A stretch of DNA of 64,000 nucleotides from Candidatus Nomurabacteria bacterium. GTDB lineage: Bacteria > Patescibacteriota > Dojkabacteria > SC72 > JAHDCA01. How positions within the stretch are numbered: position 1 is the stretch's first letter; each line of letters begins with the position of its first letter. Under the pieces are notes generated by a model that saw only the letters and a list, made by a program, of their open reading frames with translations, had not been told where the DNA came from and ran no database searches. Below are positions 1-64,000 of the stretch, one piece after another. Made by a program: the position numbers and the translations under genes. The stretch spans positions 34,864-98,863 of the forward strand of contig JACKFQ010000001.1 of NCBI GenBank assembly GCA_020632395.1, read 5' to 3'.

Positions 1-1
1 T

Positions 2-424
2 TTGATACTCAGAAATGATTCGTCTTATGACCCAAATTACCAAAAAGAAGATAACAATCCATTCAAACAAACCATTAGAAGGATAGTTGAACAATCCAAC
101 TGCAAATATCTTATAGACATACATGGATTACATGATCGACACAGGTATGATCTTGGGATCTTTTATGAGCGTCGATATTATAAATCCAAAGAATTAGCTT
201 ATAAAGTGGCAGAAGCACTAAATGTCGGCAAACTACGTGGAGTATTGATCCAGAACTTTAATTTTCCAGAGAGTGGTCAAGAAACACTGTCCGAATTTAC
301 TGTTCATGAATTAAAGATACCTGCCGTACAAATAGAGGTAGCTAGGTACATTCGGGAAGATCCCATCCTTCGTGAAGAATTGATCAAACATCTGACCGGT
401 GCGGTTTCCGGTTTGATCAACTAA
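2..424 (+). CDS. 3' fragment of an N-formylglutamate amidohydrolase (FGase) family protein; 5' end lies outside the window
   Basis: Motifs IDIHGL (cf. lDlHS), NFNFPESGQ (cf. N-P-f-G) and VQIEVARYIRE (cf. lqiEinr-lY) in the expected order. Confidence 0.45.
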   Translation: MILRNDSSYDPNYQKEDNNPFKQTIRRIVEQSNCKYLIDIHGLHDRHRYDLGIFYERRYYKSKELAYKVAEALNVGKLRGVLIQNFNFPESGQETLSEFTVHELKIPAVQIEVARYIREDPILREELIKHLTGAVSGLIN

Positions 425-824
425 CTTCACTCTTAATTAACTTCTTCTTTGACGCCTTTTTTGACTCTTTAGTAGGTTGGTCGACGCCGATAAGATCCAA
501 TTTCCTAAACAGGTATCGAGCTACTATATAGATCACAAGCATTGTAACTAGCATCTGTACTACTGAGTCTAGAAAATCTCCCACTAAGAACTCAACTCCA
601 TTTACAGAAGGTTTCCACTCACCGAACTGCTTGTTTGGTAGCAATAGGCTGATACCTGGACTGATTATCCCTGTAACCAGGGTGTTGACCACATCTTTAG
701 ATACTTGTCCAAGTATAGTTCCGATCGCTAGAGCAAAAATAGAGTACTTCCCAAGGAACTTAGAGAAATACTCAAATTCTTGAGAGATAAAAGTCTTGCT
801 TACTCGGTCTTTTAGGTCAGTCAT
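417..824 (-). CDS. mscL: Large-conductance mechanosensitive channel MscL
   Basis: 135 aa with two TM helices. N-terminal FKFLGKYSIFALAIGTILG matches the MscL signature FKEF-RGNVVDLAVGVIIG. Charged C-terminal tail. Confidence 0.8.
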   Translation of the reverse strand: MTDLKDRVSKTFISQEFEYFSKFLGKYSIFALAIGTILGQVSKDVVNTLVTGIISPGISLLLPNKQFGEWKPSVNGVEFLVGDFLDSVVQMLVTMLVIYIVARYLFRKLDLIGVDQPTKESKKASKKKLIKSEVS

Positions 825-943
825 TAATGAATTATTAAAAACTTATTATATCGAGCTGATTTCTTTGACTATGGTATACCAGCTTTGATAGACTCATCAT
901 GTTATCATTTACTGCCTATATTATAAATTATTAAACATATTTA

Positions 944-1975
944 ATGCCAAAGAAAGCAACCGTTACCAAATCAGACGCAAGATCAACTGAAAGATCTGAT
1001 AATAAGTCTAAATCCATATCAGTTGCCGTAGAACAGATAGAGAAGCAGTTTGGGAAGGGCTCAATAATGAAACTCGGAAGTAAGGAAAAGATAGATATTG
1101 ATGTAATACCAACCGGAGCGCTTTCTCTTGATGTTGCTCTAGGTGTGGGTGGTGTCCCAAGAGGAAGGATCGTTGAGATATATGGTCCTGAATCATCAGG
1201 AAAGACCACACTTGCTATGCACATATTAGCTGAAGCTCAAAAGAAAGGAGAAAATGTTGCATTTATCGATGCTGAACATGCTTTTGATCCGGAATATGGT
1301 CGCAATATTGGAATTGATATAAATGAGATGTATATTGCACAGCCTGATTTTGGTGAACAAGCCCTTGAGATACTGGAAACGCTGGTACGTTCGGCGGGAT
1401 TTGGAGTTATTGTTGTAGATTCTGTTGCCGCATTGACACCACGAGCTGAGATAGAAGGAGAGATGGGAGATAGTCATATGGGATTACAAGCTAGGTTGAT
1501 GTCCCAAGCATTGCGTAAGATCACAGCGATCTGTAATAAAACTGGTACTACTGTGATATTTTTGAATCAGTTGAGGATGAAGATCGGTGTATTGTTTGGT
1601 AATCCGGAAACTACGACAGGAGGAAATGCCCTAAAATTCTACTCATCTATCCGAATGGATATCCGCCAAAGAGAAAAGGTCATGAAAGATGGGGAACTAA
1701 TTGGACATATAAGACAGGTAAAAGTCGTGAAAAATAAGCTTGCTCCACCATTTAAGGAGGCTAGTTTCCTTATCAAGTATCCTTCTGGTATAGATAAAGA
1801 GAGCAGTATCTTGGATGCTGCGATCAGTCGTGGTATTGTTGAGAAGAAGGGTTCATGGCTTAGTTATGGAGATAGGCAACTGGCACAAGGAGCAGAGTCG
1901 AGTGCTGAGGAGTTGAAAAAAGATCCTAATCTAAAAAAAGAGATCGTAGACAAGGTCCTTCAATCAATAAAATAA
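944..1975 (+). CDS. recA: Recombinase RecA
   Basis: [15 protein letters not shown]; Walker [10 protein letters not shown]; [10 protein letters not shown]; [23 protein letters not shown]. Lys-rich N-terminal extension of about 25 aa. Confidence 0.97.
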
Positions 1976-1987
1976 ATACAGATCATC

Positions 1988-3025
1988 TTGGAAAATAACA
2001 CCACTTCGATAGAGTCTGGCAGTTCAGTTAAGACTGTTAGCTCAACACAACAGATGAATAACGATAGGCCAAAGGATTCCAACGGTTGCTTTAAGTTCGC
2101 TTTGATAGCGATCCTGGTAGTCATTGTGTTTGTATTCTGCTCATTCTCTTCTATGATTGCCATTCTTTCGATGGGAACCCAGACCTCATCAGAGAGAATA
2201 CTCGATGAAGGTTCAGCTGATCGAATTGCTGTGATAAACGTAAATGGCATGATCTTGCAGAGTATAGATAGCTCAATCTTCAGTGCTGGTGGTGGAGTGA
2301 CTCCAAGCATGGTGAGAGCCGATCTTGATAGTGCGCTGTCAGATCCTTCTGTCAAAGCAATAATTCTATACATCGAATCTCCGGGTGGTGAAGCAGTAGC
2401 AAGTGATGTGATCAGGGAATACGTCTCAGAAGCATCCCAGAGAAAGCCTGTTGTTGCATATAGTGGAAGTATAGCTGCATCAGGAGGATACATGATCGCT
2501 TCAGCTGCTGATAAGTTTGTAGTGCACCCGGGTGTGTTAACTGGCTCGATTGGTGTGATATTGGAAACCTCAAGCATAGATGGCTTGTACGAAAAGCTCG
2601 GGATAGAGACTGTGACCTTTAAGTCTGGGGAATTTAAAGATGATTCTGAGTTATATGATGGTGTTGATGGCGAGATCGAGACAATATATCAGGGGATCGT
2701 GGATGAGGCATACAATGATTTTGTCGATATGGTAGCTGAAGGACGACAGATGGATCGTGAGACCGTTGTAAAACTCGCTGACGGAAGGCTTTATACAGGT
2801 CGACAAGCAGTAGCTAATGGTCTCGCAGATTCGATGGGATATTTTGAGAAAGCAGTTCAAGAAGCAGAGGAGCTAGCTGGGATTAGTGGGTCTACTATTG
2901 TCGAATACGGAAACCAGGGATTCTGGGATGCATTACTTGGAACAAAAGTTCAAGGCATCATAGGTTCGCAATTAGTTCCAAATAGCTCTTTTGGTGTGTA
3001 TTATCTTCCGGACATTACAAGGTGA
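1988..3025 (+). CDS. sppA: Signal peptide peptidase SppA (36K type, ClpP/crotonase fold)
   Basis: N-terminal TM; YIESPGGEAVASD; SGSIAASGGYMIASAADK; LTGSIGVI. TGA stop overlaps the recX GTG start. Confidence 0.85.
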   Translation: MENNTTSIESGSSVKTVSSTQQMNNDRPKDSNGCFKFALIAILVVIVFVFCSFSSMIAILSMGTQTSSERILDEGSADRIAVINVNGMILQSIDSSIFSAGGGVTPSMVRADLDSALSDPSVKAIILYIESPGGEAVASDVIREYVSEASQRKPVVAYSGSIAASGGYMIASAADKFVVHPGVLTGSIGVILETSSIDGLYEKLGIETVTFKSGEFKDDSELYDGVDGEIETIYQGIVDEAYNDFVDMVAEGRQMDRETVVKLADGRLYTGRQAVANGLADSMGYFEKAVQEAEELAGISGSTIVEYGNQGFWDALLGTKVQGIIGSQLVPNSSFGVYYLPDITR

Positions 3026-3672
3026 AGATCACTCGGTTAGAGTATCAACAGAAAGATCAATCAAGAGTCAATGTGTATTCTGAAAACGGATACGAATTTA
3101 GCATACATGCTGGATTATTGGTGAAACGTCAATTATCTATAGGGGTTGAGCTTAGTGACGATCAGATCACTGAGATAATTACTGAAGACCTGTCATATCG
3201 ACTCCGATCCCGAGCTATTGATTATTTAGCTCGCGGTCCAAAGAGTATCAAACAGATGAATGACCATTTGATAAAGATAGCAAAAGAGAGGATATCTGAT
3301 TGGAGTGGTGTCAAAGAAAACAGTATTGATCTTGAAGGACTTGTAGATGCGACACTTTCCAAGCTAGTTGCAGAAGGTTTGTTGGATGATAGAGAATTTA
3401 CTCGGATATATCTTGGGTCGTTATTAGCCAGAAAAAATTACTCCACGATAGAATTGTGTAGTAAATTGTACAGATATGGGATCGCACAAAGTATAGTTGA
3501 CGAAGTGATGACAGAAATTGAGTTAGATGAGGTAGCCATGGCACGAGGTGCTTTGGAGAAGCGTTATCATAAGAAAACCTTGGAACGTTCTGACACTAAG
3601 ATGATCCAATTTCTACAAAGGAAAGGTTACAATTGGGATGTTATTTCAGAACTCATGAAAAATGACCTATGA
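3022..3672 (+). CDS. recX: RecA regulator RecX
   Basis: RAIDYLARG-type three-helix repeats, about 210 aa, immediately downstream of recA/sppA with a 4-nt overlap. Confidence 0.7.
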   Translation: MKITRLEYQQKDQSRVNVYSENGYEFSIHAGLLVKRQLSIGVELSDDQITEIITEDLSYRLRSRAIDYLARGPKSIKQMNDHLIKIAKERISDWSGVKENSIDLEGLVDATLSKLVAEGLLDDREFTRIYLGSLLARKNYSTIELCSKLYRYGIAQSIVDEVMTEIELDEVAMARGALEKRYHKKTLERSDTKMIQFLQRKGYNWDVISELMKNDL

Positions 3673-5398
3673 ATCTGTAAAGAAATGGATACTCCCGGGC
3701 TCTCCTCCTGTTTCCTTGCTTAAAAAGTACAAAATTGATCCTGTAATTGCCGGTTTGCTTCTACAAAGAGGGATCAAACCCGCAGAAGAACAGAAATTTC
3801 TCTACCCCACCATTGACCAGATCCCTTCACATAAAGACCTTTTTGGAGCAAAAACTGCTGCTATAAAGATACGTGATCATATTGAGAAAGGGAGTAAGAT
3901 ATTGATTCACGGTGATTTTGATGCTGATGGGATATGTGCTACTACCATACTGTGGGAATTCCTTTACCGTGAACTTTCAAAACATCTAGGAAAAAAGATC
4001 GATGTTTTACCATATATCCCTGATAGGGTTGAAGAGGGGTACGGATTATCAGAGAGTTCGATCGACTCATTAAAAGAATTAGGAGCTGATCTCGTGATAA
4101 CTGTGGATTGTGGTATCAGAGATAAGGATCTCATAGAAAAATATATGTCACAGGATCTTGACTTTATTGTAACCGATCATCACGTTCCACCTGAAGATCT
4201 TTTTTCTACACAATTGTCCTATACAGTAGTGCACCCGATGCATCCGAAGAAACCATACCCCCAGCAAGAGATCTCTGGAGCTACAGTAGCTTTCTTGTTG
4301 ACTCAAGCTCTGCGTGACGTCTATAAGATATCTCGATCAGTCAACACACCTGGATTGGATCTAGCTGCCTTCTCGACTATAACTGATATGATGCCACTTA
4401 CCGGGTCAAATAGAGCTTTGGTGAATTCGGGGCTGATAAAACTTCGATCAGGTGATCGACTAGGACTCTCAACTCTTGCTCTACAGGCAGGTATGAAGAA
4501 AGAGGATATCGACACTTACCACATAGGCTTTATATTAGGTCCCCGGATCAACGCTACAGGTAGGATAGGTTCACCACTAGATGGCGTAAGATTACTATCA
4601 ACTCAAAATAGAAAGCAGGCATCAGAACTTTCTTTGAAACTCGAACAATTAAACTCTAGAAGACAGCAACTCACAGAGGAGATACTCAGAGAAGTTCAGG
4701 ATCAGATAGATCCGTCAAAAAGTATAATAATTGCTGTAGGCACAAACTGGCCGGAAGGGATAATCGGCTTAGTTGCAGGCAAGATCATGGAACAGCACTC
4801 AAAACCAACTGTTGTGATAAGTAAGAATTCCGGTGGTGCAAGGGGTTCTGCACGAAGTCTTGAGGGTTTCCATATCACAAACGCATTAGAAAAGCTTTCT
4901 GACCATCTGGTCAAGTATGGTGGACATAGCGAAGCAGCAGGTTTTAATATTGACCCCTCACAGATTGACACTTTGGTAGGGAAACTAGAGGAGATTGCCA
5001 GTGATGAAATAGGCGATTCGATATTGCAGAAGGAGTTGAAGATCGAACTTCTACTAAATGATCTGTCTTTAGATCTTCGATTCATAGAAAAGCTACAACT
5101 TACAGCTCCTTGGGGCATAGGCAACAGAAAACCCCTACAAGGACTCATGCGGTGTGTGGTGATAGACAAAAGGATGATGGGGAAGAATGGTGATCATCTA
5201 AAGCTAGAACTGAAATTAGATACTCCAGAGACTCTCGAAGCGATAATGTTCAACTGTCAGGAAGATATTGCGAAGATCAACGTTGATGATTTGATAGATA
5301 TAGCAGGATATCTTGATATAAATCGATGGAATGGGAATGTATCTATACAATTTTCGATCAAAGAGTGGAGGTACTCAGATCAAGCTCTACAAGCGTGA
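3662..5398 (+). CDS. recJ: Single-stranded-DNA-specific exonuclease RecJ
   Basis: DHH motifs HGDFDADGICAT and VTDHHVP, DHHA1 region, about 578 aa. Confidence 0.9.
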   Translation: MTYESVKKWILPGSPPVSLLKKYKIDPVIAGLLLQRGIKPAEEQKFLYPTIDQIPSHKDLFGAKTAAIKIRDHIEKGSKILIHGDFDADGICATTILWEFLYRELSKHLGKKIDVLPYIPDRVEEGYGLSESSIDSLKELGADLVITVDCGIRDKDLIEKYMSQDLDFIVTDHHVPPEDLFSTQLSYTVVHPMHPKKPYPQQEISGATVAFLLTQALRDVYKISRSVNTPGLDLAAFSTITDMMPLTGSNRALVNSGLIKLRSGDRLGLSTLALQAGMKKEDIDTYHIGFILGPRINATGRIGSPLDGVRLLSTQNRKQASELSLKLEQLNSRRQQLTEEILREVQDQIDPSKSIIIAVGTNWPEGIIGLVAGKIMEQHSKPTVVISKNSGGARGSARSLEGFHITNALEKLSDHLVKYGGHSEAAGFNIDPSQIDTLVGKLEEIASDEIGDSILQKELKIELLLNDLSLDLRFIEKLQLTAPWGIGNRKPLQGLMRCVVIDKRMMGKNGDHLKLELKLDTPETLEAIMFNCQEDIAKINVDDLIDIAGYLDINRWNGNVSIQFSIKEWRYSDQALQA

Positions 5399-5440
5399 TC
5401 AGGGACAGACAACCTATGATAATATCTACTGCAGATGGCA

Positions 5441-5469
5441 TTGATACGATATGTTAAAATATGTATAAT
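5441..5469 (+). promoter_or_regulatory. Consensus sigma70-type promoter (TTGATA-N17-TATAAT) driving the downstream structured RNA
   Basis: TTGATA at 5441-5446, a 17-nt spacer, then TATAAT at 5464-5469. Predicted TSS is about 5476. Confidence 0.5.
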
Positions 5470-5475
5470 CCCAAC

Positions 5476-5710
5476 AGTAGCGAGCGGTGATAGTGAAAGT
5501 CCGCAAAAAGGAAGTGACAAAGAACAAATTGAATATCAATCGAGTGGCTCACGCAATTGAGGTGGCACCGCGGTAAACTTGAATTCTGCAAAACCAGCTA
5601 CTCCCAGCGTAAATTTGGGAGTACAAGCCAAACTGGACAGGCGACATGACTCCACCAGTTGTTTGCAGGATAAACAATACTCCGACCTTTAGGTCAAAGT
5701 ATTTTATCGT
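5476..5710 (+). ncRNA. rnpB: Structured ncRNA, candidate reduced RNase P RNA
   Basis: 450-nt intergenic gap bracketed by the promoter and terminator. Motifs GUGAAAGUCCG (P4 5' strand-like), GGUGGCACCGCGGUAAAC (cf. GGUGCGGUAAGAGCGCACC / GGCACGGUAAACUCC), GCAAAACC and ACAAUACUCCGACC (cf. ACAGAACCCGGCUUA). P4 pairing not convincingly reconstructed. Confidence 0.4.
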
Positions 5711-5740
5711 CCTCTGATCATCAGGGGATTTTTTCTTTTT
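5711..5740 (+). terminator. Rho-independent terminator
   Basis: Hairpin CCUCUGAUC/AUCAGGGG followed by UUUUUUCUUUUU. Confidence 0.55.
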
Positions 5741-5847
5741 AGATCTGAAACGCAACAGTTATACGACTTTTGGACCATTTTCTATGAGTATATCTCAACT
5801 ATGGTTTAAATATCCCAAAGAGAAGGTTGAATCGAGGGATCCTATGA

Positions 5848-8124
5848 GTGATCGCAGTGATGTATCTTTTAAATTATCAAAAAGTAAGAATGGACAGAAT
5901 ATTAGCATCAAAAACAACTGAAATGGTAGGAAAAGAAGTGAAAGTGTCAGGCTGGGTCTCAACGATCAGAGATCATGGACAGCTTGTATTTATTGATCTT
6001 CGTGATTGGTCTGGACGGATCCAACTGGTCATATATCCTGATCAGGAAGAAGCATTTGAGATCGCTAAAGGTCTTGGGGCTGAGTTTGTGATCAGTGCAA
6101 CAGGGATTGTCGTTGAAAGAGATAGCTCACTAGTGAACGAAAAATTAGATACAGGCAAGATCGAGATAAAAGTAGAGAAACTTGAATTGATAAACACCTC
6201 TCTACCGATACCATTTCCTTTGGACTCTGATGGACATGAACTGGATGAAAATCTAAGGTTGAAATATCGATATCTGGATCTTAGGAGGGAGCGATTGAAA
6301 GAGAATATGAAAAAGAAACATAAGCTTCTTCTTGCTGTCCGAAATTGGTTCTCTGAAAATGGTTTCACTGAAGTTATAACTCCTTTGCTAACCAGTACCT
6401 CCCCAGAGGGTGCAAGAGATTTTTATATCCCCTCAAGGATCCACCAGGGGAAGTTCTTCGTACTTCCTCAAGCACCACAGCAGTATAAACAGTTGCTCAT
6501 GGTGGGCGGTGTTGATAGATACTTTCAGATAGCACCTTGCGCGAGAGATGAGGATCCAAGGGCAGATAGACATGCGGGAGTTTTCTATCAGATCGATATC
6601 GAGATCAGTTTCCCAACAATAGATATGATCTTTGGCGTTGCCCAGGAGATGATACGATCTACATATCAATCTGTAGCACCTGAAAAGAAATTGATGGAAT
6701 ACCCCTTCCCACGGATCCCGTATGTTGAGGTATTTGATAGATTTGGTACTGATAAACCTGATCTGAGATTTGGGATGGAGCTGAAAGACCTGACGGAATT
6801 GTTGAAAGGAAAAACTGAATTCAAGATATTTAGTGAATCAGAAACTGTCAAATGTGTTGTCGCTCAGGGATGTGGAGTTTGGAGTAGAAAAGATATCGAT
6901 GAAATGGAGGTATTTGCAAAAGAGAATGGTGCAAAAGGTTTAGCATATGCCAAGGTCGTAGGTTCATCATTCAGTTCGGGTGTTTCAAAATATATCGAAC
7001 CATTTGCAAAAGAGATACTTGAAATTACCAGTGCAAAGGATGGCGATATGCTTTTCTTCGTGGCTGATGATCGTGCCGTGGTAAATAAAGTTCTGGGTGC
7101 TGTAAGAAGTCGCTTAGGTGACATGCTCGGTCTTAAGGACCCGAATCTACTTGCTTTAGTATGGATAACTGACTTTCCATTTTATGAGATGGATGAGAAG
7201 AATGGGAAATTGGATTTTGGTCACAACCCTTTTTCAATGCCCAAAGGTGGTATGGCTGCTTTTGATACTGATGATCCACTTACTATCCAATCACATCAGT
7301 ATGATCTAGCATTAAATGGTTATGAATTGGCATCAGGCTCCATCAGAAATCACGATCCGGAAGTGTTAGTAAAAGCATTTGAAACTGTCGGATACGATCG
7401 TGATGAGGTCATTAAAAGGTTTGGGGGCATGTTCAATGCGTTCCAGTACGGAGCACCTCCTCATGGTGGATGGGCAATAGGAGTTGATAGGATGTTCATG
7501 GTGCTAATCGATGAACCTAATATTCGCGATGTATATGCTTTCCCTAAGAACTCAAATGGTATGGATGTGATGATGAATGCGCCTAGCGAGGCTCCTGAAG
7601 CTGATCTTGATGTTCTAGGTATAGAATTGAAAGATAAGGGGTCGAAGACTGTCAAGAGGATCACAGATCGCCTAGATGCGATGAAGATCAACTACCAGTT
7701 AATGGAACATGAGCCTGTTAGGACATCTGAAGAAGCTGCAAAGATCCGCGGTACAAAATTGAGTGAAGGTGCAAAAGCTATGGTACTGCTGTCGAAAGAA
7801 TACGATAATAAGTTCTACATGGTAGTTATACCTGCTGATAAGCAATTAGATCTGCAGAAAGCCTCAAAATATATAGGGGAAGAAGTTCGAGTCGCATCAG
7901 CAGAGGAGGTCGAGGGGTATACAGGAGTTAAAGTAGGAGGAGTACCACCCTTTGGAAGATTGATGGGTATGGATCTGTTCTACGATAGATCTATGTATTC
8001 AAAGGAAAGATCCGCCTTCAATTGTGGTAGGAAAGATAGATCGATCATAATTCAAACAAAAGATCTTATTCGTGCAGCTCAACCTGATAAAAAGTCAGCT
8101 GATATGGATTTTCTGGTAGATTGA
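5848..8124 (+). CDS. aspS: Aspartyl-tRNA synthetase with a C-terminal YbaK/ProX-type aminoacyl-tRNA deacylase domain (fusion)
   Basis: N-terminal OB domain (VSGWVSTIRDHGQLVFIDLRD); class II motifs FYIPSR, QAPQQYKQLLMVGG, FQIAPCARDED, GGWAIGVDR. About 150 aa of YbaK-like sequence follow the normal AspRS end (MEHEPVRTSEEAAK...GVKVGGVPPFG). GAGGGA SD 9 nt before the GTG start. Confidence 0.85.
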   Translation: MIAVMYLLNYQKVRMDRILASKTTEMVGKEVKVSGWVSTIRDHGQLVFIDLRDWSGRIQLVIYPDQEEAFEIAKGLGAEFVISATGIVVERDSSLVNEKLDTGKIEIKVEKLELINTSLPIPFPLDSDGHELDENLRLKYRYLDLRRERLKENMKKKHKLLLAVRNWFSENGFTEVITPLLTSTSPEGARDFYIPSRIHQGKFFVLPQAPQQYKQLLMVGGVDRYFQIAPCARDEDPRADRHAGVFYQIDIEISFPTIDMIFGVAQEMIRSTYQSVAPEKKLMEYPFPRIPYVEVFDRFGTDKPDLRFGMELKDLTELLKGKTEFKIFSESETVKCVVAQGCGVWSRKDIDEMEVFAKENGAKGLAYAKVVGSSFSSGVSKYIEPFAKEILEITSAKDGDMLFFVADDRAVVNKVLGAVRSRLGDMLGLKDPNLLALVWITDFPFYEMDEKNGKLDFGHNPFSMPKGGMAAFDTDDPLTIQSHQYDLALNGYELASGSIRNHDPEVLVKAFETVGYDRDEVIKRFGGMFNAFQYGAPPHGGWAIGVDRMFMVLIDEPNIRDVYAFPKNSNGMDVMMNAPSEAPEADLDVLGIELKDKGSKTVKRITDRLDAMKINYQLMEHEPVRTSEEAAKIRGTKLSEGAKAMVLLSKEYDNKFYMVVIPADKQLDLQKASKYIGEEVRVASAEEVEGYTGVKVGGVPPFGRLMGMDLFYDRSMYSKERSAFNCGRKDRSIIIQTKDLIRAAQPDKKSADMDFLVD

Positions 8125-8175
8125 GTCTCTGATTTGAATATTGAAATCTAAAAGTTGTATCATAACCATTAACTG

Positions 8176-9138
8176 ATGGTGTACAAGATTCTTACAAATT
8201 CGTTGACCGTTTCGATCTGCCTGATGGTAGTTCTAGTTGTTGGTTTTGTGATCTCCGCATTTGATCTGAGAGATCATTATCCACTGATAATGACTTCCAC
8301 AGAAACCCCAGGGAAAAGTGAAAGATCTCCCGATCTCTCAAATGTGGTTGATCCAGAGATATATCTGATGGAGGAACAGGTCGAGCAGATAAAGGAGGAT
8401 CAGATTGACGCATTCTCATATGTCGCTTTTAATCCTGTGACACAACAACGCTTTGTTTCTCATAACCCTGATGAGAAAGTACCTATCGCTAGCCTGACCA
8501 AATTACTTACTGCCAAGATAGCCCTTGATACATGGGAGTTAGATGACAGATTAGTAGTAGGGGGGGGCGAATTTGATGGACTGGAGTGGACACTCGGATT
8601 AGAGGAGGGAGATGTGATGACTTTTGAAGATGTCCTAAAAGCTATGTTGGTGAGCTCATATAATGATGCAGCAGTTATGGTTGCCACAAATTATCCAGAT
8701 GGGTATGGATCATTCATTGATGAAATGAATGATCGGGCGAACAAACTCGGAATGTTGGGATCCAATTTTACTAATCCTACAGGCTTACATGATGATCAGC
8801 ATTATTCTACTGCCAATGACCTTGTAAAACTGGTGAAATATATCTTGGTCGATAGAAGGATCCTTGAGTACACTAATAGTTATACTGATGAAGTTGAGAT
8901 CGAGAGGAACGGTGAGATCTTGAAGGTTGGGCTTCTCTCTACAAATCAGTTACTAGGTACAGATCCTTATATCAAAGGACTAAAGACTGGTTATACTAAG
9001 GAGTCTGGGCCATCATTTATCGGTTACTATGATGCTGGAGAACAGAATCAACTTGTGACTATAGTACTGAACGCAGACGAGGATAGATTTAAGACCACTG
9101 CAAACTTAGTTGACCTCCTTCGAGCTTCGTTTAGGTGA
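8176..9138 (+). CDS. dacA: Serine-type D-Ala-D-Ala carboxypeptidase (PBP5/6-like, peptidase S11)
   Basis: N-terminal TM; SxxK (ASLTKLL), SxN (SSYNDAA) and KTG (KTGYT) motifs. Confidence 0.8.
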   Translation: MVYKILTNSLTVSICLMVVLVVGFVISAFDLRDHYPLIMTSTETPGKSERSPDLSNVVDPEIYLMEEQVEQIKEDQIDAFSYVAFNPVTQQRFVSHNPDEKVPIASLTKLLTAKIALDTWELDDRLVVGGGEFDGLEWTLGLEEGDVMTFEDVLKAMLVSSYNDAAVMVATNYPDGYGSFIDEMNDRANKLGMLGSNFTNPTGLHDDQHYSTANDLVKLVKYILVDRRILEYTNSYTDEVEIERNGEILKVGLLSTNQLLGTDPYIKGLKTGYTKESGPSFIGYYDAGEQNQLVTIVLNADEDRFKTTANLVDLLRASFR

Positions 9139-9191
9139 TCAGTGAGTTTAGGTGATCAGTGAATTTAGCTGATCTGTGAAAGTGAGTGAGA

Positions 9192-10493
9192 TTATTGAGT
9201 GGGGATAGGTACCTGTTTATCTCGGAGATTGTCATAATCGATAGCAGGCACATAGAAATAGAACCTGCCCGATAGACCGTTATCCAAAGATGCTTCACCG
9301 ATAACTATGTAGATAGGTTGTAAGAATCTCTGTTTCTCTAAAGTATCCAGATAAGCTAGTCGTACCTGTTTGACCAACATCTTATCAACCTGTTTTGGTT
9401 GGTATGGAACTACTGTATCACCGTTCTTTTCATTTAGGTAAACCAAACTCGCCTGATTGTTAGTTATGATACTCGCAACTGTTGTTACAGGGAGTAGGGG
9501 GTATTTACCACACGGATCATTCTCTATGACCCAAGAAGTATACTCAATATCGTAAATATCGGGATTTATTGAGCCACCCCTATCTCTACGATACTCAGTA
9601 CCAACATACACGGAGATATTCGATTTCTGAGTATCGAGATTTACCACTTCGGTTTTGAAATTGTAGACATCGACACGCTCCTGTCCGGTATTTACGGTAG
9701 TAGTTTCTGTTTCATAACCTTGATATTCTCTTTCCAAGCGATCTCTGATACTTTCTGCATTTTGAATATTGCCCAATATCGTAAGGAAAGGCTTGGATCT
9801 ATAGAAATCTACTCGTAACAATTCCGCTTCTCCGCGTGATTTTGCCATAGAAAATGTTCCGTCTGGCTCGATGTTTATCGGTGTTACAGTTGGCTCTTCG
9901 TTTGAATAATCCTCAAGTTGCCATCCATTTGATCGTATGAAGCTCGAGGCAATAGACATAGCATCTGCATCTGTAGGAAGATCGATCTCTGCAGGCAAGG
10001 AGTTAGGATTCAAGTAGTTTATCTGAAGTTTGAAATTTAAGGTTTCTGAATCAACTGATAGGAATCTCCCAAATTCATCCTCTATCCAATAGTATTCCTT
10101 AATACCCCTCCTCCTGATGAGTTCTGGATCGAACCCTAACTTTGTAGCAATATCTTTTGCTTGGTTTTGAGCTGTTAATGAGGGACCCGGGTCATCATAA
10201 GCGTAAACATTTGCTACTAAAGGTATATTGTCATCAAGGGTTCCGGTTGGTGTATCGATCTCGATCAGCTGTTCGGAATTTGAGGCTAATGTCAATGATG
10301 GTATAGAAAGCTTGTTTTCTAAGAATTCCGTAGCTGTATCGGTACAAGCATAATCCGGAACTAATATTTCACTCTCAACATTACTATTATTGATCGAAAG
10401 GAGTAGGAAGAATAGAAGGATCAATATCCCAAAACCCCCGACAAATAGAACACTCAATCTTCTTGTCCAGTAAGCTGCTTCGGTTAATGTCAT
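9192..10493 (-). CDS. Membrane-anchored secreted protein of unknown function
   Basis: 433 aa, one N-terminal TM helix, large extracytoplasmic domain with no recognised motif. Confidence 0.5.
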   Translation of the reverse strand: MTLTEAAYWTRRLSVLFVGGFGILILLFFLLLSINNSNVESEILVPDYACTDTATEFLENKLSIPSLTLASNSEQLIEIDTPTGTLDDNIPLVANVYAYDDPGPSLTAQNQAKDIATKLGFDPELIRRRGIKEYYWIEDEFGRFLSVDSETLNFKLQINYLNPNSLPAEIDLPTDADAMSIASSFIRSNGWQLEDYSNEEPTVTPINIEPDGTFSMAKSRGEAELLRVDFYRSKPFLTILGNIQNAESIRDRLEREYQGYETETTTVNTGQERVDVYNFKTEVVNLDTQKSNISVYVGTEYRRDRGGSINPDIYDIEYTSWVIENDPCGKYPLLPVTTVASIITNNQASLVYLNEKNGDTVVPYQPKQVDKMLVKQVRLAYLDTLEKQRFLQPIYIVIGEASLDNGLSGRFYFYVPAIDYDNLRDKQVPIPTQ

Positions 10494-10521
10494 GCTACAA
10501 TTCTAAGGTTTATATGCTAAA

Positions 10522-12138
10522 ATGGCAATTATTATGAACAAACCTACTCCAACAGTAAAAAATCACCATAGATACCGTGCAGCACCAAGTCCGACCGGGA
10601 AAGTTCATATCGGAACTGTACGTGCATACCTACCAAATTTCTTGTTAGCAAGAAAAACAGGCGGAAAGAATATACTTCGTATAGAGGACACTGATACACA
10701 GAGAAATGTTCTAGGGAGTGTAGAGGCTGCATCACAAGCTATGGTAGAGGCATATGAAACTGTTGGGATAACTTTTGATGAAGGTCCTCATCTCGGTGGA
10801 GAATACGGTCCGTATATCCAATCCGAAAGATTGTCCATCTATCAGACCCACGCAGAACAATTGGTCGGGAAAGGACATGCCTACTACTGTTTCTGTTCAA
10901 AGGAAAGACTCGCAGAGGTTAGAGAGATACAGAATCAAAATAAACAGAAACCTATGTATGACGGACACTGTAGGGATATTGATCCGAACGAGGCACGAAG
11001 AAGAGTAGAGAATGGAGAACCATATGTGATCCGGATGAAATTCCCAAAGGAAGGTGTGACTATATGTCATGACCAAATTATGGGAGATGTGAAATTCAGG
11101 AATTCAGATATCGAGGATCAAGTTTTGATAAAACAAGACGGCTTCCCCACCTATCATCTCGCTGTAGTGGTTGACGATCATCTGATGAATATCACGACAG
11201 TCATCCGAGGGAATGACTGGGCACCAAGTTTTCCAAAACATGTGAAGCTTTATGAGTATTTTGGATGGGAGATACCAGAATTTGCCCATCTTCCGTTGAT
11301 CTTAAACCCGGATGGAAGAAAGAAATTAAGTAAACGATATGGTGCTAACTCGATCGTTGCACGATTACGAGAAGGATATGTAAAAGAGGGGATAGTAAAC
11401 TATGCGCTCCTTTGTGGATGGGCTCCAGACCCTGCTGTCGCTCACAGAGATGAGATCTATACAATGGAAGAATTGATCGAGCTATTTGATCTTTCTCGGG
11501 TTCATAATACTCCGGCTCGTTATGATCAGAAGAAATTTGACTATATCAATGCCAAACACATTAGAAGATGGAGTCTAGACGAATTTGTTGAAAGAGTGCT
11601 TGATTGGGCAGAAAATATTGTTTTAAAAGACTTTGCGATCGACCAGGTTTCAGGTTTAGAGGATAGGGAATTAGAGATCAGAGAAAAAGTAACAAAGTAC
11701 CTTCCGATGTGGAGATCAGAACCAGACAAATTGAAAGCAGCGTTAGCATTAGAACAAGAGCGGATAACAATTCTTTCTGAACTACTAGACTCAACAGCCT
11801 TCTTCTTCGATGAAGATCTCAATTGGACAGATGAGGATTGGAATACTAAGAATCATGATAAAAAAGAACTCGCAGAAGCACTGCAGGGTATACTACCGAA
11901 ATTAGACATCTTATTTTGTAATGAGAATGTAGCACATGAGGAGTGGGAAGCTGTAGTTCGAGGCTTTGCGGATGAACATGATTGGAAACATGGAGACATG
12001 TTCATGGCTTTACGATCCGCAATTACAGGAAGATTAAAAAGCCCACCAATCTTGGAAAGCATAGAAGCCATGGGTTGGGAGAAGACACGAAAGTTTATTG
12101 TACAGGCGATAAATTATCTTGGTCAGATGGAAATCTAA
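10522..12138 (+). CDS. gltX: Glutamyl-tRNA synthetase (probably non-discriminating)
   Basis: HIGH-class motif PSPTGKVHIGT, KMSKS-type KLSKRYG, GluRS catalytic-domain architecture. Confidence 0.92.
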   Translation: MAIIMNKPTPTVKNHHRYRAAPSPTGKVHIGTVRAYLPNFLLARKTGGKNILRIEDTDTQRNVLGSVEAASQAMVEAYETVGITFDEGPHLGGEYGPYIQSERLSIYQTHAEQLVGKGHAYYCFCSKERLAEVREIQNQNKQKPMYDGHCRDIDPNEARRRVENGEPYVIRMKFPKEGVTICHDQIMGDVKFRNSDIEDQVLIKQDGFPTYHLAVVVDDHLMNITTVIRGNDWAPSFPKHVKLYEYFGWEIPEFAHLPLILNPDGRKKLSKRYGANSIVARLREGYVKEGIVNYALLCGWAPDPAVAHRDEIYTMEELIELFDLSRVHNTPARYDQKKFDYINAKHIRRWSLDEFVERVLDWAENIVLKDFAIDQVSGLEDRELEIREKVTKYLPMWRSEPDKLKAALALEQERITILSELLDSTAFFFDEDLNWTDEDWNTKNHDKKELAEALQGILPKLDILFCNENVAHEEWEAVVRGFADEHDWKHGDMFMALRSAITGRLKSPPILESIEAMGWEKTRKFIVQAINYLGQMEI

Positions 12139-12770
12139 TGATCGTACTTGGTGGAGGTGGAGATGAAAAAAGCGGGTATGAAGCTCATAAACACTTTTAC
12201 ACACTCATAGGCAAGGATAACCCGAGAATACTGTACATCCCTGTCGCTCTTGACCCCACAAAACATCCTTGGGACAGTTGTTTATCATGGATAACAAATG
12301 CTTTTTATGGATTTGGCGATATTCATTTTGATATGATCACAGAATTAGACCAGCTATCTGGTTCTGCTCTCACGCAATATGATGGCATATATATCGGTGG
12401 TGGGAACACCTATAAACTTCTCAAGATCATATACGACACAGAGGTTGATGAAGCACTACGCAATTATGAAAAGAAAGGAGTGATCTTTGGGGGGAGTGCA
12501 GGAGCGATCATAATGGGTGCAGATATCTCTACAGCTGAGACATTTGATCCAAATGAGGTTGGTTTAGATGTAACGAAAGGTTTAGATATGATTTCTGGTT
12601 ATTCAGTATGGCCTCACTACACAGAAGATCATACTTCTAAAATAAAAGAATGGGTTAATGACCACCAGATCCCGGTATTAGCACTCTCTGAAGAAGATAC
12701 AGCCACTCTTGCAGATGGCAAATGGTCTTTATCCGGAATTCATCCTCAACTTTTCGATCTGCAACAGTAG
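12138..12770 (+). CDS. Peptidase E-like S51 family peptidase (alpha-aspartyl dipeptidase / cyanophycinase-like)
   Basis: Start trimmed to the ATG overlapping the gltX stop (TAATG). Motifs IYIGGGNTYKLL and GVIFGGSAGAIIMG; a His is present downstream. Confidence 0.7.
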   Translation: MIVLGGGGDEKSGYEAHKHFYTLIGKDNPRILYIPVALDPTKHPWDSCLSWITNAFYGFGDIHFDMITELDQLSGSALTQYDGIYIGGGNTYKLLKIIYDTEVDEALRNYEKKGVIFGGSAGAIIMGADISTAETFDPNEVGLDVTKGLDMISGYSVWPHYTEDHTSKIKEWVNDHQIPVLALSEEDTATLADGKWSLSGIHPQLFDLQQ

Positions 12771-13086
12771 ATCTCTCCAACACAGAACCACCACCCATAC
12801 CCCAACGTATTCATAACATTATCATTGCTTTTACAGCATGACCCTCTACAAAATTCAAAACCACCTACCAATTTACAAAAGCTCTCATTTGACATTTTTC
12901 TACTTACGTCAATCTTTTACTTTCGAAATTATTTTACATCTGTAATTCATCCGTTTTTGTAACCTCCCAGCCTTCGTAATTCTTCAGCTACGGATAATTA
13001 TTAGTAATTGATAGCAAGTTTCGGCATCATAGGATATAATTCTCATGTTCTACATGAGCTAGGTCTTCTACTTGGTTTATGTTCAT

Positions 13087-13157
13087 TGCCGGGTCGTCTA
13101 ATGGTAGGACGTTGGTTTCTGGCACCAATAATCGGGGTTCGAGTCCCTGCCCGGCAA
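13087..13157 (+). tRNA. tRNA-Gln (anticodon CUG)
   Basis: Manual cloverleaf: acceptor UGCCGGG/CCCGGCA (U1:A72), D stem GUCU/GGAC, anticodon stem UUGGU/ACCAA with loop UUCUGGC, T arm CGGGG-UUCGAGU-CCCUG, discriminator A. CCA not encoded. Confidence 0.8.
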
Positions 13158-13335
13158 GTTGATATCATGTCCTATGGACATTAAAGCAACTTGCATATAT
13201 AGAACGAGAACCCTCGAGCGAAGCTCGAGCAAGGTGAGCCACTCCCGCAAGTGTCCCAAGAGCGTAGCGATTGGCAGACACTCGTGGATCCCGTAAAGCG
13301 AAGCATCGCGGTGGTCCCTCACATCCGCAGGATGG
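13158..13335 (+). other. Hairpin-rich element after tRNA-Gln, ending in a second copy of the tRNA 3' end (GTCCCTGCCCGGC) followed by TACCA
   Basis: Several stem-loops with GNRA-like loops (CUCGAGC-GAA-GCUCGAG, GCGA-AGCA-UCGC, GCAAGUUG...CAACUUGC). 13-nt direct repeat of the tRNA T-stem/acceptor 3' strand at 13144-13156 and 13314-13326. Confidence 0.35.
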
Positions 13336-13409
13336 CGGGAAGTCCCTGCCCGGCTACCAGTTCTTGAGCCTAATCCTATAAATATAAGTTCACACTATAA
13401 GTTAGCGGG

Positions 13410-13835
13410 ATGGGTAAGCAAAAAATACACCTGATCTCAAGGATCTCACTATTTCTCGTATACTTCTGGTTCGGAATACTCAAAGTCTTCTCACTCAGCC
13501 CTGCTGATGAAATAGTGCTTCATCTCCACCAAGTCACAATCCCATTCATCCCATTTGACCTCTTCTTCATAGCACTAGGTCTTTTCGAAACGCTACTAGG
13601 AATAGCATTTCTGATCCCAAAGATCACGAAATATGCGATCCCTGTAATGATGGCGCATATGTTCACAACCATGCTACCACTGCTATTGCTACCACAATAC
13701 GTTTGGGATGGGTTCCTTGTACCCAACTTACTAGGGCAATACATACTCAAGAACGTAGTATTGATATCTTTAGGGTTAATGCTTTTTGTTGAAACTAGAG
13801 AAAAACAATCAATAGTATCGAAACCTCCACAATAA
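13410..13835 (+). CDS. Small integral membrane protein (4 predicted TM helices)
   Basis: 141 aa, hydrophobic throughout, no recognised motif. Confidence 0.5.
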   Translation: MGKQKIHLISRISLFLVYFWFGILKVFSLSPADEIVLHLHQVTIPFIPFDLFFIALGLFETLLGIAFLIPKITKYAIPVMMAHMFTTMLPLLLLPQYVWDGFLVPNLLGQYILKNVVLISLGLMLFVETREKQSIVSKPPQ

Positions 13836-13918
13836 GCAACAAACTCAATATTACAAATATAACCCTTCATCACAGCTGTGTAATATGGTACGCTATAGTA
13901 ATAAGTTAGAGGAAAGAT

Positions 13919-14743
13919 GTGATGGTCGAACAAATCATGGGATATGACCCCTTTAATATGTTTCTGTTTCTTTCTGTAATGATCCTACTTGGGTTTTTTG
14001 TACTTCTATTCGGAGTATCAATCTTCCTGAAGAATAATAATGTGGTAGATCTCGGCTGGGGCTTAGGATTTCCATTATTGGCTTGGATGATCTATTTCTT
14101 CGATGAAAATGTAACTTCAGTACAGATGATCTTAAATACGCTTGTCACAATATGGGGTTTGAGATTGACGATATATTTAGCCATTAGAAGTTTTAAAGCC
14201 GGAGAAGATTGGCGCTATCGAAATTTGCGAAAATCGTGGTATCAAAATTACTATATTAATGCATTTCTCAAGATCTATATGCTTCAAGCGATCTCAATGT
14301 TGATAGTCACCCTCCCTTTGATCTATGTCGCCGGAATAGATAGCAACCGTATAAGCATCGTACAAGCAACATTCATCCTGATATGGACGATCGGATTCTA
14401 CCTAGAGAGCCTTGCTGATCTTCAGTTATATCAATTCAAGTCAAACTCTGAAAATAATGGGAGGCTCCTTACAAAAGGAGTTTGGGGGTTATCGAGACAT
14501 CCGAACTATCTTGGTGAAATGATCATGTGGTGGTCAGTAGCCATTATTTCGGTAAGTGATCTTAGTTCAATATGGGTTCTGGTCGCACCATTTTTCCTAA
14601 CAATCATGATCTATAAAGTGACAGGAGTGAAGCTAATGGAGAAGAAACTGAAAGGATACGAAGGATATATTGACTATATGAGAAAAACTAGAGCGGTGCT
14701 ACCAAATCTTAGACTTGGATCGCAAGAGGCTCAAGTCGCGTAA
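13919..14743 (+). CDS. DUF1295 / steroid 5-alpha-reductase-ICMT-like membrane protein
   Basis: Multi-TM; C-terminal signature GVWGLSRHPNYLGEMIMWW typical of the family. Confidence 0.65.
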   Translation: MMVEQIMGYDPFNMFLFLSVMILLGFFVLLFGVSIFLKNNNVVDLGWGLGFPLLAWMIYFFDENVTSVQMILNTLVTIWGLRLTIYLAIRSFKAGEDWRYRNLRKSWYQNYYINAFLKIYMLQAISMLIVTLPLIYVAGIDSNRISIVQATFILIWTIGFYLESLADLQLYQFKSNSENNGRLLTKGVWGLSRHPNYLGEMIMWWSVAIISVSDLSSIWVLVAPFFLTIMIYKVTGVKLMEKKLKGYEGYIDYMRKTRAVLPNLRLGSQEAQVA

Positions 14744-14791
14744 TATGCCCTTCAGGAAAATTTCATCTAATTCGAATATAATTGTCACATC

Positions 14792-16219
14792 ATGATGATT
14801 GATGAACGAAGAGTCAGACAGATCAAAGGAGCGATAGGTGAAGGATCTGGAGAGGAAAAAATGAGAGAGGAAGAAACTGGATCGAAAGTAGCGGTCGAGA
14901 AAGGGTCTGGAGTTGTTGTTTACTGGATGCGTCGAGATCAACGAGTAGATGAGAATTGGGCTTTTATACATGCTCTACAGAAGGCATTAGCATATAAAGT
15001 ACCCTTAGTAGTATATTTTCAGATAATACAAAATTATCAGTATCCTTATCATAGACATTTCGATTTTATGCTACCAGGACTCGAGGAAGTTGAGCGGAGA
15101 TGTCATACCCTCGGTGTCGGAACCCATATAACGATCGGAAATGGGGTTGCAGATCTCATTAGATTCTTGCAGGAAGTAGGTGCAAGTTTGTTAGTGACAG
15201 ATCATACTCCACTTAGAGGACCAAGCTCTCAGATCACAAAATTACAAGATCAGGTGAATATCCCTATCCATGTTGTAGATGCACATAATGTCATACCAGT
15301 TTGGGAAACCTCAGATAAGCAGGAATATTCAGCAAGAACGATACGAGGGAAGATCTACAAACTACTTGATCAGTTCCTTGTGAAATTTCCTGAGGTCGAT
15401 CAATTGGTAGCACGATCAAAACCTCCATCTTTTCAGACACGGTTCAATAAGATCGATGTTGAAGAAATTAAGTCGAAATTAGACCTAAAACCTCCTGCAC
15501 CTGTGTCTTGGCTAACACCAGGATATGAAGCTGGTATGAGCAAACTAGAAGATTTCATAACTGTAAAATTAGCTAATTATGCAGAGAAGAGAAACGATCC
15601 AAACGAGGATAGCCTCTCAGATCTCTCGCCATATCTGCACTTTGGACAGATCTCAGCTCAAGAGGTAGTTAGTCAGGTTCTTGCGATCGGAAATTCTGGA
15701 TCTGAAGCATTCATAGAGGAGATCCTGATAAGGAGGGAGCTTTCGGAAAACTACTGTTTTTATAATGAAAATTATGATAAATTTGCCGGATTGCCCGAAT
15801 GGGGTAAAAGAACATTAGAGAAGCATTCTATGGACACTCGTGAGCATTTATATACTCTAGATGAATTAGAGCGTGGAGTGACACATGATGCTTTATGGAA
15901 TTCTGCGCAGTCTCAGATGATACATACAGGTAAAATGCATGGGTATATGAGGATGTATTGGGCAAAAAAGATCCTAGAATGGACAAAAACACCTCAGGAG
16001 GCACATCGAATAGCGGTCTATCTGAATGATAAGTATGAATTGGATGGTAGAGATCCAAATGGATATACCGGAGTTGCTTGGGCTATTGGTGGATTGCACG
16101 ATCGACCCTGGGTTGAGCGACAGATATTTGGAAATATCCGATATATGAATTACAATGGAGCTAAAAGGAAATTTGATGTAGATGACTACATATCCCGAAA
16201 TTCGTATAATTCAAAATAA
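14792..16219 (+). CDS. phr: Class II CPD photolyase
   Basis: N-terminal VVYWMRRDQRVDENWA; C-terminal DPNGYTGVAWAIGGLHDRPW...NIRYMNYNGAKRKFDVDDYI, characteristic of class II photolyases. Confidence 0.8.
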   Translation: MMIDERRVRQIKGAIGEGSGEEKMREEETGSKVAVEKGSGVVVYWMRRDQRVDENWAFIHALQKALAYKVPLVVYFQIIQNYQYPYHRHFDFMLPGLEEVERRCHTLGVGTHITIGNGVADLIRFLQEVGASLLVTDHTPLRGPSSQITKLQDQVNIPIHVVDAHNVIPVWETSDKQEYSARTIRGKIYKLLDQFLVKFPEVDQLVARSKPPSFQTRFNKIDVEEIKSKLDLKPPAPVSWLTPGYEAGMSKLEDFITVKLANYAEKRNDPNEDSLSDLSPYLHFGQISAQEVVSQVLAIGNSGSEAFIEEILIRRELSENYCFYNENYDKFAGLPEWGKRTLEKHSMDTREHLYTLDELERGVTHDALWNSAQSQMIHTGKMHGYMRMYWAKKILEWTKTPQEAHRIAVYLNDKYELDGRDPNGYTGVAWAIGGLHDRPWVERQIFGNIRYMNYNGAKRKFDVDDYISRNSYNSK

Positions 16220-16253
16220 TTACATATTAATCAAATAAGGAGCAGAAAACATT

Positions 16254-16535
16254 ATGAAAAGAGGAGTGATCACTTTGTCCAAAGATGAAATAAACGAGGT
16301 TTTTAAGCGTGTAGAGATGGAAACATTCAATTCTGAAACGCTGAAGAACAAGATGACTGCAGCATTTGAGTCTGATTCTGATCAGATCTCCATCGAACTT
16401 TCTGAGGATGAGCTCGAGTTTATTTTAGATGAGATCATTATTCCTGCACCCCAATTCGATACTGAGCATACAGATACTCTGAGATCAAAGATCCAATCGA
16501 TGCTAAACGGTTTCCGAGCGAGCGAAATGCATTGA
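16254..16535 (+). CDS. Small acidic hypothetical protein
   Basis: 93-aa ORF with an AGGAG SD upstream. Confidence 0.4.
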   Translation: MKRGVITLSKDEINEVFKRVEMETFNSETLKNKMTAAFESDSDQISIELSEDELEFILDEIIIPAPQFDTEHTDTLRSKIQSMLNGFRASEMH

Positions 16536-16608
16536 TCAACTACTATTGAACTTCTGCCTAAAAAGCAAAACCCTGAAAAATGGTTAAAGATAGGTGGAGA
16601 TGATACTG

Positions 16609-17145
16609 TTAGACTGTTTCGAGACCTGTTGTTGCAGTGAATTGCTTTGCCGCGTCATCATAGCTGATACCTTGTGATACAGCCATTTCACTAACTATAT
16701 GTTCTACGGAGCTTTTGATGAATTTTGTGATACTTACAGGAATTAGTCGACCTTCATTGTTTCGATAGATCTTCTCAAAATTTGCATACTGTATGATCTC
16801 TACAAAAGATGCTACTTCACCTTTCTGGTCAAGCTCTTGGATCTTGTTCATCAGTTCATTATAATCTTTGGTTTGAGGGTCTAGTGCGGGTTTTTTCTTG
16901 AGTAGTTTTATCTGTTGAAGGATATCCTCGATTGGAAGGACAGTGCGAATACCTAGCTTTCCGATATTTTGTACGGGGGTAGAGATAGTAAGCTTTTTAT
17001 TTAGAAAAGAAAATTCGAAATATCGCTTAGTCTCACCAGCGAACTCGATCTTTTTCTCTTTTACTATTTGTCCTGCTCCATGTGATGGATAGAAGACTTT
17101 ACTATTAACACCTATTTCCATAAGTTCGAGATGATCCCTATACAT
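16609..17145 (-). CDS. carD: CarD/CdnL family RNA-polymerase-binding transcription factor
   Basis: N-terminal VFYPSHGAGQIVKEKKIEFAGETKRYFEFSF matches the CarD_TRCF RNAP-interaction domain. Confidence 0.75.
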   Translation of the reverse strand: MYRDHLELMEIGVNSKVFYPSHGAGQIVKEKKIEFAGETKRYFEFSFLNKKLTISTPVQNIGKLGIRTVLPIEDILQQIKLLKKKPALDPQTKDYNELMNKIQELDQKGEVASFVEIIQYANFEKIYRNNEGRLIPVSITKFIKSSVEHIVSEMAVSQGISYDDAAKQFTATTGLETV

Positions 17146-17207
17146 AATATCAATTATACCACAAAATAGCCGATAAATTAATGCTTTTTACGCTACTAAA
17201 AACAATG

Positions 17208-17978
17208 TTATCTCCCACCGCTGATTATATCCCTTATCAATCCACCTCCTACACCCGCCACACCTGTTGACTCACCGGTATTGGGAAGTATCCCTGCTGC
17301 CGTTACAACCCTATCAGCCATGCGAGAGAATGGTAGAGATTGTAAATAAACAATTCCGGGTCCTGTCAAGGTGGCTAAGAACAACCCTTCACCACCAAAG
17401 AGTGCATTTTTGAAACCTCCCACAAACTGAATGTCATAATCGACAGTTGTATTAAATGCAACTAAACAACCTGTGTCTACTTTTAGTACCTCACCCTCTG
17501 CGAGTTCTTTTCTTATGACAGTACCTCCTGCATGGATAAATGCTTGACCTGTCCCAAACAGTTTCTGGAGAATAAAGCCCTCTCCTCCGAAGAATCCGGC
17601 ACCTAGACGTTTTGTAAATGCGATCTCTAGATCAACATTAGTATCTGAGCATAAATAGGAGTCTCTCTGACAGTAATACTCCCCACCAACTTCACTTAGT
17701 TCCAATAAGATGATCTTTCCGGGGTAGGGTGCTGCAAAGGCGACTTTTTGACTGATATCAGAATAATTTGTGAATTTCGTAAGGAACAAGCCCTCACCTG
17801 TAAAAGCTCTCTTGAGACCTTTCATCAATCCACCTTCCATATTTGTCTCCATTTGAATACCATTTTGCATGTATAACATACTACCTGCTTCTGACCGAAC
17901 GCCCTCTTTGGGGTCAAGAACGATCTCAACAGCCTGCATATCATCACCGAAGATCTCATGTTCCAGAACTTTTGACAT
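17208..17978 (-). CDS. AIM24 / TIGR00266 family protein
   Basis: SEAGSMLYMQNGIQMET...GLKRAFTGEGLFLTKF pattern; Gly-rich C-terminus. Confidence 0.65.
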   Translation of the reverse strand: MSKVLEHEIFGDDMQAVEIVLDPKEGVRSEAGSMLYMQNGIQMETNMEGGLMKGLKRAFTGEGLFLTKFTNYSDISQKVAFAAPYPGKIILLELSEVGGEYYCQRDSYLCSDTNVDLEIAFTKRLGAGFFGGEGFILQKLFGTGQAFIHAGGTVIRKELAEGEVLKVDTGCLVAFNTTVDYDIQFVGGFKNALFGGEGLFLATLTGPGIVYLQSLPFSRMADRVVTAAGILPNTGESTGVAGVGGGLIRDIISGGR

Positions 17979-18063
17979 TTGTGTATGAAAGCGAATTTAA
18001 CCTCAATCCATTGTACCCCTGATACGATATGTTGTGCAAGAAAAGTCGCGAAGATCTTGCTTG

Positions 18064-18486
18064 CTAATCAGATGATCTGATCTTGTCACATAACGAGAGA
18101 AGCTCATCTTCAGTCGGAGAGAGCCGTTCTTTCTCGAGTAGCTCACTTAGATTTCCTGAAAAACCAATACTTGAGTCGGGAATTATATGAAGGTGACAAT
18201 GAGGAACCATCTCTCCCATTGTTAGGGAATATACATTATCAGTCTCAAAAACAACCTTTAATTTCTTAGCGATCTGATTTGCCGATGAATAGAACTCCTC
18301 CAACATCTCGTTTGGTAGATCCCAGATCCAACGATAATGCTCTCGCGGAATCAACAATGTATGCCCTGAAGAGAAAGGTCTGATATCTAGAAATGCCATG
18401 ACAGTAGAGCTTTCGAAGATTGTATATGAAGAGAGTTCACCTTTTGAGATCTTGCAAAAGATACAGCTTTGATCATGATCTTTCAT
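18064..18486 (-). CDS. HIT family (histidine triad) nucleotide hydrolase
   Basis: CIFCKI...E; histidine triad HCHLHIIP. Confidence 0.85.
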   Translation of the reverse strand: MKDHDQSCIFCKISKGELSSYTIFESSTVMAFLDIRPFSSGHTLLIPREHYRWIWDLPNEMLEEFYSSANQIAKKLKVVFETDNVYSLTMGEMVPHCHLHIIPDSSIGFSGNLSELLEKERLSPTEDELLSLCDKIRSSD

Positions 18487-18962
18487 AACCCAAGGTCACT
18501 TTCATAAACATCATTAAAATCTCGGTCTACCTCATTAAGATCAATGAATAGCTCATCGATCTCATCGATGGTTTCTGAGAGTTCTTCATCCGGAGTAGCT
18601 GGGGTTGCTAGATCTTGATCTTGAAAATCTTGAAAATCCTCATTTGGATCGATAGTCGCAAGGTCTGTGTCGATTTCCAGCAGAATATTATCGATCATAA
18701 CTTCTTCTCTAGAGATAAGTAAGTTACGGTTTAGATTTAGTGATACTGGAAATCGCTCATTGTATATGTAAGTATAAGCAAGTGCTATGGCAGAAACAAT
18801 CACAATAGCTATACCAATAAACATAGCGATCATCATTCCAGAAGACATATTACTATCCTCAACCTTGATGTATTCACCGAACTCGAGTTCATCAGAACCA
18901 GTATGATCTTGTTCGATGGGCTTCTCAATCATAAGTTTCTTACTTTGTGATGATTGATCCAT
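18483..18962 (-). CDS. Single-pass membrane protein with a highly acidic C-terminal domain
   Basis: One TM (MMIAMFIGIAIVIVSAIALAY); D/E-rich tail. Start overlaps the HIT gene start region. Confidence 0.45.
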   Translation of the reverse strand: MDQSSQSKKLMIEKPIEQDHTGSDELEFGEYIKVEDSNMSSGMMIAMFIGIAIVIVSAIALAYTYIYNERFPVSLNLNRNLLISREEVMIDNILLEIDTDLATIDPNEDFQDFQDQDLATPATPDEELSETIDEIDELFIDLNEVDRDFNDVYESDLGL

Positions 18963-18999
18963 TCAAATAAATTTATTAGATTAGATAACATGAAGTGCT

Positions 19000-19593
19000 T
19001 TATTGAACGGTGTCTGGTGTGTCAGTATCTGTAGCCATCTGTTGTCTTAGCTTGATCAATTCAGGCTTAACATTTTCTTGGTAGAAGCTCCGAAGTTGAA
19101 GCATTTCCTTTTTTATATTCCTTAACTGCTCTCTGGCTTGTTCCAATGAGTTCCTCGTTCCGTCAGAGTCTTCATTACATATATTGGTTTTTGCATTTTG
19201 TATAGCAACTCCTAGCTGTTCCATTTCTTGATTGGTGTTTTGGATCTGTATCTGGAATAGATCAAGTTGTGTGCGAGCTTCTGTAGTGTCATAACCAGAT
19301 TTGTCGATCTGATCAAGTACCTCGCTTATCCGACTTACCATGTTTTGATATATATATTGATGGTTCTCATGATTTCGTTGGTACCGTGATAATATTGCAT
19401 CTGCTTTTAATATCGCACTTTCACATTTATAAACAGATCTCTGCTCGGTAGCATTTTCTTTCGCTGTATCTTTCTGCTCTGTTGTGGGAACTCTGTCTTT
19501 GGTGTTATTGGAACCTTGTTGAGCAGATACTGTTGCTATAGATAATGATGTTATAACTAAAGCAAATATTGCTATCTTGATTATACTTTTCAT
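19000..19593 (-). CDS. Secreted helical / coiled-coil protein of unknown function
   Basis: Signal peptide (IAIFALVITSLSIATVSAQQ); Q/E-rich heptad-like body; two Cys. Confidence 0.5.
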   Translation of the reverse strand: MKSIIKIAIFALVITSLSIATVSAQQGSNNTKDRVPTTEQKDTAKENATEQRSVYKCESAILKADAILSRYQRNHENHQYIYQNMVSRISEVLDQIDKSGYDTTEARTQLDLFQIQIQNTNQEMEQLGVAIQNAKTNICNEDSDGTRNSLEQAREQLRNIKKEMLQLRSFYQENVKPELIKLRQQMATDTDTPDTVQ

Positions 19594-19675
19594 TTGAAAT
19601 GGATTAAATTTAACACTTTCAATATAACATATCTTTGCTATACTTTGTCCAATATAGATAGTTTACGAACTCTTA

Positions 19676-20644
19676 ATGAAAGTTTCAGTTATAGGTGGTG
19701 GAACCGGTAGTTCTGCAGTAATAAACGGACTCAAATCGTATCCGGATATTGATATTGATGTCATAGTCGGTATGGCTGATGATGGTGGGAGTAACGCTGT
19801 CTTGAGAGACGAATTTGGATTATTACCGTTGAGTGATATACGAAAGAGTATTATAGCCCTCTCTACACTAGAAAATAGCGATATCCTCAGATCACTTTTC
19901 ACATATCGATTTTCCGAAGGAACAGGTCTAACGGGACATACATTAGGCAATCTAATAATGACAGCCCTCTCACGGATCAGCAACAGTGAGCGTAAAGCTG
20001 TGCAGGAGATGTGTGATATCTTTCAAGTAAGGGGACGTGTACTGCCTATAACATACGAAAATTATGTAATATCTGCAGAATACGACAATGGTATGATAAT
20101 TCATGGTGAGCATCTGATAGATGAGCCAAGTATCCCTGAGAGAACACATATCAAGCGTTTTTGGGCTGAACCTAAAGTTTCAGCTGATGCAGAGGCGTTA
20201 GGATCCTTAGAAAATGCAGATATGATAATCATCGGTCCTGGAGATATTTATACAACGATCCTTGCAACTATGATCCCTGAAAATGTATATCAGATATTGA
20301 GGAACGCCCAGGGGAAGATCGTCTATATCACCAATATTATGAGTAAGATCGGACAGACCAGATACCTCACTCAATCTCAGATAGTTTCTATACTGGAAGG
20401 GTATATAGGAAGATCCTTCGATCATATCATCGTAAATACCGAAACCATTCCTAAACATATCATTCAGTACTATCATCAGAGTGGTGAACATTTGTTGAAA
20501 GATGACCTCGGAGAAGATGAACGAATTATCCGTAAAGAGATCATTGCTGATGAGATTTTTAAAAAAGACGATGGAGATGTCCTTGTCCGCAGTATGGTGA
20601 GACATGACGCTGATATGCTGGGCGGGGTCTTGTACAAACTATAG
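19676..20644 (+). CDS. yvcK: YvcK/UPF0052 (CofD-like) gluconeogenesis factor
   Basis: VSVIGGGTGSSAVINGLK...VGMADDGGSNAVLRDEFGLLPLSDIRK matches the YvcK N-terminus. Confidence 0.85.
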   Translation: MKVSVIGGGTGSSAVINGLKSYPDIDIDVIVGMADDGGSNAVLRDEFGLLPLSDIRKSIIALSTLENSDILRSLFTYRFSEGTGLTGHTLGNLIMTALSRISNSERKAVQEMCDIFQVRGRVLPITYENYVISAEYDNGMIIHGEHLIDEPSIPERTHIKRFWAEPKVSADAEALGSLENADMIIIGPGDIYTTILATMIPENVYQILRNAQGKIVYITNIMSKIGQTRYLTQSQIVSILEGYIGRSFDHIIVNTETIPKHIIQYYHQSGEHLLKDDLGEDERIIRKEIIADEIFKKDDGDVLVRSMVRHDADMLGGVLYKL

Positions 20645-20688
20645 TCTCAAGTTATTCTTGGATAGTTTGATCTAATTAGGAAAATCGA

Positions 20689-22092
20689 ATGAGTAAAACT
20701 TCTGAGAAAAACAGAAAGACCACAGTAAGTAGAAAGAAAGGTACAAATAGAAAGGTAGTTGAGAAACAAAGCGGTAAAACTACAGGTACTGTCAACAGTA
20801 AAGTAGGTATCACATCTAACGTTCGCACGAAGAGAGATCAGAAGATCAACAAAAAGAAGATCAAACCCGAAGGGAGTAAAGCAAAGAACAGACCGGTAAA
20901 ACAGAAGAATACAAAAAGTGTTTCCACAAAAGACACAAGGACCAGAAAAAGATCTACTGTAAAGAAGATCGCTAATACAGTGAAAACACCTAATCCAAAA
21001 AAGTTGACCAAACGGACTCATAAGCCTAATTCGAAAGAAGCCTCTGTACAAAAAAATACCGTGGGAAATTCGATCAAAAAGGAAAGGTATCCAATTATCG
21101 ATCTCCTCAAAGCATTTGCTGCTTTATTGGTTGTACTGATCCATGTGACATCAAGATATAAAGGAAATGGTGCGCTGATGGCGGCTTTCTATGATTATAT
21201 CCATTTTTCTGTGGGGCTTTTTGTTTTAGCATCGGGTTTTTTAGCAGCGAATTCATATAGAAAGATAAGTAGTAAGACGGAGGTATGGAAATATCTTGTG
21301 AAAAAGTTCAAACGCATCGTTATCCCGTATTATGAATTTGCATTTCTGTTTGTTCTTGTCTCGGTTCTGTTCCTTGATAAAGATATTTCCAAATACCTAG
21401 GATTCGAGAGTATCAAGGATACACTCCTCTTAAGTGGAGGAGTCGGTAATAATTGGATCCCTAAGCTATTCTTCTCTTTTAGCATAATACTACTGATCGA
21501 TGGGTTCTTGGCCGAGAGGGTTAAGATGTTCAGAGTACTTTTGGTTTCAATAGTATTCTCAGGAGCTACTTATCTGATGACACGAACGCTTTCTATTCCG
21601 TACATCCATTCGAACCTATTTGGTTGGACACTTATACTATACGTTGGATTCTTCATGTATAAATACAATTCCCAAAAAACACTTCTCTCAACTATTGCGC
21701 TGTCAGGATCATTATGGTTCTTGTTACGTGCAATTTATGGGTATATGGGATTGGATAGTGGAATATTCACAAATAAGTATCCTCCAGATCTGTATTTTGT
21801 ATCTTACAATGTGTTCGCTTCTGCGATCGTTTGGAGTGTGGGCATGAACCTTTTACCGCTTCTTGAACGATCCAGATATCTAGTCAAGTTGATAAATTAT
21901 ATCTCAGCTAAATCATACGAAATATTCTTCTACCATCTTTTGATCATGGAAGTATGGAAATGGAAGGTAAATTGGTATGTTGATTGGTTCTTGATCGTGC
22001 TCATGTCACTATGTTTGGTATGGTTACTAGACCATATCAAAGCTCTTGTCATTAAGCCGTTTCAGAAAAAAGAGAAACCAACTAGATCTTGA
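20689..22092 (+). CDS. Acyltransferase family 3 (OafA-like) membrane protein with a ~125-aa Lys-rich N-terminal tail
   Basis: Low-complexity K/T/R-rich N-terminus, then YPIIDLLKAFAALLVVLIHV and about 10 TM helices. Confidence 0.7.
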   Translation: MSKTSEKNRKTTVSRKKGTNRKVVEKQSGKTTGTVNSKVGITSNVRTKRDQKINKKKIKPEGSKAKNRPVKQKNTKSVSTKDTRTRKRSTVKKIANTVKTPNPKKLTKRTHKPNSKEASVQKNTVGNSIKKERYPIIDLLKAFAALLVVLIHVTSRYKGNGALMAAFYDYIHFSVGLFVLASGFLAANSYRKISSKTEVWKYLVKKFKRIVIPYYEFAFLFVLVSVLFLDKDISKYLGFESIKDTLLLSGGVGNNWIPKLFFSFSIILLIDGFLAERVKMFRVLLVSIVFSGATYLMTRTLSIPYIHSNLFGWTLILYVGFFMYKYNSQKTLLSTIALSGSLWFLLRAIYGYMGLDSGIFTNKYPPDLYFVSYNVFASAIVWSVGMNLLPLLERSRYLVKLINYISAKSYEIFFYHLLIMEVWKWKVNWYVDWFLIVLMSLCLVWLLDHIKALVIKPFQKKEKPTRS

Positions 22093-23185
22093 GCGTTCTT
22101 GCTAAGAATCTTCCGATAAGATCCTCTTGTCTCTTTGCAGTTAGTCTTTCCGGGATCAGAATATCAAGGATAAGTGCAGTAATACTGACCACGAGCATGG
22201 CCAGGAGCTTCAATCTCGGGAAGAGTAGAAATACAATGATAAGAAAAGTGAAGTAGGTCACAAATTTTATTATGTCGTCCATATTTTCTTGGAAACCTCT
22301 AGTGAGGGCATGTTTAAGCACAGATTCTCTTTCCATTGCGGGATCTCCACGCCGTAATTCAGAAAAATACTGACGCGAATAAGCAAATACACGCAGAACT
22401 TGTCTTGTAACTTCTATCCCTACAGTCGCAAGAACTATATTTATTGTGACTTGCGTCATACCGTCAACAGTGAAGCCTCTTTGCATTAGATCATAACTAC
22501 CTATTTGAGCCGTTAAGTGGGTGTTTAAGCTCTCAGGGAAGAAAAAGATCTTTGTACTATCCATTGTGAGGAAGAAGATGAAGAGCATTACTTCAAAAGC
22601 GTCATTAAAATAACGTGTGAATCTCTGTGAATGGCTGAGAGGTCTATCATTCTCAGGTTGCGGTCTATTTAGAAAACCTACAAAAAGCATTGTCACCGAG
22701 CTTATCATTATTGTCATGAGAGTAACATCAGAAGTCTGTCCTACAGCCTTAAAGAGATAGAGAATAAAGATATATAAGAGTATCGCTGTGACCACCGCAT
22801 ATATTGGTATGAAGCGCAGAAAGAAGTCAGTGATAGCTTTGAGTATCCTACGAATAGTAAGACGGACTTGCTTCATGATCTCAAGTGTCGTTAGTGACCC
22901 ATTTATGACGCCTGTCAGAAGTTCTTTTGCCTGTTCCCTGAAACCTATCAATACTAATGCACTTACAATGATTAGCAGTAATGTGATCCCGATAAGAGTG
23001 TAACGGAGCACGATAAAGATCACCCTAAAAAGATCTGGTATTGTTAAAGCAAAGAGAACACATAGAAGTATGAATAACCCTACAGCTATTAGTATCAGAA
23101 CACCGTTTCCATCTTGATCTGATCTTCCAACTTTTACCGGTTGGGGATCTCTAAGAACCTTTGTATTACTGTCGACTTTCTCCAT
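22082..23185 (-). CDS. Polytopic membrane protein of unknown function
   Basis: 367 aa, about 8 TM helices, no recognised motif. Confidence 0.5.
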   Translation of the reverse strand: MEKVDSNTKVLRDPQPVKVGRSDQDGNGVLILIAVGLFILLCVLFALTIPDLFRVIFIVLRYTLIGITLLLIIVSALVLIGFREQAKELLTGVINGSLTTLEIMKQVRLTIRRILKAITDFFLRFIPIYAVVTAILLYIFILYLFKAVGQTSDVTLMTIMISSVTMLFVGFLNRPQPENDRPLSHSQRFTRYFNDAFEVMLFIFFLTMDSTKIFFFPESLNTHLTAQIGSYDLMQRGFTVDGMTQVTINIVLATVGIEVTRQVLRVFAYSRQYFSELRRGDPAMERESVLKHALTRGFQENMDDIIKFVTYFTFLIIVFLLFPRLKLLAMLVVSITALILDILIPERLTAKRQEDLIGRFLARTLKI

Positions 23186-23273
23186 ACTTTCAATTAAATA
23201 ACAATTACATACCTATCTGCAAAACAAGCAAATCATACCAACATCCCACACTAAATCAAGAAATATCGAAACT

Positions 23274-23888
23274 TCATCGTGTATCATTTAGCAATGTCAG
23301 CATACTAAGTCCTCCGATTAGAGTGAAAAGTGAAGCTACCAGAAATACATAGGAAAACGAGCCGGTTAATTCTACGAGCAATCCTCCGGCTACAGAGGCT
23401 AACGATCTTGTGATAGACAGGAACATATCAGATATAGCATAATTTTGTCCTTCTTTTCCTATGTCAACATATCTAGCAAATGTCTTGCGCCAAGCGGGTA
23501 GGTAAATTGCCGCCCCTATACCAAACAGTACATTTATCGCATATACCAAACTCACCGGTTAGACAAATTCATAACCCAAAAATGAAAAACTCATAATGAA
23601 CCCACCAAGTAACATAGCGTAGATCTCATCATGATAACTTCGATTGGAATCCATATACATAGAGAATGGTATCTGTAACAACCCTCGAGTTCCAAGGTAT
23701 ATCGCGGAACCGGTGGCGATCGCTGCTATTGCATGCACACCAAGTCTTTCAACCAAATGGATCGCTACTATAGAATTGAACAAGAACCATCCAAACCATA
23801 CAAAAGAGTCCCCAGCGGCTAATGTTCGTATCACCATATTCATTTTCAGTCCAGATAGTTGGTCCTTAAGAGATTTTCTGTTCTGCAT
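23274..23888 (-). pseudogene. C-terminal half of an MFS-type transporter, interrupted by one in-frame TAA stop
   Basis: ORFs 23559-23888 and 23274-23555 are in the same frame, separated only by TAA at 23559-23561. Together about 205 aa with six MFS-like TM helices. No N-terminal half precedes it. Confidence 0.4.
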
Positions 23889-23958
23889 ATGCTAAAGTTA
23901 TACTGTAACTATTTATATATCAAGTTAATACAACGTAAAATCATAGATTAAAGGCATT

Positions 23959-25716
23959 ATGGTCAAAGAATTTACTGTACTGGAAAAGATCCCAGAACCA
24001 CCGAAGCCAAATGTACCACGGGCGATTCTCACGGCTTTTATACTTAGTATTGTACTTACCCTCGGATATGTGATGTTCACTCACAAAGATCCTGCTACAC
24101 TTCTCAGCCTATCCCTTTACAAAGATCCTATCTCAAGTATCAATTTCCCGTCATACAGTTACTATATCGATGAAAGTGTGTCCCCCCTCTTGTCAGGCGA
24201 GATCAGAACTGCTCTTGAGCAAGTCATTTGGGAAGGTAATCGTAGATATATCGAAGTAACCGCAGATAGAAAACAGGATGCAGATATCATTTTTACCTCG
24301 GAATTTCCTGAAGACTCCGATTTACCCGTAGATGATATTGAAACATTTGATATCGTAGACACTAAATACCTTCCGGTGGCATCTTTCTATGCTGTGGAGG
24401 ATTCGATATTGCTTTCAGAGGTTCGAAATAAGGAGTTGTGGGCATATCCTAATGATGCAGACATGGTCACAACATTACTTGAAGCAAATTCTATATCAGA
24501 TGTAGTTGTAAATGAGATAACTAACGACATGACCTTAGACGATATCCTACTTGATTCTCCCAGTAGAATAGCATTTGTTACACCAGACAGATTAGTTCCT
24601 ACTGTGAAGCTTTTGTCTTTGGATGGAGGGTATTTTCTTGAAGATCATGAAGGTGTTCTCAGTTTGAACGCAATCTTTTACGCACCCGAGGGATCTGAAA
24701 TTCCCACACAATTACTTAGGACAGTTCCAAAACACCTCACGGATTATCCTGTATCAGATGCTCCTATACCTGAGGATTATTTCTCGTTGCGCATGACAGG
24801 TGTCACTGCGATCAGTCGAAATCTTGCAATAAAGATCGAAAGGGCAGGGGATCCTACGTACCCGGCACAACATCTTGCCGAATTCTTAAGCTCTGCTGAT
24901 ATGACACATACCTCTAATGAAGTATCCTTTGTACCAGGTTGTGTACCTGAACAGAGTATGCGTTTCTGCTCTGCTTTAGACTATATAGAAACACTAAAGG
25001 TTAGCGGGATGGATATTATCGAACTCACCGGCAACCACAATAATGACTACGGCGCAGTTTATAACGTCAGTACCATCGAAATGTACGACGAATTGGGATG
25101 GGAACATTTTGGTGGTGGATCAAATATCGAAGACGCCGAAAAGATCCTTTATATAGATCAAAAAGATGGCGTCGTAGCGATGGTAGGTTACAATTACTAC
25201 GATACTATGCTAGGCACAGGAGCAATAGCAGGTGAGGATCGGGCGGGAGCAAACTCATATTCAGTAGAGAAACTACAACGCGATATCATAGAAGCCAAGA
25301 AAAATGCTGACTTTGTGATAGTTGATTTCCAATTTCAGGAGTGTTATTCGTATCCAGAATCCGACGTCATCTACCCAATATGCTACAAGCCTCTACAATA
25401 TCCAGACCAGAAAGCCGTTTTCAAACAAGCAATAGATCTCGGAGCTGATATGGTAGTTGGCACACAAGCACATCAACCACAAACATACGAGATATATAAG
25501 GGTAAATTGATATTTTATGGATTAGGAAATCTATATTTTGATCAGATATCATGGATCGGTACAAGACAAGGATTGATACTCACGCATTATTTTCTAAATG
25601 GTGTACATGTGCAAACCAAGATAGATACGACATTCTTAGGATTGGATATGAAACCTTATCTGACCTACGATGAAGATCGAGAGTTCTTTTTACAATTACT
25701 TGATGATGCTAGGTAA
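23959..25716 (+). CDS. Membrane-anchored CapA/PgsA-family metallophosphatase-fold protein
   Basis: N-terminal TM; C-terminal ELTGNHNNDYG, GTQAHQPQ and FYGLGNLYFDQ motifs. Confidence 0.65.
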   Translation: MVKEFTVLEKIPEPPKPNVPRAILTAFILSIVLTLGYVMFTHKDPATLLSLSLYKDPISSINFPSYSYYIDESVSPLLSGEIRTALEQVIWEGNRRYIEVTADRKQDADIIFTSEFPEDSDLPVDDIETFDIVDTKYLPVASFYAVEDSILLSEVRNKELWAYPNDADMVTTLLEANSISDVVVNEITNDMTLDDILLDSPSRIAFVTPDRLVPTVKLLSLDGGYFLEDHEGVLSLNAIFYAPEGSEIPTQLLRTVPKHLTDYPVSDAPIPEDYFSLRMTGVTAISRNLAIKIERAGDPTYPAQHLAEFLSSADMTHTSNEVSFVPGCVPEQSMRFCSALDYIETLKVSGMDIIELTGNHNNDYGAVYNVSTIEMYDELGWEHFGGGSNIEDAEKILYIDQKDGVVAMVGYNYYDTMLGTGAIAGEDRAGANSYSVEKLQRDIIEAKKNADFVIVDFQFQECYSYPESDVIYPICYKPLQYPDQKAVFKQAIDLGADMVVGTQAHQPQTYEIYKGKLIFYGLGNLYFDQISWIGTRQGLILTHYFLNGVHVQTKIDTTFLGLDMKPYLTYDEDREFFLQLLDDAR

Positions 25717-25722
25717 ACTTAG

Positions 25723-26763
25723 ATGATCAATAATAAAGGAAAAATTATGAAGAACCGAAAGATCAAAAGATACACGTCCGTTCTGCTATTTATTTGTTTT
25801 TTTGGTCTTGTGATCTTTTTGTCAACCAATATTAGACAGTCAAGTGAGAGTCTGAGTACCGAACAAGCAGATGCGCTATATGGAGGAACGACGAATCCGA
25901 CAGAGTATTTATATGCGGGGTATATCATGGATTATTCGTCACTTTTTGGTCGGGAGGTCTGTGGGGTAACATACCTGGAAAATGGAGTAGCTGTATCAGC
26001 CGCACACTGTTTTGAAGATGATAGGGTATATTTTTTAGGAGATGGTGTCATCTCTACATCACCCGATCAGAACGCACCGATCATTAGATATGAATTACAC
26101 CCGGAATGGAATTTTGATACATTGAGCAATGATATTGCGATCATAAAGTACAATACATCTTCGACATTCAATCCTATCACCACCAAACTAGGTTCACCCG
26201 ACATCAGCTGTGATTATGAAGTCATCGCATACGGCGCGACAGATCAGAAGGTGCTAAGCAATCAAGATTTGAGACGTAGTGCTACGATCTGTATTGAATC
26301 CATATCACAGGACAAGTTTTATCTAACCAGTCCTGATGGAGGAGTGTGTTTTGGTGATAGCGGCTCACCGATATTTCGTAAAGGAAGCGGAGAACTTGTT
26401 GGTGTAATGTCTGCGATCACAGCAACTAGTGAGCCGTATTCAGAGGATAACTGTTTTGTAAATAACGCAGCAGTTGCTACTAGGGTCGATGCATATTCAC
26501 AATTCATTGACGGAGCTGGTCAAGATCTGTTGTCTCAAGATTTCTGTACATCTGAGACACCTTCGTGTGCAGGAGGCGAAGGTTGTTATAGTAACCAATG
26601 CAGGAAACCAAATGATTTCCTGTATATCAGCGCGTTAGATTATCGATCGGCAAATTATGCCTTTGGAGATGCGTTGGGACTTGGGTTATTAGGTATCTTT
26701 GGGGTATTTGGAATTATCTTCATTGCGATCATTGTTCGTAGCTTCAGAAGAACATACTACTAG
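25723..26763 (+). CDS. Trypsin-like serine protease (S1 family) with N-terminal signal/TM and C-terminal TM anchor
   Basis: His VSAAHCF, Asp SNDIAII, Ser GDSGSP. Cys-rich CAGGEGCYSNQC segment, then a hydrophobic C-terminal helix and basic tail. Confidence 0.8.
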   Translation: MINNKGKIMKNRKIKRYTSVLLFICFFGLVIFLSTNIRQSSESLSTEQADALYGGTTNPTEYLYAGYIMDYSSLFGREVCGVTYLENGVAVSAAHCFEDDRVYFLGDGVISTSPDQNAPIIRYELHPEWNFDTLSNDIAIIKYNTSSTFNPITTKLGSPDISCDYEVIAYGATDQKVLSNQDLRRSATICIESISQDKFYLTSPDGGVCFGDSGSPIFRKGSGELVGVMSAITATSEPYSEDNCFVNNAAVATRVDAYSQFIDGAGQDLLSQDFCTSETPSCAGGEGCYSNQCRKPNDFLYISALDYRSANYAFGDALGLGLLGIFGVFGIIFIAIIVRSFRRTYY

Positions 26764-26830
26764 AAGATTTAACTCAGGTGAATTTGCTACTCTACTGCCA
26801 TTTATAAAGCACGCATGTGTACATATGATT

Positions 26831-26943
26831 TGCTGTCTAGCACGCTGGTGCTGTCTAGCACGCTGGTGCTGTCCGGTACACTGGTGCTGTCCGGTACGCT
26901 GGTGCTGTCCGGTACGCTGGTGCTGTCCGGTACACTGGTGCTA
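26831..26943. repeat. 18-bp perfect/near-perfect tandem repeat, about 6.3 copies (TGCTGTCYRGYACRCTGG)
   Basis: Two TGCTGTCTAGCACGCTGG units, then four TGCTGTCCGGTAC(A/G)CTGG units, between convergent genes. Confidence 0.9.
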
Positions 26944-27014
26944 TAAGAATCGACATAAATGAGGATCCCATACACTCATGAAGAGAGTATGAGTTCGATA
27001 GGAAATTTTGGGGG

Positions 27015-27812
27015 TTACTTTTTAGTTGAACCCTTTTCGTTTTTAGAAACTGTAGACCTTTTTCCTCCAGATCTACCTGTAAAGATCGAATCGATCTTGG
27101 TTCGTAGTTGTAATAGCTCACTTTGCATTTTCTGCATATCTGTCCTTTGTTTCTCTACATTTTGGGTGAATTTATAGAGTTTCTTTTGAGCTTTCATATA
27201 TTGTTCAGATTGTTTGCCTAATTCCCGGTTTGTTGCTATCAAGCGCCTATTTAACTCCCCTGTCAGAGAGTAATTCCGCTCATTATTTCTCTGATAGATA
27301 TATATCATGACCGTTATCAGAGCCATACTCGCATAATGTGATACCAACTGACTACTTGTGAATGGAGTTGAGATCAGTCCAATAGATTGTAGTGAGAGGA
27401 TAGTCGCAAGCAATGAAAATAGAATGAGACTTAGATATAAACCATTTCGACTTCCTATGAGGAAGAATATCATCCCAGGGAAAATATATGACCACATCAT
27501 TCCTTGATTCGCAAATCCTCCGCTCAATGTGTTGTTCATTACTAAAGCAGTAAGAACGATAGATCCTGTCAATCTGGTTATATTTGTTTTATTTGTTGTG
27601 ATCAGGTGGATCGTAGAAACCAATAGCGCAAAGGCGAACAGAAGCTCGATAAAACCATCTGCTTGATCACCCTGAGTTAGATTAAGAAAAGAATAGACTG
27701 CTAGAGCCGTGATCCCAAGTATGTTTATAAACATTAGGAATTGGGTCTCAACCCTTTTCATCTTATCCATATATACATCTGTAATGTATCCTTGTGGTCT
27801 CATTATCTTCAA
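27015..27812 (-). CDS. Membrane protein (5-6 TM) with a C-terminal coiled coil
   Basis: Hydrophobic N-terminal 170 aa; Q/K/E-rich C-terminal helix. Confidence 0.5.
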   Translation of the reverse strand: MKIMRPQGYITDVYMDKMKRVETQFLMFINILGITALAVYSFLNLTQGDQADGFIELLFAFALLVSTIHLITTNKTNITRLTGSIVLTALVMNNTLSGGFANQGMMWSYIFPGMIFFLIGSRNGLYLSLILFSLLATILSLQSIGLISTPFTSSQLVSHYASMALITVMIYIYQRNNERNYSLTGELNRRLIATNRELGKQSEQYMKAQKKLYKFTQNVEKQRTDMQKMQSELLQLRTKIDSIFTGRSGGKRSTVSKNEKGSTKK

Positions 27813-27834
27813 ATATAAAAATTATTATTTGGTA

Positions 27835-28839
27835 CTATTCATTGTCGATAAGTACCTTAGTATCGAGCATTGTGAGTTTGGTAAACTCCAGGTTGTTATC
27901 TTCGATCGACCGTAATTTCTTTTTATCAAGTTTTTTGCTCAAATATATCTCGCCAATTGATCTGATCATACTCACAATTCGCTGATCCAGACTGTTACTG
28001 TCTAATATCTCTCTGTCGTCTGCAAGGAGTATGAAACCCGACAAGAAATTATTGATCCGTAATCCAATAATTATTAAAGATACGACATCTGTATCATCAA
28101 ACAACTTACGGGAAAATTTGTATTTATTTCTGTTCTTTAGAGAGAGGACTAAATAATCCTTCTCATTAAGGGTGTTAAGTAGTTCTTTCTGGTGTGGGAT
28201 GTTTTCGAGTGCACCTTCTGCTAACAGTTTTGATCGTTTAAGTACAGCAAGAGCTGATATTGAGCTTGAGTATTGAGTTATGACAGGTTTTCGATCTGCT
28301 GAAACCTCGTAGACATATGCTCCTGAGATGACCAAGCGATCTCTGCACATATTGAGGAGCTTCTCAGCAGATTCATGGAGCGTAAGATCTCTTGATAAGT
28401 TGAATAATACATCTTCAAGATCATCCACAAAATTATTTAGTCTCCTTAAAGTTAGATTCGCATTTTGTGCCTGATCCCAGAAGTATTTTCCAGTCTCAGC
28501 AAGTGCAACTGCAAATACTGTGTAGATCACTAGGGTGAAAATAAACTGAGAGATATTTGGATGTAATGTAAACCTAGCAAATGCAAAGGCTTGAAGATCT
28601 ATCAACAAGATCTGAGATAGATAAACCCACCTGGGATGAAATATCCCGAAAAGAAGAACGATCGAAAAAGGTAGGAATAGGATCTCATCTGGAGAATTGG
28701 GCAACATAGCTTTTATATTGATCACGCCTATCATCGCTGTAAGTACCATCAAAAATACACTCGAGATAGGGGGGGTTGCCATGTGTTCAATAGTGAAGTG
28801 TTTATCTTTTGTACTTTGGAAAAGTTTTAGCAATTTCAT
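27835..28839 (-). CDS. Membrane-anchored GAF-like domain protein (possible sensor with no output domain)
   Basis: 4 TM helices, then a GAF-like region (ISGAYVYEVSADRKPV...VSLIIIGLRINNFLSGFILLADDRE). Confidence 0.45.
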   Translation of the reverse strand: MKLLKLFQSTKDKHFTIEHMATPPISSVFLMVLTAMIGVINIKAMLPNSPDEILFLPFSIVLLFGIFHPRWVYLSQILLIDLQAFAFARFTLHPNISQFIFTLVIYTVFAVALAETGKYFWDQAQNANLTLRRLNNFVDDLEDVLFNLSRDLTLHESAEKLLNMCRDRLVISGAYVYEVSADRKPVITQYSSSISALAVLKRSKLLAEGALENIPHQKELLNTLNEKDYLVLSLKNRNKYKFSRKLFDDTDVVSLIIIGLRINNFLSGFILLADDREILDSNSLDQRIVSMIRSIGEIYLSKKLDKKKLRSIEDNNLEFTKLTMLDTKVLIDNE

Positions 28840-28977
28840 TATTTTGGGGCAGACATGTAGTATTTAATACAATATATCATCAAATAGATGATCGTGTCAT
28901 GTATGAGGTGGTGGTTTGTAGGGATAGACTTATAGTAATTATGGTTATATAATTATATTATTTTTATCGAATACTAA

Positions 28978-29913
28978 ATGTCTGATCAAGGTACACCACC
29001 GACACAGAGCCCTAATCGTCAAGATTATCTAACTGAAGCACGCAAAGCATACATTAATGATCCGACAATTCACGGACGCATTGAGGACATTAGAAAGCTT
29101 TTAGGAGTAATGTACCCTAACTACCCCAGTAGACCTAATCAGCAACGTTCTTTATCAGATGAATTAGGTCTTAAAGAAGATAGCAGACAGGAAGACGGTA
29201 AAACACCTCAAACATTGAATGATTTAGCAGCTGGTTTGCTAGCTAGCATTACAGAATCAACCGTAGATTATGGTCAACTAAGATATTGGTTAACTGACGA
29301 GGACAACGATCCTCCCGGCGATGATGCGAAGACTGGTGACGGTATTGAAAGTTATTATATGCCACATCAAAGTTATGTGGACAATATAAATTGGAAACTA
29401 CAAAGAGGGGGGGCTACTTCACGGTATCCTTTCATATTACCTGGAATCGAACAGATTTTGAAAGAGTACAAACGCGCAATCGATTATCGAGTAAATGGTC
29501 TTAGTCATATTCCACCGTCTTTGGAAACATTCCCAATGAAATTAACGGATCTATTCAACGATGTTCCGACTGTAGGATTGTGTTTGAGAGTAATTTATCA
29601 TCATATGTTTACAAGCATTGACATGAATTTTGCGGTGCCTTTTGAATTCGAGGATGAAAATGGACAGCTAAAATTGCAAAAACAACAAATGACATCATAC
29701 GTGGCATGTGTTTTGGCATCTATCATGCTTTTTCGGAATGTGATTAATATAGATGAATATCCTGGAAGCGAACGATCCAAAAAAGCAGAAAAGTACCTTT
29801 TTCAGTTTTTGCTAGAATGTGATGGATACTACGGAGATAAACTAAGAGAAGCATTGTTGATAAAATATCTATCTCGGCCTAAGCCGACTACTCTCCCCAC
29901 AGCCCAGACGTAG
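28978..29913 (+). CDS. Hypothetical soluble protein (first gene of the low-GC block)
   Basis: 311-aa ORF with no recognised motif. Confidence 0.5.
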   Translation: MSDQGTPPTQSPNRQDYLTEARKAYINDPTIHGRIEDIRKLLGVMYPNYPSRPNQQRSLSDELGLKEDSRQEDGKTPQTLNDLAAGLLASITESTVDYGQLRYWLTDEDNDPPGDDAKTGDGIESYYMPHQSYVDNINWKLQRGGATSRYPFILPGIEQILKEYKRAIDYRVNGLSHIPPSLETFPMKLTDLFNDVPTVGLCLRVIYHHMFTSIDMNFAVPFEFEDENGQLKLQKQQMTSYVACVLASIMLFRNVINIDEYPGSERSKKAEKYLFQFLLECDGYYGDKLREALLIKYLSRPKPTTLPTAQT

Positions 29914-29955
29914 CAGGCAACTGAATCTGCATATTCAAATAGGGTATAATATACG

Positions 29956-30504
29956 ATGGAAAACTTCCTCTTACAAATATCAGGTTTGGTTGCAGTAATA
30001 ATTGCATGGGTGTTTGTAGTTACTCCTGCTATATGTTCAGGTATTGATCCTAAACGACAGACGATCACAAATGCTACTAAAAAGAGCAAACGGGTATCAT
30101 TCATAATATCATTTGGTCTTGTATTCAGTGCAATTTTCCAGTCAATATTTGCATTATACCTGATCGATAGATTCGATCTTTCTTTCAGCAATATCGGCAT
30201 TCTTGTATATCTGTCAACAAATATCGCTACTATGTTTCTTGCCTTTTTCCATATCGAACGTCATCCCAAACTCCACATATTTTTCGCTATCTATTACTTT
30301 ATTGTTTCTCCGATATCTTATGGTTTGATCGGTTCTTCGATATCAGGATCAAGCAATCACCTATTCGAACTTTCTATCCTGATGATACTTTTATACGGTT
30401 TTGGAGAATTAGTCTTGCTCTACAAATACCGGGGTGGCGCCTTAGCTGAGATATGGCCGATCTTATTACTGTCGATATGGACAATGGTGTTTACTATCGC
30501 CTAG
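29956..30504 (+). CDS. Hypothetical small membrane protein (about 5 TM)
   Basis: 182-aa hydrophobic ORF. Confidence 0.5.
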   Translation: MENFLLQISGLVAVIIAWVFVVTPAICSGIDPKRQTITNATKKSKRVSFIISFGLVFSAIFQSIFALYLIDRFDLSFSNIGILVYLSTNIATMFLAFFHIERHPKLHIFFAIYYFIVSPISYGLIGSSISGSSNHLFELSILMILLYGFGELVLLYKYRGGALAEIWPILLLSIWTMVFTIA

Positions 30505-30682
30505 ATCGATCATGGTATTTAGGGTGGGGTTTTTGATTAGGTTCTAGAGGAGATCCACAGTAAAGCTACTCCCCGTATCTGAAATATTCCTGTATCTGAT
30601 ATTTAGCTTTGAGATAGATCTATGTAAGATATGCAATTTGTTATATTTAAATAACAAATGTAAATTGAAACATAAATAGTAT

Positions 30683-31198
30683 ATGAGTGCTTTCTATAAA
30701 GGAATTGTATATAAAATCGGAAATTCGTTCCAAATTGTATATCCGATGAAAGGTATTGAAAGTTTTCTCAAACGAGGAAGCAATGAGATCGAAAATCATT
30801 TGACAAAATTAATTGTAAATAGCGAAGGATTTTATGACTCTTTGTTCCAAATAATTATTTTATGGAGTGATGGCAAAGATATAATGACTGATATTTGGTT
30901 GTACAAAGGTATTGAATCTGAAGATACAGGATATACAATCGATTGCAGAACATATCGAGATTTTAGTGAAGTTCATGAGGCTGGTATATCAGCGTCTGAC
31001 GGGATTGTTCTAATTGGAAAGGAAACGGAGCTAGCCGAAGATTATCGGAAAGAAAAAAATCTATTGAAGATTATATACATGGAAATAGGCCTAATATTGG
31101 AAATATCGATGTATTTTAAAAAACTCGCCAGATCGGACGATTTTCGCACGATTGATTGGGTGAAGGTGTTGAAGTATCCTGAGTTTGTAGATTCGTGA
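30683..31198 (+). CDS. Hypothetical protein
   Basis: 171-aa ORF in a very AT-rich context with no recognised motif. Confidence 0.4.
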   Translation: MSAFYKGIVYKIGNSFQIVYPMKGIESFLKRGSNEIENHLTKLIVNSEGFYDSLFQIIILWSDGKDIMTDIWLYKGIESEDTGYTIDCRTYRDFSEVHEAGISASDGIVLIGKETELAEDYRKEKNLLKIIYMEIGLILEISMYFKKLARSDDFRTIDWVKVLKYPEFVDS

Positions 31199-31603
31199 AT
31201 AACTGAATTTGTACCCCCTGAATTCTATATGTTCATACACATGTGGATTCTCTAGGTTTGTAGCCTTACTACGTTTGAACCTATGTTAGTGTCTATGATA
31301 TGAGTTGTAATTTTAAAGCTTCTGCATGGTGGATTGTCTAGTACTTTTCTGATAACAGCTGAAAGCAGTCTATGTCTATGAAAGTATTGGTTTGTAAGGT
31401 CTTGAGACAACAATCTTCCATATAGATTGGATGTATTATTAAACTCTATAAAATTGTAATAAACTGCTCTTCATTCGGAAATGATACAATAAAACTACAT
31501 AACTATTGAAAGATGTGTGTATTGTAGACATCGGGTGGATAGACGGAGATTTCTAGCGGCAATAATATTTCCAGGATAATATCTATATGTTAGAATTTTA
31601 AAT

Positions 31604-32533
31604 ATGAAAGACAGTGACATACATGTGATAAATGACCCTCCAAAAATGTCCGCAAATGAGGCAGAAGATAAACCCGCAGATAATACCAGCTCTGCAAAGA
31701 TAAAAACACAGCCTACCTCAAAAGGTCAAACCAGAGAGGTTAAACATCGTAAGTTTATTAACATATCCTTACTTGCCACATTCTTCTTACTCAGTATATT
31801 GGTAATGGTTGTCATCGGTTACTACGGATTTAGATACTATAATTATGTAATAGATGAAAACTCACAATCATCGGCCAAACAGCAAGAATTACCCGAGCCA
31901 GCGTCTGAGAACGAACAACTGATAGAGTCTGATCCAGAATCTAAGCCTGATCCGGCCCCACTAGAGCCAGTTCCTCATGATCCCGATATTAGATTGGGTA
32001 CATATTGCATGCTAGGGCTGTATCCAAATCAACAGATCGAATTTTATGGGTCAGATGATAAGTATCTCCTCATAGACAGTTGGAATGTAAATGATGGGGA
32101 AGAGAAAGAAATCTCATATACACTTTTTGATGGCAAGAACTACTATTTTTGGAATGAGGGTATATCATCACCATATTTTGATTATTCCGATTCAGCAATG
32201 ACTTACACGATTGAAGAGGCAAAGGATGATGGTTTAGATTATAGCTATCAACTTAAGGAAGTAGAAAAGCATCCAGAATCATGTTCGGACAAGGAATTTG
32301 ATTTCTATCTTTTAACCCCTCCAACAAATATTGAATTCAACACAACCCAGATGTTGACAGATCAATATATTGAAGAAAGTGAAAAAAGCGTTGAAAGGCT
32401 ATGTACTGTATGTCTAGAAGAGTTTTCAAGTAAGGAAGATCAGTTAGAATGTTTCAAGATCAGCAATATCTTCTTTCAGCAGCCAGATGATGTCGTTGAA
32501 GAGAATTTCGATCATTACTGCTTAGATCAATAA
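31604..32533 (+). CDS. Single-pass membrane protein with an acidic, Cys-containing extracytoplasmic domain
   Basis: TM at about residues 60-85; C-terminal CTVCLEEF...ECF...HYC. Confidence 0.5.
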   Translation: MKDSDIHVINDPPKMSANEAEDKPADNTSSAKIKTQPTSKGQTREVKHRKFINISLLATFFLLSILVMVVIGYYGFRYYNYVIDENSQSSAKQQELPEPASENEQLIESDPESKPDPAPLEPVPHDPDIRLGTYCMLGLYPNQQIEFYGSDDKYLLIDSWNVNDGEEKEISYTLFDGKNYYFWNEGISSPYFDYSDSAMTYTIEEAKDDGLDYSYQLKEVEKHPESCSDKEFDFYLLTPPTNIEFNTTQMLTDQYIEESEKSVERLCTVCLEEFSSKEDQLECFKISNIFFQQPDDVVEENFDHYCLDQ

Positions 32534-32824
32534 ATGAAAGCTTTGTTTATAGGAGATGGAGTGTTTCATCCCTAATGTTTCCTCACAGATTCCGAGACAA
32601 CAATTCTTACGATCAGGTATTACTGCTTGAGGTGTTTTATAAATTAAAGAACTGTTGTAGTTCTGAGACATTAAGTTGTCTTATTTGTATGTTTTGCATA
32701 GGTGATTATATATTACCAGAATAGGTTGAAAGAATGAAGAATAAAGCTTCCCATATATGACATATTCCTTAACCTGAAATTTAACTTTGAAGTTGATTAT
32801 TCCAAAATTACTAATCTATAAATT

Positions 32825-33559
32825 ATGCCGTATAGTATAAGTATGAAAGTTATACATACAATAGATAAAAATATTGACATTAAAATGGTCTACACAATGC
32901 TTAAATCCAATGACCCATCTGGAAACTGGAATAGAGCAAGTAGTATGGGAATAGAAAGAGGGTTGTTTGATTTAATAACTAAAAGTGAAAGTTTTAGAGA
33001 TGTAAAATATATATTATCAAATCTTTATGATGAGAAATATCTCAGAGATAAAAAGTTACTTTTTTCAATGAAGAAAGAATTTCAAAATGGATGGAAGGAA
33101 ATTAACGATATTTTTGAAAAAGAAACTGAAAATGTCGTTGGGAAAGATTGGAAGTATAAAGAATATAAAGTAATTGTGTCTTTGTTTCATCCTGGAGTAA
33201 GTAATATGCTAGGAGATATTGTTTATCTTTGGATTTATGATGACTTAGATGTTCATCTAAGAATAACTGCTCATGAACTTCTTATGACACATATTTGGCA
33301 ATATCTCTTTAAGAGATTTTCAGAAAAAGAGATATATAGTAATTGGAATAAATATTGGTCTATAAACGAAATAACAACGACGTACATTTTGGGTATTGAA
33401 CCTAAATTAAATTCTTTGTGGTCTGAAAGAATGAAAGGTTATGAAAACTTTTTACAAAATTACCCACAATTAAAAGAAAGTAGAGATACACTAGTTGAGA
33501 AATATAAGAATAGGGAAACATTTGATGAATTTGTTGATTATGCTTTGACCTTGTTTTAA
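32825..33559 (+). CDS. Hypothetical K/N/Y-rich protein abutting the tRNA-Asn 3' end
   Basis: 244-aa ORF of very low GC. Stop lies 4 bp from the tRNA 3' end on the opposite strand. Confidence 0.5.
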   Translation: MPYSISMKVIHTIDKNIDIKMVYTMLKSNDPSGNWNRASSMGIERGLFDLITKSESFRDVKYILSNLYDEKYLRDKKLLFSMKKEFQNGWKEINDIFEKETENVVGKDWKYKEYKVIVSLFHPGVSNMLGDIVYLWIYDDLDVHLRITAHELLMTHIWQYLFKRFSEKEIYSNWNKYWSINEITTTYILGIEPKLNSLWSERMKGYENFLQNYPQLKESRDTLVEKYKNRETFDEFVDYALTLF

Positions 33560-33562
33560 ATG

Positions 33563-33634
33563 CTCCGCGGGCAGGACTCGAACCTGCAACCCGCTGGTTA
33601 ACAGCCAGCTGCTCTACCATTGAGCTACCGCGGA
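33563..33634 (-). tRNA. tRNA-Asn (anticodon GUU)
   Basis: Manual cloverleaf on the minus strand: acceptor UCCGCGG/CCGCGGA, D arm AGCUCAAUGGUAGAGC, anticodon stem GCUGG/CCAGC with loop CUGUUAA, T arm GCAGG-UUCGAGU-CCUGC. CCA not encoded. Confidence 0.85.
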
Positions 33635-33860
33635 ATGACTCTCTGATTTAAATCTCTGTAGAGAACACTTAAGTATTATACTGGTGGCAAACAGTATTCG
33701 CAACTATAAATCATATGACGACAACATAGTACAAACAATGGTTTTGGATCATCAGTATACTAACTACAAGAGCTGTTTTTACAGTGATGAAAACCAACGG
33801 CAATGATTTTCGTTATTGGTCTGTAGATCGACTTCATCAGATCTATTCTGATCGACCCGT

Positions 33861-34526
33861 TCAGTATCTTTCCGCAGAATACTCTGGTCTGAGCAGATTT
33901 ATATCAATATATGCCTTATAAGATGCAAATAGCTCCCTGATAGTGAAAAACCACCTCATATTTGAAACTTCTTCTGAACCATATAACCCCGTGACTTCCA
34001 TACCAGCGTTCTGACATAGATATATACTTCTTGGCAGGTGATATTTTGAGGTGATCAGTATGGCTTCATTCAGATCATAGATCCCTTTACTTCTCATGCA
34101 ACTGTCATAGGTTCTATAACCAAATCCATCTAGGAGTATCGAATCAGTAGGTACTTGATACTGATCTATAAGGTAGTTACTCATGACGTCAACCTCGTTA
34201 TGATCTACGTCGTTGTTTCCTGATAGAAGTATCGTGGAAATTATACCTCGTTGGTATGCTTCTCCTGCAGTATCGAGTCGTTCTTTTAATATCGGATGGG
34301 GCGTTCCATCTTCTAATACTCCTGCACCAAGCACTATTGCTGTATTTGGTAATTCGATATCCATACTGATAGTATCTACTGGGTGGATCAAAGACCTGCT
34401 ATTGAAATTAAACGAAAAAAAAGGTGTGATCAGTAGAATTATCGCGAACCCAAAAAACAATAGATATCTACCAAGATGGTGTTTGTGCACTAAAGTATGG
34501 TTTTTTTTGCTAAAGGATCTATTCAA
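33861..34526 (-). CDS. SanA/YdcF (DUF218) family membrane-anchored protein
   Basis: N-terminal TM; IVLGAGVLEDGTPHPILKERLDTAGEAY matches the DUF218 core. Confidence 0.7.
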   Translation of the reverse strand: MNRSFSKKNHTLVHKHHLGRYLLFFGFAIILLITPFFSFNFNSRSLIHPVDTISMDIELPNTAIVLGAGVLEDGTPHPILKERLDTAGEAYQRGIISTILLSGNNDVDHNEVDVMSNYLIDQYQVPTDSILLDGFGYRTYDSCMRSKGIYDLNEAILITSKYHLPRSIYLCQNAGMEVTGLYGSEEVSNMRWFFTIRELFASYKAYIDINLLRPEYSAERY

Positions 34527-34691
34527 TATATTACGACAATTATTTGAAGATCATCAATTACTTCAATTTGATCTTACTATGCAGTAGAATATCATGTTAG
34601 CAGGTCTCAGTTCGAGGGTTTTGTCTAGTTTCGAGAATGAGTCCCCTGTTTCGGTATATTTTTAATGTAATCTTTTTGATCAAAATAATAA

Positions 34692-35243
34692 ATGAACAAA
34701 CTAATGAATAAGATCGTAATATTTGCAGTAATGATAATCGTTGCTTCCTCAAGCTATGTATATTCGCAAGATGCTGGTGGAGGCGAGAATATCGCACGTC
34801 CTCTTGATGAGGTTGCCCAACCGGCAGATACTGATTCAAAACCTGTGATATATGTACATGAGGATTGCCCTCATTGTCAGGATGTAGAAGATTTTGTCGC
34901 AGCAAATGATCTTGGGGATATGGTCCAATACATGCAACTGAAGGATAATGAAGATAATCTCACAAAGTTGACAGATCTATGGGCAGAATACAATGTACCC
35001 GGTGATGGACCTGCTTGGCCTATAATGTTCTATGTAGACTCCGAAGGTGTCAGTACCTACTCCCTAGGTAGTGATCCAATAATTGAGGTCCTAGCTGAGA
35101 AATTCAATATAGATATTCCTGATGAAGTTGTCACACCAGATCAGAACTCTAACAGTACGCTTATGATCTTTGGAGGTTTGATACTTGCAGCGATCTTTGG
35201 GTTCGGAATTGTTAATATTGCAACTGGTAAAAAGTCTAAGTGA
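34692..35243 (+). CDS. Secreted thioredoxin-fold thiol-disulfide oxidoreductase-like protein with C-terminal TM anchor
   Basis: Signal peptide; CPHC (CxxC) motif; hydrophobic C-terminal helix. Confidence 0.6.
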   Translation: MNKLMNKIVIFAVMIIVASSSYVYSQDAGGGENIARPLDEVAQPADTDSKPVIYVHEDCPHCQDVEDFVAANDLGDMVQYMQLKDNEDNLTKLTDLWAEYNVPGDGPAWPIMFYVDSEGVSTYSLGSDPIIEVLAEKFNIDIPDEVVTPDQNSNSTLMIFGGLILAAIFGFGIVNIATGKKSK

Positions 35244-36058
35244 AGAACGTTTCTACGTCAGAAACAAGGTTTCCAATAGGGGCAGGTGTGCACTATCCTG
35301 TTTCTGGATCGGAGCTGATCGAAAAGGTCGATGACCTCAAAGGATCGATCGATGTCAAGGTCATAGGCCGTATCAGAGCAATGTTTGTACCATCAATATC
35401 CTATGAGTATTCATTGAAGTTACTTCTGTGTGCGTATCTACCAACAGCAAAACATATCGTTGATGAAGCTATCATATTTGCTGATCCTATCATGCATAGA
35501 TCGCACAATGTGGCGTTGCACCCCGCTAGATTTTGGGAATCCCCCCTCGGTAAGATCGAAGTATCTCATCGGGTGGCTCAACTGACTTCCAGTGATGACC
35601 ACTCTGTAGATCTTATCCGATCTGATATCCAACCACATGAAGGTGAGGTTTCTATAGAATTACAAATCCCCCTTTTACAATATCTCTGGGATCAAAGTAT
35701 TCGGATATTACCTTTTATGGTGGGTGATTGTAGCCCTAGGCTACTTTTTGAACAGATAGGTTATAAGATACAGCAAGACGATCTGATAATTGTAGCTTCG
35801 ACGCTTTCTCGCGGTTTACCAGCTGATTATGCTTCTGATATTGATAAGAGTACTTTACAGAGAATACTTGATCTGGATGTTAAGTATTTTGAAACAAATC
35901 CCAATGTCGTATCCTCACCCAATTCATTGTCGTTTCTCCTGGAGTACGCAATAAGAACTGACCTCAAGGCCGTTGTTGTCGGTACTGATTGTGTCAAAAC
36001 GTCCTTTGATCGAGATCGTACAACCGGCCTAGCATCAATTCTATTTGTAGAAAAATAA
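35240..36058 (+). CDS. MEMO1-family (AmmeMemoRadiSam system protein B-like) protein
   Basis: RFPIGAGVHYPVSG (cf. RxPxxAGxFYP). The usual vPHAGY is replaced by VPSISYEY, so possibly a non-canonical member. Confidence 0.55.
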   Translation: MKNVSTSETRFPIGAGVHYPVSGSELIEKVDDLKGSIDVKVIGRIRAMFVPSISYEYSLKLLLCAYLPTAKHIVDEAIIFADPIMHRSHNVALHPARFWESPLGKIEVSHRVAQLTSSDDHSVDLIRSDIQPHEGEVSIELQIPLLQYLWDQSIRILPFMVGDCSPRLLFEQIGYKIQQDDLIIVASTLSRGLPADYASDIDKSTLQRILDLDVKYFETNPNVVSSPNSLSFLLEYAIRTDLKAVVVGTDCVKTSFDRDRTTGLASILFVEK

Positions 36059-36059
36059 A

Positions 36060-36971
36060 ATGATCCGCTCGGTTATTATCTCAACACCAGATCTGAATGA
36101 TCTAGTTGGGTGTGGTGTCTGTCCAAAGGAGTGCAGATTGATAGATGGTGCTATATGTCGTTCAGGAGTCCGCAGAAGAGTAGGTGATAGGGTAGTACAG
36201 CTCAATTACGGTATGTTGTTAAATCTCAGAAAAGGCACGTTACCTATGGGATTCCGAGAAGATGAAGAGGGCCTTTTTGTGTCAATGATAGGAGGCAATC
36301 ATAAGTTGGCATTTGATCCTGACTGGGGATTGTCACAATTCTATCAAGAGAGGTCTCGAGAGATAGGAAAATTTGAGGCTATGAGGTCAGTAGAAACATC
36401 TGGTGATCATTATGCACCAGCAGAACTAGTAGAGTATTCACAGAAGCATGATCTCGAAAAGATCTTTTTTTTTAATGGTGAGCCGGCGGTTAATCTTGAT
36501 TACATCCTTGAATTATCTAGGGTTGCAAGGAGAGCGGGTATCGAAGTGTATATAAAGAGTAGGGGAACTATACCCGAACAGTATTGGTATGCCCTTACTT
36601 CTGACTTATCAGGAGTATCTCTACACCTTGATTCTCTGGACAATTCGTACAATCAGAAGTATTTCAATATTATAACGGATCATATCCTAGAACTGCTTAA
36701 ATATTTATCAAAGCCTCATAAACTTCGTTCAATATATACAACAATCATCCCAGATGTGAATGACAGAGCACGCTCTCTAGATAGGATGGTAGACATTTTC
36801 AACCATGAGATCGATCAAAATGTTGATTGGATAGTGCGATCATTCACTCCGGATCATAAGATGTGGGATCGTAGATCGATCCCGGATGAGGATCTATCAG
36901 AGATCATTAATTATCTAACAAAAATATGCAGGATGAATATAATAGCTGATACTGGTAAAATAGATAGATAA
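36060..36971 (+). CDS. Radical-SAM-like protein with a non-canonical Cys motif
   Basis: FFFNGEPAV...YIKSRG resembles the GGEP / TNG elements of PFL-AE-like radical SAM enzymes, but CX3CX2C is absent. An N-terminal CGVCPKEC-x7-C cluster is present instead. Confidence 0.4.
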   Translation: MIRSVIISTPDLNDLVGCGVCPKECRLIDGAICRSGVRRRVGDRVVQLNYGMLLNLRKGTLPMGFREDEEGLFVSMIGGNHKLAFDPDWGLSQFYQERSREIGKFEAMRSVETSGDHYAPAELVEYSQKHDLEKIFFFNGEPAVNLDYILELSRVARRAGIEVYIKSRGTIPEQYWYALTSDLSGVSLHLDSLDNSYNQKYFNIITDHILELLKYLSKPHKLRSIYTTIIPDVNDRARSLDRMVDIFNHEIDQNVDWIVRSFTPDHKMWDRRSIPDEDLSEIINYLTKICRMNIIADTGKIDR

Positions 36972-36988
36972 GTTAATTCTGGAGATCT

Positions 36989-37573
36989 ATGGAAGAAAAG
37001 TTCAAGATCACATTTTCGGGTATGGATGCAACAGAGCCATTAAGACGGTATGCATTAGAAAAATTCACAAAACACCAGCATCTGGTCGATCATATAATTA
37101 ACGCAGATGTTGTGATGACTCAGCATGTAACACATCGCGGAGTTTCAAAGGATTTCGAGATCACGATCAATGTTGCAGTCCCTAAAGGTATGATCCATGT
37201 ACAAGAAAGAGGTGAAGATATGTATGCTCTTATAGACACATCATCTGATATCCTTTCCCGAAGGTTGAAAAGATATCATGAGAAATTAAGCCAGTGGGAA
37301 GGAGAAAGACCTTGGAAGACCATAGAGCTACAAAAAGAAGAAGATTATCAGACTGAGGGTGATGTCTCAAATTACGCAGATTACGTTCCAACTATAGTTG
37401 AAAGGAAAACTATGGAGTATATGTCTCCAATGGCTGAAGCAGAAGCGATCGAAAGAATGGAGTTAAGTGATCGCGACCAGATCCTTTTTAAGAACATTGC
37501 ATCAGGTAAATACTGCATGATCTATAAACGCAGAAGGGGAGGTTATGCGATAGTTGAACCCGAAGATCAGTAA
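36989..37573 (+). CDS. hpf: Ribosome hibernation promoting factor, long form
   Basis: RaiA/HPF N-domain (FKITFSGMDATEPLRRYALEKF...DMYALIDTSSDILSRRLKRY) plus a C-terminal dimerisation domain. Confidence 0.85.
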   Translation: MEEKFKITFSGMDATEPLRRYALEKFTKHQHLVDHIINADVVMTQHVTHRGVSKDFEITINVAVPKGMIHVQERGEDMYALIDTSSDILSRRLKRYHEKLSQWEGERPWKTIELQKEEDYQTEGDVSNYADYVPTIVERKTMEYMSPMAEAEAIERMELSDRDQILFKNIASGKYCMIYKRRRGGYAIVEPEDQ

Positions 37574-37830
37574 TTCTCGATCAAGCTGGACCTATCGAAG
37601 TACTTGAAAGAATATGACACACTTCAAAATATGTTGTCAGTCCAATCGGAAGTAATTGTTCTGATAACATTTCCCAAATGCCGGAGAGTAGTCTATTTTA
37701 GTGAGGTTACCAAAAGTAGCGGAAATTCACAAAGAGCAGAAGCACAACTATTGTAAAAGTTGAAAAGATCTTTAGATCAGAAAAGAGCCGAAGCTGAGAA
37801 GAGCAGAAGCTGAAAAGAGCCGAAGTTGAA

Positions 37831-37858
37831 AAGAGCCCCTTGCGGGGCTCTTCTTTTA
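37831..37858. terminator. Bidirectional rho-independent terminator (GAGCCCC-UUGC-GGGGCUC + U-tract), preceded by 16-18-nt imperfect tandem repeats
   Basis: Perfect 7-bp GC-rich stem, T-run downstream and A-run upstream, between convergent hpf and 37878-38789. Confidence 0.7.
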
Positions 37859-37877
37859 ATTCATAGCAATTTGGTTA

Positions 37878-38789
37878 CTACTTCGTATCCAATCTGCTAT
37901 TCATATCTGAAAGCAGATCTCGTGTGATCTGTAGAATTCCGTAAGAAGGCCTATCAGTAGTGTTGTTTTGTAGTGTCGCTTCTTCTCTTAATCCGTTCAG
38001 CCAAGCACCTGAAAGCTCGTTGAACTTCTGTTTGGTGTATGCTTCTGCAACAGTATCCTTCACATCTTCATAAACTGCATCTTCACCGAAATAGGTATCC
38101 TTGAATTCTTCAAAAAAGGCTAGCAGATCTTCTTCAGTTGGTTCAGGTACAACCATAGCTTCAGCTAAAAGTTGGATCTTTAAGTTCCTTCTATATGTTT
38201 CCAGGGTCAGACCATTTGCTTCAAGTGCGGCATTTAGTTCCTCCTCACCGCCAACCTCTTCTTTTGTCTGAGCTACTGCGGTATCGACATCTTCATCGGA
38301 AACAGTGACATCCTCTTTCACAGCTTCCTGCTTGATCAACTCCTCATTCATCATCTGTGTAGCGATAACATTTCCATAAGCATCCTCGAGTCTGACAAGA
38401 TACTCACTCCTAGGGATGCGAGATCCATTCACTATAGCAATACTGTAATCGTTATTGATGTACTGGACAACAAAATCTATGACGATCAGTGTCGCAATAA
38501 CTACTAGAACCCAAGTGACAAATTTCAACATCCTTGGTTTGATAGAGATCGTTCCGGGCTTTTTAGCTTTGGTTTCAGCTTCGGATACTGGTGTGATTTT
38601 TTTGACAACCTTAGCAGGAGTGCTCTCTTTAACTTTCGAAACTTTTTCAGATCGAGAAACAGTATCTGAATTTTTTGCTCTATCAGAAGCAACAACCTTC
38701 TTTGATCGCTCTTCTGACCTCTTCTTTGACTGGGCTTTTTTATTTGATCTTGCCATTAAAAAATACTCAATAAAATTATGGCTGGTCAT
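37878..38789 (-). CDS. Membrane-anchored SurA-N/PpiD-like chaperone-domain protein with a Lys-rich N-terminal tail
   Basis: K/S/R-rich 90-aa N-terminus, one TM, then an acidic helical domain resembling the SurA N-terminal chaperone module. No PPIase motif seen. Confidence 0.45.
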   Translation of the reverse strand: MTSHNFIEYFLMARSNKKAQSKKRSEERSKKVVASDRAKNSDTVSRSEKVSKVKESTPAKVVKKITPVSEAETKAKKPGTISIKPRMLKFVTWVLVVIATLIVIDFVVQYINNDYSIAIVNGSRIPRSEYLVRLEDAYGNVIATQMMNEELIKQEAVKEDVTVSDEDVDTAVAQTKEEVGGEEELNAALEANGLTLETYRRNLKIQLLAEAMVVPEPTEEDLLAFFEEFKDTYFGEDAVYEDVKDTVAEAYTKQKFNELSGAWLNGLREEATLQNNTTDRPSYGILQITRDLLSDMNSRLDTK

Positions 38790-38849
38790 TAGTGTATCAG
38801 AATAGGAAGATAGAATAAAGTAATAGGATTAAGTCATCGGGTAGATAAT

Positions 38850-40030
38850 GCACACCTGTTTAAAGTTGATGTGATTGAAAAATGGGGCCAAGTGAGACAA
38901 AATGATAATGATCTAAACTATCAATGTCTCAAACATGACCCCAATAGTATCATACAAAGAATTCATAAAAAACGCACGAAACAAAAAGCAGGCAAGAGAA
39001 TTCCTAAAGGCACATATATTAAGAACGGGAGGAAATATATCCCAATCAGCTCATACCTTGAAATGCTCATGGAGGACGATTAAAAAATTGTTGGAAGCAG
39101 ATGATTTGGACTATGAATCAAAAAAAGCTCCAAAAACTATTCCGCACAAAATACCACAATCAACAGAAGAATTGATAGAAGAGTATCACAAGGAGTCTGG
39201 ATACGGTCCTGATATGTTGAAGTTAAATTACAAAATACCTCACTCAACTAGTACAATATGGAGAGTCCTTTCTGAAAAAGGATTAATTCGGCAGGGTGAA
39301 AGAACATATGTTAAAAAGAAAAAGAATTCTCATATTAAGTGGAAACTTAAAGCGTTTGAGAAATGGCAACTTGATACAAAATATCTTGACGATATCCCAA
39401 ATCTGATCGGCCCAATACAACAAGGTTTCCTACCAAGGTACGAGTACACTTTAAGAGATATGACTACTGGAACAACATTCTTAGGATATGGTTTAAAGGA
39501 GAGATCTGTATATTGTACTTGCTCTTTTGTAGCATTGGCTATGTACCATATGCAGTTACATGGAATCGATACTCACTATGTAACGATACAATCTGATAAT
39601 GGTCCTGAGATTATTGGTGGGATAAATAAGTCTGGAAATTACAGTATTGAAGATATCGTTGAGGGACAGTTTGGGGCAAGATTTAAGACAATACCTATTA
39701 GAAAACCTACTTTTAATTCCCATGTGGAGAGTTTCCATGGGAGAATAGAGTATGAACTTTATGAAAGAATGAATATCTGTTCGGATACTAATTTCGTAAA
39801 GGAGGCTAGGGATTTTGAATTACACTGGAATACAAGAAGGAAAACTTTGGGAAGGAAGAAGACTCCTGAATGTATAGCAAGAGAAAGTGGGTTTCTTCTT
39901 TCTGAGTGCTTTTACAATTTCCCTGTGTTAATATTTGATATCATTCCTCACAAGGAATCTATGCATTATCTACCCGATGACCTCATAGGATATATTTTTT
40001 CCTGATACCGTTTATTTGACGGAGATCATC
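38850..40030 (+). mobile_element. Insertion sequence with a single-ORF DDE transposase, IS481/IS3-like (boundaries approximate)
   Basis: Transposase ORF plus about 80 bp 5' and about 25 bp 3' flanks. Ends start TGT.../...ACA with weak imperfect inverted repeats. The right end overlaps the last codons of the adjacent M23 gene. Confidence 0.5.
38935..40005 (+). CDS. DDE (rve-type) transposase with N-terminal HTH
   Basis: HTH region (GGNISQSAHTLKCSWRTIKKLLE). Catalytic triad candidates WQLDTKY, IQSDNGPE and SHVESFHGRIE. Confidence 0.8.
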   Translation: MTPIVSYKEFIKNARNKKQAREFLKAHILRTGGNISQSAHTLKCSWRTIKKLLEADDLDYESKKAPKTIPHKIPQSTEELIEEYHKESGYGPDMLKLNYKIPHSTSTIWRVLSEKGLIRQGERTYVKKKKNSHIKWKLKAFEKWQLDTKYLDDIPNLIGPIQQGFLPRYEYTLRDMTTGTTFLGYGLKERSVYCTCSFVALAMYHMQLHGIDTHYVTIQSDNGPEIIGGINKSGNYSIEDIVEGQFGARFKTIPIRKPTFNSHVESFHGRIEYELYERMNICSDTNFVKEARDFELHWNTRRKTLGRKKTPECIARESGFLLSECFYNFPVLIFDIIPHKESMHYLPDDLIGYIFS

Positions 40031-41381
40031 TCAAGTGCAAATACATTGAGGTTTCTCCATTACCATGATCAACTAGCACATATTTACCACCACAAGCATC
40101 AGTGAGGACTTTAGTCACAAAACCATCTTTGATAGCACGAATTGGAGCGCCTGTCCCTCTTGTCGGTATTGGTAAAGATTCACGATATAAACCATAACAG
40201 CTGATAGGAGGTACTGTGATCCAACTTCCCGGTTGCTCACCACTAGTGTGACTGACAAAATCGACAGCATAGTATGATCCAATGTACTCATGAGGGAATT
40301 GCGAAACGTATCCACCATCAACAGGTACTTCACAGTTGATACTACTGGCATAAGTTCCATACGATATATGAAGACAGTTAATGTTTGGATTTGTCACAAC
40401 TCCATTGACTCGATATTCGAAATGAAGATGTGAGCCGTAAGAGAATCCGGTGAATCCCTGAAATCCAAGTATATCTCCTTTTTCTACAGGGGTATTTGCC
40501 TCTATAGTACCACTTCTAAATAGCTCGAAGATGAGTTGAGTGATCTGTTGGGTCGCTTGATTGGCTGCGGCCTCAAGTTCATCGTAACGAGTGCGATATT
40601 CATCTTCCCTGCGCTGACTTTCTGAGAGAAGAGCCTGATATGAACTTTTTTGGGATGCAAGCTCCTCCTTCTCATCAAATAGGTCAGCTCTGTCTCCTTC
40701 TGCTTCAAGCTGAACCTTCTTTACCTCTTCCTTCTTTTCCTGTAGTTTTGCCTGTTCTGATTCTAAGAAAGATATCTGCTCTCCCATACTCCCTAATAGC
40801 TCTGCATCTTTTTCCTTAAGATCTTTGAGATATTGGATCCTTCTAAGAAGATTGTCTAACTCGTTTGAATTCAAGAATAGCTCGAAAGTAGATATTGAAC
40901 TGTATTTATACGACATATTGATTCGCTTCTTGATCTTTGCTTTTATTAGTTCGATCTCTTGTGCAATGGTATCCAGTGAGGTTTGTTTTGATTCGATATC
41001 TCTATTGAGTATCCTTATTTCGGTAGCTTTCTGCTCAAGTTGAACTTCAAGCTCCTCGATCGTTTTCTCACGTGCTGCTATTTGCGAATATGTGTAGCTG
41101 ATCTTTTGATACAGATCAAGCTGTTCGTACTCTTCTTGTGAGATCTGAGAGTCTAGTTTCTGTTTCTCATCCGATAACTGTTTTGCTAGATCTTGCAGGT
41201 AGTCTAGACATTCATAATCATCCATATAATCAGGACAAGTAGCATCCACAGCTTCCACAGGCTTTACTAGATCACTCTCAGAACTGTAGAGTATATGAAA
41301 GAAGCCTATTGCTAAAAGGGGAAGCGCGAGAAACCCAGATATTCTTCTTAATTGAGGGAATTTCATCAGTTTGAAGATCAT
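40026..41381 (-). CDS. EnvC-like coiled-coil M23 (LytM) peptidase, 3' end apparently supplied by the IS end
   Basis: Signal/TM; about 250-aa coiled coil; HLHFE motif (GFTGFSYGSHLHFEY) precedes the HxxxD motif (VLVDHGNGETSMYLHL). The ORF stops immediately after YLHL, inside the predicted IS terminus. Confidence 0.7.
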   Translation of the reverse strand: MIFKLMKFPQLRRISGFLALPLLAIGFFHILYSSESDLVKPVEAVDATCPDYMDDYECLDYLQDLAKQLSDEKQKLDSQISQEEYEQLDLYQKISYTYSQIAAREKTIEELEVQLEQKATEIRILNRDIESKQTSLDTIAQEIELIKAKIKKRINMSYKYSSISTFELFLNSNELDNLLRRIQYLKDLKEKDAELLGSMGEQISFLESEQAKLQEKKEEVKKVQLEAEGDRADLFDEKEELASQKSSYQALLSESQRREDEYRTRYDELEAAANQATQQITQLIFELFRSGTIEANTPVEKGDILGFQGFTGFSYGSHLHFEYRVNGVVTNPNINCLHISYGTYASSINCEVPVDGGYVSQFPHEYIGSYYAVDFVSHTSGEQPGSWITVPPISCYGLYRESLPIPTRGTGAPIRAIKDGFVTKVLTDACGGKYVLVDHGNGETSMYLHLR

Positions 41382-42307
41382 CTACTCTTCAAATTTAGAT
41401 TTTTCATAACTGCAAATGAACTACTTGCAAAGCCTACCAAAGCTCCAACAATTCCATGTACACCAAAGAACAGTATTACAAATTTCAGATCAAATGATCG
41501 AAGATAATTCAGGTCTAACTCTGTGGCCAATTGTGTCAGGATGAACTTGATATTTGAATCAGAACTACTACCGACTAGAAGATACCATGGGATAATGATC
41601 AAACCTGCTGCTATAAGCGAACCGACAGTAGTATACACAACCCCTTCGAGTATATATGGCAATTTGATATACGAATCATTACTTCCCACTAGGTGCATGA
41701 TCTCGATCTCCTTATGGTGGGCATTTATGTTGAATGCGATAGTGATGAAAACTAGAGAAAGTGTAATTACTGAGAATATTGAGATGATGCCTATCGCACC
41801 ATATCTGATAGCATTAGATATAGATCTGAGCTGTTTGACTACATCTTCATGATATACAACCTCTTCAATGTAAGGGTTTGTCCTTTGTTCTTCCTTAACC
41901 TGATCGGTGATGTACTCTAGATCGGTCAATGAAGATGCTCGTACCTCTAGACTGGCAGGTAGCCAGTCTGCAGACACGGAATCAATCAATTCGGGGTCAT
42001 CGGAATAGTAGTCAAGATACAATGCAAGAGCTTCTTCTTGTGTGATATATGTGACCTCCTCTATTCCATTTAGTTTTTCGAGTTTATCTCTAACGCTTGA
42101 AATCTGAGATTCAGGTGTATCAACTTCGAAATAGATCTGTAACTGGGCTTTGGTTTCAGAGATCCTTACTGCTTGTTGTGCCATGAATGAAACTGCGATG
42201 AAGAATGATGCAGTAGCAAAAACTATCGTTGCTACGAGGATAGTGGCAATTGAGAGCCACCTGTTCCTCAAAATGTTCTTTCCAGTATTTGCAATTATCC
42301 CTGACAT
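41378..42307 (-). CDS. ftsX: Cell division permease FtsX
   Basis: N-terminal TM, periplasmic domain, three C-terminal TM helices. Immediately downstream of ftsE with overlapping stop/start. Confidence 0.85.
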   Translation of the reverse strand: MSGIIANTGKNILRNRWLSIATILVATIVFATASFFIAVSFMAQQAVRISETKAQLQIYFEVDTPESQISSVRDKLEKLNGIEEVTYITQEEALALYLDYYSDDPELIDSVSADWLPASLEVRASSLTDLEYITDQVKEEQRTNPYIEEVVYHEDVVKQLRSISNAIRYGAIGIISIFSVITLSLVFITIAFNINAHHKEIEIMHLVGSNDSYIKLPYILEGVVYTTVGSLIAAGLIIIPWYLLVGSSSDSNIKFILTQLATELDLNYLRSFDLKFVILFFGVHGIVGALVGFASSSFAVMKNLNLKSR

Positions 42308-42312
42308 GATGA

Positions 42313-43131
42313 TCAGCTCTCCTTTGTACTTTTAATTTTAGTATCTTTTTTGCTCACAGATCTTTTTGAGATCTCTTTTTTGTTTTGAATTGCTTCCTTA
42401 TCCTTTTCTATCATTATCGTAAGCCCCTTTTTGTTTTTGGTATTTCCGTTCTCATATTTACTCTTTTTGGCATCTTCAACTATTTTTCCATCTTCCATTC
42501 TGATCACTCTCGTATTCATAGCATCCACGATCTTAGTATCATGGCTTACTACCATTACTGTAGTACCCCATGAATTGATCATTTTCAATAGCTCTAGGAT
42601 CTCGAGTGAGGTGTTTGGATCGAGGTTTCCGGTGGGCTCATCAGCAATAAAGAGTTTTGGATTATTTGCTAATGCTCTGGCTATAGCTGTTCTTTGCATT
42701 TCGCCTCCAGAAAGTTCCTCAGGGAATAACTTCGCTCTTTTATCTAGTCCTACAAGTTTTAATAGATACCAGCTTGTTTCAATTATCTCGGCTTTTGGTT
42801 TACGAGCGATCTCAAGAACAAATTGCACATTCTCTTCGACTGTTTTACTTGGGATGAGTTTAAGATCCTGAAAGACAACTCCGAGTTGTTGTCGATATAG
42901 CGAAAGCATTTTTCTAGGGATTCTTGTCACATCTATATCTTCAAACAGGATATTGCCTTCTGTTGGGAATTCCTCACGGATAAGTAATCGTATAAGTGTA
43001 GATTTTCCGGCACCACTTGGACCAACGACAAAGAAAAATTCTCCATCTTCCGCCTTGAATTCGACATCTTCTATTGCAACGATATCGTTCTTATACTTTT
43101 TAGTCACTTTGTTGAAATGTATCATGCTCAA
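42313..43131 (-). CDS. ftsE: Cell division ABC ATPase FtsE
   Basis: Walker A GPSGAGKST, signature LSGGEMQR, Walker B IADEPTGNLD; Lys-rich C-terminal tail. Confidence 0.9.
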   Translation of the reverse strand: MSMIHFNKVTKKYKNDIVAIEDVEFKAEDGEFFFVVGPSGAGKSTLIRLLIREEFPTEGNILFEDIDVTRIPRKMLSLYRQQLGVVFQDLKLIPSKTVEENVQFVLEIARKPKAEIIETSWYLLKLVGLDKRAKLFPEELSGGEMQRTAIARALANNPKLFIADEPTGNLDPNTSLEILELLKMINSWGTTVMVVSHDTKIVDAMNTRVIRMEDGKIVEDAKKSKYENGNTKNKKGLTIMIEKDKEAIQNKKEISKRSVSKKDTKIKSTKES

Positions 43132-43168
43132 TATTGGATCCTAAACAAATTCATCTGATAGATACATA

Positions 43169-44248
43169 TTATCCGATTCTGATTTCTGCTTCAATGAATT
43201 CATTAAGATCTCCGTCAAGAACATTGTCCGGATCAGTACGCTCAACACCAGTGCGAAGATCTTTTACTAATTTGTATGGATGTAATACATAATTTCTTAT
43301 CTGGTTGCCCCAACCCGCTACTTTATGCTCTCCCTTGATCTTGTTTATTTCATTTTCTCTTTTTTCTTCTTCTAATTGCCACAACTTTGCTTTAAGTATC
43401 ATCATCGCCTTTTCGCGATTTCTCTGTTGACTCCGACTTTCTGAATTATGTACGGTCAAGCCTGTTGGTAAGTGTGTTATCTGAACTGCAGTTGAGGTTT
43501 TATTCACATGCTGACCTCCTGCGCCACCCGATCTTACAGCTTTGAATTCAATGTCCGAATCAGGGATGACGATATCCTCATCGTCATCTATAACTGGGGT
43601 GACCTCCACACCTGCAAATGATGTTTGACGCAGATTTTGAGAATTAAATGGAGATAGTCTGATAAGTCTGTGAGCACCCGCCTCCTTTTTGAGCAAACCA
43701 AAGCAGTAATCTCCAGATACTATCATGGTCACAGTAGATATACCTGCTTCATTCCCTTGTACCATATGCTGGGTCTCAACCGTCCAACCCTGTCTCTCAA
43801 AATATCGCAGATACATCCTATAAAGCATTTCTGCCCAATCATTGGCCTCTGTTCCTCCTTGACCTGAGTGGATCGAGATGATCGCATCAGCAGTGTCATA
43901 TTTACCTGATAAATACTTGAAGGTTTGAAAGCTTTCTACATCATTTTTTAATGAATCGTATTCGATCTGTAGCATATCTAAGTCACTTTCTCCTGACATC
44001 TCGTATAGCTCCAGCAAACTTTCACCTCGTTTTTCGAGTGATCTGATCGTCTCTACCTCCTTACGGAGATGTTCGAGCTCACGCATGATCTTTCGAGCTT
44101 TTTCTTGCTCGTTCCAGAAACCATCTTCCATGCTTAAAGTTTCTAGTTCACCTATCCTTGATATCTTGGTATCAACGTTCATATCAAGTTTGGTATCGTC
44201 GATCTGCTTATTGATTTCTGTAAGTAAGTCTTTGCTTATTTGTTCCAT
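43169..44248 (-). CDS. prfB: Peptide chain release factor 2
   Basis: SPF motif (LSPFNS), GGQ motif (GGAGGQHVNKT). Contiguous ORF with no +1 frameshift site. Confidence 0.9.
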   Translation of the reverse strand: MEQISKDLLTEINKQIDDTKLDMNVDTKISRIGELETLSMEDGFWNEQEKARKIMRELEHLRKEVETIRSLEKRGESLLELYEMSGESDLDMLQIEYDSLKNDVESFQTFKYLSGKYDTADAIISIHSGQGGTEANDWAEMLYRMYLRYFERQGWTVETQHMVQGNEAGISTVTMIVSGDYCFGLLKKEAGAHRLIRLSPFNSQNLRQTSFAGVEVTPVIDDDEDIVIPDSDIEFKAVRSGGAGGQHVNKTSTAVQITHLPTGLTVHNSESRSQQRNREKAMMILKAKLWQLEEEKRENEINKIKGEHKVAGWGNQIRNYVLHPYKLVKDLRTGVERTDPDNVLDGDLNEFIEAEIRIG

Positions 44249-44268
44249 TTGAGTATTATATCATCAGT

Positions 44269-45936
44269 ATGTTTGAGAAATTCATTAAAATTGTAAGATC
44301 TCCGATCGAGTCTACATCAGTCAAGGATGTTAGGAAAGACCTTGTAGTTTTGATCATCATGGATGGTTTAGGTATACATCCTGATCCTTTAGGAAATGCA
44401 GTACTTCAAGCACGTACTCCATTCTTGGATGTTGCATGGAGCAAGGGTTTCAGTACATTGATCCATGCATCGGGTGTACATGTAGGTCTTCCTGAATTGG
44501 AGAATGGGAATTCTGAGGTTGGTCATCTAAATATCGGTTCTGGACAGGTAGTCTACCAATCACTACCCCGTATCAATGATGCCATAAAGAATGGGACATT
44601 CCATGAAAACCCAATAATTGCTGAGGCGATAAAAAAAGTGAAATCTGGATCCGGCACCGGTTCTAGGATGCACCTGATGGGTGTGCTTAGTGATGGTGGG
44701 GTACATGGGCATATTGAGCACCTCTTTGCTTTGTTACAGATCTGCAAAGATTTTGAGATAGATCCTGTTGTTCATGTTTTTCTAGACGGTAGGGATACAG
44801 GTCTTACGACTGGTTATGGTTATGTGGAGAAACTCTTAAAAAAGTTCCAGGATCTAGGTATTGGTAGGATCGGGTCTGTATCTGGGCGCTTCTATGCTAT
44901 GGATAGGGATAAGAGGTGGGAAAGGACACAGATGGCCTATGATGCTATCAGGGGTACTTCCAAGAAGGTAGCAACTGATCCGCTCGATGCCATCAAGAAA
45001 GCATATGCAGATGGAGAGAATGATCAGATCTTTACTCCTCTAACTATAGTAGATATGGAGGGGAATCCGCTAGGAGCTGTCCAAGATGGAGATGTCGCTC
45101 TTTTCTACAACTTTAGAGAAGATCGTGCAAGACAGCTGACAAAAGCTTTTGTCATGGAAGATTTTCCAAATATCGAAAAAGAGAAAGAGCTTAGGGATCT
45201 GATGTTTGTGACAATGACAGGTTATGAGGATGGATTACCAACGAAGGTTGTGTTCCCTCCAAAGAAGATCGAGGAATCATTAGCACGAGCTATCTCAAAT
45301 AAAGGGTTAAAACAGCTACATATCAGTGAAACGGAGAAGTATATGCATGTCACATATTTCTTCAATGGTGGTATAGAAGAGCCACATGCTGGTGAGGACT
45401 TCTTTAATATTCCTTCACCAAGGGTTTTTGATTATTCAGAGACACCAGAGATGAGTGCAGGTGTCATTAGGGATGAAGTTATCTATCGTATCAATCGAAA
45501 TAAGGATTTTGACTATTCATTCATTATCATGAATTTTGCGAATCCGGATATGCTCGGACATACTGGAAATCTCGAACAAACGATCAAAGCGAATGAATTT
45601 ATCGATGAATGTGTAAGGGATGTCGCAACAGCGACTCTCAAAGCTGATGGCTGTGCGATCATAATCGCTGATCACGGAAACTGTGAGACGATGATCAATC
45701 GTGAAGATGGTACTATCAACACTTATCACACAAATAATCCCGTGCCATTTATTCTACTAAGTCGAATGTCTCAGATAACTCATCAACCAGGTGATAACAT
45801 TATGAAATTAGGTACAGGTAGAGATGTGCCGGTTTCTGGTCTATTAGCTGATGTGGCTCCTACGGTATTGTCTGTATTGGGCATTGAGACTCCTGATAGT
45901 ATGACTGGTTTGGATCTACTTGGGGTAATGGGCTGA
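44269..45936 (+). CDS. gpmI: 2,3-bisphosphoglycerate-independent phosphoglycerate mutase
   Basis: IIMDGLG, SEVGHLNIGSG, about 555 aa, iPGM domain order. Confidence 0.92.
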   Translation: MFEKFIKIVRSPIESTSVKDVRKDLVVLIIMDGLGIHPDPLGNAVLQARTPFLDVAWSKGFSTLIHASGVHVGLPELENGNSEVGHLNIGSGQVVYQSLPRINDAIKNGTFHENPIIAEAIKKVKSGSGTGSRMHLMGVLSDGGVHGHIEHLFALLQICKDFEIDPVVHVFLDGRDTGLTTGYGYVEKLLKKFQDLGIGRIGSVSGRFYAMDRDKRWERTQMAYDAIRGTSKKVATDPLDAIKKAYADGENDQIFTPLTIVDMEGNPLGAVQDGDVALFYNFREDRARQLTKAFVMEDFPNIEKEKELRDLMFVTMTGYEDGLPTKVVFPPKKIEESLARAISNKGLKQLHISETEKYMHVTYFFNGGIEEPHAGEDFFNIPSPRVFDYSETPEMSAGVIRDEVIYRINRNKDFDYSFIIMNFANPDMLGHTGNLEQTIKANEFIDECVRDVATATLKADGCAIIIADHGNCETMINREDGTINTYHTNNPVPFILLSRMSQITHQPGDNIMKLGTGRDVPVSGLLADVAPTVLSVLGIETPDSMTGLDLLGVMG

Positions 45937-46145
45937 TCATAGAGAATTTTCAATATCAGACATCTACTTCATCTCTCCTCGACGAAATATCTAGCTAAAG
46001 AAGCATTTGTACTAGTAATTAAGCTATCAGTTCGATGGCGGTATGTCGGTGCAATGGCGATATATATGTTCAATGCCTATATTTCGATTGAGTTTTTGTA
46101 GCTTAGCTCAAACGCTGTAGATTAGTTCAGTGGCTTTAGCACGGT

Positions 46146-46808
46146 TCAATTCCAATCGATAGGTTCAATATCTTTCAATATCAGGAATTTATTAGTTTTA
46201 CTGAAATGTTTATTTCCAAAAAAACCGCGATGTGCTGATAGGGGGGATGGATGTGCTGATCTCAATACGTAATGCTTCTCCTCATCGATAACCTCACCCT
46301 TTTTCTGGGCGTACGAACCCCAAAGTAAGAATACAAGGTCTGTTTTCTCATCAGAAAGTTTTCTGACAACCGCATCAGTAAACTCCTCCCATCCTTTTCC
46401 TTGATGTGAACCAGCCTGGCCCTCGCGTACTGTCAATGTAGCATTCAGAAGTAAAACTCCTTGTTTTGCCCATCGACTCAGATCTCCGTTCTTGTTTACA
46501 GAGATCCCAAGATCGTCTTCAATTTCTTTATAAATATTTTGAAGTGAAGGTGGTAAAGCAAGGTCTTTTGAAACAGAGAAGCTGAGACCATTTGCTTGCT
46601 TGGGTCCGTGATATGGGTCTTGACCTAAGATCACAACCTTAACTTTCTCTAAAGGGCATGAATCAAAAGCATTAAATATCTTCGGGCCGGGTGGGTAAAC
46701 TGTGTGAGATCTGTATTCTTGTTTAATAAATTTGATCAGGTTACGAAAATATTCGCTCTGAAAATCATCTTTTAATAGTTCCTGCCAACTTTGCTCTATC
46801 TTTATCAT
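46146..46808 (-). CDS. ung: Uracil-DNA glycosylase (family 1)
   Basis: LGQDPYHGP...ANGLSF, LLLNATLTV, HPSPLSA motifs. Confidence 0.92.
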   Translation of the reverse strand: MIKIEQSWQELLKDDFQSEYFRNLIKFIKQEYRSHTVYPPGPKIFNAFDSCPLEKVKVVILGQDPYHGPKQANGLSFSVSKDLALPPSLQNIYKEIEDDLGISVNKNGDLSRWAKQGVLLLNATLTVREGQAGSHQGKGWEEFTDAVVRKLSDEKTDLVFLLWGSYAQKKGEVIDEEKHYVLRSAHPSPLSAHRGFFGNKHFSKTNKFLILKDIEPIDWN

Positions 46809-46981
46809 CTTCGATTATATCATCCTGTAGCAACCTGTAGTCTGAAGTCTTTGGAGGAGGTCGAATATATGCCTTTATATCAATGTTAAAGTGTCTTATT
46901 TGAGCGGTGTGGTTCTTTGACTTATAGATGAATAATCAATAAGATGTAAATAGCTGAATATATAGAATAACTACGTAGAAA

Positions 46982-49900
46982 ATGAATAGATTCAGTAAGA
47001 GAATACCGGTTGCGTATCATGGTGTTCTGTTACTTGTCGTATTTTTTGGTATCACGACTCTGACAGGAGCTAGATTGGTGCGCGCCCAAACCGCAGAAAC
47101 CCTAAATTTCCAGGGTAAAATTGTCCGCAATGATTCGGGCAATGTTGGCATCAACGTATCATCCTCAGAAACTACATGTATCTCCGGCGGTGCCGACAGC
47201 TGTGACTTCAAAGTTGTGTACTACGATGCTTCTACAGGAGGCAACACACTTGGTACTGAACAATTTTCAAATATTGAGATCGGTGCATACGACGGCGTCT
47301 TCAATCTCCCGCTTGGTGCTGGTGATACATGGACAGCTGGTACAGAAACGACATTTTTGGATATCTTCATAAATAATTCGACTGTTTATGCTCAGGTGCA
47401 TTTTGATAAGGAGGGCGATGCCTATCCGGGAGGAGCGTATTCGGATGCATTTGGTAGGATGGCCGTCAGAGCAGCACCTTTTGCGATACGGGCAAATAGT
47501 GCAGATAATATCAATGGATTTGGTGAGGATAATTTTGTGCAGTTTGCACCTTCGGGTGTACAAACCGACACCAGCACATCAAGTTCTATCTTCATCAATA
47601 AAACTGGCGGGAGTGGAAATATCCTCCAATTACAAAAAAGTGCTGCTGATGTCTTTGTGATCGACAACTCAGGAAATGTGGGGATAAACACAACTACACC
47701 TGAATCGTTGTTAGATGTCTATGCAGGTGTGGTCGGTGACATTTTTGAACCAGCGATTACACTTAGGGCAGAGGATGCCCTAGCAGGAGGAAATCCCGAA
47801 CTGCGATTAGGGTTTGACTACGACTACCTTACGGGAGGTTTCAATGCAATAACATTTGAAAGTTACGAACCTCTTGCTGGTGGTGAGGGACATTTTATCT
47901 TCAGATCATCAGGAACTCTTTCTCCATATCGAGTAGAAATTAGAAACGGGTCTCTTATGACTACGGAGGATCTAATGATTGGTGGTGATACACCTCTCAC
48001 ATCGATGTTCTCTGTTGACCAGTCAGCCGGAATTATTTACTTAGGTGCAGATCAATCAGCGAACCCAATTTTAAGATTTGAAGCGACTGATAACGATACC
48101 GCAGATTTTGGATTTAATACTAACGACTCATTTTACTTTACAGGAGGCAATCTAGGTATCGGCGACACCTCCCCAGCCTCCGCCCTCACAGTAGGCAATG
48201 GTGACCTCTTCCAGGTAAACAGTAGTGGACAGATAGCAGCAGCAGCAGGTATCACGAGTAGCGGAACTATAACGTTTAGTGGACTGTCTAATGGAGTTGT
48301 CACGGTTTCATCCGGAGTATTAAGTGGAGGCACTATCGGTGCATCATTTATAACGGCAGACTCTCTTGATTTCACAGAGTTCAAAGATTCCCTAGCACTA
48401 GATGCAAGTACAGATATCGCGGTAGATGGTACAGAGGTATTTTCGATAACTAATACAGGTACGGGTAATAGTTTCCAAGTGAATGATGCGGGATCGGATA
48501 CGACACCGTTCATTATTGACGCGAGTGGTAATGTAGGGATAGGGGTAACGAGTGCATCATACCCACTAGATGTCAACAAATCATTCAGTGCCGGAAGTGG
48601 AAACACGCAAGCTGTATATATTTATGCAAATAGAGGTTTATTGAGTGATCTAGAGACCGGAAATCACATTGGGGTTTTTGTTGATACAAGACTCGATGAT
48701 CAGACTGTAAGTAGTAGGCGGTTGAATGCAAATACAAGAGGAATCTCTTCCTCGATATCATTCCAAAATTCTGCAACAAATTATGGATCGGCTATAGTAT
48801 TTCATGCGACTACAGTGAATTATAACTCTTCAGGAACACCAAACGGTCGTCTTTCATTTTTTGAGGCTGAAATTGGTGCTGGTGCTGCTAGGTATGGAGA
48901 TGTCTACGGCTTAAGGATCAACTCTCTATCAGGTATCTCAGGTACCGCATATGGTGTGTATGTGACTGATGGAAAAAGCTATTTTGGTGGGCAAGTCGGT
49001 GTTGGTACTTCCTCGCCAAGTTCGACATCGATGTTGCATGTTAGTGGTGCGGACAGTAACTTGATAGGTCTAATCGCTGGATCAACAAAAGGAGTCAGAA
49101 TAGGAGCTGATAGTACCGGAGGAAGGATTGGAGGTGTCGACCAAACAGGTGCTGCATCTGATCAGCCATTGACCATAACAGGTACGTACATTAGTTTCGG
49201 TTTACCTTCTGAGGCAATGCGTTTAGCTTCCGGAGGCAATCTAGGTATCGGCGACACCTCCCCAGCTTCCGCCCTCACAGTAGGCAATGGTGACCTCTTC
49301 CAGGTAAACAGTAGTGGACAGATAGCAGCAGCAGCAGGTATCACGAGCAGCGGAAATATAACGTTTAGCGGATTGACTGCAGATAGGTTGGTTGCGACAA
49401 CTACGGGCGGGCAATTAACGAATACGTTGTCCTCTGCAAATCTTGCTCTATCTATTTCAGATGAGACAGGGTCGGGTTTATTAGTATTTGGAACTAGTCC
49501 TACATTTACAACAAGTATTACAACTCCACAGGTGACATACGCAGGAGGTACACTATCAATTCAGACCACAGACTCAAATGCGATCAGTTTGAACTCAGGT
49601 AGCGATACGATCGTCCTAGGGACAAGCAATACTTCTGGAGATGATCTGCTCATACCTGATAGGATCAGTGACTGGGACAATGGTGCATACTATCTCGATC
49701 CTAGTAGCACATCTGTATTGGTAAACCTAACTGTCACAACATCTGAGAATAAGACCAGTGCCACGACTCCTCTACTTTTGGGTGGGTCATTAGCAGCTTC
49801 GAACCTTATCATCCAAAGTACCTCAGGTAACGGTTCAGGGGACTTTATTTCACTACGAGTCGGAAATAACGGAGCTACAGAAGCGATCAGAGTAGTGAGT

Positions 49901-50947
49901 TCAGGTGCCATAGCTATTGGGCAATCTTCAGTGACCTCTGGTAGGCAGATAGACACGTCAAGTGGAGGATATCTGACAAGTGCTGGTGTTTGGACTTCCA
50001 CATCTTCACGAGCTCTAAAGGAGAACTACACGTTATTAGATTATGATCAGATCCTGAATAATATTTCCGAGCTATCTGTGGAGAAGTGGAGCTATAAGGT
50101 CGATGATTCAAAATACTATCATATCGGACCCTATGCTGAGGATTTTTACCAACTATTTAGTGTCGGACAGGATAATAGATCTATCGCTGCTATGGATACA
50201 TCTGGTGTCGCACTTGCCGGGATAAAAGGCTTGGTCAACAGGGTTGCTGATTTGAAAATTATGATAAATGGCATTAAAAATGCCGACAGATCACTTAGAT
50301 CGACCGATCCTAATTCAGCAAAGATCCTGGGAGAGAATACTTCGAGAATATCAGAGATAGATCTACGCATAGATGCCCTAGAAGCCTCAATTGCAATTCT
50401 AGGTGTCGGGACTGGGTCTCCTCAACAGTACTGGAGTATGACGAATACTGGAATTAAGGCAGATACAGAGATTGAAACAGAAGGAGTCTATAGTGGATTT
50501 GGAGTGTTTGGTGATCTAACTTCTGATACACTTTCGATCGCAAGTGGAATGTTTAAGATTTCAACAGAAGGTAATGTCGCAGTTTCTGGAGATATGCTGA
50601 TCAGTGGAGTTCTCTATGGCGATGGAGGTTTGTTGCAGATAGATGGTGATCTGAAACTTGATAGATTGATCGCAAAACAGATCTTGATCGATACAAGCGA
50701 TAAGGATGGGAGAACAGCAGGTAGTGGTGAATTGACAGCATCCTCAACAGAGGTGACTATAGATACAACCTCTGTAGAAGAAGGCTCGAAGATATTAGTA
50801 ACTCCGACCTCTGATACTGCTGGTCAGGTCTTGTATGTCAAAGACAAAGTCGTAGGTAAGGGTTTTACAGTATCTGTTGGGTCACCAATTCCAAACGGAG
50901 TGACATTCGATTGGTGGATATTAAACACATACGATGACGCCAAGTAG
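46982..50947 (+). CDS. Large secreted Gly/Ser/Thr-rich fibre/adhesin-like protein with a C-terminal tail-fibre-type intramolecular chaperone (peptidase S74-like) domain
   Basis: Signal peptide; repeated GNVGI(G/N)TTTP and GGNLGIGDTSPASALTVGNGDLFQVNSSGQIAAAAGITSSG modules. The C-terminus (SSRALKENYTLLDYDQILNNISELSVEKWSYK...YHIGPYAEDFYQLF...ALAGIKGL) matches the S74 CIMCD consensus. Confidence 0.7.
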   Translation: MNRFSKRIPVAYHGVLLLVVFFGITTLTGARLVRAQTAETLNFQGKIVRNDSGNVGINVSSSETTCISGGADSCDFKVVYYDASTGGNTLGTEQFSNIEIGAYDGVFNLPLGAGDTWTAGTETTFLDIFINNSTVYAQVHFDKEGDAYPGGAYSDAFGRMAVRAAPFAIRANSADNINGFGEDNFVQFAPSGVQTDTSTSSSIFINKTGGSGNILQLQKSAADVFVIDNSGNVGINTTTPESLLDVYAGVVGDIFEPAITLRAEDALAGGNPELRLGFDYDYLTGGFNAITFESYEPLAGGEGHFIFRSSGTLSPYRVEIRNGSLMTTEDLMIGGDTPLTSMFSVDQSAGIIYLGADQSANPILRFEATDNDTADFGFNTNDSFYFTGGNLGIGDTSPASALTVGNGDLFQVNSSGQIAAAAGITSSGTITFSGLSNGVVTVSSGVLSGGTIGASFITADSLDFTEFKDSLALDASTDIAVDGTEVFSITNTGTGNSFQVNDAGSDTTPFIIDASGNVGIGVTSASYPLDVNKSFSAGSGNTQAVYIYANRGLLSDLETGNHIGVFVDTRLDDQTVSSRRLNANTRGISSSISFQNSATNYGSAIVFHATTVNYNSSGTPNGRLSFFEAEIGAGAARYGDVYGLRINSLSGISGTAYGVYVTDGKSYFGGQVGVGTSSPSSTSMLHVSGADSNLIGLIAGSTKGVRIGADSTGGRIGGVDQTGAASDQPLTITGTYISFGLPSEAMRLASGGNLGIGDTSPASALTVGNGDLFQVNSSGQIAAAAGITSSGNITFSGLTADRLVATTTGGQLTNTLSSANLALSISDETGSGLLVFGTSPTFTTSITTPQVTYAGGTLSIQTTDSNAISLNSGSDTIVLGTSNTSGDDLLIPDRISDWDNGAYYLDPSSTSVLVNLTVTTSENKTSATTPLLLGGSLAASNLIIQSTSGNGSGDFISLRVGNNGATEAIRVVSSGAIAIGQSSVTSGRQIDTSSGGYLTSAGVWTSTSSRALKENYTLLDYDQILNNISELSVEKWSYKVDDSKYYHIGPYAEDFYQLFSVGQDNRSIAAMDTSGVALAGIKGLVNRVADLKIMINGIKNADRSLRSTDPNSAKILGENTSRISEIDLRIDALEASIAILGVGTGSPQQYWSMTNTGIKADTEIETEGVYSGFGVFGDLTSDTLSIASGMFKISTEGNVAVSGDMLISGVLYGDGGLLQIDGDLKLDRLIAKQILIDTSDKDGRTAGSGELTASSTEVTIDTTSVEEGSKILVTPTSDTAGQVLYVKDKVVGKGFTVSVGSPIPNGVTFDWWILNTYDDAK

Positions 50948-51028
50948 TTCATCTACTAAGCAGTCGTGCAATTACCAAGATCAGTGAAAAATACCATTAC
51001 TGTCTGAGTTTTGTTGAGAATCGACATC

Positions 51029-51164
51029 AAAACACCATTGTCCTCGATGTTAGAGCATCGTCACCGCTGACTGAAAACACCATTGTCCTCGATGTTAGAG
51101 CATCGTCACCGCTGACTGAAAACACCATTGACCTCGATGTCAGAAGAACATCGACCCCGACATT
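51029..51164. repeat. 45-bp tandem repeat, about 3 copies, each carrying a CGATG-N6-CATCG hairpin
   Basis: AAAACACCATTGTCCTCGATGTTAGAGCATCGTCACCGCTGACTG twice perfectly, then a diverged third copy, just 3' of the fibre gene. Confidence 0.85.
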
Positions 51165-51298
51165 ACAATTTTACATCGACCCTACTTACTATTTACCTCT
51201 CTATCACTTACGACATTGGTCGATCTACAATTTTGGAACTGAGCATGAATAGGAAAAATTCTATATAATGCATTGATAATTCAAGAATTTTAGGATGT

Positions 51299-52006
51299 AT
51301 GAAGGGTAAGTTCCTGGGCTTTACGATAGGGTATGAAAACAAAGAAGAGTTCCGAGTCATTTCGCATGAGATAGTTAAGGAGCGCTCATATGATCTTCCA
51401 GTCGAAGATGCCGATCTTATAGTAGATATCGGGGCACATATCGGATTGTCAATCATATACTTTCATACACGCTACCCTAATTCTCGTATTATCGGATTTG
51501 AGCCAAACCCCAAATTATTTACTATACTGAGTAGTAATATTCGTAATGCAGAACTACCAAATGTAGATCTTTATCAGGTAGCAGTCGGTACAGAAAATGC
51601 CCGAGCTCAGCTTTTCATTGACCATACAAAGAATAATTGGCAGTCAAATGGAAGTTTGTTGAGTGGCGGATGGAATGGTACTTTGATGGGAGGGTCTATC
51701 GATGTTGAGACAGTTAGATTAGAAGATCGTTTCGGTGATGAGATCATAGACATTCTGAAATTAGATGCTGAAGGATATGAATGGCAGATAATACGCTCAT
51801 TAGGAAGTAGAATAGGGAAGGTTAGATCTATAGCTATGGAATTTCATGGACAAGGGAAAAATCGGTTGAAAAAGATAGTAAATTACCTGTCTGATCATTA
51901 TAGAACAGTAGTGATCGAACAAAATGCTAGTATATCGAGCATCTCTACAGTTGATCCAACAAAATTGCTAATGATCAAGGGATTTGACCTAAAAAAGCCA
52001 CAGTAA
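51299..52006 (+). CDS. FkbM-family methyltransferase
   Basis: DIGAHIGLSIIYF...IIGFEPNP, typical of FkbM SAM-MTases. Confidence 0.7.
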   Translation: MKGKFLGFTIGYENKEEFRVISHEIVKERSYDLPVEDADLIVDIGAHIGLSIIYFHTRYPNSRIIGFEPNPKLFTILSSNIRNAELPNVDLYQVAVGTENARAQLFIDHTKNNWQSNGSLLSGGWNGTLMGGSIDVETVRLEDRFGDEIIDILKLDAEGYEWQIIRSLGSRIGKVRSIAMEFHGQGKNRLKKIVNYLSDHYRTVVIEQNASISSISTVDPTKLLMIKGFDLKKPQ

Positions 52007-52762
52007 AAGTGAGATCCCGAGTATGATCCTGTATACACCAAATAGTGTCAGAAATCGTTTAGTTGAGAACTTCCTTAGAAACTTCAAAGCTATCAGAGAG
52101 GCTATGAAGGTTACGATGATACCGATGATGTACTGTGTGTTAAGCATGTTTCTATTATCTGAATCTTTGATAGCTTCGTAGAAAAAGGCACCTAAAAGAA
52201 GAGGTATTCCGATAAGAAAGGAAAAATCAAGTGCTACGTCTTTACGAACTCCACATAACATCCCTGTCATAGTGGTTATACCAGATCTCGAGGTTCCGGG
52301 TATCAGAGCCAAAAGTTGTGACATCCCTATTAAAATACTATCGCGTACGGAAACAACATCCCGAGTCATCCTCTTACTCCGGATCTCAAAATATTCGATC
52401 AATATCATTAATATTCCCCAAAACATAAGGTTAAAAGCTATTATTGCGACACCATAAAATATATCTTCAATGAATCCAGAGATGAGTACGCCTCCAATGA
52501 TCGCTGGTGTAATTCCGAAAAGATATTTCAAGAACTCATCTTTATCTATTTTGAGGAGTTTCTTGATAGTTATGTTCAACTGATAACGATATACTACAAT
52601 CAGTGCTAAGGCACTCCCAAGGTGTAGGGATGTCAATAACATTAACGAAGGCTCGATATTTAGGAATTTTGTGACTATTATCAGGTGGGCCGAACTAGAT
52701 ATTGGATACAATTCTGTGATCGCTTGAGTTATAGAAATGATCAGTGTATCGATATAGCTCAT
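51989..52762 (-). CDS. uppP: Undecaprenyl-diphosphatase
   Basis: SSSAHLIIV and GTSRSGITTMTG motifs; 8 TM helices. Confidence 0.85.
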   Translation of the reverse strand: MSYIDTLIISITQAITELYPISSSAHLIIVTKFLNIEPSLMLLTSLHLGSALALIVVYRYQLNITIKKLLKIDKDEFLKYLFGITPAIIGGVLISGFIEDIFYGVAIIAFNLMFWGILMILIEYFEIRSKRMTRDVVSVRDSILIGMSQLLALIPGTSRSGITTMTGMLCGVRKDVALDFSFLIGIPLLLGAFFYEAIKDSDNRNMLNTQYIIGIIVTFIASLIALKFLRKFSTKRFLTLFGVYRIILGISLLLWLF

Positions 52763-53658
52763 CGTTTTAAGGATCTAAGTTTACTTGCGGTTTCTTTGTA
52801 CTGTTCCGGTGATATTCTATTTCTACCTACGAATAATAGGCCTAGCGTGACTAGCTTCGCAACCGATGCTCCAAGTATATTGTCATGTTTGTAGTAGAAT
52901 AGTGCTTGTGAATAGATTGCTTGTAGCCACAACCAAGCCTTCTGATCCTGATGATCCTTTGAGGCTGTACCTATATGATGAAATGCCCTGATCGACGGTT
53001 CTATCAATATCTTCATACCTGTACTGCGGATCCGTCTACATAGGTCATGATCCTCATAGTACATGAAAAAATCCTCATCAAAGCCTTTAAGATCTCGAAA
53101 AAGATCTGCTTTTATCAGCATACAAGCTCCACTAACCGCCTCGACCTCTGCTCTGTTCTTGAATATTGTCTGACCATATCTCTTATCGATCAGTCCTAAC
53201 TTACTCAGTATGACATAAAAAGGTAATAGTAGACCTGGTATCATATAAATAACACTCGCCTCATCTTCGTTATCGTTGTATAGAGAGGGTGCAACTACCC
53301 CCGCCCCCGTTTCTTGAGCGATAGAAACAAGAGCAGATATATCTTTTGAAGAGATCCGTGAGTCAGGATTGAGGATGAGTATATGATCATACTGTTTATC
53401 ATGACTGTTTTGAAAGATCCTGTTATGAGCCTTCCCAAAACCGAGATTCTTATCTGAGGTTGCAAATGTTACAGTTGGGAATCTTTCTCTAAGATCCGAT
53501 GTGATATCGATCTCTGAGGAATTGTCTAATATAGAAATATCCAGATCAATATCAGTTACAGGATCAGCCAGAAGACAATCCAAACACTCTGTCAGCTCTT
53601 TTAATGATTTATAAGCAACGACCTGAACTAAGATCGAGGCTTTTATTTCTTTATCCAT
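52759..53658 (-). CDS. Family 2 glycosyltransferase
   Basis: GT-A fold cues: DNSS, NLGFGKAHN, LNPDS, YEDHDLC. Confidence 0.8.
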   Translation of the reverse strand: MDKEIKASILVQVVAYKSLKELTECLDCLLADPVTDIDLDISILDNSSEIDITSDLRERFPTVTFATSDKNLGFGKAHNRIFQNSHDKQYDHILILNPDSRISSKDISALVSIAQETGAGVVAPSLYNDNEDEASVIYMIPGLLLPFYVILSKLGLIDKRYGQTIFKNRAEVEAVSGACMLIKADLFRDLKGFDEDFFMYYEDHDLCRRIRSTGMKILIEPSIRAFHHIGTASKDHQDQKAWLWLQAIYSQALFYYKHDNILGASVAKLVTLGLLFVGRNRISPEQYKETASKLRSLKR

Positions 53659-53691
53659 TCCTTTAGTATAATATCAGGGAAATATTAATAA

Positions 53692-54438
53692 TTGAATCAC
53701 AGTATGAAACGTTCTTATCGCCAAATTTTGTTCTATATTATAGCAGTTGCCTTTATGTTGGCATTTCCTAAGTCCTCTTTTGCTGCTCCGACATTCAAAT
53801 TCAATCCTACTGGTGGGTATGTTATGGAAGGCGACGAATTCACATTAGATATCTTGATCGATAGTGATGGGGAGGAGCTGATCAAAGCAAAAAGTGTGAT
53901 AACATTTGACCCAACCCTTGTTGAGATAATTAAAGCAGAGCGAAACAATGCCTTATTTGATCAGTTCCCTGCTGACGAGCAATCAACTGACAATACAAAT
54001 GGTGTATTGATGTTATCTGGATTTACTCAGTCGGGTGCTGGTGATCTGTACAAAACAGGTGCAAACCCCGATGTCTTTGCTAGGATCACATTCAAGACCC
54101 TTTGGGATGGTGTTGTCACTTTTGATTGGGAATACACAGGTACAGACGCTCCATTTAAGAGTGTCATGATCTCTGACGGAAGCCCTCCACAAAACATCCT
54201 CACCTCTAAGCCTGTTTCTGCAACTTTTACAATCCAAGATTCAACTGGTAATAGCGGTACTGGAAATTATGTCACTCCGATCACAGGTATATTTGAAAGT
54301 GATATGTTCTTACCCGGTTTTCTTGTTCTACTTGGTGGTTTGATGGTATTTACAGGGACAAACGTGGTTTACCGAGTTTCGAGGAGATTGATATTAATGC
54401 GTAGGCGTACACTTGTAGAATATGATCATGATGAGTAG
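53692..54438 (+). CDS. Secreted beta-sandwich (cohesin-like) surface protein with a C-terminal TM and basic tail
   Basis: Signal peptide; FTLDILIDSDGEELIKAKSVITFDPTLVEII; C-terminal hydrophobic helix plus RRLILMRRR. Confidence 0.4.
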   Translation: MNHSMKRSYRQILFYIIAVAFMLAFPKSSFAAPTFKFNPTGGYVMEGDEFTLDILIDSDGEELIKAKSVITFDPTLVEIIKAERNNALFDQFPADEQSTDNTNGVLMLSGFTQSGAGDLYKTGANPDVFARITFKTLWDGVVTFDWEYTGTDAPFKSVMISDGSPPQNILTSKPVSATFTIQDSTGNSGTGNYVTPITGIFESDMFLPGFLVLLGGLMVFTGTNVVYRVSRRLILMRRRTLVEYDHDE

Positions 54439-55552
54439 AGAGAGGGAAAAGGTAGCAATTGTCCACAACTGGTATTGGAACTATCGAGGTGCTGAGAGAG
54501 TTTTGACTGCACTTACAGAAATTTACCCTGATGCCGATCTATTTTTTCTCTTTGGTGATGAGAAAAAGATCATAGCTAAATATCCTGGCCATAAGATTAG
54601 ATTTTCATTCTTACAAAATATCCCTTTGATCAGATCGATATATAAACTCACACTTCCTTTATGGCCGATTGCTACAGAAGCACTGGATCTTTCAGAATAC
54701 AGTTCAGTAATTTCCTCCTCTGCCTCTACTGTTTGGGGTGTTATCACACATCCAAATGCTACTCATATCGCATATGTGTATTCACCAATGAGATATCTCT
54801 GGGATCAAAAAGATATATATCTGAGAAATATGTCCAGACCGATAAGGATTTTATTTCGCACCTTTGCTCATTATCTGAGGATGTGGGATCTTGTAGCATC
54901 CTCTCGACCTGATTCGATAATCGTGATCTCCGAGTACGTCAAAGAGAGATTACAGAAATATTACAATAGAACTGCAGATAGAGTGATCTACCCACCATTG
55001 ATAGACCTTGATGAACTATTCAATTATCCTGATAAAAAAAAGAAAGAGCATCTGGTAGTAGTGTCAGGGTTTGAGGAAAATAAAGGTGCTATAGAGGCTA
55101 TAGAATACGCGATCCGTTCTAATGAGGTCGTATATCTAACGGGAGAACATTCGATAATTCGTAAGCTGAATAAAAGGTATTCAAAATACAAAAATGTTCA
55201 CTTCACTGGATGGCTTGATAGGCAAGATCTTCTTGAATTGATAGCAGAGGCTAAAGCAACGTTATTCTTCGGCGAAGAAGATCTCGGTCTGGTTCCTTTG
55301 GAATCGATCGCACTTGGTACACCGGTGGTGGCGCTGGCAAGCGGTGGCGCGTTGGAAACGATCGAAGATGGTGTTAATGGTGTATTTATCGATGAACTTG
55401 AGTATAATGCTATCCATCTAGCTTTGAAAAGATGTGAGGGGATAAGGATCAATAGACGGATCGAAAGAGAGAGATATGAAAAGTTCTCGAACTCAAATTT
55501 CAGAACTGCGATAACCAAGGTTGTTAAAGATGCAAAAGCGCAGAGACAATAG
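54422..55552 (+). CDS. Family 4 (GT-B) glycosyltransferase
   Basis: C-terminal EEDLGLVPLESIALGTPVVALASGGALETIEDGVNG (EX7E motif). Confidence 0.85.
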   Translation: MIMMSREREKVAIVHNWYWNYRGAERVLTALTEIYPDADLFFLFGDEKKIIAKYPGHKIRFSFLQNIPLIRSIYKLTLPLWPIATEALDLSEYSSVISSSASTVWGVITHPNATHIAYVYSPMRYLWDQKDIYLRNMSRPIRILFRTFAHYLRMWDLVASSRPDSIIVISEYVKERLQKYYNRTADRVIYPPLIDLDELFNYPDKKKKEHLVVVSGFEENKGAIEAIEYAIRSNEVVYLTGEHSIIRKLNKRYSKYKNVHFTGWLDRQDLLELIAEAKATLFFGEEDLGLVPLESIALGTPVVALASGGALETIEDGVNGVFIDELEYNAIHLALKRCEGIRINRRIERERYEKFSNSNFRTAITKVVKDAKAQRQ

Positions 55553-55715
55553 TATTGTGGATATTGATCTATCAAGCGGCTATAATTTGAAGCCTCGATC
55601 TGTATGTAGTGTGAGGTATATGATATCGCAGATCTATGGTATCAGAAAGCGCGATGTTAGTTGAATTCTAAAGTGTGTCAGAACTGATTTAGTGTTTGGA
55701 TAATTGTGAATAATT

Positions 55716-56597
55716 ATGATTATGAAAATTAAACATATCGATATAACTCTAGATAATGCATTAAAGGTCCATTCTGTGCTGTACGGTGATCCAAAAGTAG
55801 CAAATACTTTGGTAGTTTTAATTCATGGTCTGGTAAATGATTGGGAGTCTTGGATGCCATTTATCTCATTATATAACGGAAGCGAGCTTTGTTTTCTTCT
55901 GATCGATCTACCAGGATATGGTGTTTCAGGGAAGATGAAACAGTATTCATTCGCGGAATATAGCCAACAGATAAGGAAAGTGGCTCGATCAGTTATAGAT
56001 ACGGAATTTTCGACTACACCTGTCGCATGGATAGGTGGGCTTTCATTGGGTTCAATGATCGCCATACAATGTTCTGCAGATTCTCCTGACCTCTTCTCTG
56101 GCTCGATACTGTTTGGTCCTTTGATCAAAAGTACATTGGAGGGACCTTTTTACAATGTGGTGGTAAGAAATTTCGGTCGAGTAATAAATAAGATCCCTTA
56201 CTCGGATGCTCTGGTTGGAGTTGTCATCAGATCGGGGGTATTTCACTTTATTGGGTGGGTCAATAATACAACTAAAATGAGTTGGAGTGATTATAAGAAA
56301 GCTACGATCGCTGGAATGAAAAAGACATCGGGGAGGGCTTTTGCCCATATGGTTGTTGAAACGATCGAGTTTGATGGTCTGTCAAAATTATCTGAAGTTG
56401 CTCAAAGAAGTAAGGTTGTTGTATTGGCAGGTGAGAAAGATAGATTCTATAAAAGTCCAGCTGTGCTAAAGAGAACTATTGAGGGTTTGGGTTCTGGATC
56501 GCGATGCTCAATAATCCCAAATGTAGGTCATGTACTTGTCTATGAGTCTCCTGAAGCTACTCTGGCTGAGATGGTTAATCTTATTGAGGAGTTGTAA
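55716..56597 (+). CDS. Alpha/beta-hydrolase fold protein
   Basis: GxSxG nucleophile elbow (GGLSLGSMIA); C-terminal His (PNVGHVL). Confidence 0.7.
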   Translation: MIMKIKHIDITLDNALKVHSVLYGDPKVANTLVVLIHGLVNDWESWMPFISLYNGSELCFLLIDLPGYGVSGKMKQYSFAEYSQQIRKVARSVIDTEFSTTPVAWIGGLSLGSMIAIQCSADSPDLFSGSILFGPLIKSTLEGPFYNVVVRNFGRVINKIPYSDALVGVVIRSGVFHFIGWVNNTTKMSWSDYKKATIAGMKKTSGRAFAHMVVETIEFDGLSKLSEVAQRSKVVVLAGEKDRFYKSPAVLKRTIEGLGSGSRCSIIPNVGHVLVYESPEATLAEMVNLIEEL

Positions 56598-57238
56598 TGA
56601 GTTTTATCATTATGGATTTTGATGGTACATTAGCAAATACCTTTGATCTTTCTTTGGATATTCTAAACGATATAGTTGATGATTTCGGTCTTCCGCATTT
56701 TACTGAGGAACAGATCGTTCGTGCCAGGAGTATGCATGTTTCTCAAGCGCTACGTGAACACGGATTTAAGGCAACACAGGTTGCTTTGGCTTCGGTCGCA
56801 TTTCAAAGGAAGCTAGAAGCCCACAAAGTTAAATTGGTGCCTATAAAGGGGATCAAAGATGCTGTTTTGGAACTCTCAAAGTTGCACGATCTAAGCATTG
56901 TTTCTTCAAATAATACCTCATTCATAAAGGAGTTTCTTGAGAAATTCGGCATGAATTATTTTGATCCGATCGTTGGAGGTGTTTCACTGTTGGGTAAGTC
57001 CTCGAAGATAAAGAAGTTAGTAAAAAGTTTCCAGACTGATCTAGCAAATTGTATTTATGTCGGTGATGAGGTTCGGGATGTCGAGGCGGCGAGGAAGGTT
57101 GGTATTAAGGTGGTCAGTGTGACTTGGGGGTTTAATGATCGGAATTCTCTTGAGAAGGCGAGGCCGGATCGTATTGTTGATGATCCAGTTGAATTGATCC
57201 CGCTAACTTATAGTGCGATGGGTGGCAGTGGTACATAG
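56597..57238 (+). CDS. HAD-superfamily phosphatase
   Basis: Motif I MDFDGTL; motif IV VGDEVRDVEAAR. Confidence 0.8.
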   Translation: MSFIIMDFDGTLANTFDLSLDILNDIVDDFGLPHFTEEQIVRARSMHVSQALREHGFKATQVALASVAFQRKLEAHKVKLVPIKGIKDAVLELSKLHDLSIVSSNNTSFIKEFLEKFGMNYFDPIVGGVSLLGKSSKIKKLVKSFQTDLANCIYVGDEVRDVEAARKVGIKVVSVTWGFNDRNSLEKARPDRIVDDPVELIPLTYSAMGGSGT

Positions 57239-57487
57239 GTGGCGAAATCTTGTCTAATAGCGATCTTATAGCGTTTACACTTTCCGAATAGGAGTTTTTG
57301 TATTACAACGTATTCCCAGTGATTCAAGCTGTTGCGGATATTGATCTTGAAATTCATCGTGTATTATATTGAGTGAATTCTTTTCATGAAATAAAAATAG
57401 TTCATTGCAACAGATGATTCTATTTTTAAGAGTTTTTCTTTGTCTTGATGGTTTTGCTAAGTTCATGATATTATCAAGGGCAAACTT

Positions 57488-57563
57488 GCCGAGATAGCTC
57501 AGTTGGTAGAGCACCTGCCTGAAGAGCAGGGTGTCCCCAGTTCAAGTCTGGGTCTCGGCACCA
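57488..57563 (+). tRNA. tRNA-Phe (anticodon GAA), CCA encoded
   Basis: Acceptor GCCGAGA/UCUCGGC, D arm AGCUCAGUUGGUAGAGC, anticodon loop CUGAAGA, T arm CCCAG-UUCAAGU-CUGGG, ACCA. Confidence 0.9.
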
Positions 57564-57617
57564 TCCCGCTAACTTATAGTTGGGAAGGGTATAGTAACTC
57601 AAAGAAGGAAAAACTCT

Positions 57618-57694
<77 letters not shown>

Positions 57695-57704
57695 AGTATA
57701 ACTT

Positions 57705-57737
57705 GAACCCCACATTTTTATGGTGGGGTTTATTTTT
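57705..57737. terminator. Bidirectional rho-independent terminator after the tRNA pair
   Basis: AACCCCAC-AUUUUUAU-GGUGGGGUU followed by UUAUUUUU. Confidence 0.65.
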
Positions 57738-57764
57738 ACAACATGAGTATGTAGAGCATGCAGT

Positions 57765-58952
57765 TTAAAATTCAGTCATATCTGCAACTCTTCCAGCAGT
57801 CATATGTACAAGAAATGCCTGTATTACTTGGTCAATTGTATACGAGTTTTCAAGTCTACTAGCTAGTTTGAGAAGCGCAGACCTGATTTGTTTCTGACTA
57901 GGTACAAAGCGGCCTCCAAATATTTGATGTGGCATTACATTCATCATGGTATTACGGATTCGATTCATCTCTTGAGTATTTCCAAAAAGCGATGAGAACC
58001 CAACCCAAAAATTGAATCCATTTGGATTCACTCCAAGCATTTCAGGAAGCATTACACTAAAAAAAACATTCCAGTCCTTATACATCTTTGAGTTGATAGT
58101 CGTTTCTATAGATCCTTCTTCGAAATCTATGATTGATGTATCAAGCCTGTCGTTAATCATAACTTGATTCCAACTAAGTTCTCCATGAGCGACTCCGATC
58201 AGATGCAAATCAATCAGGGTTCCTAAAGTGCTACGTATAACAATATCTCTTTCACTTGGAGAGAGGGTATGTAGTCTGTCTAATAGAGGGAAATAACCGT
58301 CAAGCCACTCCATTGCTAAGATTCCAGTGTTATTGGGGAGTTCATATGGCAGTGCTGTTGAAGGGTATCCAACTAGCCCTTTTGAATCTATATATCTTAG
58401 TACTCTAGCTTCATTAATAGCTTTGGATGGGAAATTATATGATTTAACGAATATTGATACTCCATTCGGTAAGCTGATTTTTGCTGTAGGATTTGAGGAA
58501 GTCCCGATTAACTGATAGCTACTCATGCCAGGGAATCTTCTACAAAAACTCTCTAGTCTACTAATTGAAGATTTATCTGGATCGGTCTCGAAATCTATAA
58601 GTTCCATCAATCTCACATTTGCCATATCAAAAACTCTACCGTATGTGGTTTGTTGGATTAACATTATATCGCTATCGGGAGAATGCGAGATACAAGTAAC
58701 TGGTGTCGTTAAAGGCAATGTGTTGACAACTAGTGGCCTAAAAAGCATGTCTGGTGATATGTTGCCCATTTGAAAGTCCGAACATGCGACAACACCACGG
58801 CTATAGACTCTAATAGCTTCACGCTCTTCAACAGGGATAAGTCTACCTGCAAGCATTGAGCGTAAAGAATTTACATCATCAAGATATTCAGGGATCGCTA
58901 AAAATGATCTTAATCGTCTAGTTTTTTCTCTAATATTTTCTACTTTATGCAT
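57765..58952 (-). CDS. Protein-kinase-like fold phosphotransferase (APH/choline-kinase-like), function unknown
   Basis: Catalytic-loop-like HLIGVAHGELSWNQVMIN (cf. HGDLHPGN) and metal-binding IIDFEEG (cf. IDFE / DFG). Confidence 0.45.
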   Translation of the reverse strand: MHKVENIREKTRRLRSFLAIPEYLDDVNSLRSMLAGRLIPVEEREAIRVYSRGVVACSDFQMGNISPDMLFRPLVVNTLPLTTPVTCISHSPDSDIMLIQQTTYGRVFDMANVRLMELIDFETDPDKSSISRLESFCRRFPGMSSYQLIGTSSNPTAKISLPNGVSIFVKSYNFPSKAINEARVLRYIDSKGLVGYPSTALPYELPNNTGILAMEWLDGYFPLLDRLHTLSPSERDIVIRSTLGTLIDLHLIGVAHGELSWNQVMINDRLDTSIIDFEEGSIETTINSKMYKDWNVFFSVMLPEMLGVNPNGFNFWVGFSSLFGNTQEMNRIRNTMMNVMPHQIFGGRFVPSQKQIRSALLKLASRLENSYTIDQVIQAFLVHMTAGRVADMTEF

Positions 58953-59200
58953 CCCGATATTGTACTATAGGTTAGTGCGGGGGTCCAGATTAAATATTTA
59001 TTAGAGTATATAAGTAATCATCTATGACACATGATCATCTATATGCGAAAAAATGTTAAATATTCATATCTAAATATTGTTTATTTAATACAGACAAAAG
59101 GATCTATTGAATAAATGCTAACTTCAGAATTGGATTAGTTACTAGATTAATCATTTACATTCTAGTTCTAACTTCGTCCCATACCTTGCTCAGTAAAAAT

Positions 59201-59225
59201 GACCCCGATAGGGGTCGTTTTTATT
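59201..59225. terminator. Bidirectional terminator hairpin (GACCCC-GAUA-GGGGUC) flanked by A-run and U-run
   Basis: Perfect 6-bp GC-rich stem with AAAAAU upstream and GUUUUUAUU downstream. Confidence 0.5.
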
Positions 59226-59669
59226 GAGCATTTTGTCATAGTTCGAACTCCATCAGTGCGAAGCACTGAGAGTTCTGAAAACATGCAGTACATGCTTCTG
59301 CATGTATCTAGCGAGCGTCATCTCGTTTCCCGCTTCAAAAGAAAAGTTAATCAAACATTCCATGAATCTATTTACACTAAACCATTTTACCGAACTACAT
59401 TGGTTCGAGCTTTGTTCTACCAAACTTACTAACAAACGCAAGTGTACCATTACACCAAGTATATCTCGGTTCGAACCCAGTGTGATGTAGCTTATCTACA
59501 TATCATAAATCAATAGAATTTTTCTTTGCTGTCATTCTCCAAAGTACATAAAACATTGAAGACTGTGTAATTAAGAATCGGAACAAATATTTAGTCATAG
59601 CAGTAATTTGTAGACGAATTTCAAATTATTAAATAACGAAAATACCGACTTTACTGAGTAAAATCAAAA

Positions 59670-60320
59670 TTATATTTTAATTTGATTCATTATTATTGCT
59701 CCGGCAGCTCCCACAAACACAATCTTAGCTTCTGGACTAATTTTTCGTAGAGATTCTTCTTGTATACCCAAATTCCTAACTTCAGATAATGTTGTACTAC
59801 TTCTCGCTTGTTCCTGGAGCCTCTTTAAGCTAGCTGTTGATACCCGAAATAAAAGAGGGTTATCATCAGTTGGAATAGGTTCTCTTAAAAGGTATGTCCT
59901 GAATACTGCTGCTAAAGATAATCTTTCTGGCACAGCACCTTGCAATATTAAAGTTTCAGGATTGCGCCCAGGTGCATATGGTAATTCATCCAATAAGTTC
60001 CAACCCTCTGCATACAGAGGGGACGTGGTGACCTTTGCAATTCCACCACTACTTGATTTTGTCACAAACTCAAATTCATTTGCCTCGAGACCTAGTTCTT
60101 CCTGATACTCTCTTAACATTGTTTCCTCAAGGGATCTATCAATTTTTGGTGCATGTTTTCCTCCGGGCGAGCCAACAATCCATGTCTCTCCAGCAGGACA
60201 ATTGCCACTGAAAATCAAATCTCCATCTTGTGTTCGACATATCGACCCCGTAGTTAGAACTGGACGAATGATATTGTCACCAGCTTGCACTTGAGGATAA
60301 TAATAATCGGGATTTATCAT
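59670..60320 (-). CDS. NUDIX-like hydrolase domain protein
   Basis: Approximate Nudix box GGKHAPKIDRSLEETMLREYQEELGL (RExxEExG present, spacing imperfect). C-terminal IVFVGAAGAIIM resembles the S51 peptidase Ser motif. Confidence 0.4.
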   Translation of the reverse strand: MINPDYYYPQVQAGDNIIRPVLTTGSICRTQDGDLIFSGNCPAGETWIVGSPGGKHAPKIDRSLEETMLREYQEELGLEANEFEFVTKSSSGGIAKVTTSPLYAEGWNLLDELPYAPGRNPETLILQGAVPERLSLAAVFRTYLLREPIPTDDNPLLFRVSTASLKRLQEQARSSTTLSEVRNLGIQEESLRKISPEAKIVFVGAAGAIIMNQIKI

Positions 60321-60329
60321 GATATATAT

Positions 60330-60760
60330 TTATTTAGCCTTTCTCATTAACTAAAATACTAGCTTTCGGAAACTTCACTCCAGTGATCCGCTTAGCGTGA
60401 CATACAATGGTATTAGGGATTAAACCTAGCCCTTGACTAAATTGTCCATAAAATCTACTATAATACTCTCACCAAAGAACTAACGCACCTGCAGAAACTC
60501 CAATTATCAATCCAGTATGTGATATTAATACTTCTCTATATGCTTCCACATCATACTTAAAAGTTAAAACATCTCCTCCATCCATTAAATAAGATCATTC
60601 TCTTTATTGTCTCTAGGTGTGTGTGGAATCAGTATGTCAGGATTGGAAACACCTAACTGTGAATTTACATCAACAACGATATCATCCCACCTCTCTTGTG
60701 ATTTACCCCATGGAAATAATCACAATCTGTTGCTGTCTTCTAAACATTGACCAATTATAT
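60330..60760 (-). pseudogene. Decayed S51 (peptidase E-like) pseudogene fragments
   Basis: Minus-strand translations give DIVVDVNSQLGVSNPDILIP...MDGGDVLTFKYDVEAYREVLISHTGLIIGVSAGALVLW*, collinear with DIHFDMITELDQLSGSALTQ...IYIGGGNTYKLLKIIYDTEVDEALRNYEKKGVIFGGSAGAIIMG of the intact copy at 12138-12770. Interrupted by stops and frameshifts. Confidence 0.4.
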
Positions 60761-60841
60761 TCCAAAATTAAGTATTCATTGTTTCTTCATTTCTCTCAGT
60801 TATTCCACCATGCAAAATTTATCGTTCAGATTGATTATTCA

Positions 60842-62431
60842 TCATTTGTTTTCAGCCATAACCTTTCTTTGGAAAGTTTTTAACGCCCGCTTCACAGAGT
60901 TGTCTACATCATATCTTTTATCTGAGTCAAAACGAAGAGAAGCTGGTTCGCTTATTAAGACCAATTTTTCTTCCGGTCGATCTGCTACAACTTGTAACAC
61001 AGTAATCGTGAGTGAGTTCATCTCCTCGTCATAACAATAATCTAATACTTGTCCAGGTGCTTCAGATAGCTCCTGAGCAGAATCAGCTCCAATTTTTATT
61101 GCTTCCGTTTCATCTTTAAAAGGAAGTATAAATTGACGTTCATTATTTATTCCAATTACCTTATAGTTTATTTTTGCATTTGGTTGTTTTGATAACAATC
61201 CTGCAATTTGCCAATCCAAGCCCAACTTACTAATCCTTTCCAGATCAATGATGGGATCCTGATTAATAAATATTCCTGGTGCACCTTCGACAAAACTACT
61301 TGTTGACACTTGTTCAGCCAGTGTTGTTATACTTTCCGAGATAGTATGACCTGCAGCGGATAAAATTTGTGTTTTGAAGTTATTTGCATGAGAAACGCTT
61401 TCTATACGGTTATTCAGCTTGTTAACTATATCCTGGAATAATAAATCGTCAACTCTAACTTCGTTAACTAAATTTCCTTCAGATTGATGTTCATTTAAAA
61501 TTTTTAATATATTCCGCATTTCTGATGGTGTGACACCTAACCCCATACAAACTTGTAAGAAAGTATTATATAAGTTAGTTACTAATCTTTCTTGTACAGA
61601 TCCCTTTGATTTAGGAAACACACCAGAATATGCCGTTGTAATTATGGTACGAGCCAAATCCGCTAATTTAAAAACTCTTCTATCATTTTCGTTTTCTGGC
61701 TTTAAATTATTGATGCTCGCAATTTCATCTATTGGAAATAACGATGTCTGAAAGACATCTAGCTTATTTTCACGTATCGCTACAACCCGTTCTACACTTC
61801 CACCACTTTGTGCCATTGGCGGATCAAGCAATTGATCACCTGCTTGTGAAATAATCGTTAAATTCTGCAATTCCCAATTAATTGGTACTCCTTCAATCTC
61901 TGCATCTGCTACAAATTCTACTCGGTATCCAGCTCGGTTTGTTTTCTCAGGTTTGTCGAAATGACATTTATCATCCAATGTAAACGGCATATTCAATGTC
62001 TTAAGAGAATCTTGTGAAGCAACATCTTTTGGATGAACTCTAGCTACAATATTGCATGTATTCGGCAGTAAAGCATGTAACATTGAATTCACTTTTGAGA
62101 TAGCATCGAAGGAATCCATTTTCCCCCAAAAGCCTAACATGTCAAACGTTTTCAAATGTCTCGTAGATTCACCAGCATCACACCAAATAGAGCTGCTTTG
62201 TTGCAGCTGCTGGTTTTTACCCCTCCTAATGCATCTTACCAAAGCCATGCTTGATTGCATTTGTGTGGGAGGTTCATTAACGTATAAATCCTCGTTTGCC
62301 ATAGCACTCATAAAAACAAACTCAGTCTTTTCATATCCACTTCCTGGAAGTATTGATGTTTGTGTGACAAATTTAATCCCAATTGATTGTGCAACAGTTC
62401 TTAGATCATTTTGATTTTCTGGTGTTTGCAT
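60842..62431 (-). CDS. Large hypothetical protein (529 aa) co-transcribed with the nucleotidyltransferase
   Basis: Long ORF with low GC. Start overlaps the NTase stop by 26 nt. No recognised catalytic motif; weak Rx5H (RIESVSH) only. Confidence 0.5.
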   Translation of the reverse strand: MQTPENQNDLRTVAQSIGIKFVTQTSILPGSGYEKTEFVFMSAMANEDLYVNEPPTQMQSSMALVRCIRRGKNQQLQQSSSIWCDAGESTRHLKTFDMLGFWGKMDSFDAISKVNSMLHALLPNTCNIVARVHPKDVASQDSLKTLNMPFTLDDKCHFDKPEKTNRAGYRVEFVADAEIEGVPINWELQNLTIISQAGDQLLDPPMAQSGGSVERVVAIRENKLDVFQTSLFPIDEIASINNLKPENENDRRVFKLADLARTIITTAYSGVFPKSKGSVQERLVTNLYNTFLQVCMGLGVTPSEMRNILKILNEHQSEGNLVNEVRVDDLLFQDIVNKLNNRIESVSHANNFKTQILSAAGHTISESITTLAEQVSTSSFVEGAPGIFINQDPIIDLERISKLGLDWQIAGLLSKQPNAKINYKVIGINNERQFILPFKDETEAIKIGADSAQELSEAPGQVLDYCYDEEMNSLTITVLQVVADRPEEKLVLISEPASLRFDSDKRYDVDNSVKRALKTFQRKVMAENK

Positions 62432-63173
62432 ATTTCAAAATTGCATCAATTAGATTCGTATCAATTTGATAAGAATTAATACAAGAAATTATTAGGTCTT
62501 TGTCTTCCTTTGAAAATGACTCAATATTATCTTTATAGTGCTTCATACCTACAAAATACATATCATTCTGGATATTGACTAATCTTATATAGCTGTAAAG
62601 CATTTCAGAATAGTTAATCAACTTACTTATGTTATTTCCTTTCTCAAAAACTTTATAATGATGATTAATCAATTTAATAAGTTGTTCTGTCAGGTTTGTT
62701 TTAAATTTCTCAGGAATCTTTTGTAAGAAATTTCTAAATTGTTTTATTTGGCCATTTCTATCAAAAAGAATATGAGATCTTACAATATCGTCAAAAAATA
62801 TTTCAGGGATATTAGGTCCTGTACTCCAAAATACTGTAGATCCGAGTACTTTGTTTGATTCTGAATCTGTAAAGCCTTTAATCTCGTCAATAAATTCCAC
62901 TATACCCTTAAAGCAAAAACTTACTTCCTTTTGTAAAACATTATCAAAATATCTAACTACATCATCACTAAAGTAATATGGTTCTTTTTGTATTAAATGA
63001 GAAAGTGACTTGTAAATATCTGACTCAAGGTTGTCAACTATAATAATAAAATCAATATCATTAGCTTTCTTTTCGCCATACTTTGCAGCAGATCCGACAA
63101 GCAGAACTGAGTTCACAGAAGAATCTGCTTTTAAACTTTCAACAATTTGATTAATTCTTTTATTTTCTTTCAT
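62406..63173 (-). CDS. Pol-beta-superfamily nucleotidyltransferase (KNTase/ANT-like minimal NTase + helical C-domain)
   Basis: VLLVGSAAKYGEKKANDIDFIIIVD is the hG[GS]x9-13Dh[DE]h NTase signature. About 150-aa helical C-terminal domain. Confidence 0.65.
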   Translation of the reverse strand: MKENKRINQIVESLKADSSVNSVLLVGSAAKYGEKKANDIDFIIIVDNLESDIYKSLSHLIQKEPYYFSDDVVRYFDNVLQKEVSFCFKGIVEFIDEIKGFTDSESNKVLGSTVFWSTGPNIPEIFFDDIVRSHILFDRNGQIKQFRNFLQKIPEKFKTNLTEQLIKLINHHYKVFEKGNNISKLINYSEMLYSYIRLVNIQNDMYFVGMKHYKDNIESFSKEDKDLIISCINSYQIDTNLIDAILKYANTRKSK

Positions 63174-63996
63174 TAAAACTTCTAATTTGGTCTAAATTAT
63201 TCTGCAACTGATGGTTATTGGAAACACCAATCAGTATTTTTATACGTTTATTACTTAACACTTCAATATTTTCTTCTAGAAAGTTTCGCAAAAACTTGTT
63301 TCCAATATTTTTTCGCTCAATAAGCTTGTAATCTGAATTACGAATTAAACGCATATCATCAATAGCAAGATCATTGATGTTTTTCAACAATAATCCTTGT
63401 AAGAAAATACTACGTAGTATGAAAGGTTGGGTAGGTAATTTCACAACAATTTCTTTTGCCCAAGAATTCATGTGATTATACGGCACCATCAACTCATCGA
63501 CAACGGGAAAGTCTTTGGTACTACTAGTATTGTAATTATCAGGAAGGGAAATTCCAAACTTCAGTAACTTTCCTTCCCTTTTTAACTTTTCTATTAATTC
63601 TAATATTCCAGAACCCTCAAAATTGAATGATTTATGCCAATTATGTAAATATAATGTATTGATTATATTTACTTTAAGTGAATTTAGCGACTTATCAACA
63701 GCTTTCTCAAGGTAATTAATTGGATAGTATTCATCAATATTTGTAACTTGATCTGTAACCGAAAACCTACTTAGTGACGGAATTTTTGTATTTATCAACA
63801 GCTGATTTCGCTTTGGATATAAACCAATAACGTCTTCTAATTGACCATAAACTTGAGCAGTGTCAATTTCTCGTAGACCATAATCAATAATTTTGTCAAA
63901 AAGTTTATATAACTGGTCTTTTGACATATCTTTTTTATGCCACCCCGCACTTGAAAGCCCCCATGTACCAATTATCAACTTATCACTAGTTTTCAT
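63160..63996 (-). CDS. Aldo-keto reductase family oxidoreductase
   Basis: N-terminal IIGTWGLSSAGW...DYGLREIDTAQVYGQ matches the AKR motif. Start codon at 63994-63996. Overlaps the NTase start by 14 nt. Confidence 0.65.
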   Translation of the reverse strand: MKTSDKLIIGTWGLSSAGWHKKDMSKDQLYKLFDKIIDYGLREIDTAQVYGQLEDVIGLYPKRNQLLINTKIPSLSRFSVTDQVTNIDEYYPINYLEKAVDKSLNSLKVNIINTLYLHNWHKSFNFEGSGILELIEKLKREGKLLKFGISLPDNYNTSSTKDFPVVDELMVPYNHMNSWAKEIVVKLPTQPFILRSIFLQGLLLKNINDLAIDDMRLIRNSDYKLIERKNIGNKFLRNFLEENIEVLSNKRIKILIGVSNNHQLQNNLDQIRSFNERK

Positions 63997-64000
63997 TATA

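Follow-up and report, generated by a model that had tools for sequence, protein, structure and literature searches.

The window, the whole stretch of 64,000 nucleotides analysed here, carries a gene for aspartyl-tRNA synthetase (AspRS) whose product continues well past the normal end of the enzyme. Positions 5848..8124 of the forward strand form a single uninterrupted open reading frame (ORF) of 758 aa, with no stops or frame breaks. The true start is probably ATG 5890 (MDRILASK...), giving 744 aa, and not GTG 5848, because homologues begin there. Since the match to the aspS equivalog model NF001750 stops at aa 596, the extension comprises approximately 162 aa, close to the roughly 170 aa that a first-pass annotation had read from the sequence. 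Features of the gene and its downstream neighbour are as follows, with domain residues in ORF numbering (from GTG 5848):

5848..8124 (+), aspS::edit fusion ORF, 758 aa from GTG 5848 or 744 aa from the probable ATG 5890
5938..6192 (+), N-terminal OB-fold anticodon-binding domain of AspRS (tRNA_anti-codon, aa 31-115, Pfam), containing 'IRDHGQ'
6244..7551 (+), class IIb core (tRNA-synt_2, 341 bits, aa 133-568), within which the GAD domain is inserted
6835..7095 (+), GAD insertion domain (aa 330-416, Pfam), missing from class B relatives
7552..7635 (+), bacterial AspRS C-terminal tail (...NAPSEAPEADLDVLGIEL; aa 569-596), where the model match ends at aa 596
7636..8121 (+), YeaK/ProXp-ST1-like aminoacyl-tRNA deacylase domain (aa 597-758; PF04073 match at aa 621-742, nt 7708-8073)
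7774..7776 (+), Lys643 ('GAKAM'), catalytic-site lysine of the INS superfamily, invariant in 342/342 aligned domains
7936..7950 (+), GXXXP loop, G697-G-V-P-P701, located by alignment
8176..9138 (+), Peptidase_S11 (D-Ala-D-Ala carboxypeptidase) gene, a syntenic downstream neighbour

The N-terminal part is a bacterial-type AspRS, with equivalog scores above cutoff (NF001750, 700 bits against 443, residues 23-596; TIGR00459, 604 against 374), an OB fold, a class IIb core and the GAD insertion that is a hallmark of this type. In the full-length predicted model, the stretch forming the AspRS tail has a pLDDT of 57-74, and because confidence is low there, these approximately 30 residues are likely a flexible tether to the appended domain.

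That domain matches tRNA_edit (PF04073) over profile positions 1-122 of 123 (aa 621-742; 93 bits against a cutoff of 25.5; E = 1.4e-26), so the extension postulated at first pass is real and its C-terminal part has the strong profile match whose absence would have spoken against it. A domain-only AF2 model (pLDDT 93) adopts a YbaK-like alpha/beta fold and superposes on stand-alone INS-superfamily structures, with TM scores of 0.79-0.83 to 1WDV, 2CX5, 1DBU, 1VKI and 2DXA and of 0.70 to 3OP6. Across 342 aligned domains, the lysine, the GXXXP glycine and the final proline are invariant and the proline before it is at least 94% conserved; the roles of the catalytic lysine and the GXXXP loop in the superfamily have been described (PMC11286415). 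All family-invariant residues (H25, S31, R38, G45, K47, G101, P105, G107, F128, S136 and D143) are retained in the window domain and are identical across fused classes A, B and C and free-standing proteins. Mean identity among 120 chlamydial clusters is 71% for the editing domain vs 74% for the AspRS core, and within class A 50% vs 63%; sequence comparison thus indicates that the appended domain is under purifying selection.

Judged by residue retention, the domain appears catalytically intact. A non-catalytic appendage, serving in tRNA acceptor-end binding, in hand-off (e.g., to GatCAB or EF-Tu) or as a regulatory module, has a precedent of sorts in the C-terminal fusion of AspRS to a transamidation partner (AspRS-GatC, NF009460), and INS-fold proteins do bind tRNA 3' ends. 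However, mere binding would not need the strict conservation of the lysine, of the GXXXP loop and of the other family invariants in all three fused classes, and we regard such a role as very improbable. AspRS-GatC resembles the window protein in carrying a C-terminal extra module that acts on the aminoacyl-tRNA product, but its module is the GatC transamidosome subunit rather than a deacylase, and the window protein reaches only 437 bits against the NF009460 cutoff of 1379, all of them from the AspRS part.

By sequence, the nearest characterised relative within the INS superfamily is E. coli YeaK/ProXp-ST1, in a comparison that covered YbaK, ProXp-ala and ProXp-x. The window domain shares 35% identity with YeaK over 154 aa (BLASTP, 93.6 bits, E = 1e-29; hhalign probability 99.8%), and the single-sequence scores of E. 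coli YbaK (31 bits), ProXp-ala (15 bits) and ProXp-x 2CX5 (45 bits) are lower. Length, lysine, GXXXP loop (GAIPP in YeaK, GGVPP here) and predicted fold are shared with YeaK, a Ser/Thr-tRNA deacylase. Searched against solved structures, the family profile matched 3OP6 (Legionella pneumophila lpg1207) best, at E = 7e-32, with every other structure at 1e-18 or weaker. This protein has the same fold but is free-standing and is annotated as 'oligo-nucleotide binding protein'; we know of no published function for it, and it carries no substrate information.

Other identities were considered and rejected. The first-pass annotation had called the extension YbaK/ProX-type, which holds for the INS/YbaK superfamily and a deacylase domain and fails for the Cys/Ala-tRNA(Pro) identity: scores for YbaK proper, the Cys-tRNA(Pro) deacylase, lie below the equivalog cutoffs (TIGR00011, 56 vs 153 bits; NF007951, 19 vs 243), and YeaK is closest. 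ProXp-ala/PrdX had been hinted at by JGI labels of 'Ala-tRNA(Pro) deacylase' on relatives, which are automatic names, and was dropped because likeness to genuine ProXp-ala is weak, with single-sequence E values of 0.14 (C. crescentus 5VXB) and 0.05 (human PRORSD1 8HUZ) and family-profile values of 3e-11 and 1e-5, respectively, far behind 3OP6 and YeaK. A single-sequence PDB search had pointed to APE2540 and ProXp-x, a result overturned by the family profile and direct comparison with YeaK; ProXp-x (T. thermophilus 2CX5) scored 45 bits with the single sequence and 62 bits with the profile, both under YeaK and 3OP6.

The fusion is recurrent. A homologue search recovered 42 distinct fusion clusters at 51-73% identity, and in the survey of related genomes 57 of 80 GTDB species loci were fused, approximately 8 on a bacterial AspRS with GAD, 11 on a bacterial AspRS without GAD and approximately 38 on an archaeal-type AspRS. 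Hosts comprise many lineages of ultra-small CPR bacteria and, in a second phylum, environmental chlamydiae, where the fusion forms a large and tightly conserved Parachlamydiaceae family. That aspS was joined to a distinct ybaK-like gene downstream through a frameshift or a fault of assembly, the objection anticipated at first pass, might be suspected from genomes in which the two genes are adjacent and unfused (as in locus L074). The window ORF is continuous, however, and since fusions occur in 42 independent clusters and in 57 GTDB species representatives, and complete genomes (CP129470.1, AP024679.1) carry the fusion, and the 120 chlamydial clusters are constant in length, an artefact is refuted already by these data.

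Among the best 150 representatives, we counted approximately 23 fusions to AspRS and none to any other aminoacyl-tRNA synthetase. Because fusion recurs with AspRS alone among synthetases in the representatives examined, the functional link between the domain and AspRS proposed at first pass is supported. Junction sequences differ from backbone to backbone, and the nearest neighbours of class C domains by identity are free-standing proteins and not classes A or B. A YeaK-type module was captured by AspRS at least twice, on unrelated backbones. These comparisons of identity, backbone type and junction were used instead of a neighbour-joining tree of 154 domains (100 bootstraps), which was set aside because none of its deep nodes was supported.

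Unfused intermediates occur as well: aspS and the editing gene are separate and adjacent in L074 and L006, and lie 1.5-3.5 kb apart in L091-96. Free-standing homologues were located away from aspS in 21 of 23 GTDB loci. A free-standing homologue also lies inside a mixed synthetase cluster (thrS...tyrS/trpS-edit-hisS...glyS). One protein taken at first for the closest free-standing homologue (P0122) proved to be part of a fusion cut off by the end of its contig. Gene adjacency in compact genomes has probably produced some fusions by accident, because the domain is elsewhere joined to a redoxin, to a GmrSD N-domain and to Peptidase_S11, in the last case in some relatives in place of AspRS.

A reduced, Asp-specific T-box-like leader precedes the fusion gene at 5441-5739 (+), with the following elements:

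5441..5469 (+), sigma-70-like promoter, TTGATA-17-TATAAT, 11/12 matches, at the start of the leader
5476..5739 (+), reduced T-box-like leader, recognised through relatives' leaders
5484-5504 (+), leader hairpin
5516-5518 (+), putative specifier GAC, a codon match across leaders
5557-5573 (+), T-box motif with bulge UGGCACC (5563-5569)
approximately 5577-5705 (+), lineage-specific insertion that enlarges the antiterminator loop of the window copy by about 130 nt
5706-5715 (+), 3' antiterminator strand
5709-5739 (+), terminator (5709-5729) and U-run to 5739

Promoter-like sites in this region are no commoner than in shuffled sequence, and the promoter is accepted on the strength of its conserved position among relatives' leaders. 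RNAalifold on nine relatives gave an antiterminator of nine pairs, none broken and three compensatory, with the bulge UGGCACC, and the same antiterminator sequence is present in the window at 5557-5573 and 5706-5715. The specifier, whose codon placement is structurally putative, reads GAC in 10 of the class A/B leaders compared, among them that of the window, and GAU in the remaining one, L012; UGGC is present in 11/11, which fits tRNA G73. The leader resembles T-box riboswitches (RF00230, including reduced forms with a short Stem I) in its 7-nt UGGN bulge, competing terminator and synthetase-matching specifier, although it is without most of Stem I, scores below gathering and in the window carries the insertion of about 130 nt. 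RF00230 gave no match on the window leader at the gathering threshold or in E-value mode, and the leader of L010 scored 34.6 bits against a gathering score of 93, with 82 Stem I positions deleted. From its sequence, the leader probably senses tRNA-Asp and controls the aspS fusion gene. We found no CPR T-box in the literature. The leader indicates that T-box-like control occurs in CPR in forms that fall under Rfam's threshold.

Taken together, we consider it about an even chance (probability roughly 0.5) that the tethered YeaK-type deacylase proofreads the products of AspRS. The window gene would be the housekeeping, bacterial-type AspRS of the cell, expressed under a leader that senses tRNA-Asp, with a YeaK/ProXp-ST1-family deacylase permanently attached through the flexible C-terminal tail. 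After aminoacylation, the tethered domain would sample the 3' end of tRNA-Asp, and also that of tRNA-Asn should the enzyme prove non-discriminating. It could do so in cis, across the two halves of the AspRS dimer, or via recapture after release, and a non-cognate aminoacyl ester would then be hydrolysed as post-transfer proofreading. Homology to YeaK makes small polar or beta-hydroxy residues, such as Ser, Thr or analogues, the likeliest targets, which is the least certain step. Most free-standing homologues lie away from aspS and the domain has other fusion partners too, both of which weigh against this reading. We know of no mischarging by AspRS and of no misactivated amino acid that it needs to clear. 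The first-pass annotation had noted that AspRS has no known editing domain, and the enzyme is absent from the 10 of 23 aminoacyl-tRNA synthetases with described editing in a review (PMC7373986). A precedent for tethered proofreading is the T. brucei ProXp-ala-ProRS fusion, which deacylates better than the isolated domain (PMC11286415). Of the cis proofreading or tRNA-handling role suggested at first pass, the link to AspRS stands on recurrent fusion, and cis proofreading is inferred.

The domain may instead be a general trans-editing factor that is merely tethered, clearing Ser/Thr-type errors of ThrRS, AlaRS, ValRS, IleRS and LysRS, with AspRS lending only co-expression, stability, dimerisation or local tRNA concentration; AspRS is a dimeric, abundant, tRNA-binding protein. 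By analogy, the broad tRNA specificity reported for E. coli YeaK, a single-domain trans factor and not a covalent part of AspRS, would suit such a factor and speaks against proofreading of AspRS products (PMC11295145, PMC7373986). The alignment of 342 domains showed no pocket-like or invariant position that differs between fused and free-standing domains; without pocket remodelling relative to free-standing relatives, the sequence does not point to an AspRS-specific substrate, and a search of the AspRS core for positions separating fused proteins from non-fused sisters gave nothing informative. The free-standing homologue in a mixed synthetase cluster and the joining of the domain to unrelated neighbours also agree with a general factor. 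Added dimerisation domains are known to boost plant ProXp-ala (PMC9425024; discussed in PMC11286415); in T. brucei MCP3, the N-terminal domain gives dimerisation and only a marginal gain in catalysis and tRNA binding (PMC11286415). Nonetheless, AspRS is the sole synthetase partner among the representatives examined, which holds for both of two unrelated backbones and for both phyla, and a generic scaffold leaves the absence of LysRS, AsnRS, ThrRS and others as partners unexplained. We therefore hold a tethered general factor to be possible but doubtful.

The first-pass annotation had read an apparent indirect Asn/Gln pathway from tRNA-Asn, tRNA-Gln and an ND-type GluRS; the presence of the two tRNAs is uninformative on this point. 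No asnS, glnS or gatCAB lies within the 64-kb window, and a scan (regex and HMM) for GatA, GatB, GlnRS and AsnRS across the window and related loci totalling approximately 1.2 Mb turned up just two AsnRS genes. Both are genuine: one follows the fusion by 450 bp in L036, a complete genome of Dojkabacteria, and the second is nearby in L023. AsnRS in two fusion-bearing relatives argues against the indirect Asn pathway as a general rule. GatA does occur near the free-standing form in L091, a locus outside that scan. The window AspRS has His in 'IRDHGQ', as do 5W25 and 4RMF, the Asp/Asn ligases of mycobacteria; the E. coli residue at this place is Leu. We take this position in the RDHG loop to be an anticodon-domain determinant of discrimination; as a single position, the His is only suggestive of an Asp/Asn-charging AspRS.

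An Asp-tRNA(Asn) hydrolase would strip off the Asp that a relaxed (ND-like) AspRS has placed on tRNA-Asn, either making AspRS effectively discriminating beside AsnRS or acting as a fail-safe for molecules escaping GatCAB. The His, the neighbouring AsnRS genes and the recognition of Asp-tRNA(Asn) release as a fidelity hazard (PMC3367201) are in its favour. So is the finding that all archaeal-type fusion partners pass the NCBI 'aspartate--tRNA(Asn) ligase' model, although this NCBIfam name covers every archaeal-type AspRS and is no test of discrimination. Against it, the domain keeps YeaK-family residues and has gained no basic residue to bind the side-chain carboxylate, hydrolysis of a pathway intermediate would be wasteful in the GatA-bearing organism with the free-standing form, and the window leader appears to sense tRNA-Asp (GAC/GAU specifier). 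We thus judge this activity improbable.

Recurrence of the fusion on different AspRS backbones suggests that proofreading has been acquired in these organisms by an enzyme not supposed to require it. The capture of a YeaK-type module at least twice, followed by its retention under purifying selection, implies either that AspRS errors matter in them or that AspRS and the YeaK family cooperate in ways so far unrecognised. A bolder and rather unlikely extension is that AspRS in reduced-genome lineages has an unrecognised fidelity problem, for which it enlisted a YeaK-type deacylase more than once as a domain dedicated to editing. This might involve hydrolysis of Asp-tRNA(Asn), letting a relaxed AspRS coexist with AsnRS, or clearing of an Asp analogue of beta-hydroxy or acidic kind (e.g., beta-hydroxyaspartate), or of Ser/Thr on tRNA-Asp. 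Were that so, AspRS would join the 10 synthetases with described editing as a further one that edits after transfer, and would seem to be a physiological partner of some members of the YeaK family, which is poorly understood.

Architectural parallels are found in ProRS, as the ProXp-ala-ProRS fusions of the protists Plasmodium, Trypanosoma and Leishmania and as the INS insertion of the bacterial enzyme. There, too, a class II synthetase carries an INS-superfamily module, but at its N-terminus or as an insertion, and the modules belong to the ProXp-ala or INS clades, whereas the one described here is C-terminal, of the YeaK clade and on AspRS; Ala misactivation by ProRS is well established. Apart from the ProRS INS domain, members of the superfamily have been described as single-domain proteins (PMC11295145), we found no paper describing an AspRS-INS (YbaK/YeaK) fusion, and databases label the fusion proteins simply as AspRS. 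Fusion proteins could help to assign the role of YeaK/ProXp-ST1 relatives. Two of the chlamydial records, Parachlamydiaceae bacterium HS-T3 and Chlamydiales bacterium STE3, carry no MAG label, and these organisms may be cultured.

The aspartyl-tRNA synthetase (AspRS) gene of the window carries a C-terminal editing domain within one ORF of 758 aa (AspRS::edit, 5848-8124, + strand, no internal stops), whose true start is likely ATG 5890, because homologues begin there.

Domains (Pfam) and family-invariant sites of AspRS::edit
aa 31-115, OB anticodon-binding domain
aa 133-568, class IIb core
aa 330-416, GAD insertion
aa 621-742, tRNA_edit (PF04073; 93 bits, E 1.4e-26, 122 of 123 profile positions)
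K643, catalytic Lys
aa 697-701, GXXXP loop

The match to the NCBIfam bacterial aspS equivalog (700 bits across aa 23-596) stops at aa 596, so about 162 residues exceed a normal AspRS. The editing extension proposed in the first-pass annotation is confirmed by the single ORF and the full-length PF04073 match, and the alternative of two genes separated by a frameshift fails on the uninterrupted reading frame and on 42 distinct fusion clusters (735-771 aa, 51%–73% identity) recovered in a full-protein search, which also returned non-fused AspRS of 582-625 aa.

The extension had been called YbaK/ProX-type, which holds for the INS/YbaK superfamily (PF04073) and not for YbaK proper: YbaK equivalogs score below their cutoffs and YeaK is the nearest characterised relative. 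The best solved chains in a single-sequence search were APE2540 (1WDV), 3OP6, and ProXp-x (2CX5), while Caulobacter crescentus ProXp-ala reached only E 0.14. When the window domain and 33 free-standing relatives were combined into a family profile, 3OP6 (uncharacterised Legionella lpg1207) came ahead alone at 7e-32, and YbaK, APE2540, ProXp-x, and ProXp-ala trailed at 1e-18 to 3e-11. We know of no solved structure of Escherichia coli YeaK, and yeaK was therefore taken from MG1655 for direct comparison; its product shares 35% identity with the domain of the window across 154 aa (E 1e-29; hhalign probability 99.8%). An AlphaFold model of the domain only (pLDDT 93) gave TM scores of 0.79-0.83 to 1WDV, 2CX5, 1DBU, 1VKI, and 2DXA, and 0.70 to 3OP6. 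All 11 family-invariant positions, among them the catalytic Lys and the GXXXP loop, are kept in the window domain, and the same invariants recur across all three fusion classes defined below and 233 free-standing proteins.

When an alignment spanning the junction was used to scan the species-representative genomes of GTDB, 405 relatives were confirmed, and local HMMs were run on the best 80 loci. These comprised about eight bacterial-type fusions with GAD, as in the window (class A), 11 without GAD (class B), about 38 archaeal-type fusions of ~600 aa (class C), and about 23 free-standing editing genes. Class C cores score 454-493 bits (cutoff 353) against the NCBI archaeal-type "aspartate--tRNA(Asn) ligase" model. 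Classes A and B belong to CPR/Patescibacteria (record names Dojkabacteria, Shapirobacteria, Chisholmbacteria, and others), whereas class C includes members from many Chlamydiota, from Patescibacteria BroJett019, and from Dojkabacteria with complete genomes. A Parachlamydiaceae HS-T3 query found the identical three-domain architecture in 120/120 clusters among the matches listed; these at least 120 chlamydial clusters span 597-618 aa and 71%–100% identity. Surveying relatives for the same fusion, as the first-pass annotation had suggested, thus shows it to be recurrent in CPR and Chlamydiota. The source annotation of all these proteins is plain AspRS. GAD-less AspRS is common among Dojkabacteria-like CPR genomes with or without the editing domain (bacterial-type in loci L012-L014, L016, L018, L019, L022, L023, L025, L027, L084, and L006:3832-5217, - strand); its NF001750 match is split into two stretches, with the score still above cutoff.

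Junction sequences vary with the AspRS backbone. Bacterial-type fusions keep the entire AspRS tail (...APSE...L..LGI.L), about 5 residues before domain helix 1, and archaeal-type fusions join after ...FP(S/R)D..R via 15-20 residues. We conclude that fusion happened independently on the bacterial-type and on the archaeal-type backbone, and thus at least twice, because class A domains have class B as nearest neighbours, class C domains have free-standing proteins, and within class C, where identities of core and domain co-vary, fused and unfused AspRS genes interleave. An unfused, intermediate state occurs in locus L074 (53-3112), where two tandem archaeal-type aspS genes precede a separate, overlapping editing gene, and may represent a discriminating/non-discriminating AspRS pair plus a trans editor; the paralogues (427 and 452 aa) are 37% identical and the editing gene is a 182-aa stop-to-stop ORF.

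Partner choice is specific. An exhaustive phmmer search with the domain against 1.84 billion representatives gave 2549 relatives; about 23 of the best 150 were AspRS fusions or fragments thereof, and none of those 150 was fused to any other synthetase. Their other partners were Peptidase_S11, redoxin, and the GmrSD N-domain, and the domain was also found in tandem with itself; proteins P0242 (448 aa) and P0301 (303 aa) consist solely of three and two YeaK-like domains, respectively. An intact, selected YeaK-type deacylase domain has been joined to AspRS recurrently and specifically. Conservation of the editing domain is 71% vs 74% for the core in the chlamydial family, and moderately lower in class A (50% vs 63%). 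The full-length model (pLDDT 87, pTM 0.73) is confident in both halves; the low pLDDT of the AspRS tail (57-74) suggests a flexible tether of ~30 residues.

We infer that the domain proofreads aminoacyl-tRNA handled by AspRS. YeaK is ProXp-ST1, a deacylase of broad tRNA specificity that acts on tRNAs mischarged with Ser or Thr (PMC11295145; PMC7373986), and by homology suggests Ser/Thr-like substrates. That same breadth fits the main rival, a general trans-editing factor merely tethered to AspRS, as do the absence of pocket remodelling in fused domains and one free-standing gene in a mixed aaRS neighbourhood; we consider it less likely, since it leaves AspRS as the only synthetase partner among the best 150 relatives unexplained. 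Two unrelated free-standing editing genes in aaRS-rich neighbourhoods have an archaeal-type aspS 1.5-3.5 kb away; of the 23 free-standing GTDB loci, just 2 have aspS within 10 kb.

The indirect Asn/Gln pathway also proposed in the first-pass annotation is contradicted as a general rule for fusion bearers by AsnRS genes of relatives. Genuine AsnRS genes (~500 bits vs cutoff 414) lie 450 bp downstream of AspRS::edit in L036 (11036-12370) and ~7 kb from it in L023 (17872-19203), both CPR genomes, so a direct Asn pathway coexists with the fusion. The 64-kb window holds no asnS, glnS, or gatCAB, and its tRNA-Asn and tRNA-Gln genes are uninformative on the pathway. These adjacent AsnRS genes, and a His in the window AspRS found in Asp/Asn-charging enzymes, would suit an Asp-tRNA(Asn) hydrolase, yet the domain has no change able to bind a carboxylate and GatA is present in an organism bearing the free-standing form, making this role improbable.

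The 490-nt recJ-aspS spacer, upstream of the proposed proofreading enzyme, holds the following elements.

Leader elements upstream of aspS::edit (all + strand)
5441-5469, near-consensus promoter
5484-5504, short hairpin
5516-5518, GAC of "GUGACA", putative specifier
5557-5573, "UUGAGGUGGCACCGCGG"
~5577-5705, insertion of ~130 nt in the antiterminator loop, extra in the window copy
5706-5715, "AUCGUCCUCU"
5709-5739, terminator and U-run

Rfam gave no match on the window leader. Ten class A/B relatives (L009, L010/L090, L011-L014, L016, L018, L019) have the same elements, free of the insertion, 44-101 nt ahead of their fusion gene. The L010 leader aligns with RF00230 from end to end (34.6 bits vs gathering score 93; E 1.8e-6, small search) but, lacking most of Stem I, stays under that threshold. 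RNAalifold of nine relatives' leaders recovered the canonical antiterminator (4 bp, bulge UGGCACC, 5 bp), with no broken pairs and compensatory changes in three. With the window counted, the putative specifier is GAC in 10/11 leaders and GAU, a synonymous Asp switch, in L012; UGGC, which would pair with G73, occurs in 11/11. As controls, a TyrRS-like gene is preceded by UGGU and a TrpRS-like gene by UGGC. The leader is a reduced T-box-like element with a probable Asp specifier, so that tRNA-Asp would control the gene in the manner of an aspS. T-box motifs at other CPR loci (L031(-) ~17859, L038(-) ~10128, L069(+) 8893, L035(+) 8665, L078) precede TyrRS-like (UGGU), TrpRS-like (UGGC), and archaeal-type AspRS::edit (UGGC) genes; a gathering-threshold Rfam scan of L031, L035, and L069 reported no T-box.

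Editing has been described for 10 of 23 aaRSs, with AspRS not named among them (PMC7373986), and our literature search found no paper on an AspRS-INS, AspRS-YbaK, or AspRS-YeaK fusion. Fusion sequences are already public but unremarked (for example KKU91974.1, annotated as nondiscriminating AspRS); what is new is that an editing module of a known kind sits on an enzyme not known to edit.

Gene order in the window (RecA, RecX, RecJ, AspRS::edit, Peptidase_S11, an unknown 433-aa gene, GluRS) matches L090, the closest long-contig relative. L006 carries recJ, an opposite-strand GAD-less aspS, and an edit::Peptidase_S11 fusion, and is the same locus with the domain joined to its other neighbour. 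This arrangement, with the editing domain N-terminal to a D-Ala-D-Ala carboxypeptidase, occurs at L006:5309-6769, L007:1986-3446 (P0349), and in P0319. The window Peptidase_S11 gene (8176-9138) follows aspS::edit, and its product begins with a hydrophobic segment, a possible membrane anchor; in that case edit::S11 would tether a cytoplasmic deacylase to the membrane. In contrast to CPR loci, the Parachlamydiaceae fusion gene (region L089:11852-13399 and upstream) lacks translation-related synteny, with a shikimate-pathway cluster on one side and a gene for a TLC ATP/ADP translocase on the other. A heliorhodopsin gene (PF18761, L090:17459-18220) lies a few kb downstream of GluRS in L090, and the window ORF at 13919-14743 occupies a similar position.

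Follow-up and report, generated by a model that had tools for sequence, protein, structure and literature searches.

The 3′ end of a tRNA-Gln gene in a Candidatus Nomurabacteria (Patescibacteria/CPR) genome is followed by a real, non-random and conserved feature. Among known kinds it comes closest to a tDNA integration footprint or CIME, and within that kind it is an extreme variant, structured and devoid of genes. The last bases of the tRNA, AGTCCCTGCCCGGC, form an exact 14-nt direct repeat at 13142–13155 and, 199 nt apart on the same strand, at 13341–13354 of the 64-kb stretch of DNA that was analysed (the window). We tentatively favour, at somewhat less than even confidence, the reading that a gene-less module was inserted at the 3′ end of tRNA-Gln. 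The tRNA would have been regenerated and the native, CCA-bearing end displaced, and the module itself would be non-autonomous.

The tRNA-Gln gene and its repeated 3′ end

The locus lies in a housekeeping neighbourhood of the genome, with the following genes and repeat features.

5848–8124: AspRS gene, upstream of tRNA-Gln
Listed between AspRS and GluRS: D-Ala-D-Ala carboxypeptidase gene, upstream of tRNA-Gln
10522–12138: GluRS gene, upstream of tRNA-Gln
Ending at 12770: S51 peptidase gene, upstream of tRNA-Gln
13087–13157, + strand: tRNA-Gln(CUG), intact cloverleaf (ARAGORN, Rfam RF00005, sequence)
13142–13155, + strand: left repeat, AGTCCCTGCCCGGC, T-loop A58 to acceptor position 71 of the working tRNA (repeat search, shuffles)
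13341–13354, + strand: right repeat, AGTCCCTGCCCGGC, read as a displaced copy of the tRNA 3′ end (repeat search, shuffles)
13355–13362, + strand: TACCAGTT, aligned to AA-GTT of tRNA-Gln (sequence)
13410–13835, + strand: DoxX/YkgB-like membrane protein gene, with the element 55 nt before it
Downstream of DoxX: DUF1295 gene and photolyase gene

The clean tRNA-Gln(CUG) of the original prediction is borne out both by ARAGORN, which calls tRNA-Gln(ctg) at 13086–13158, and by Rfam (RF00005, 60.7 bits). The tRNA has a U1-A72 pair and the discriminator A73, and its CCA is not encoded. In the same genome CCA is encoded in tRNA-Phe and tRNA-Gly, and not in tRNA-Asn. No terminator-like site was found on the + strand between tRNA-Gln and the DoxX gene.

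The second copy of the tRNA T-stem/acceptor 3′ strand, which had been described as exact, is real and at 14 nt one base longer than claimed. A search with the 13-mer noted originally, allowing up to two mismatches, gave two sites only in the 64 kb, and two sites were obtained in none of 100 shuffles. With a 17-mer and up to three mismatches the two repeat sites stood alone in the window. A third, degenerate repeat bounding a larger downstream island was not found in the window at up to three mismatches, and the composition does not shift downstream of the element.

Directly after the right repeat, the T-ACCA reported earlier can be read at 13355–13359. Following the 14-mer, tRNA-Gln runs A-A-GTT and the distal copy T-A-CCA-GTT; when both are aligned, the distal copy has a T at position 72 (A in the tRNA), the discriminator A, an extra CCA and then GTT. 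Judged from its sequence, the right copy with TACCAGTT resembles the displaced end of a native tRNA gene: it has a discriminator and an encoded CCA, and its trailer starts with the same bases. We read it as a native CCA-bearing end; tRNA-Phe and tRNA-Gly of the same genome do encode CCA. The T at position 72 of this putative native end would mismatch U1, and a later mutation therefore has to be assumed if the module was inserted. It was the ACCA that gave the locus its tRNA-like look, for which a displaced native gene end is, in our view, the better account.

Composition and folding of the element

From repeat to repeat the element comprises 199 nt (13156–13354), with 185 nt between the copies. 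The hairpin-rich element of the original prediction was thus confirmed in its structure, but not in its length, which had been put at about 170 nt. The GC content is 58–61% in 100-nt windows and up to 65% in 80-nt windows, versus a mean of 39% for the window. Folding beats shuffles moderately (z = −2.6 for 13158–13360 and −3.4 for 13087–13360), and z-scores over folds of the element range from −2.6 to −4.5. The hairpin caps are triloops closed by C-G, i.e. C-GNA-G, and not GNRA tetraloops as the predicted GNRA-like loops would have it: GAA in H1, GUA in P2, GAA in P3 and GCA in H3. Folding energy assigns no strand because both fold equally well; the GNA loop pattern alone favours the + strand. 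The parts of the element are as follows, L011 being the related locus described in the next section.

13154–13194, + strand: H0, 19-bp imperfect trailer hairpin (inverted repeat, L011 counterpart, pair counts)
13187–13220, + strand: 34-nt block CAACTTGCATATATAGAACGAGAACCCTCGAGCG, identical in L011 and mostly unpaired (alignments)
13213–13229, + strand: H1, 7-bp hairpin CTCGAGC-GAA-GCTCGAG, loop GCA in L011 (folds, L011 comparison)
13231–13240, + strand: linker AAGGTGAGCC, invariant relative to L011 (alignment)
13244–13248, + strand: 5′ strand of the S stem, CCCGC, pairing with 13335–13339 (folds of window and L011)
13250–13321, + strand: window-specific 72-nt expansion within the S stem, absent from L011 (alignment, folds)
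13250–13282, + strand: P2 hairpin with GUA loop and tandem G-A (folds)
13286–13317, + strand: P3 hairpin with GAA loop (folds)
13322–13334, + strand: H3 hairpin CATCC-GCA-GGATG, loop GAA in L011 (folds, L011 comparison)
13335–13339, + strand: 3′ strand of the S stem, GCGGG (folds)

H0 begins within the last bases of tRNA-Gln. The 34-nt block holds a weak −35/−10-like arrangement, and the 72-nt expansion is bounded by TCCCGCA/TCCCTCA.

The folds bear on the earlier suggestion of a tRNA-like, 3′-terminated small RNA. Such a product could be a tRNA- or tmRNA-like RNA with a functional ACCA end, or a giant tRNA-Gln precursor made of the 5′ acceptor strand and the distal repeat. The global MFE structure of 13087–13360 does pair the tRNA 5′ acceptor strand with the distal copy (−105.1 kcal/mol, versus a sum of −96.5 kcal/mol for separate folds of the tRNA, −26.7, and the rest, −69.8), and ACCA stands after that copy. 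However, the closing helix of the window, GGUGAGCC/GGCUACC, has no counterpart in L011 and cannot form there, and the ACCA is missing from that locus as well. A T-stem-like hairpin could alternatively arise between the GCGGG strand and CCCTG of the tail, but its loop of 3–5 nt is no canonical T-loop, and neither ARAGORN nor Rfam detected a tmRNA or tRNA-like RNA. These results weaken the suggestion, and we regard a product of this type as highly improbable.

The antisense 74-aa ORF across the element had been called spurious, and rightly so: it has no Pfam match, and a search with the 78-aa frame against 1.84 billion representative proteins yielded one weak, repetitive match. Group I splicing was considered and excluded, as the tRNA is uninterrupted, RF00028 gives no match and the splice-site rule is violated. 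Group I splicing needs a U at the end of the 5′ exon and a G at the end of the intron. Here, with any splice sites inside the repeat, 5′ exon and intron would share their last base, and splicing at the 3′ edge of the repeat would end both in C.

The related locus and the origin of the element

One informative relative, the only related locus found, is L011, an ENA contig of 855 nt; its DoxX protein and that of the window are about 78% identical. A synteny walk via homologues of DoxX, the S51 peptidase and DUF1295 gave L011 as the sole close relative, besides distant CPR contigs without synteny. The lineage is thinly sampled; next-best homologues of three neighbouring proteins are 77%, 48% and 41% identical. 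At the element, one SNP is the only difference among contigs of this species from many samples.

Upstream of DoxX, L011 contains a shorter form of the element that consists of the 34-nt block, H1, the linker, the S stem, H3 and the 14-nt tail. It had been considered that the whole segment might be an indel between related genomes; L011 does lack 72 nt (13250–13321), but it keeps the core and the tail repeat. The S stem, with 5/5 pairs present in the window and L011, encloses H3 alone in L011 and P2, P3 and H3 in the window. As this stem is formed in both folds, the length difference represents an expansion nested inside a shared helix.

Between the two loci the element is 88–93% identical. For the DoxX gene the identity is 76.8% overall, falling to 56.8% at third codon positions, and the spacer that separates the element from the −10-like box of DoxX cannot be aligned. 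Changes are concentrated in the variable part of H0 (8 of 33 columns versus 7 of 97 elsewhere, Fisher p = 0.022). H0 is the most variable part of the element in this comparison, and its pairing is kept (~19 bp at both loci), including one double change from U-A to C-G. Both orthologous loop differences (GAA/GCA in H1, GCA/GAA in H3) alter only the N of GNA. Since the identity lies above that of third codon positions and the changes are uneven within the element, the core is apparently not decaying junk; on the sequence level it is either constrained, or recently transferred and internally constrained too. The high identity of the two species could stem from recent transfer instead of selection, and with two sequences only, most stems are invariant and give no covariation support.

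This pattern has to be weighed against the view that the locus is an inert scar, i.e. the leftover arms of a prophage or island deleted from tRNA-Gln, without present function. The attL/attR-type geometry and the absence of genes from the insert fit such a scar, and tRNA gene fragments of this sort are pervasive in prokaryotes (PMC9897764). Yet the junction and core are 88–93% identical in a species with synonymous sites near saturation, and substitutions are uneven within the element (p = 0.022) and avoid the stems. Att arms are normally AT-rich protein-binding DNA, unlike the GC-rich stacked hairpins found here. We consider an inert scar unlikely. Of the decayed integrative element that the original prediction had placed at the tRNA 3′ end, the att anatomy holds; the decay does not, as the core is conserved relative to L011.

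L011 also bears on a cis-regulatory role, in which the element would be a leader or riboswitch of the DoxX/YkgB-like membrane protein gene that follows 55 nt downstream on the same strand. In both loci, however, DoxX keeps its own conserved TATAAG (−10-like) box and 8-nt leader, and the element of L011 lies about 190 nt from the start codon, a distance that includes an additional insert of ~150 nt. Neither a terminator nor an SD-sequestering hairpin is present at the start, and no riboswitch family matches. This part of the prediction thus found no support, and we give it almost no credence.

It is important to note that the start of the L011 contig carries a second copy of the element end. 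Positions 1–27 are identical to 128–154, and the repeat continues, after a 1-nt indel, with a further 24 identical nt. Each L011 tail is followed by AAGTAGACAT, which resembles the tRNA trailer of the window, AAGTTGATAT, and ACCA is absent. On this sequence evidence L011 appears to hold at least two tandem units with ends 127–128 nt apart and the same 10-nt trailer after each. At a contig coverage of 0.89x the tandem copy could be partly an assembly effect, but the 1-nt difference between the copies argues for two real ones. The flank of L011, with AAGTAGACAT after the last copy, fits unequal crossing-over equally well as integration.

The trailers are well explained by a different origin, which we hold to be possible though rather unlikely, namely a structured ncRNA that arose on the spot, without a mobile element, after the tRNA-Gln gene and its trailer had been partially duplicated in tandem. 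The tail and H0 would then be a shared 3′-processing cassette, co-transcribed with the tRNA; in L011 every tail does have a tRNA-like trailer. Several other features agree with an RNA that arose in place: the GC-rich island in a 39% GC genome, folding beyond that of shuffles (z = −2.6 to −4.5), core conservation exceeding that of neutral sites, expansion within a shared stem, loops that vary only at the N of GNA, H0 with ~19 bp at both loci and one compensatory pair, and the location on the tRNA strand with no intervening terminator. On the other hand, duplication of a CCA-less gene leaves the extra CCA of the window unexplained, and the compositional contrast remains unexplained too; an RNA gene of this origin requires neither GC-foreign composition nor tandem units. 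Moreover, Rfam gives no match even with E up to 10, inside the element there is no partner strand for the acceptor portion of the tail, and two sequences yield almost no covariation.

According to the insertion reading, which we prefer, a small module would have been inserted by recombination across the 3′ end of tRNA-Gln. It would have brought its own copy of at least the last 14 tRNA bases and so have restored the gene, which no longer encodes CCA. The original 3′ end, still with its CCA and its trailer, would have been pushed 199 bp downstream, where it would persist as the right repeat. The module would be non-autonomous, its constrained part being the hairpin core (H0, H1 and the S stem around H3, with or without P2 and P3). 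The empty-site junction would read GGTTCGAGTCCCTGCCCGGCTACCAG, and a circle or tandem junction GGCGGGAAGTCCCTGCCCGGCAAGTTGATAT. We infer that the insertion was site-specific and catalysed in trans. Because the core lies on the same strand as the tRNA and no terminator separates them, co-transcription with the tRNA, as a structured RNA, is most likely, and the core may keep a role in mobility, in RNA processing or stability, or in both.

Several observations speak for insertion. The repeat has the register of an att site of the T-stem class, the core shows constraint, the right copy continues like a real tRNA gene end with CCA, the insert is compositionally foreign (58–65% versus 39% GC), and the putative tandem units of L011 match the pattern of accretion or tandem integration (PMC5704250, PMC4383910). 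Against it stand the T at position 72 with its U1 mismatch and the lack of a recombinase gene in the scanned ORFs of the 64 kb. In addition, no other copy was found in the window, GTDB representatives, JGI, IMG/VR, or phage or plasmid records, and a double-stranded circle of 127–199 bp would be implausibly small as an integrase substrate.

The underlying searches had the following scope. A Pfam scan of window ORFs of at least 150 aa and some shorter ones revealed no integrase, transposase, TnpB, Cas or reverse transcriptase; ten ORFs of at least 150 aa had no match, and three overlapping, probably spurious ORFs were left out. Rfam, including its tmRNA, group I intron, riboswitch, ribozyme and omega-RNA/HEARO models (gathering thresholds and cmscan with E up to 10; 12950–13450 and all of L011), returned no family besides tRNA, the rest being noise. 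Exact-pattern scans, which are insensitive to diverged copies, found nothing in IMG/VR for 18–19-mers of the element, the tail junction, or the tRNA end with trailer. An 18-mer gave 7 apparent chance matches among GTDB species representatives, all in unrelated taxa and none in Nomurabacteria; the one that was read (L012) is a coding-region match. The tail junction had 65 matches in JGI metagenomes, none of them with element flanks and most of them in GC-rich DNA. Only noise came from blastn searches of phage and plasmid records, a covariance model (R1) recovered the two known copies only and a weak, hairpin-driven match in L008, and the assembled contigs showed no branch at 13155/13156. An integron attC site was rejected, as the junctions GTTGATA (window) and AAGTAGA (L011) do not fit GTTRRRY and there is no intI in the window.

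Assemblies break within the element far more often than elsewhere. Of ten upstream contigs that bear S51, eight end at 13188–13380; of six downstream contigs, four begin at 13263 and the others at 13192 or 13204. The contigs on either side share exactly 30 nt (13263–13292) in two runs; as this equals k−1 for k = 31, it indicates a graph branch at 13262/13293. The breaks could come from co-occurring diverged copies, or from systematic Illumina sequencing errors at GC-rich inverted repeats, and they were not relied on as evidence for other copies of the element.

The order of the parts also recalls guide RNAs, since omega-RNAs and CAST homing guides consist of a scaffold and a target-matching 3′ segment. 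By analogy, a scaffold of ~135 nt (13205–13340) with a 3′ segment of 14–24 nt identical to tRNA-Gln might serve a transposase or nuclease that is RNA-guided and encoded elsewhere, much as a TnpB omega-RNA or a type V-K CAST homing crRNA does. A scaffold followed by a target-identical 3′ segment is visible in the sequence, the scaffold is conserved, and the tail starts at the same tRNA base in 3/3 copies. Nevertheless, the scanned window ORFs include no TnpB, Cas12 or IS110 gene, Rfam gave no hit even with its guide-RNA and omega-RNA families, no TAM/PAM logic was recognised, and one copy is known per locus. A guide-RNA-like module is very unlikely in our estimation. Checked against IS200/IS605-type miniature elements (PATEs) and TnpB omega-RNAs, the element has hairpins and is single-copy in the 64 kb, and no transposase was found in the scanned window ORFs.

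A bolder form of the insertion reading, which we likewise think improbable, is a gene-less homing module of 130–200 nt that copies itself behind the 3′ end of tRNA-Gln and can accrete there in tandem. Its route would be either folded hairpin DNA with an att mimic, or a scaffold with a guide RNA tail for an effector elsewhere. Such a module, if true, would be by far the smallest site-specific integrative element known.

If the preferred insertion reading holds, the geometry of tDNA integration can accommodate something that is not an island, namely a 200-bp gene-less, conserved hairpin core, and this in one of the most streamlined bacterial lineages. One could then test whether CPR bacteria are home to miniature elements, trans-mobilised or RNA-based, with tRNA ends as their targets, and whether remnants of such insertions become domesticated as tRNA-linked structured RNAs. 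If, on the other hand, the element represents a lineage-specific RNA, it adds to the orphan ncRNA candidates and at present has too few homologues for a family.

Comparison with known systems

Structured, GC-rich, RNA-like insertions of ~200 nt at tRNA genes are known from the same phylum as group I introns, which in Patescibacteria tRNAs interrupt the anticodon loop and fit the group I model (PMC13011429). The element shares these general traits, but here the tRNA is uninterrupted and Rfam gives no group I match. Plant mitochondrial t-elements and mascRNA/MALAT1 form a mimic of the acceptor stem and T-arm. By analogy, a tRNA-derived sequence may likewise end a structured unit near a tRNA-type processing context in our case; the tail of the element, however, has neither the 5′ partner strand nor the T-loop.

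A partial 3′ copy beside a complete gene, with repeated copies marking successive events, is shared with tRNA fragments (PMC9897764) and with the tandem ssrA remnants of Dehalococcoides (PMC3146451). While those bound recognisable islands, the copies described here bound a small noncoding module.

During tDNA integration the gene receives a new 3′ end from the incoming DNA, and its native end comes to lie on the far side (PMC4383910, PMC9897764). In Islander, 3760 of 3919 islands have a 3′ tDNA fragment, 1836 have a site in the T-stem region, and tandem island arrays are recorded (PMC4383910). Like the tyrosine-integrase islands and prophages at tDNAs (PMC4383910), our locus combines a regenerated tRNA with a displaced direct 3′ fragment. 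The repeat extends from T-loop A58 to position 71, which corresponds to the T-stem class of Islander, the composition of the interval is unlike that of the host, and the relative L011 appears to have tandem units. The differences are equally clear: the interval measures 199 bp (127–128 bp in L011) instead of kilobases, it contains no integrase or other gene, nor do the scanned window ORFs include an integrase, and a conserved hairpin-rich core takes the place of cargo.

CIMEs are cis-mobilizable elements that retain attL and attR but no longer possess genes for integration and transfer; both tandem units and such att-flanked, gene-less remnants are known outcomes of integration (PMC5704250). 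The element resembles CIMEs (PMC5704250) in its att-type repeats, the lack of recombination genes, and an apparent tandem arrangement or accretion at a tRNA 3′ end. No ICE/IME-type relative with this tRNA end was found in IMG/VR, phage or plasmid records. We know of no partner element for the CIME-like element, and the CIMEs described to our knowledge are decayed, kilobase-scale remnants of ICEs or IMEs in Firmicutes. The element agrees with CIMEs in their formal definition only, i.e. repeats kept and no genes between them, and it differs from them in being two orders of magnitude smaller, strongly structured and conserved.

Contig breaks in the element and the genes downstream of it

Within the hairpin-rich segment that lies 3' of tRNA-Gln(CUG) (the element), contig breaks are unusually frequent in assemblies of the window's species (window 13188-13380). 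In both SRR23924736 and SRR23924729, the contigs flanking the break share exactly 30 nt (13263-13292), an overlap characteristic of a branch in a k=31 graph.

For the genes directly 3' of the element (window 13410-16219), close relatives were not found in the searched collection, same-species matches and L011 aside, the latter being an 855-nt ENA contig with a shorter form of the element upstream of its DoxX gene. After these matches, the next-best homologue in that collection is 57% identical for the DoxX-like protein and 41% identical for the DUF1295 protein, and some of the named DUF1295 matches belong to Bacteroidota. Neither a composition shift nor a further repeat was found that would mark the genes of window 13410-16219 as an island.

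The L011 contig holds additional sequence in front of its DoxX gene:

L011:178-343, about 150 nt without counterpart in the window, downstream of the element and upstream of the DoxX -10-like box

This stretch is bracketed by an imperfect direct repeat of 16 nt (TTCTTCTCAACAAATA / TTCATGTGAACAAATA) and by eye contains a 25-codon ORF preceded by AAGGAG.

Other features of the window

Window 5848-8124, AspRS gene, C-terminal YbaK/ProX-type domain (PF04073)
Window 26831-26945, intergenic, about seven tandem copies of the 18-nt unit TGCTGTCYRGYACRCTGG
Window 46982-50947, 1321-aa protein, Pfam PF13884
Window 59253-59269, + strand, intergenic, perfect hairpin with a C-GAA-G cap, TCAGTGCGAAGCACTGA

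In AspRS, the synthetase is fused to a YbaK/ProX-type aminoacyl-tRNA editing domain. The tandem repeat, with a GC content of up to 65%, sits in the spacer that separates the genes for a trypsin-like protease and a MASE6-domain protein. The sole Pfam match of the 1321-aa protein is the intramolecular chaperone domain of endosialidase/tail-fibre proteins. The hairpin, shortly preceded by a canonical terminator, is a third perfect C-GAA-G-capped one on the + strand.

A tRNA-Ser locus in another CPR contig

L008:3215-3501, - strand, tRNA-Ser(CGA) and 3' palindrome/hairpin region

After this tRNA comes a perfect 25-bp inverted repeat, within which lie an intrinsic terminator and the 3' strand of the tRNA's acceptor stem. 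Beyond it lies a GC-rich stretch that folds strongly (z = -6.9 for a 201-nt region, palindrome included), copies the T-loop/T-stem twice, as a 12-nt inverted and a 9-nt direct copy, and also has a GCGAAGCCC/GGGCTTCGC hairpin. Judged by sequence, the region shares no homology with the window element; the two loci are nevertheless alike in that GC hairpins and partial copies of the tRNA 3' end adjoin a tRNA.

What the first reader, a model, noticed from the sequence alone, without database searches (positions are those of the whole stretch)
38850..41381. IS insertion abutting an EnvC-like M23 gene whose catalytic motifs are permuted and whose stop lies in the IS terminus
A single-ORF DDE transposase element, the only obvious mobile element in the window, sits between a SurA-like gene and the ftsE-ftsX-M23 operon. 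The M23 ORF ends ...VLVDHGNGETSMYLHLR*, exactly after the conserved YxHL motif, with its last codons and stop inside the predicted IS end. The HLHFE motif, normally C-terminal, instead lies about 95 aa upstream of the HxxxD motif. This is either a genuine circularly permuted LytM domain or a rearranged and truncated EnvC created by IS activity. EnvC activates amidases under FtsEX control, so truncation could affect cell separation.
Basis: partly seen in the sequence, partly recalled or inferred. Interest (0 to 1): 0.55.

Follow-up and report, generated by a model that had tools for sequence, protein, structure and literature searches.

The report
Naturally circularly permuted M23 cell-division hydrolase
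The cell-wall-cutting gene next to ftsEX is intact: its swapped motif order is an inherited circular permutation of the M23/LytM domain shared by many ultra-small (Patescibacteria) bacteria, and the nearby insertion sequence landed 41 bases downstream without touching it.

Summary
The 451-aa ORF (40026-41381, minus strand) has a membrane anchor, a long coiled coil and an M23/LytM domain. The canonical C-terminal half (GSHLHFE) comes first and the canonical N-terminal half (Asp strand, then YLHLR*) comes last.

- **Permutation:** solved M23 proteins align to the two halves in the opposite order. Rejoining the halves in silico restores one continuous Pfam match.
- **Conservation:** 48 of 50 complete orthologues end at the same Y-x-H-[LI]-x terminus. 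They come from a scan of one genome per species; the titles that name a lineage say mostly Dojkabacteria. ftsX lies upstream and none has a transposase nearby. More distant permuted relatives also follow ftsE-ftsX.
- **Active site:** the HxH histidines, the Asp and the YxH histidine are essentially invariant across 167 permuted sequences. An active, FtsEX-controlled endopeptidase is likely.
- **IS:** it is a 1155-bp IS481-like element (38830-39984) with 23-bp terminal repeats and a 7-bp target duplication. It ends 41 nt short of the M23 stop codon. It is the transposase ORF that runs out of the IS, not the M23 ORF that runs in.

I found no published description of a permuted M23 domain.

The parts
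40026..41381 (-). Complete 451-aa gene for the FtsEX-associated protein: membrane anchor, coiled coil and circularly permuted M23/LytM domain. Its start overlaps the ftsX stop by 4 nt.
   Evidence: ORF list. Pfam M23 55.8 bits in two stretches. 74 homologues, about 58 of the same length.
41277..41339 (-). N-terminal transmembrane or signal-anchor helix (residues 15-35).
   Evidence: AF2 full-length model, helix 15-35. Hydrophobic sequence GFLALPLLAIGFFHILY.
40515..41219 (-). Long coiled-coil region (residues 55-289: helices 55-86, 90-161 and 175-289).
   Evidence: AF2. Foldseek top hits are EnvC in FtsEX complexes 8tzl_E and 6tpi_A, then RipA, PcsB and RipC.
40383..40499 (-). Permuted domain, first segment (residues 295-333). 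It equals the C-terminal half of a canonical M23 domain (V-x-K-G-D-I-L-G ... G-S-H318-L-H320-F-E ... N-P).
   Evidence: Aligns to 3slu 301-339, which lies after the segment matched by the query's C-terminus. Pfam profile positions 54-96. H318 and H320 are invariant in 167 sequences.
40032..40325 (-). Permuted domain, second segment (residues 353-450). It equals the N-terminal half of a canonical M23 domain: P353, Q361, H364, Y370 (in place of the HxxxD histidine), D374, a clade-specific insert 378-408 with C395, G-A-P-I-R-A, and Y447-L-H449-L.
   Evidence: Residues 410-450 align to 3slu 255-295. Pfam profile positions 12-52. Alignments A1 and A3. Conservation counts.
38830..39984 (.). IS481-like insertion sequence, 1155 bp.
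   Evidence: Inverted repeats. Target duplication read. Transposase-family conservation stops exactly at the codons of the right repeat. A Logan contig seen in 9 samples spans exactly IS -30/+30 nt.
38830..38852 (+). Left terminal inverted repeat (TAA plus perfect 20-mer GTCATCGGGTAGATAATGCA).
   Evidence: 2 matches in the window, 0 expected.
39962..39984 (-). Right terminal inverted repeat (perfect 20-mer plus CTC). It encodes ...HYLPDDL of the transposase.
38823..38829 (.). Target-site duplication, left copy (ATAGGAT).
   Evidence: Sequence. It sits symmetrically, directly outside both IS termini.
39985..39991 (.). Target-site duplication, right copy (ATAGGAT).
   Evidence: Sequence.
38935..40005 (+). 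Transposase ORF (356 aa). It reads through the right repeat, and its last 6 codons and stop lie 21 nt outside the IS.
   Evidence: NCBIfam IS481 family, E 1.8e-20, profile positions 9-280 of 284, below cutoff. Weak Pfam rve_3 match. 41 homologues whose C-terminal tails vary after HYLPD[DE].
41378..42307 (-). ftsX.
   Evidence: Pfam FtsX_ECD and FtsX.
42313..43131 (-). ftsE (ABC ATPase).
   Evidence: Pfam ABC_tran, 1e-33.
37878..38789 (-). SurA_N-like gene. It is the conserved downstream neighbour of the M23 gene and is now separated from it by the IS.
   Evidence: Pfam SurA_N_3. Same neighbour in most orthologous loci.

Best explanation
The gene is an intact, vertically inherited partner of the FtsEX cell-division ABC complex. 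It has a membrane anchor, an EnvC/PcsB-like coiled coil and a peptidase M23 (LytM) domain that is circularly permuted.

The chain enters the domain at the strand that normally follows the Y-x-H-L motif. It runs through the HxH motif, crosses a roughly 20-residue linker that joins the old C- and N-termini, continues through the Asp strand, and ends two residues after the catalytic histidine of Y-x-H-L. The permutation predates the split between the ~165-residue form of the domain that carries a ~30-residue insert (the window protein and its orthologues, mostly labelled Dojkabacteria) and the shorter Patescibacteria forms without it. It has nothing to do with the insertion sequence.

Inferred mechanism: FtsE ATP binding moves the FtsX extracellular domains. 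The movement is passed along the coiled coil and switches on the M23 domain. Because all catalytic residues are kept, that domain probably cuts peptidoglycan cross-links itself rather than activating an amidase. In the window protein the first zinc ligand (the His of HxxxD) is Tyr, and a histidine six residues upstream (H364) probably replaces it.

The IS481-like element inserted into the 74-nt spacer between this gene and the SurA-like gene. It duplicated ATAGGAT and leaves the M23 ORF untouched. Its only plausible effect is on transcription of the downstream SurA-like gene.
For: Shown:
1. **Swapped colinearity.** Domain residues 126-166 align to 3slu 255-295 and residues 11-49 align to 3slu 301-339. 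The pattern repeats for 6muk, 5kqb and 6jmx.
2. **De-permutation.** Joining the second half in front of the first turns two Pfam stretches into one (profile positions 12-96, 57.7 to 72.4 bits). Two distant homologues behave the same way.
4. **Orthologues.** Of 50 complete orthologues from a scan of one genome per species (53 loci, 3 cut by contig ends), 48 end within 0-2 residues of Y-x-H-[LI]-x. ftsX lies upstream wherever upstream sequence exists, the SurA-like gene usually lies downstream, and none has a transposase hit.
5. **Closest orthologue.** At 54% identity it shows prfB-ftsE-ftsX-M23-SurA-HPF with a 76-nt spacer, against 74 nt here once the IS and one target-duplication copy are removed.
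6. **Distant relatives.** Permuted relatives at 22-29% identity also sit right after ftsE-ftsX.
7. **Active-site residues.** In 167 permuted sequences H318, H320, Y447 and H449 are 100% conserved and D374 is present in 166 of 167.
8. **Histidine pattern.** Of 60 sequences without His at D-4, 59 have a His earlier in the same loop, against 15 of 107 with it (Fisher p = 1e-29).
9. **Architecture.** The full-length model's best Foldseek hits are EnvC in FtsEX complexes (8tzl_E, 6tpi_A), then RipA, PcsB and RipC.
10. **IS limits.** They rest on the inverted repeats, the target duplication and the end of transposase conservation.

Inferred: enzymatic activity, the relocated zinc ligand and the FtsEX coupling mechanism. 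The last is by analogy with EnvC (PMC7668044).
Against: - I had no access to model coordinates, so I made no permutation-aware 3D superposition. I also could not measure the distance from H364 to the metal site.
- The window protein lacks the canonical first zinc ligand, so a non-catalytic activator role like that of EnvC cannot be excluded.
- No intermediate with a coiled coil and two tandem M23 domains was found among the six multi-stretch hits of 405-551 aa read for that purpose (P0112, P0102, P0149, P0160, P0193, P0095).
- The FtsEX interaction is inferred from gene order and architecture only.
Confidence: 0.88

Rival explanations
1. IS activity rearranged and truncated a canonical EnvC-like gene, producing the odd motif order and a stop codon supplied by the IS terminus.
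For: The IS lies close to the 3' end of the gene, with only 41 nt between them. Two short metagenome contigs carrying the gene break near this point.
Against: The stop codon lies outside the IS and outside the target duplication. Of 50 complete orthologues without any transposase, 48 have the same order and the same terminus. Distant permuted relatives in other Patescibacteria do too. The spacer length minus the IS equals that of the IS-free orthologue.
Confidence: 0.02
2. The permuted domain in this species is a catalytically dead LytM-type activator, as in E. coli EnvC or NlpD, that switches on a separate amidase rather than cutting peptidoglycan itself.
For: The canonical first zinc ligand is Tyr370 in the window protein, and this position is non-His in 60 of 167 family members. 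The EnvC-like architecture and FtsEX linkage also fit.
Against: Degenerate LytM factors lack the catalytic residues needed for peptidoglycan hydrolysis (PMC7668044). Here H318, H320, D374 and H449 are essentially invariant. The lost His is almost always accompanied by a new His in the same loop (p = 1e-29), which suggests selection to keep a metal site. No amidase partner was looked for, since only 64 kb of the genome is available.
Confidence: 0.22
3. The two half-domains are remnants of a decayed tandem M23-M23 gene that no longer fold into one functional domain, so the gene is effectively a pseudogene.
For: Tandem M23-M23 proteins are common and match the permuted profile across their junction. 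At least 59 of the 150 best representatives are of this kind.
Against: The AF2 model is a single compact domain (pTM 0.89). Motifs are strongly conserved over 167 sequences at 22-54% identity. The operon position is conserved.
Confidence: 0.03

Closest known systems
EnvC (E. coli and Vibrio murein hydrolase activator; PDB 6tpi, 8tzl, 4bh5)
   Same: It has a long coiled coil followed by a LytM/M23 domain. It is the best structural match for both the full-length model and the domain. The window gene directly follows ftsE-ftsX, matching EnvC's role as the FtsEX partner.
   Different: The domain is circularly permuted, so the coiled coil joins it at the loop after Y-x-H-L instead of at the canonical N-terminus. 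The catalytic residues are retained, whereas the EnvC LytM domain lacks them (PMC7668044). The protein appears to be anchored by a TM helix. The NCBIfam EnvC model scores 18 bits against a cutoff of 270.
PcsB, CwlO and RipC (FtsEX-controlled hydrolases of Gram-positives and mycobacteria)
   Same: A coiled-coil partner of FtsEX carries an active hydrolase domain that acts directly on peptidoglycan. PcsB, RipA and RipC coiled coils appear among the Foldseek hits.
   Different: According to PMC7668044 PcsB carries a CHAP domain; that CwlO and RipC carry NlpC/P60 cysteine-peptidase domains is from my own knowledge. None has a zinc M23 domain.
Canonical peptidase M23 (LytM, lysostaphin, ShyA, MepM, Csd3; Pfam PF01551)
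   Same: The conserved motifs and probably the chemistry are the same: zinc bound by His, Asp and His, plus two catalytic histidines. The sequence passes the Pfam gathering score.
   Different: The motif order is HxH ... D ... YxH instead of HxxxD ... YxH ... HxH. The first ligand His has moved or been lost in a subclade. The window protein and its orthologues carry an insert of about 30 residues with a conserved Cys after the Asp strand.
Circularly permuted NlpC/P60 families (YaeF/poxvirus G6R and LRAT-like; Anantharaman and Aravind 2003, as cited in PMC6403190)
   Same: This is the precedent for a cell-wall peptidase superfamily in which whole families carry a circularly permuted catalytic domain with swapped catalytic residues.
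   Different: The fold and the chemistry differ (papain-like cysteine peptidase). I found no equivalent report for M23.
IS481 family insertion sequences
   Same: Single DDE transposase ORF, about 1.15 kb, terminal inverted repeats and a short target duplication. The best NCBIfam match covers the whole IS481 profile.
   Different: The score of 73.7 bits is far below the family cutoff of 224. The transposase ORF has no stop codon inside the element and ends in flanking DNA.

Membership tests
Peptidase M23 / LytM domain (Pfam PF01551) | Sequence match above the Pfam gathering score | tested here: met
   55.8 bits against 28.7, but as two stretches. After in-silico de-permutation it becomes 72.4 bits in one stretch.
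Peptidase M23 / LytM domain (Pfam PF01551) | Canonical linear order HxxxD ... YxHL ... HxH | tested here: not met
   The order is HxH (318-320) ... D374 ... YLH449L.
Peptidase M23 / LytM domain (Pfam PF01551) | Zinc ligands (His and Asp of HxxxD, second His of HxH) and the two catalytic histidines present | tested here: inconclusive
   H318, H320, D374 and H449 are present and essentially invariant. The HxxxD histidine is Tyr370, and H364 is a candidate replacement. I could not check the geometry.
Peptidase M23 / LytM domain (Pfam PF01551) | M23 three-dimensional fold | tested here: inconclusive
Circular permutant of a known domain | Two segments align to the parent domain in swapped order, with the parent's termini joined by a linker | tested here: met
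   (3slu, 6muk, 5kqb, 6jmx). for Pfam profile coordinates.
Circular permutant of a known domain | The arrangement is heritable and conserved, not a local rearrangement or assembly artefact | tested here: met
   48 of 50 complete orthologues from a scan of one genome per species, and 167 permuted sequences in all.
EnvC-type FtsEX partner | Gene adjacent to ftsE-ftsX | tested here: met
   The ORF start overlaps the ftsX stop. The arrangement is the same in the orthologues and in three distant relatives.
EnvC-type FtsEX partner | Long coiled-coil region N-terminal to the effector domain, like the EnvC hairpin | tested here: met
   AF2 helices 55-86, 90-161 and 175-289. Foldseek hits to 8tzl_E and 6tpi_A. 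The full-length pTM is only 0.45, so the hairpin packing itself is uncertain.
EnvC-type FtsEX partner | Degenerate LytM domain without catalytic residues that activates AmiA/AmiB | tested here: not met
   The catalytic residues are conserved. Amidase activation cannot be tested with these tools.
EnvC-type FtsEX partner | NCBIfam EnvC model (NF008644) above cutoff | tested here: not met
   18 bits against a cutoff of 270.
EnvC-type FtsEX partner | Physical binding to the FtsX extracellular domain and ATP-dependent activation | not testable with these tools
   Needs biochemistry or a complex structure.
IS481 family | Transposase matches the family model above cutoff | tested here: not met
   NF033577, E 1.8e-20, 73.7 bits against a cutoff of 224, with full-length profile coverage.
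IS481 family | Single ORF, about 1-1.3 kb, terminal inverted repeats and short direct target repeats (family ranges from my own knowledge of ISfinder) | tested here: met
   1155 bp, 23-bp inverted repeats of which 20 bp are perfect, and a 7-bp target duplication.

The most novel reading that the evidence does not exclude
The permutation is adaptive rewiring rather than a neutral curiosity. It moves the attachment point of the FtsEX-driven coiled coil, and the free C-terminus, to the loop next to the catalytic histidine of Y-x-H-L. Mechanical movement of the coiled coil could then gate the active site directly, replacing the 'restraining arm' autoinhibition of EnvC. The zinc-ligand histidine has migrated within its loop in several lineages. 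This would be a new regulatory design for FtsEX-controlled cell-wall cleavage, apparently specific to Patescibacteria.
Probability: 0.3. Interest if true: 0.72.

Novelty: new variant of a known kind. Interest (0 to 1): 0.55.

Why it matters
M23/LytM domains are among the best-studied peptidoglycan hydrolases and regulators. They are also templates for enzybiotics such as lysostaphin. I found no paper in the searchable library that describes a natural circular permutant, and a 2022 family review does not mention one.

- **Structure:** this family shows that the fold tolerates new termini next to the active site.
- **Mechanism:** it provides a natural experiment on how FtsEX transmits force to its hydrolase.
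- **Annotation:** standard annotation and sequential fold searches see only half-domain matches.
- **Taxonomy:** it marks a lineage-specific cell-division feature of Patescibacteria, whose envelope biology is largely unknown.
- **For the scan:** an IS next to an odd-looking gene was a coincidence, not a cause.

Tried and rejected
1. **Empty site.** I searched JGI metagenome contigs for the empty-site junction, and then for the M23 3' end, and found nothing. The organism is absent from that collection, so no empty allele was observed directly.
2. **Exact-protein look-ups.** Look-ups of the SurA-like protein and of the M23 protein gave only IS-filled or broken contigs.
3. **Foldseek on the isolated domain.** There were no significant hits against the PDB. 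I take this as a limit of sequential alignment on a permuted domain with an insert, not as evidence against M23. The afdb50 library was unavailable.
4. **Plasmid search.** A search with the transposase against plasmids found no match.
5. **Evolutionary intermediate.** I looked for a protein with a coiled coil and two tandem M23 domains. The six multi-stretch hits of 405-551 aa I read for this purpose (P0112, P0102, P0149, P0160, P0193, P0095) gave none: five are tandem proteins without a coiled coil, and P0095 is itself a permuted family member.
6. **Longer inverted repeat.** I rejected the 40-nt 'extended' inverted repeat reported by the repeat finder. Only the inner 20-23 nt are convincing, and the outer part is AT-rich chance similarity that contains the target duplication.
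7. **Promoter and terminator scan.** Around the IS it gave no more than the shuffled expectation.
Full report
**What is at the locus.**
All of the following genes lie on the minus strand, in this order:
- prfB, 43169-44248
- ftsE, 42313-43131
- ftsX, 41378-42307
- a 451-aa ORF with Pfam Peptidase_M23, 40026-41381
- a SurA_N-like gene, 37878-38789

Between the last two, on the plus strand, lies a 356-aa ORF (38935-40005). Its best family match is the IS481 transposase model (E 1.8e-20, whole-profile coverage, but 73.7 bits against a cutoff of 224). It also has a weak rve_3 match.

**Limits of the insertion sequence.**
- A perfect 20-bp inverted repeat, GTCATCGGGTAGATAATGCA, occurs at 38833-38852 and 39962-39981. 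It occurs nowhere else in the window, and 0 chance matches are expected.
- Three bases outside each arm, the heptamer ATAGGAT is directly repeated at 38823-38829 and 39985-39991 (read).
- This gives an element of 1155 bp (38830-39984) with a 7-bp target-site duplication.

Three independent observations agree with these limits.
- Among 41 homologous transposases, conservation stops at ...HYLPD[DE][VL], the residues encoded by the right repeat. The C-terminal tails after that point differ in sequence and length. In this IS family the ORF therefore has no internal stop and terminates in flanking DNA. Here it ends 21 nt outside the element.
- A 1215-bp Logan contig recorded in 9 samples spans exactly 38800-40014, which is the IS plus 30 nt on each side. 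That is what a 31-mer assembly graph yields for the 'filled' branch of a presence/absence polymorphism. The value k = 31 for Logan is from my own knowledge. This reading is an inference; I observed no empty allele.
- Removing the IS and one target-duplication copy leaves a 74-nt spacer. The closest IS-free orthologue has 76 nt.

The M23 stop codon (40026-40028) is 41 nt beyond the IS end. The reverse holds for the transposase.

**The motif order is truly permuted.**
- In phmmer alignments against all PDB chains, residues 126-166 of the domain (protein 410-450...GAPIRAIKDG...YLHL) match 3slu 255-295. Residues 11-49 (protein 295-333...VEKGDILGF...GSHLHFE...NP) match 3slu 301-339. The query's C-terminus is therefore what immediately precedes the query's N-terminal segment in a canonical enzyme. 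The same swap appears for 6muk, 5kqb and 6jmx.
- I joined the second half in front of the first in silico. The two Pfam stretches became one stretch covering profile positions 12-96, and the score rose from 57.7 to 72.4 bits. Two distant relatives behaved the same way (53.9 to 64.5 bits and 60.2 to 70.2 bits).
- AlphaFold2 with a 47-sequence alignment predicts one compact domain (pLDDT 93.7, pTM 0.89).
- Foldseek on the isolated domain found nothing significant. The structural support is therefore weaker than the sequence support. I could not make a permutation-aware superposition because model coordinates are not exposed.

**The permutation is inherited, not made by the IS.**
- A search of 5.8 billion proteins found 74 homologues. 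About 58 have the same length and are 27-54% identical.
- All 15 proteins aligned (the window protein and 14 homologues, 22-54% identical) show the order HLHF, then Asp, then YLHL. Thirteen of the 14 homologues also stop right after YLHL; the most distant, P0060, runs 12 residues further.
- A scan of one genome per species returned 53 loci matching most or all of the protein. Their record titles say Candidatus Dojkabacteria, candidate division WS6 or Patescibacteria, or carry the generic label 'uncultured Candidatus Saccharibacteria'.
- Three of the 53 are cut by contig ends. Of the 50 complete genes, 48 end within 0-2 residues of Y-x-H-[LI]-x. ftsX lies directly upstream wherever sequence is available, the SurA-like gene usually lies downstream, and none has a tblastn hit to the transposase.
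- The best IS-free orthologue (54% identity, GCA_964540605.1) shows prfB-ftsE-ftsX-M23-SurA-HPF-Memo, the same synteny as the window.

**The family is wider than the window protein's close orthologues.**
- More distant proteins of 360-435 aa, 22-29% identical, end in YLHVQ, YLHMQ or YAHMQ (or, in P0060, 12 residues beyond YYHLK) and carry a canonical HxGxD after the HxH motif. They also sit immediately after ftsE-ftsX, with prfB close by in two of the three loci inspected.
- One such cluster is labelled Candidatus Howlettbacteria and another 'Patescibacteria group'.
- A profile of the permuted domain searched against 1.84 billion representatives gave 64 proteins at E ≤ 1e-30. About 45 of the best 150 are single-stretch proteins with a coiled coil and a permuted M23 domain.
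- A second protein search added 54 short-form members.
- The form in the window protein differs by an insert of about 30 residues with a conserved Cys after the Asp strand.
- At least 59 of the 150 best profile hits are tandem canonical M23-M23 proteins, which the permuted profile matches across the junction between the two domains. Tandem duplication is the classic route to circular permutation. I read six multi-stretch hits of 405-551 aa for a coiled coil: five are tandem proteins without one, and the sixth (P0095) is itself a permuted family member. No direct intermediate was found.

**Is it an enzyme or an activator?**
- Across 167 aligned permuted sequences, H318 and H320 (HxH), Y447 and H449 (YxH) are 100% conserved, and D374 is present in 166 of 167. 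By my own knowledge of LytM and lysostaphin, these correspond to two of the three zinc ligands and both catalytic histidines.
- The third ligand, the His four residues before the Asp, is present in 107 of 167 sequences. In the window protein it is Tyr370.
- Of the 60 sequences lacking it, 59 have a His earlier in the same loop (H364 in the window, motif Q-F-P-H). Only 15 of the 107 that keep it have such a His (Fisher p = 1.2e-29). Some sequences have both (Q-T-Y-H-S-V-H-P-A-I-D).
- I read this as relocation of the metal ligand under selection to keep a functional site. The protein is then more like an active FtsEX-controlled hydrolase (in function like PcsB, CwlO or RipC) than like E. coli EnvC, whose LytM domain lacks catalytic residues and activates amidases (PMC7668044). 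This step is an inference, and I keep the dead-activator rival at about 0.2.

**Architecture and probable mechanism.**
- The full-length model (pLDDT 80) shows a TM helix (15-35), a conserved C-P...C motif (C49, P50, C58), helices 55-86, 90-161 and 175-289, and then the domain from about residue 297.
- Its best Foldseek hits are EnvC in the Vibrio FtsEX-EnvC complex and E. coli EnvC bound to the FtsX periplasmic domain. RipA, PcsB and RipC follow.
- By analogy with the EnvC mechanism (ATP binding by FtsE, movement of the FtsX domains, conformational change along the coiled coil, release of autoinhibition), I propose the same coupling here.
- There is one structural difference. The coiled coil enters the domain at the loop after Y-x-H-L, and the chain ends two residues after the catalytic H449. 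Both the connection to the regulator and the free C-terminus therefore sit beside the active site. Whether this changes the gating mechanism is the most novel reading that remains open.

**Consequences of the IS.**
The M23 ORF is intact. The element separates the SurA-like gene from the upstream gene string and points the opposite way, so any effect would be on transcription of that gene. The promoter and terminator scan was uninformative. The same filled locus occurs in several sequencing runs.

**Novelty.**
- Full-text searches returned no paper describing a permuted M23 domain. They combined 'circular permutation', 'circularly permuted' or 'permut' with M23, LytM, peptidase M23, LytM domain or lysostaphin. 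The few co-occurrences concern NlpC/P60 or unrelated topics.
- The 2022 M23 family review contains no 'permut'.
- Nothing links Dojkabacteria with FtsX. A broader search on FtsEX, EnvC, Patescibacteria and 'candidate phyla radiation' returned nothing on a permuted domain.
- No NCBIfam model reached its curated cutoff for this protein. PGAP calls one member a generic 'peptidoglycan DD-metalloendopeptidase family protein'.
- I rate it a new variant of a known kind. The library does not cover most subscription-journal papers, so an earlier description cannot be excluded.

Noticed in passing
window 39962-40005, and homologues P0347-P0379: In this IS family the transposase ORF has no stop codon inside the element. 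Conservation ends at HYLPD[DE][VL], which is encoded by the right inverted repeat, and each copy has a different C-terminal tail read from flanking DNA (0 to about 30 residues).
   Followed up: partly
window 38800-40014 (Logan contigs L090-L092): A contig seen in 9 samples spans exactly the IS plus 30 nt on each side. This fits a 31-mer graph bubble and so a population polymorphic for the insertion. No empty-site sequence was recovered.
   Followed up: partly
window 38935-40005: The identical transposase is deposited at NCBI as a hypothetical protein, H6763_00345, of 'Candidatus Nomurabacteria bacterium'. The neighbouring M23 gene's full-length orthologues, where the record title names a lineage, are mostly labelled Dojkabacteria or WS6. 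The taxonomic label of the source MAG may be imprecise.
   Followed up: no
window 40104-40196 (protein residues 378-408): An insert of about 30 residues with a conserved Cys (C395) follows the Asp strand in the window protein and its orthologues, and a conserved Cys occurs in T-D-x-C-G-G (C430). The pair is a possible disulfide staple. The insert is absent from short-form permuted relatives.
   Followed up: partly
window 41208-41237 (protein residues 49-58): C49 and P50 are invariant and C58 nearly invariant, forming a C-P-x7-C motif just outside the membrane anchor in the window protein's orthologues. Its function is unknown.
   Followed up: no
window 42313-42470: FtsE (272 aa) carries a Lys-rich C-terminal extension of about 50 residues (…KKSKYENGNTKNKKG…SKKDTKIKSTKES). 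By my recollection canonical FtsE proteins are about 220-230 aa.
   Followed up: no
window 43169-44248: prfB (RF2) is one uninterrupted 359-aa ORF, apparently without the programmed +1 frameshift site found in many bacteria.
   Followed up: no
window 35240-36971: Adjacent Memo-like (35240-36058) and radical SAM (36060-36971) genes resemble part of an AmmeMemoRadiSam system, by Pfam labels on the identical contig.
   Followed up: no
loci L030 and L044: Two orthologues deviate at the C-terminus. L030 has a 12-residue Cys-rich extension, and L044 is cut short after ...GEGAP, which may be a frameshift or an assembly error.
   Followed up: no
proteins P0087, P0113, P0117, P0121, P0126, P0139, P0077: Proteins with 2-4 tandem canonical M23 domains are abundant in the representative library and match the permuted profile across domain junctions. 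They show that the raw material for permutation by duplication exists.
   Followed up: partly
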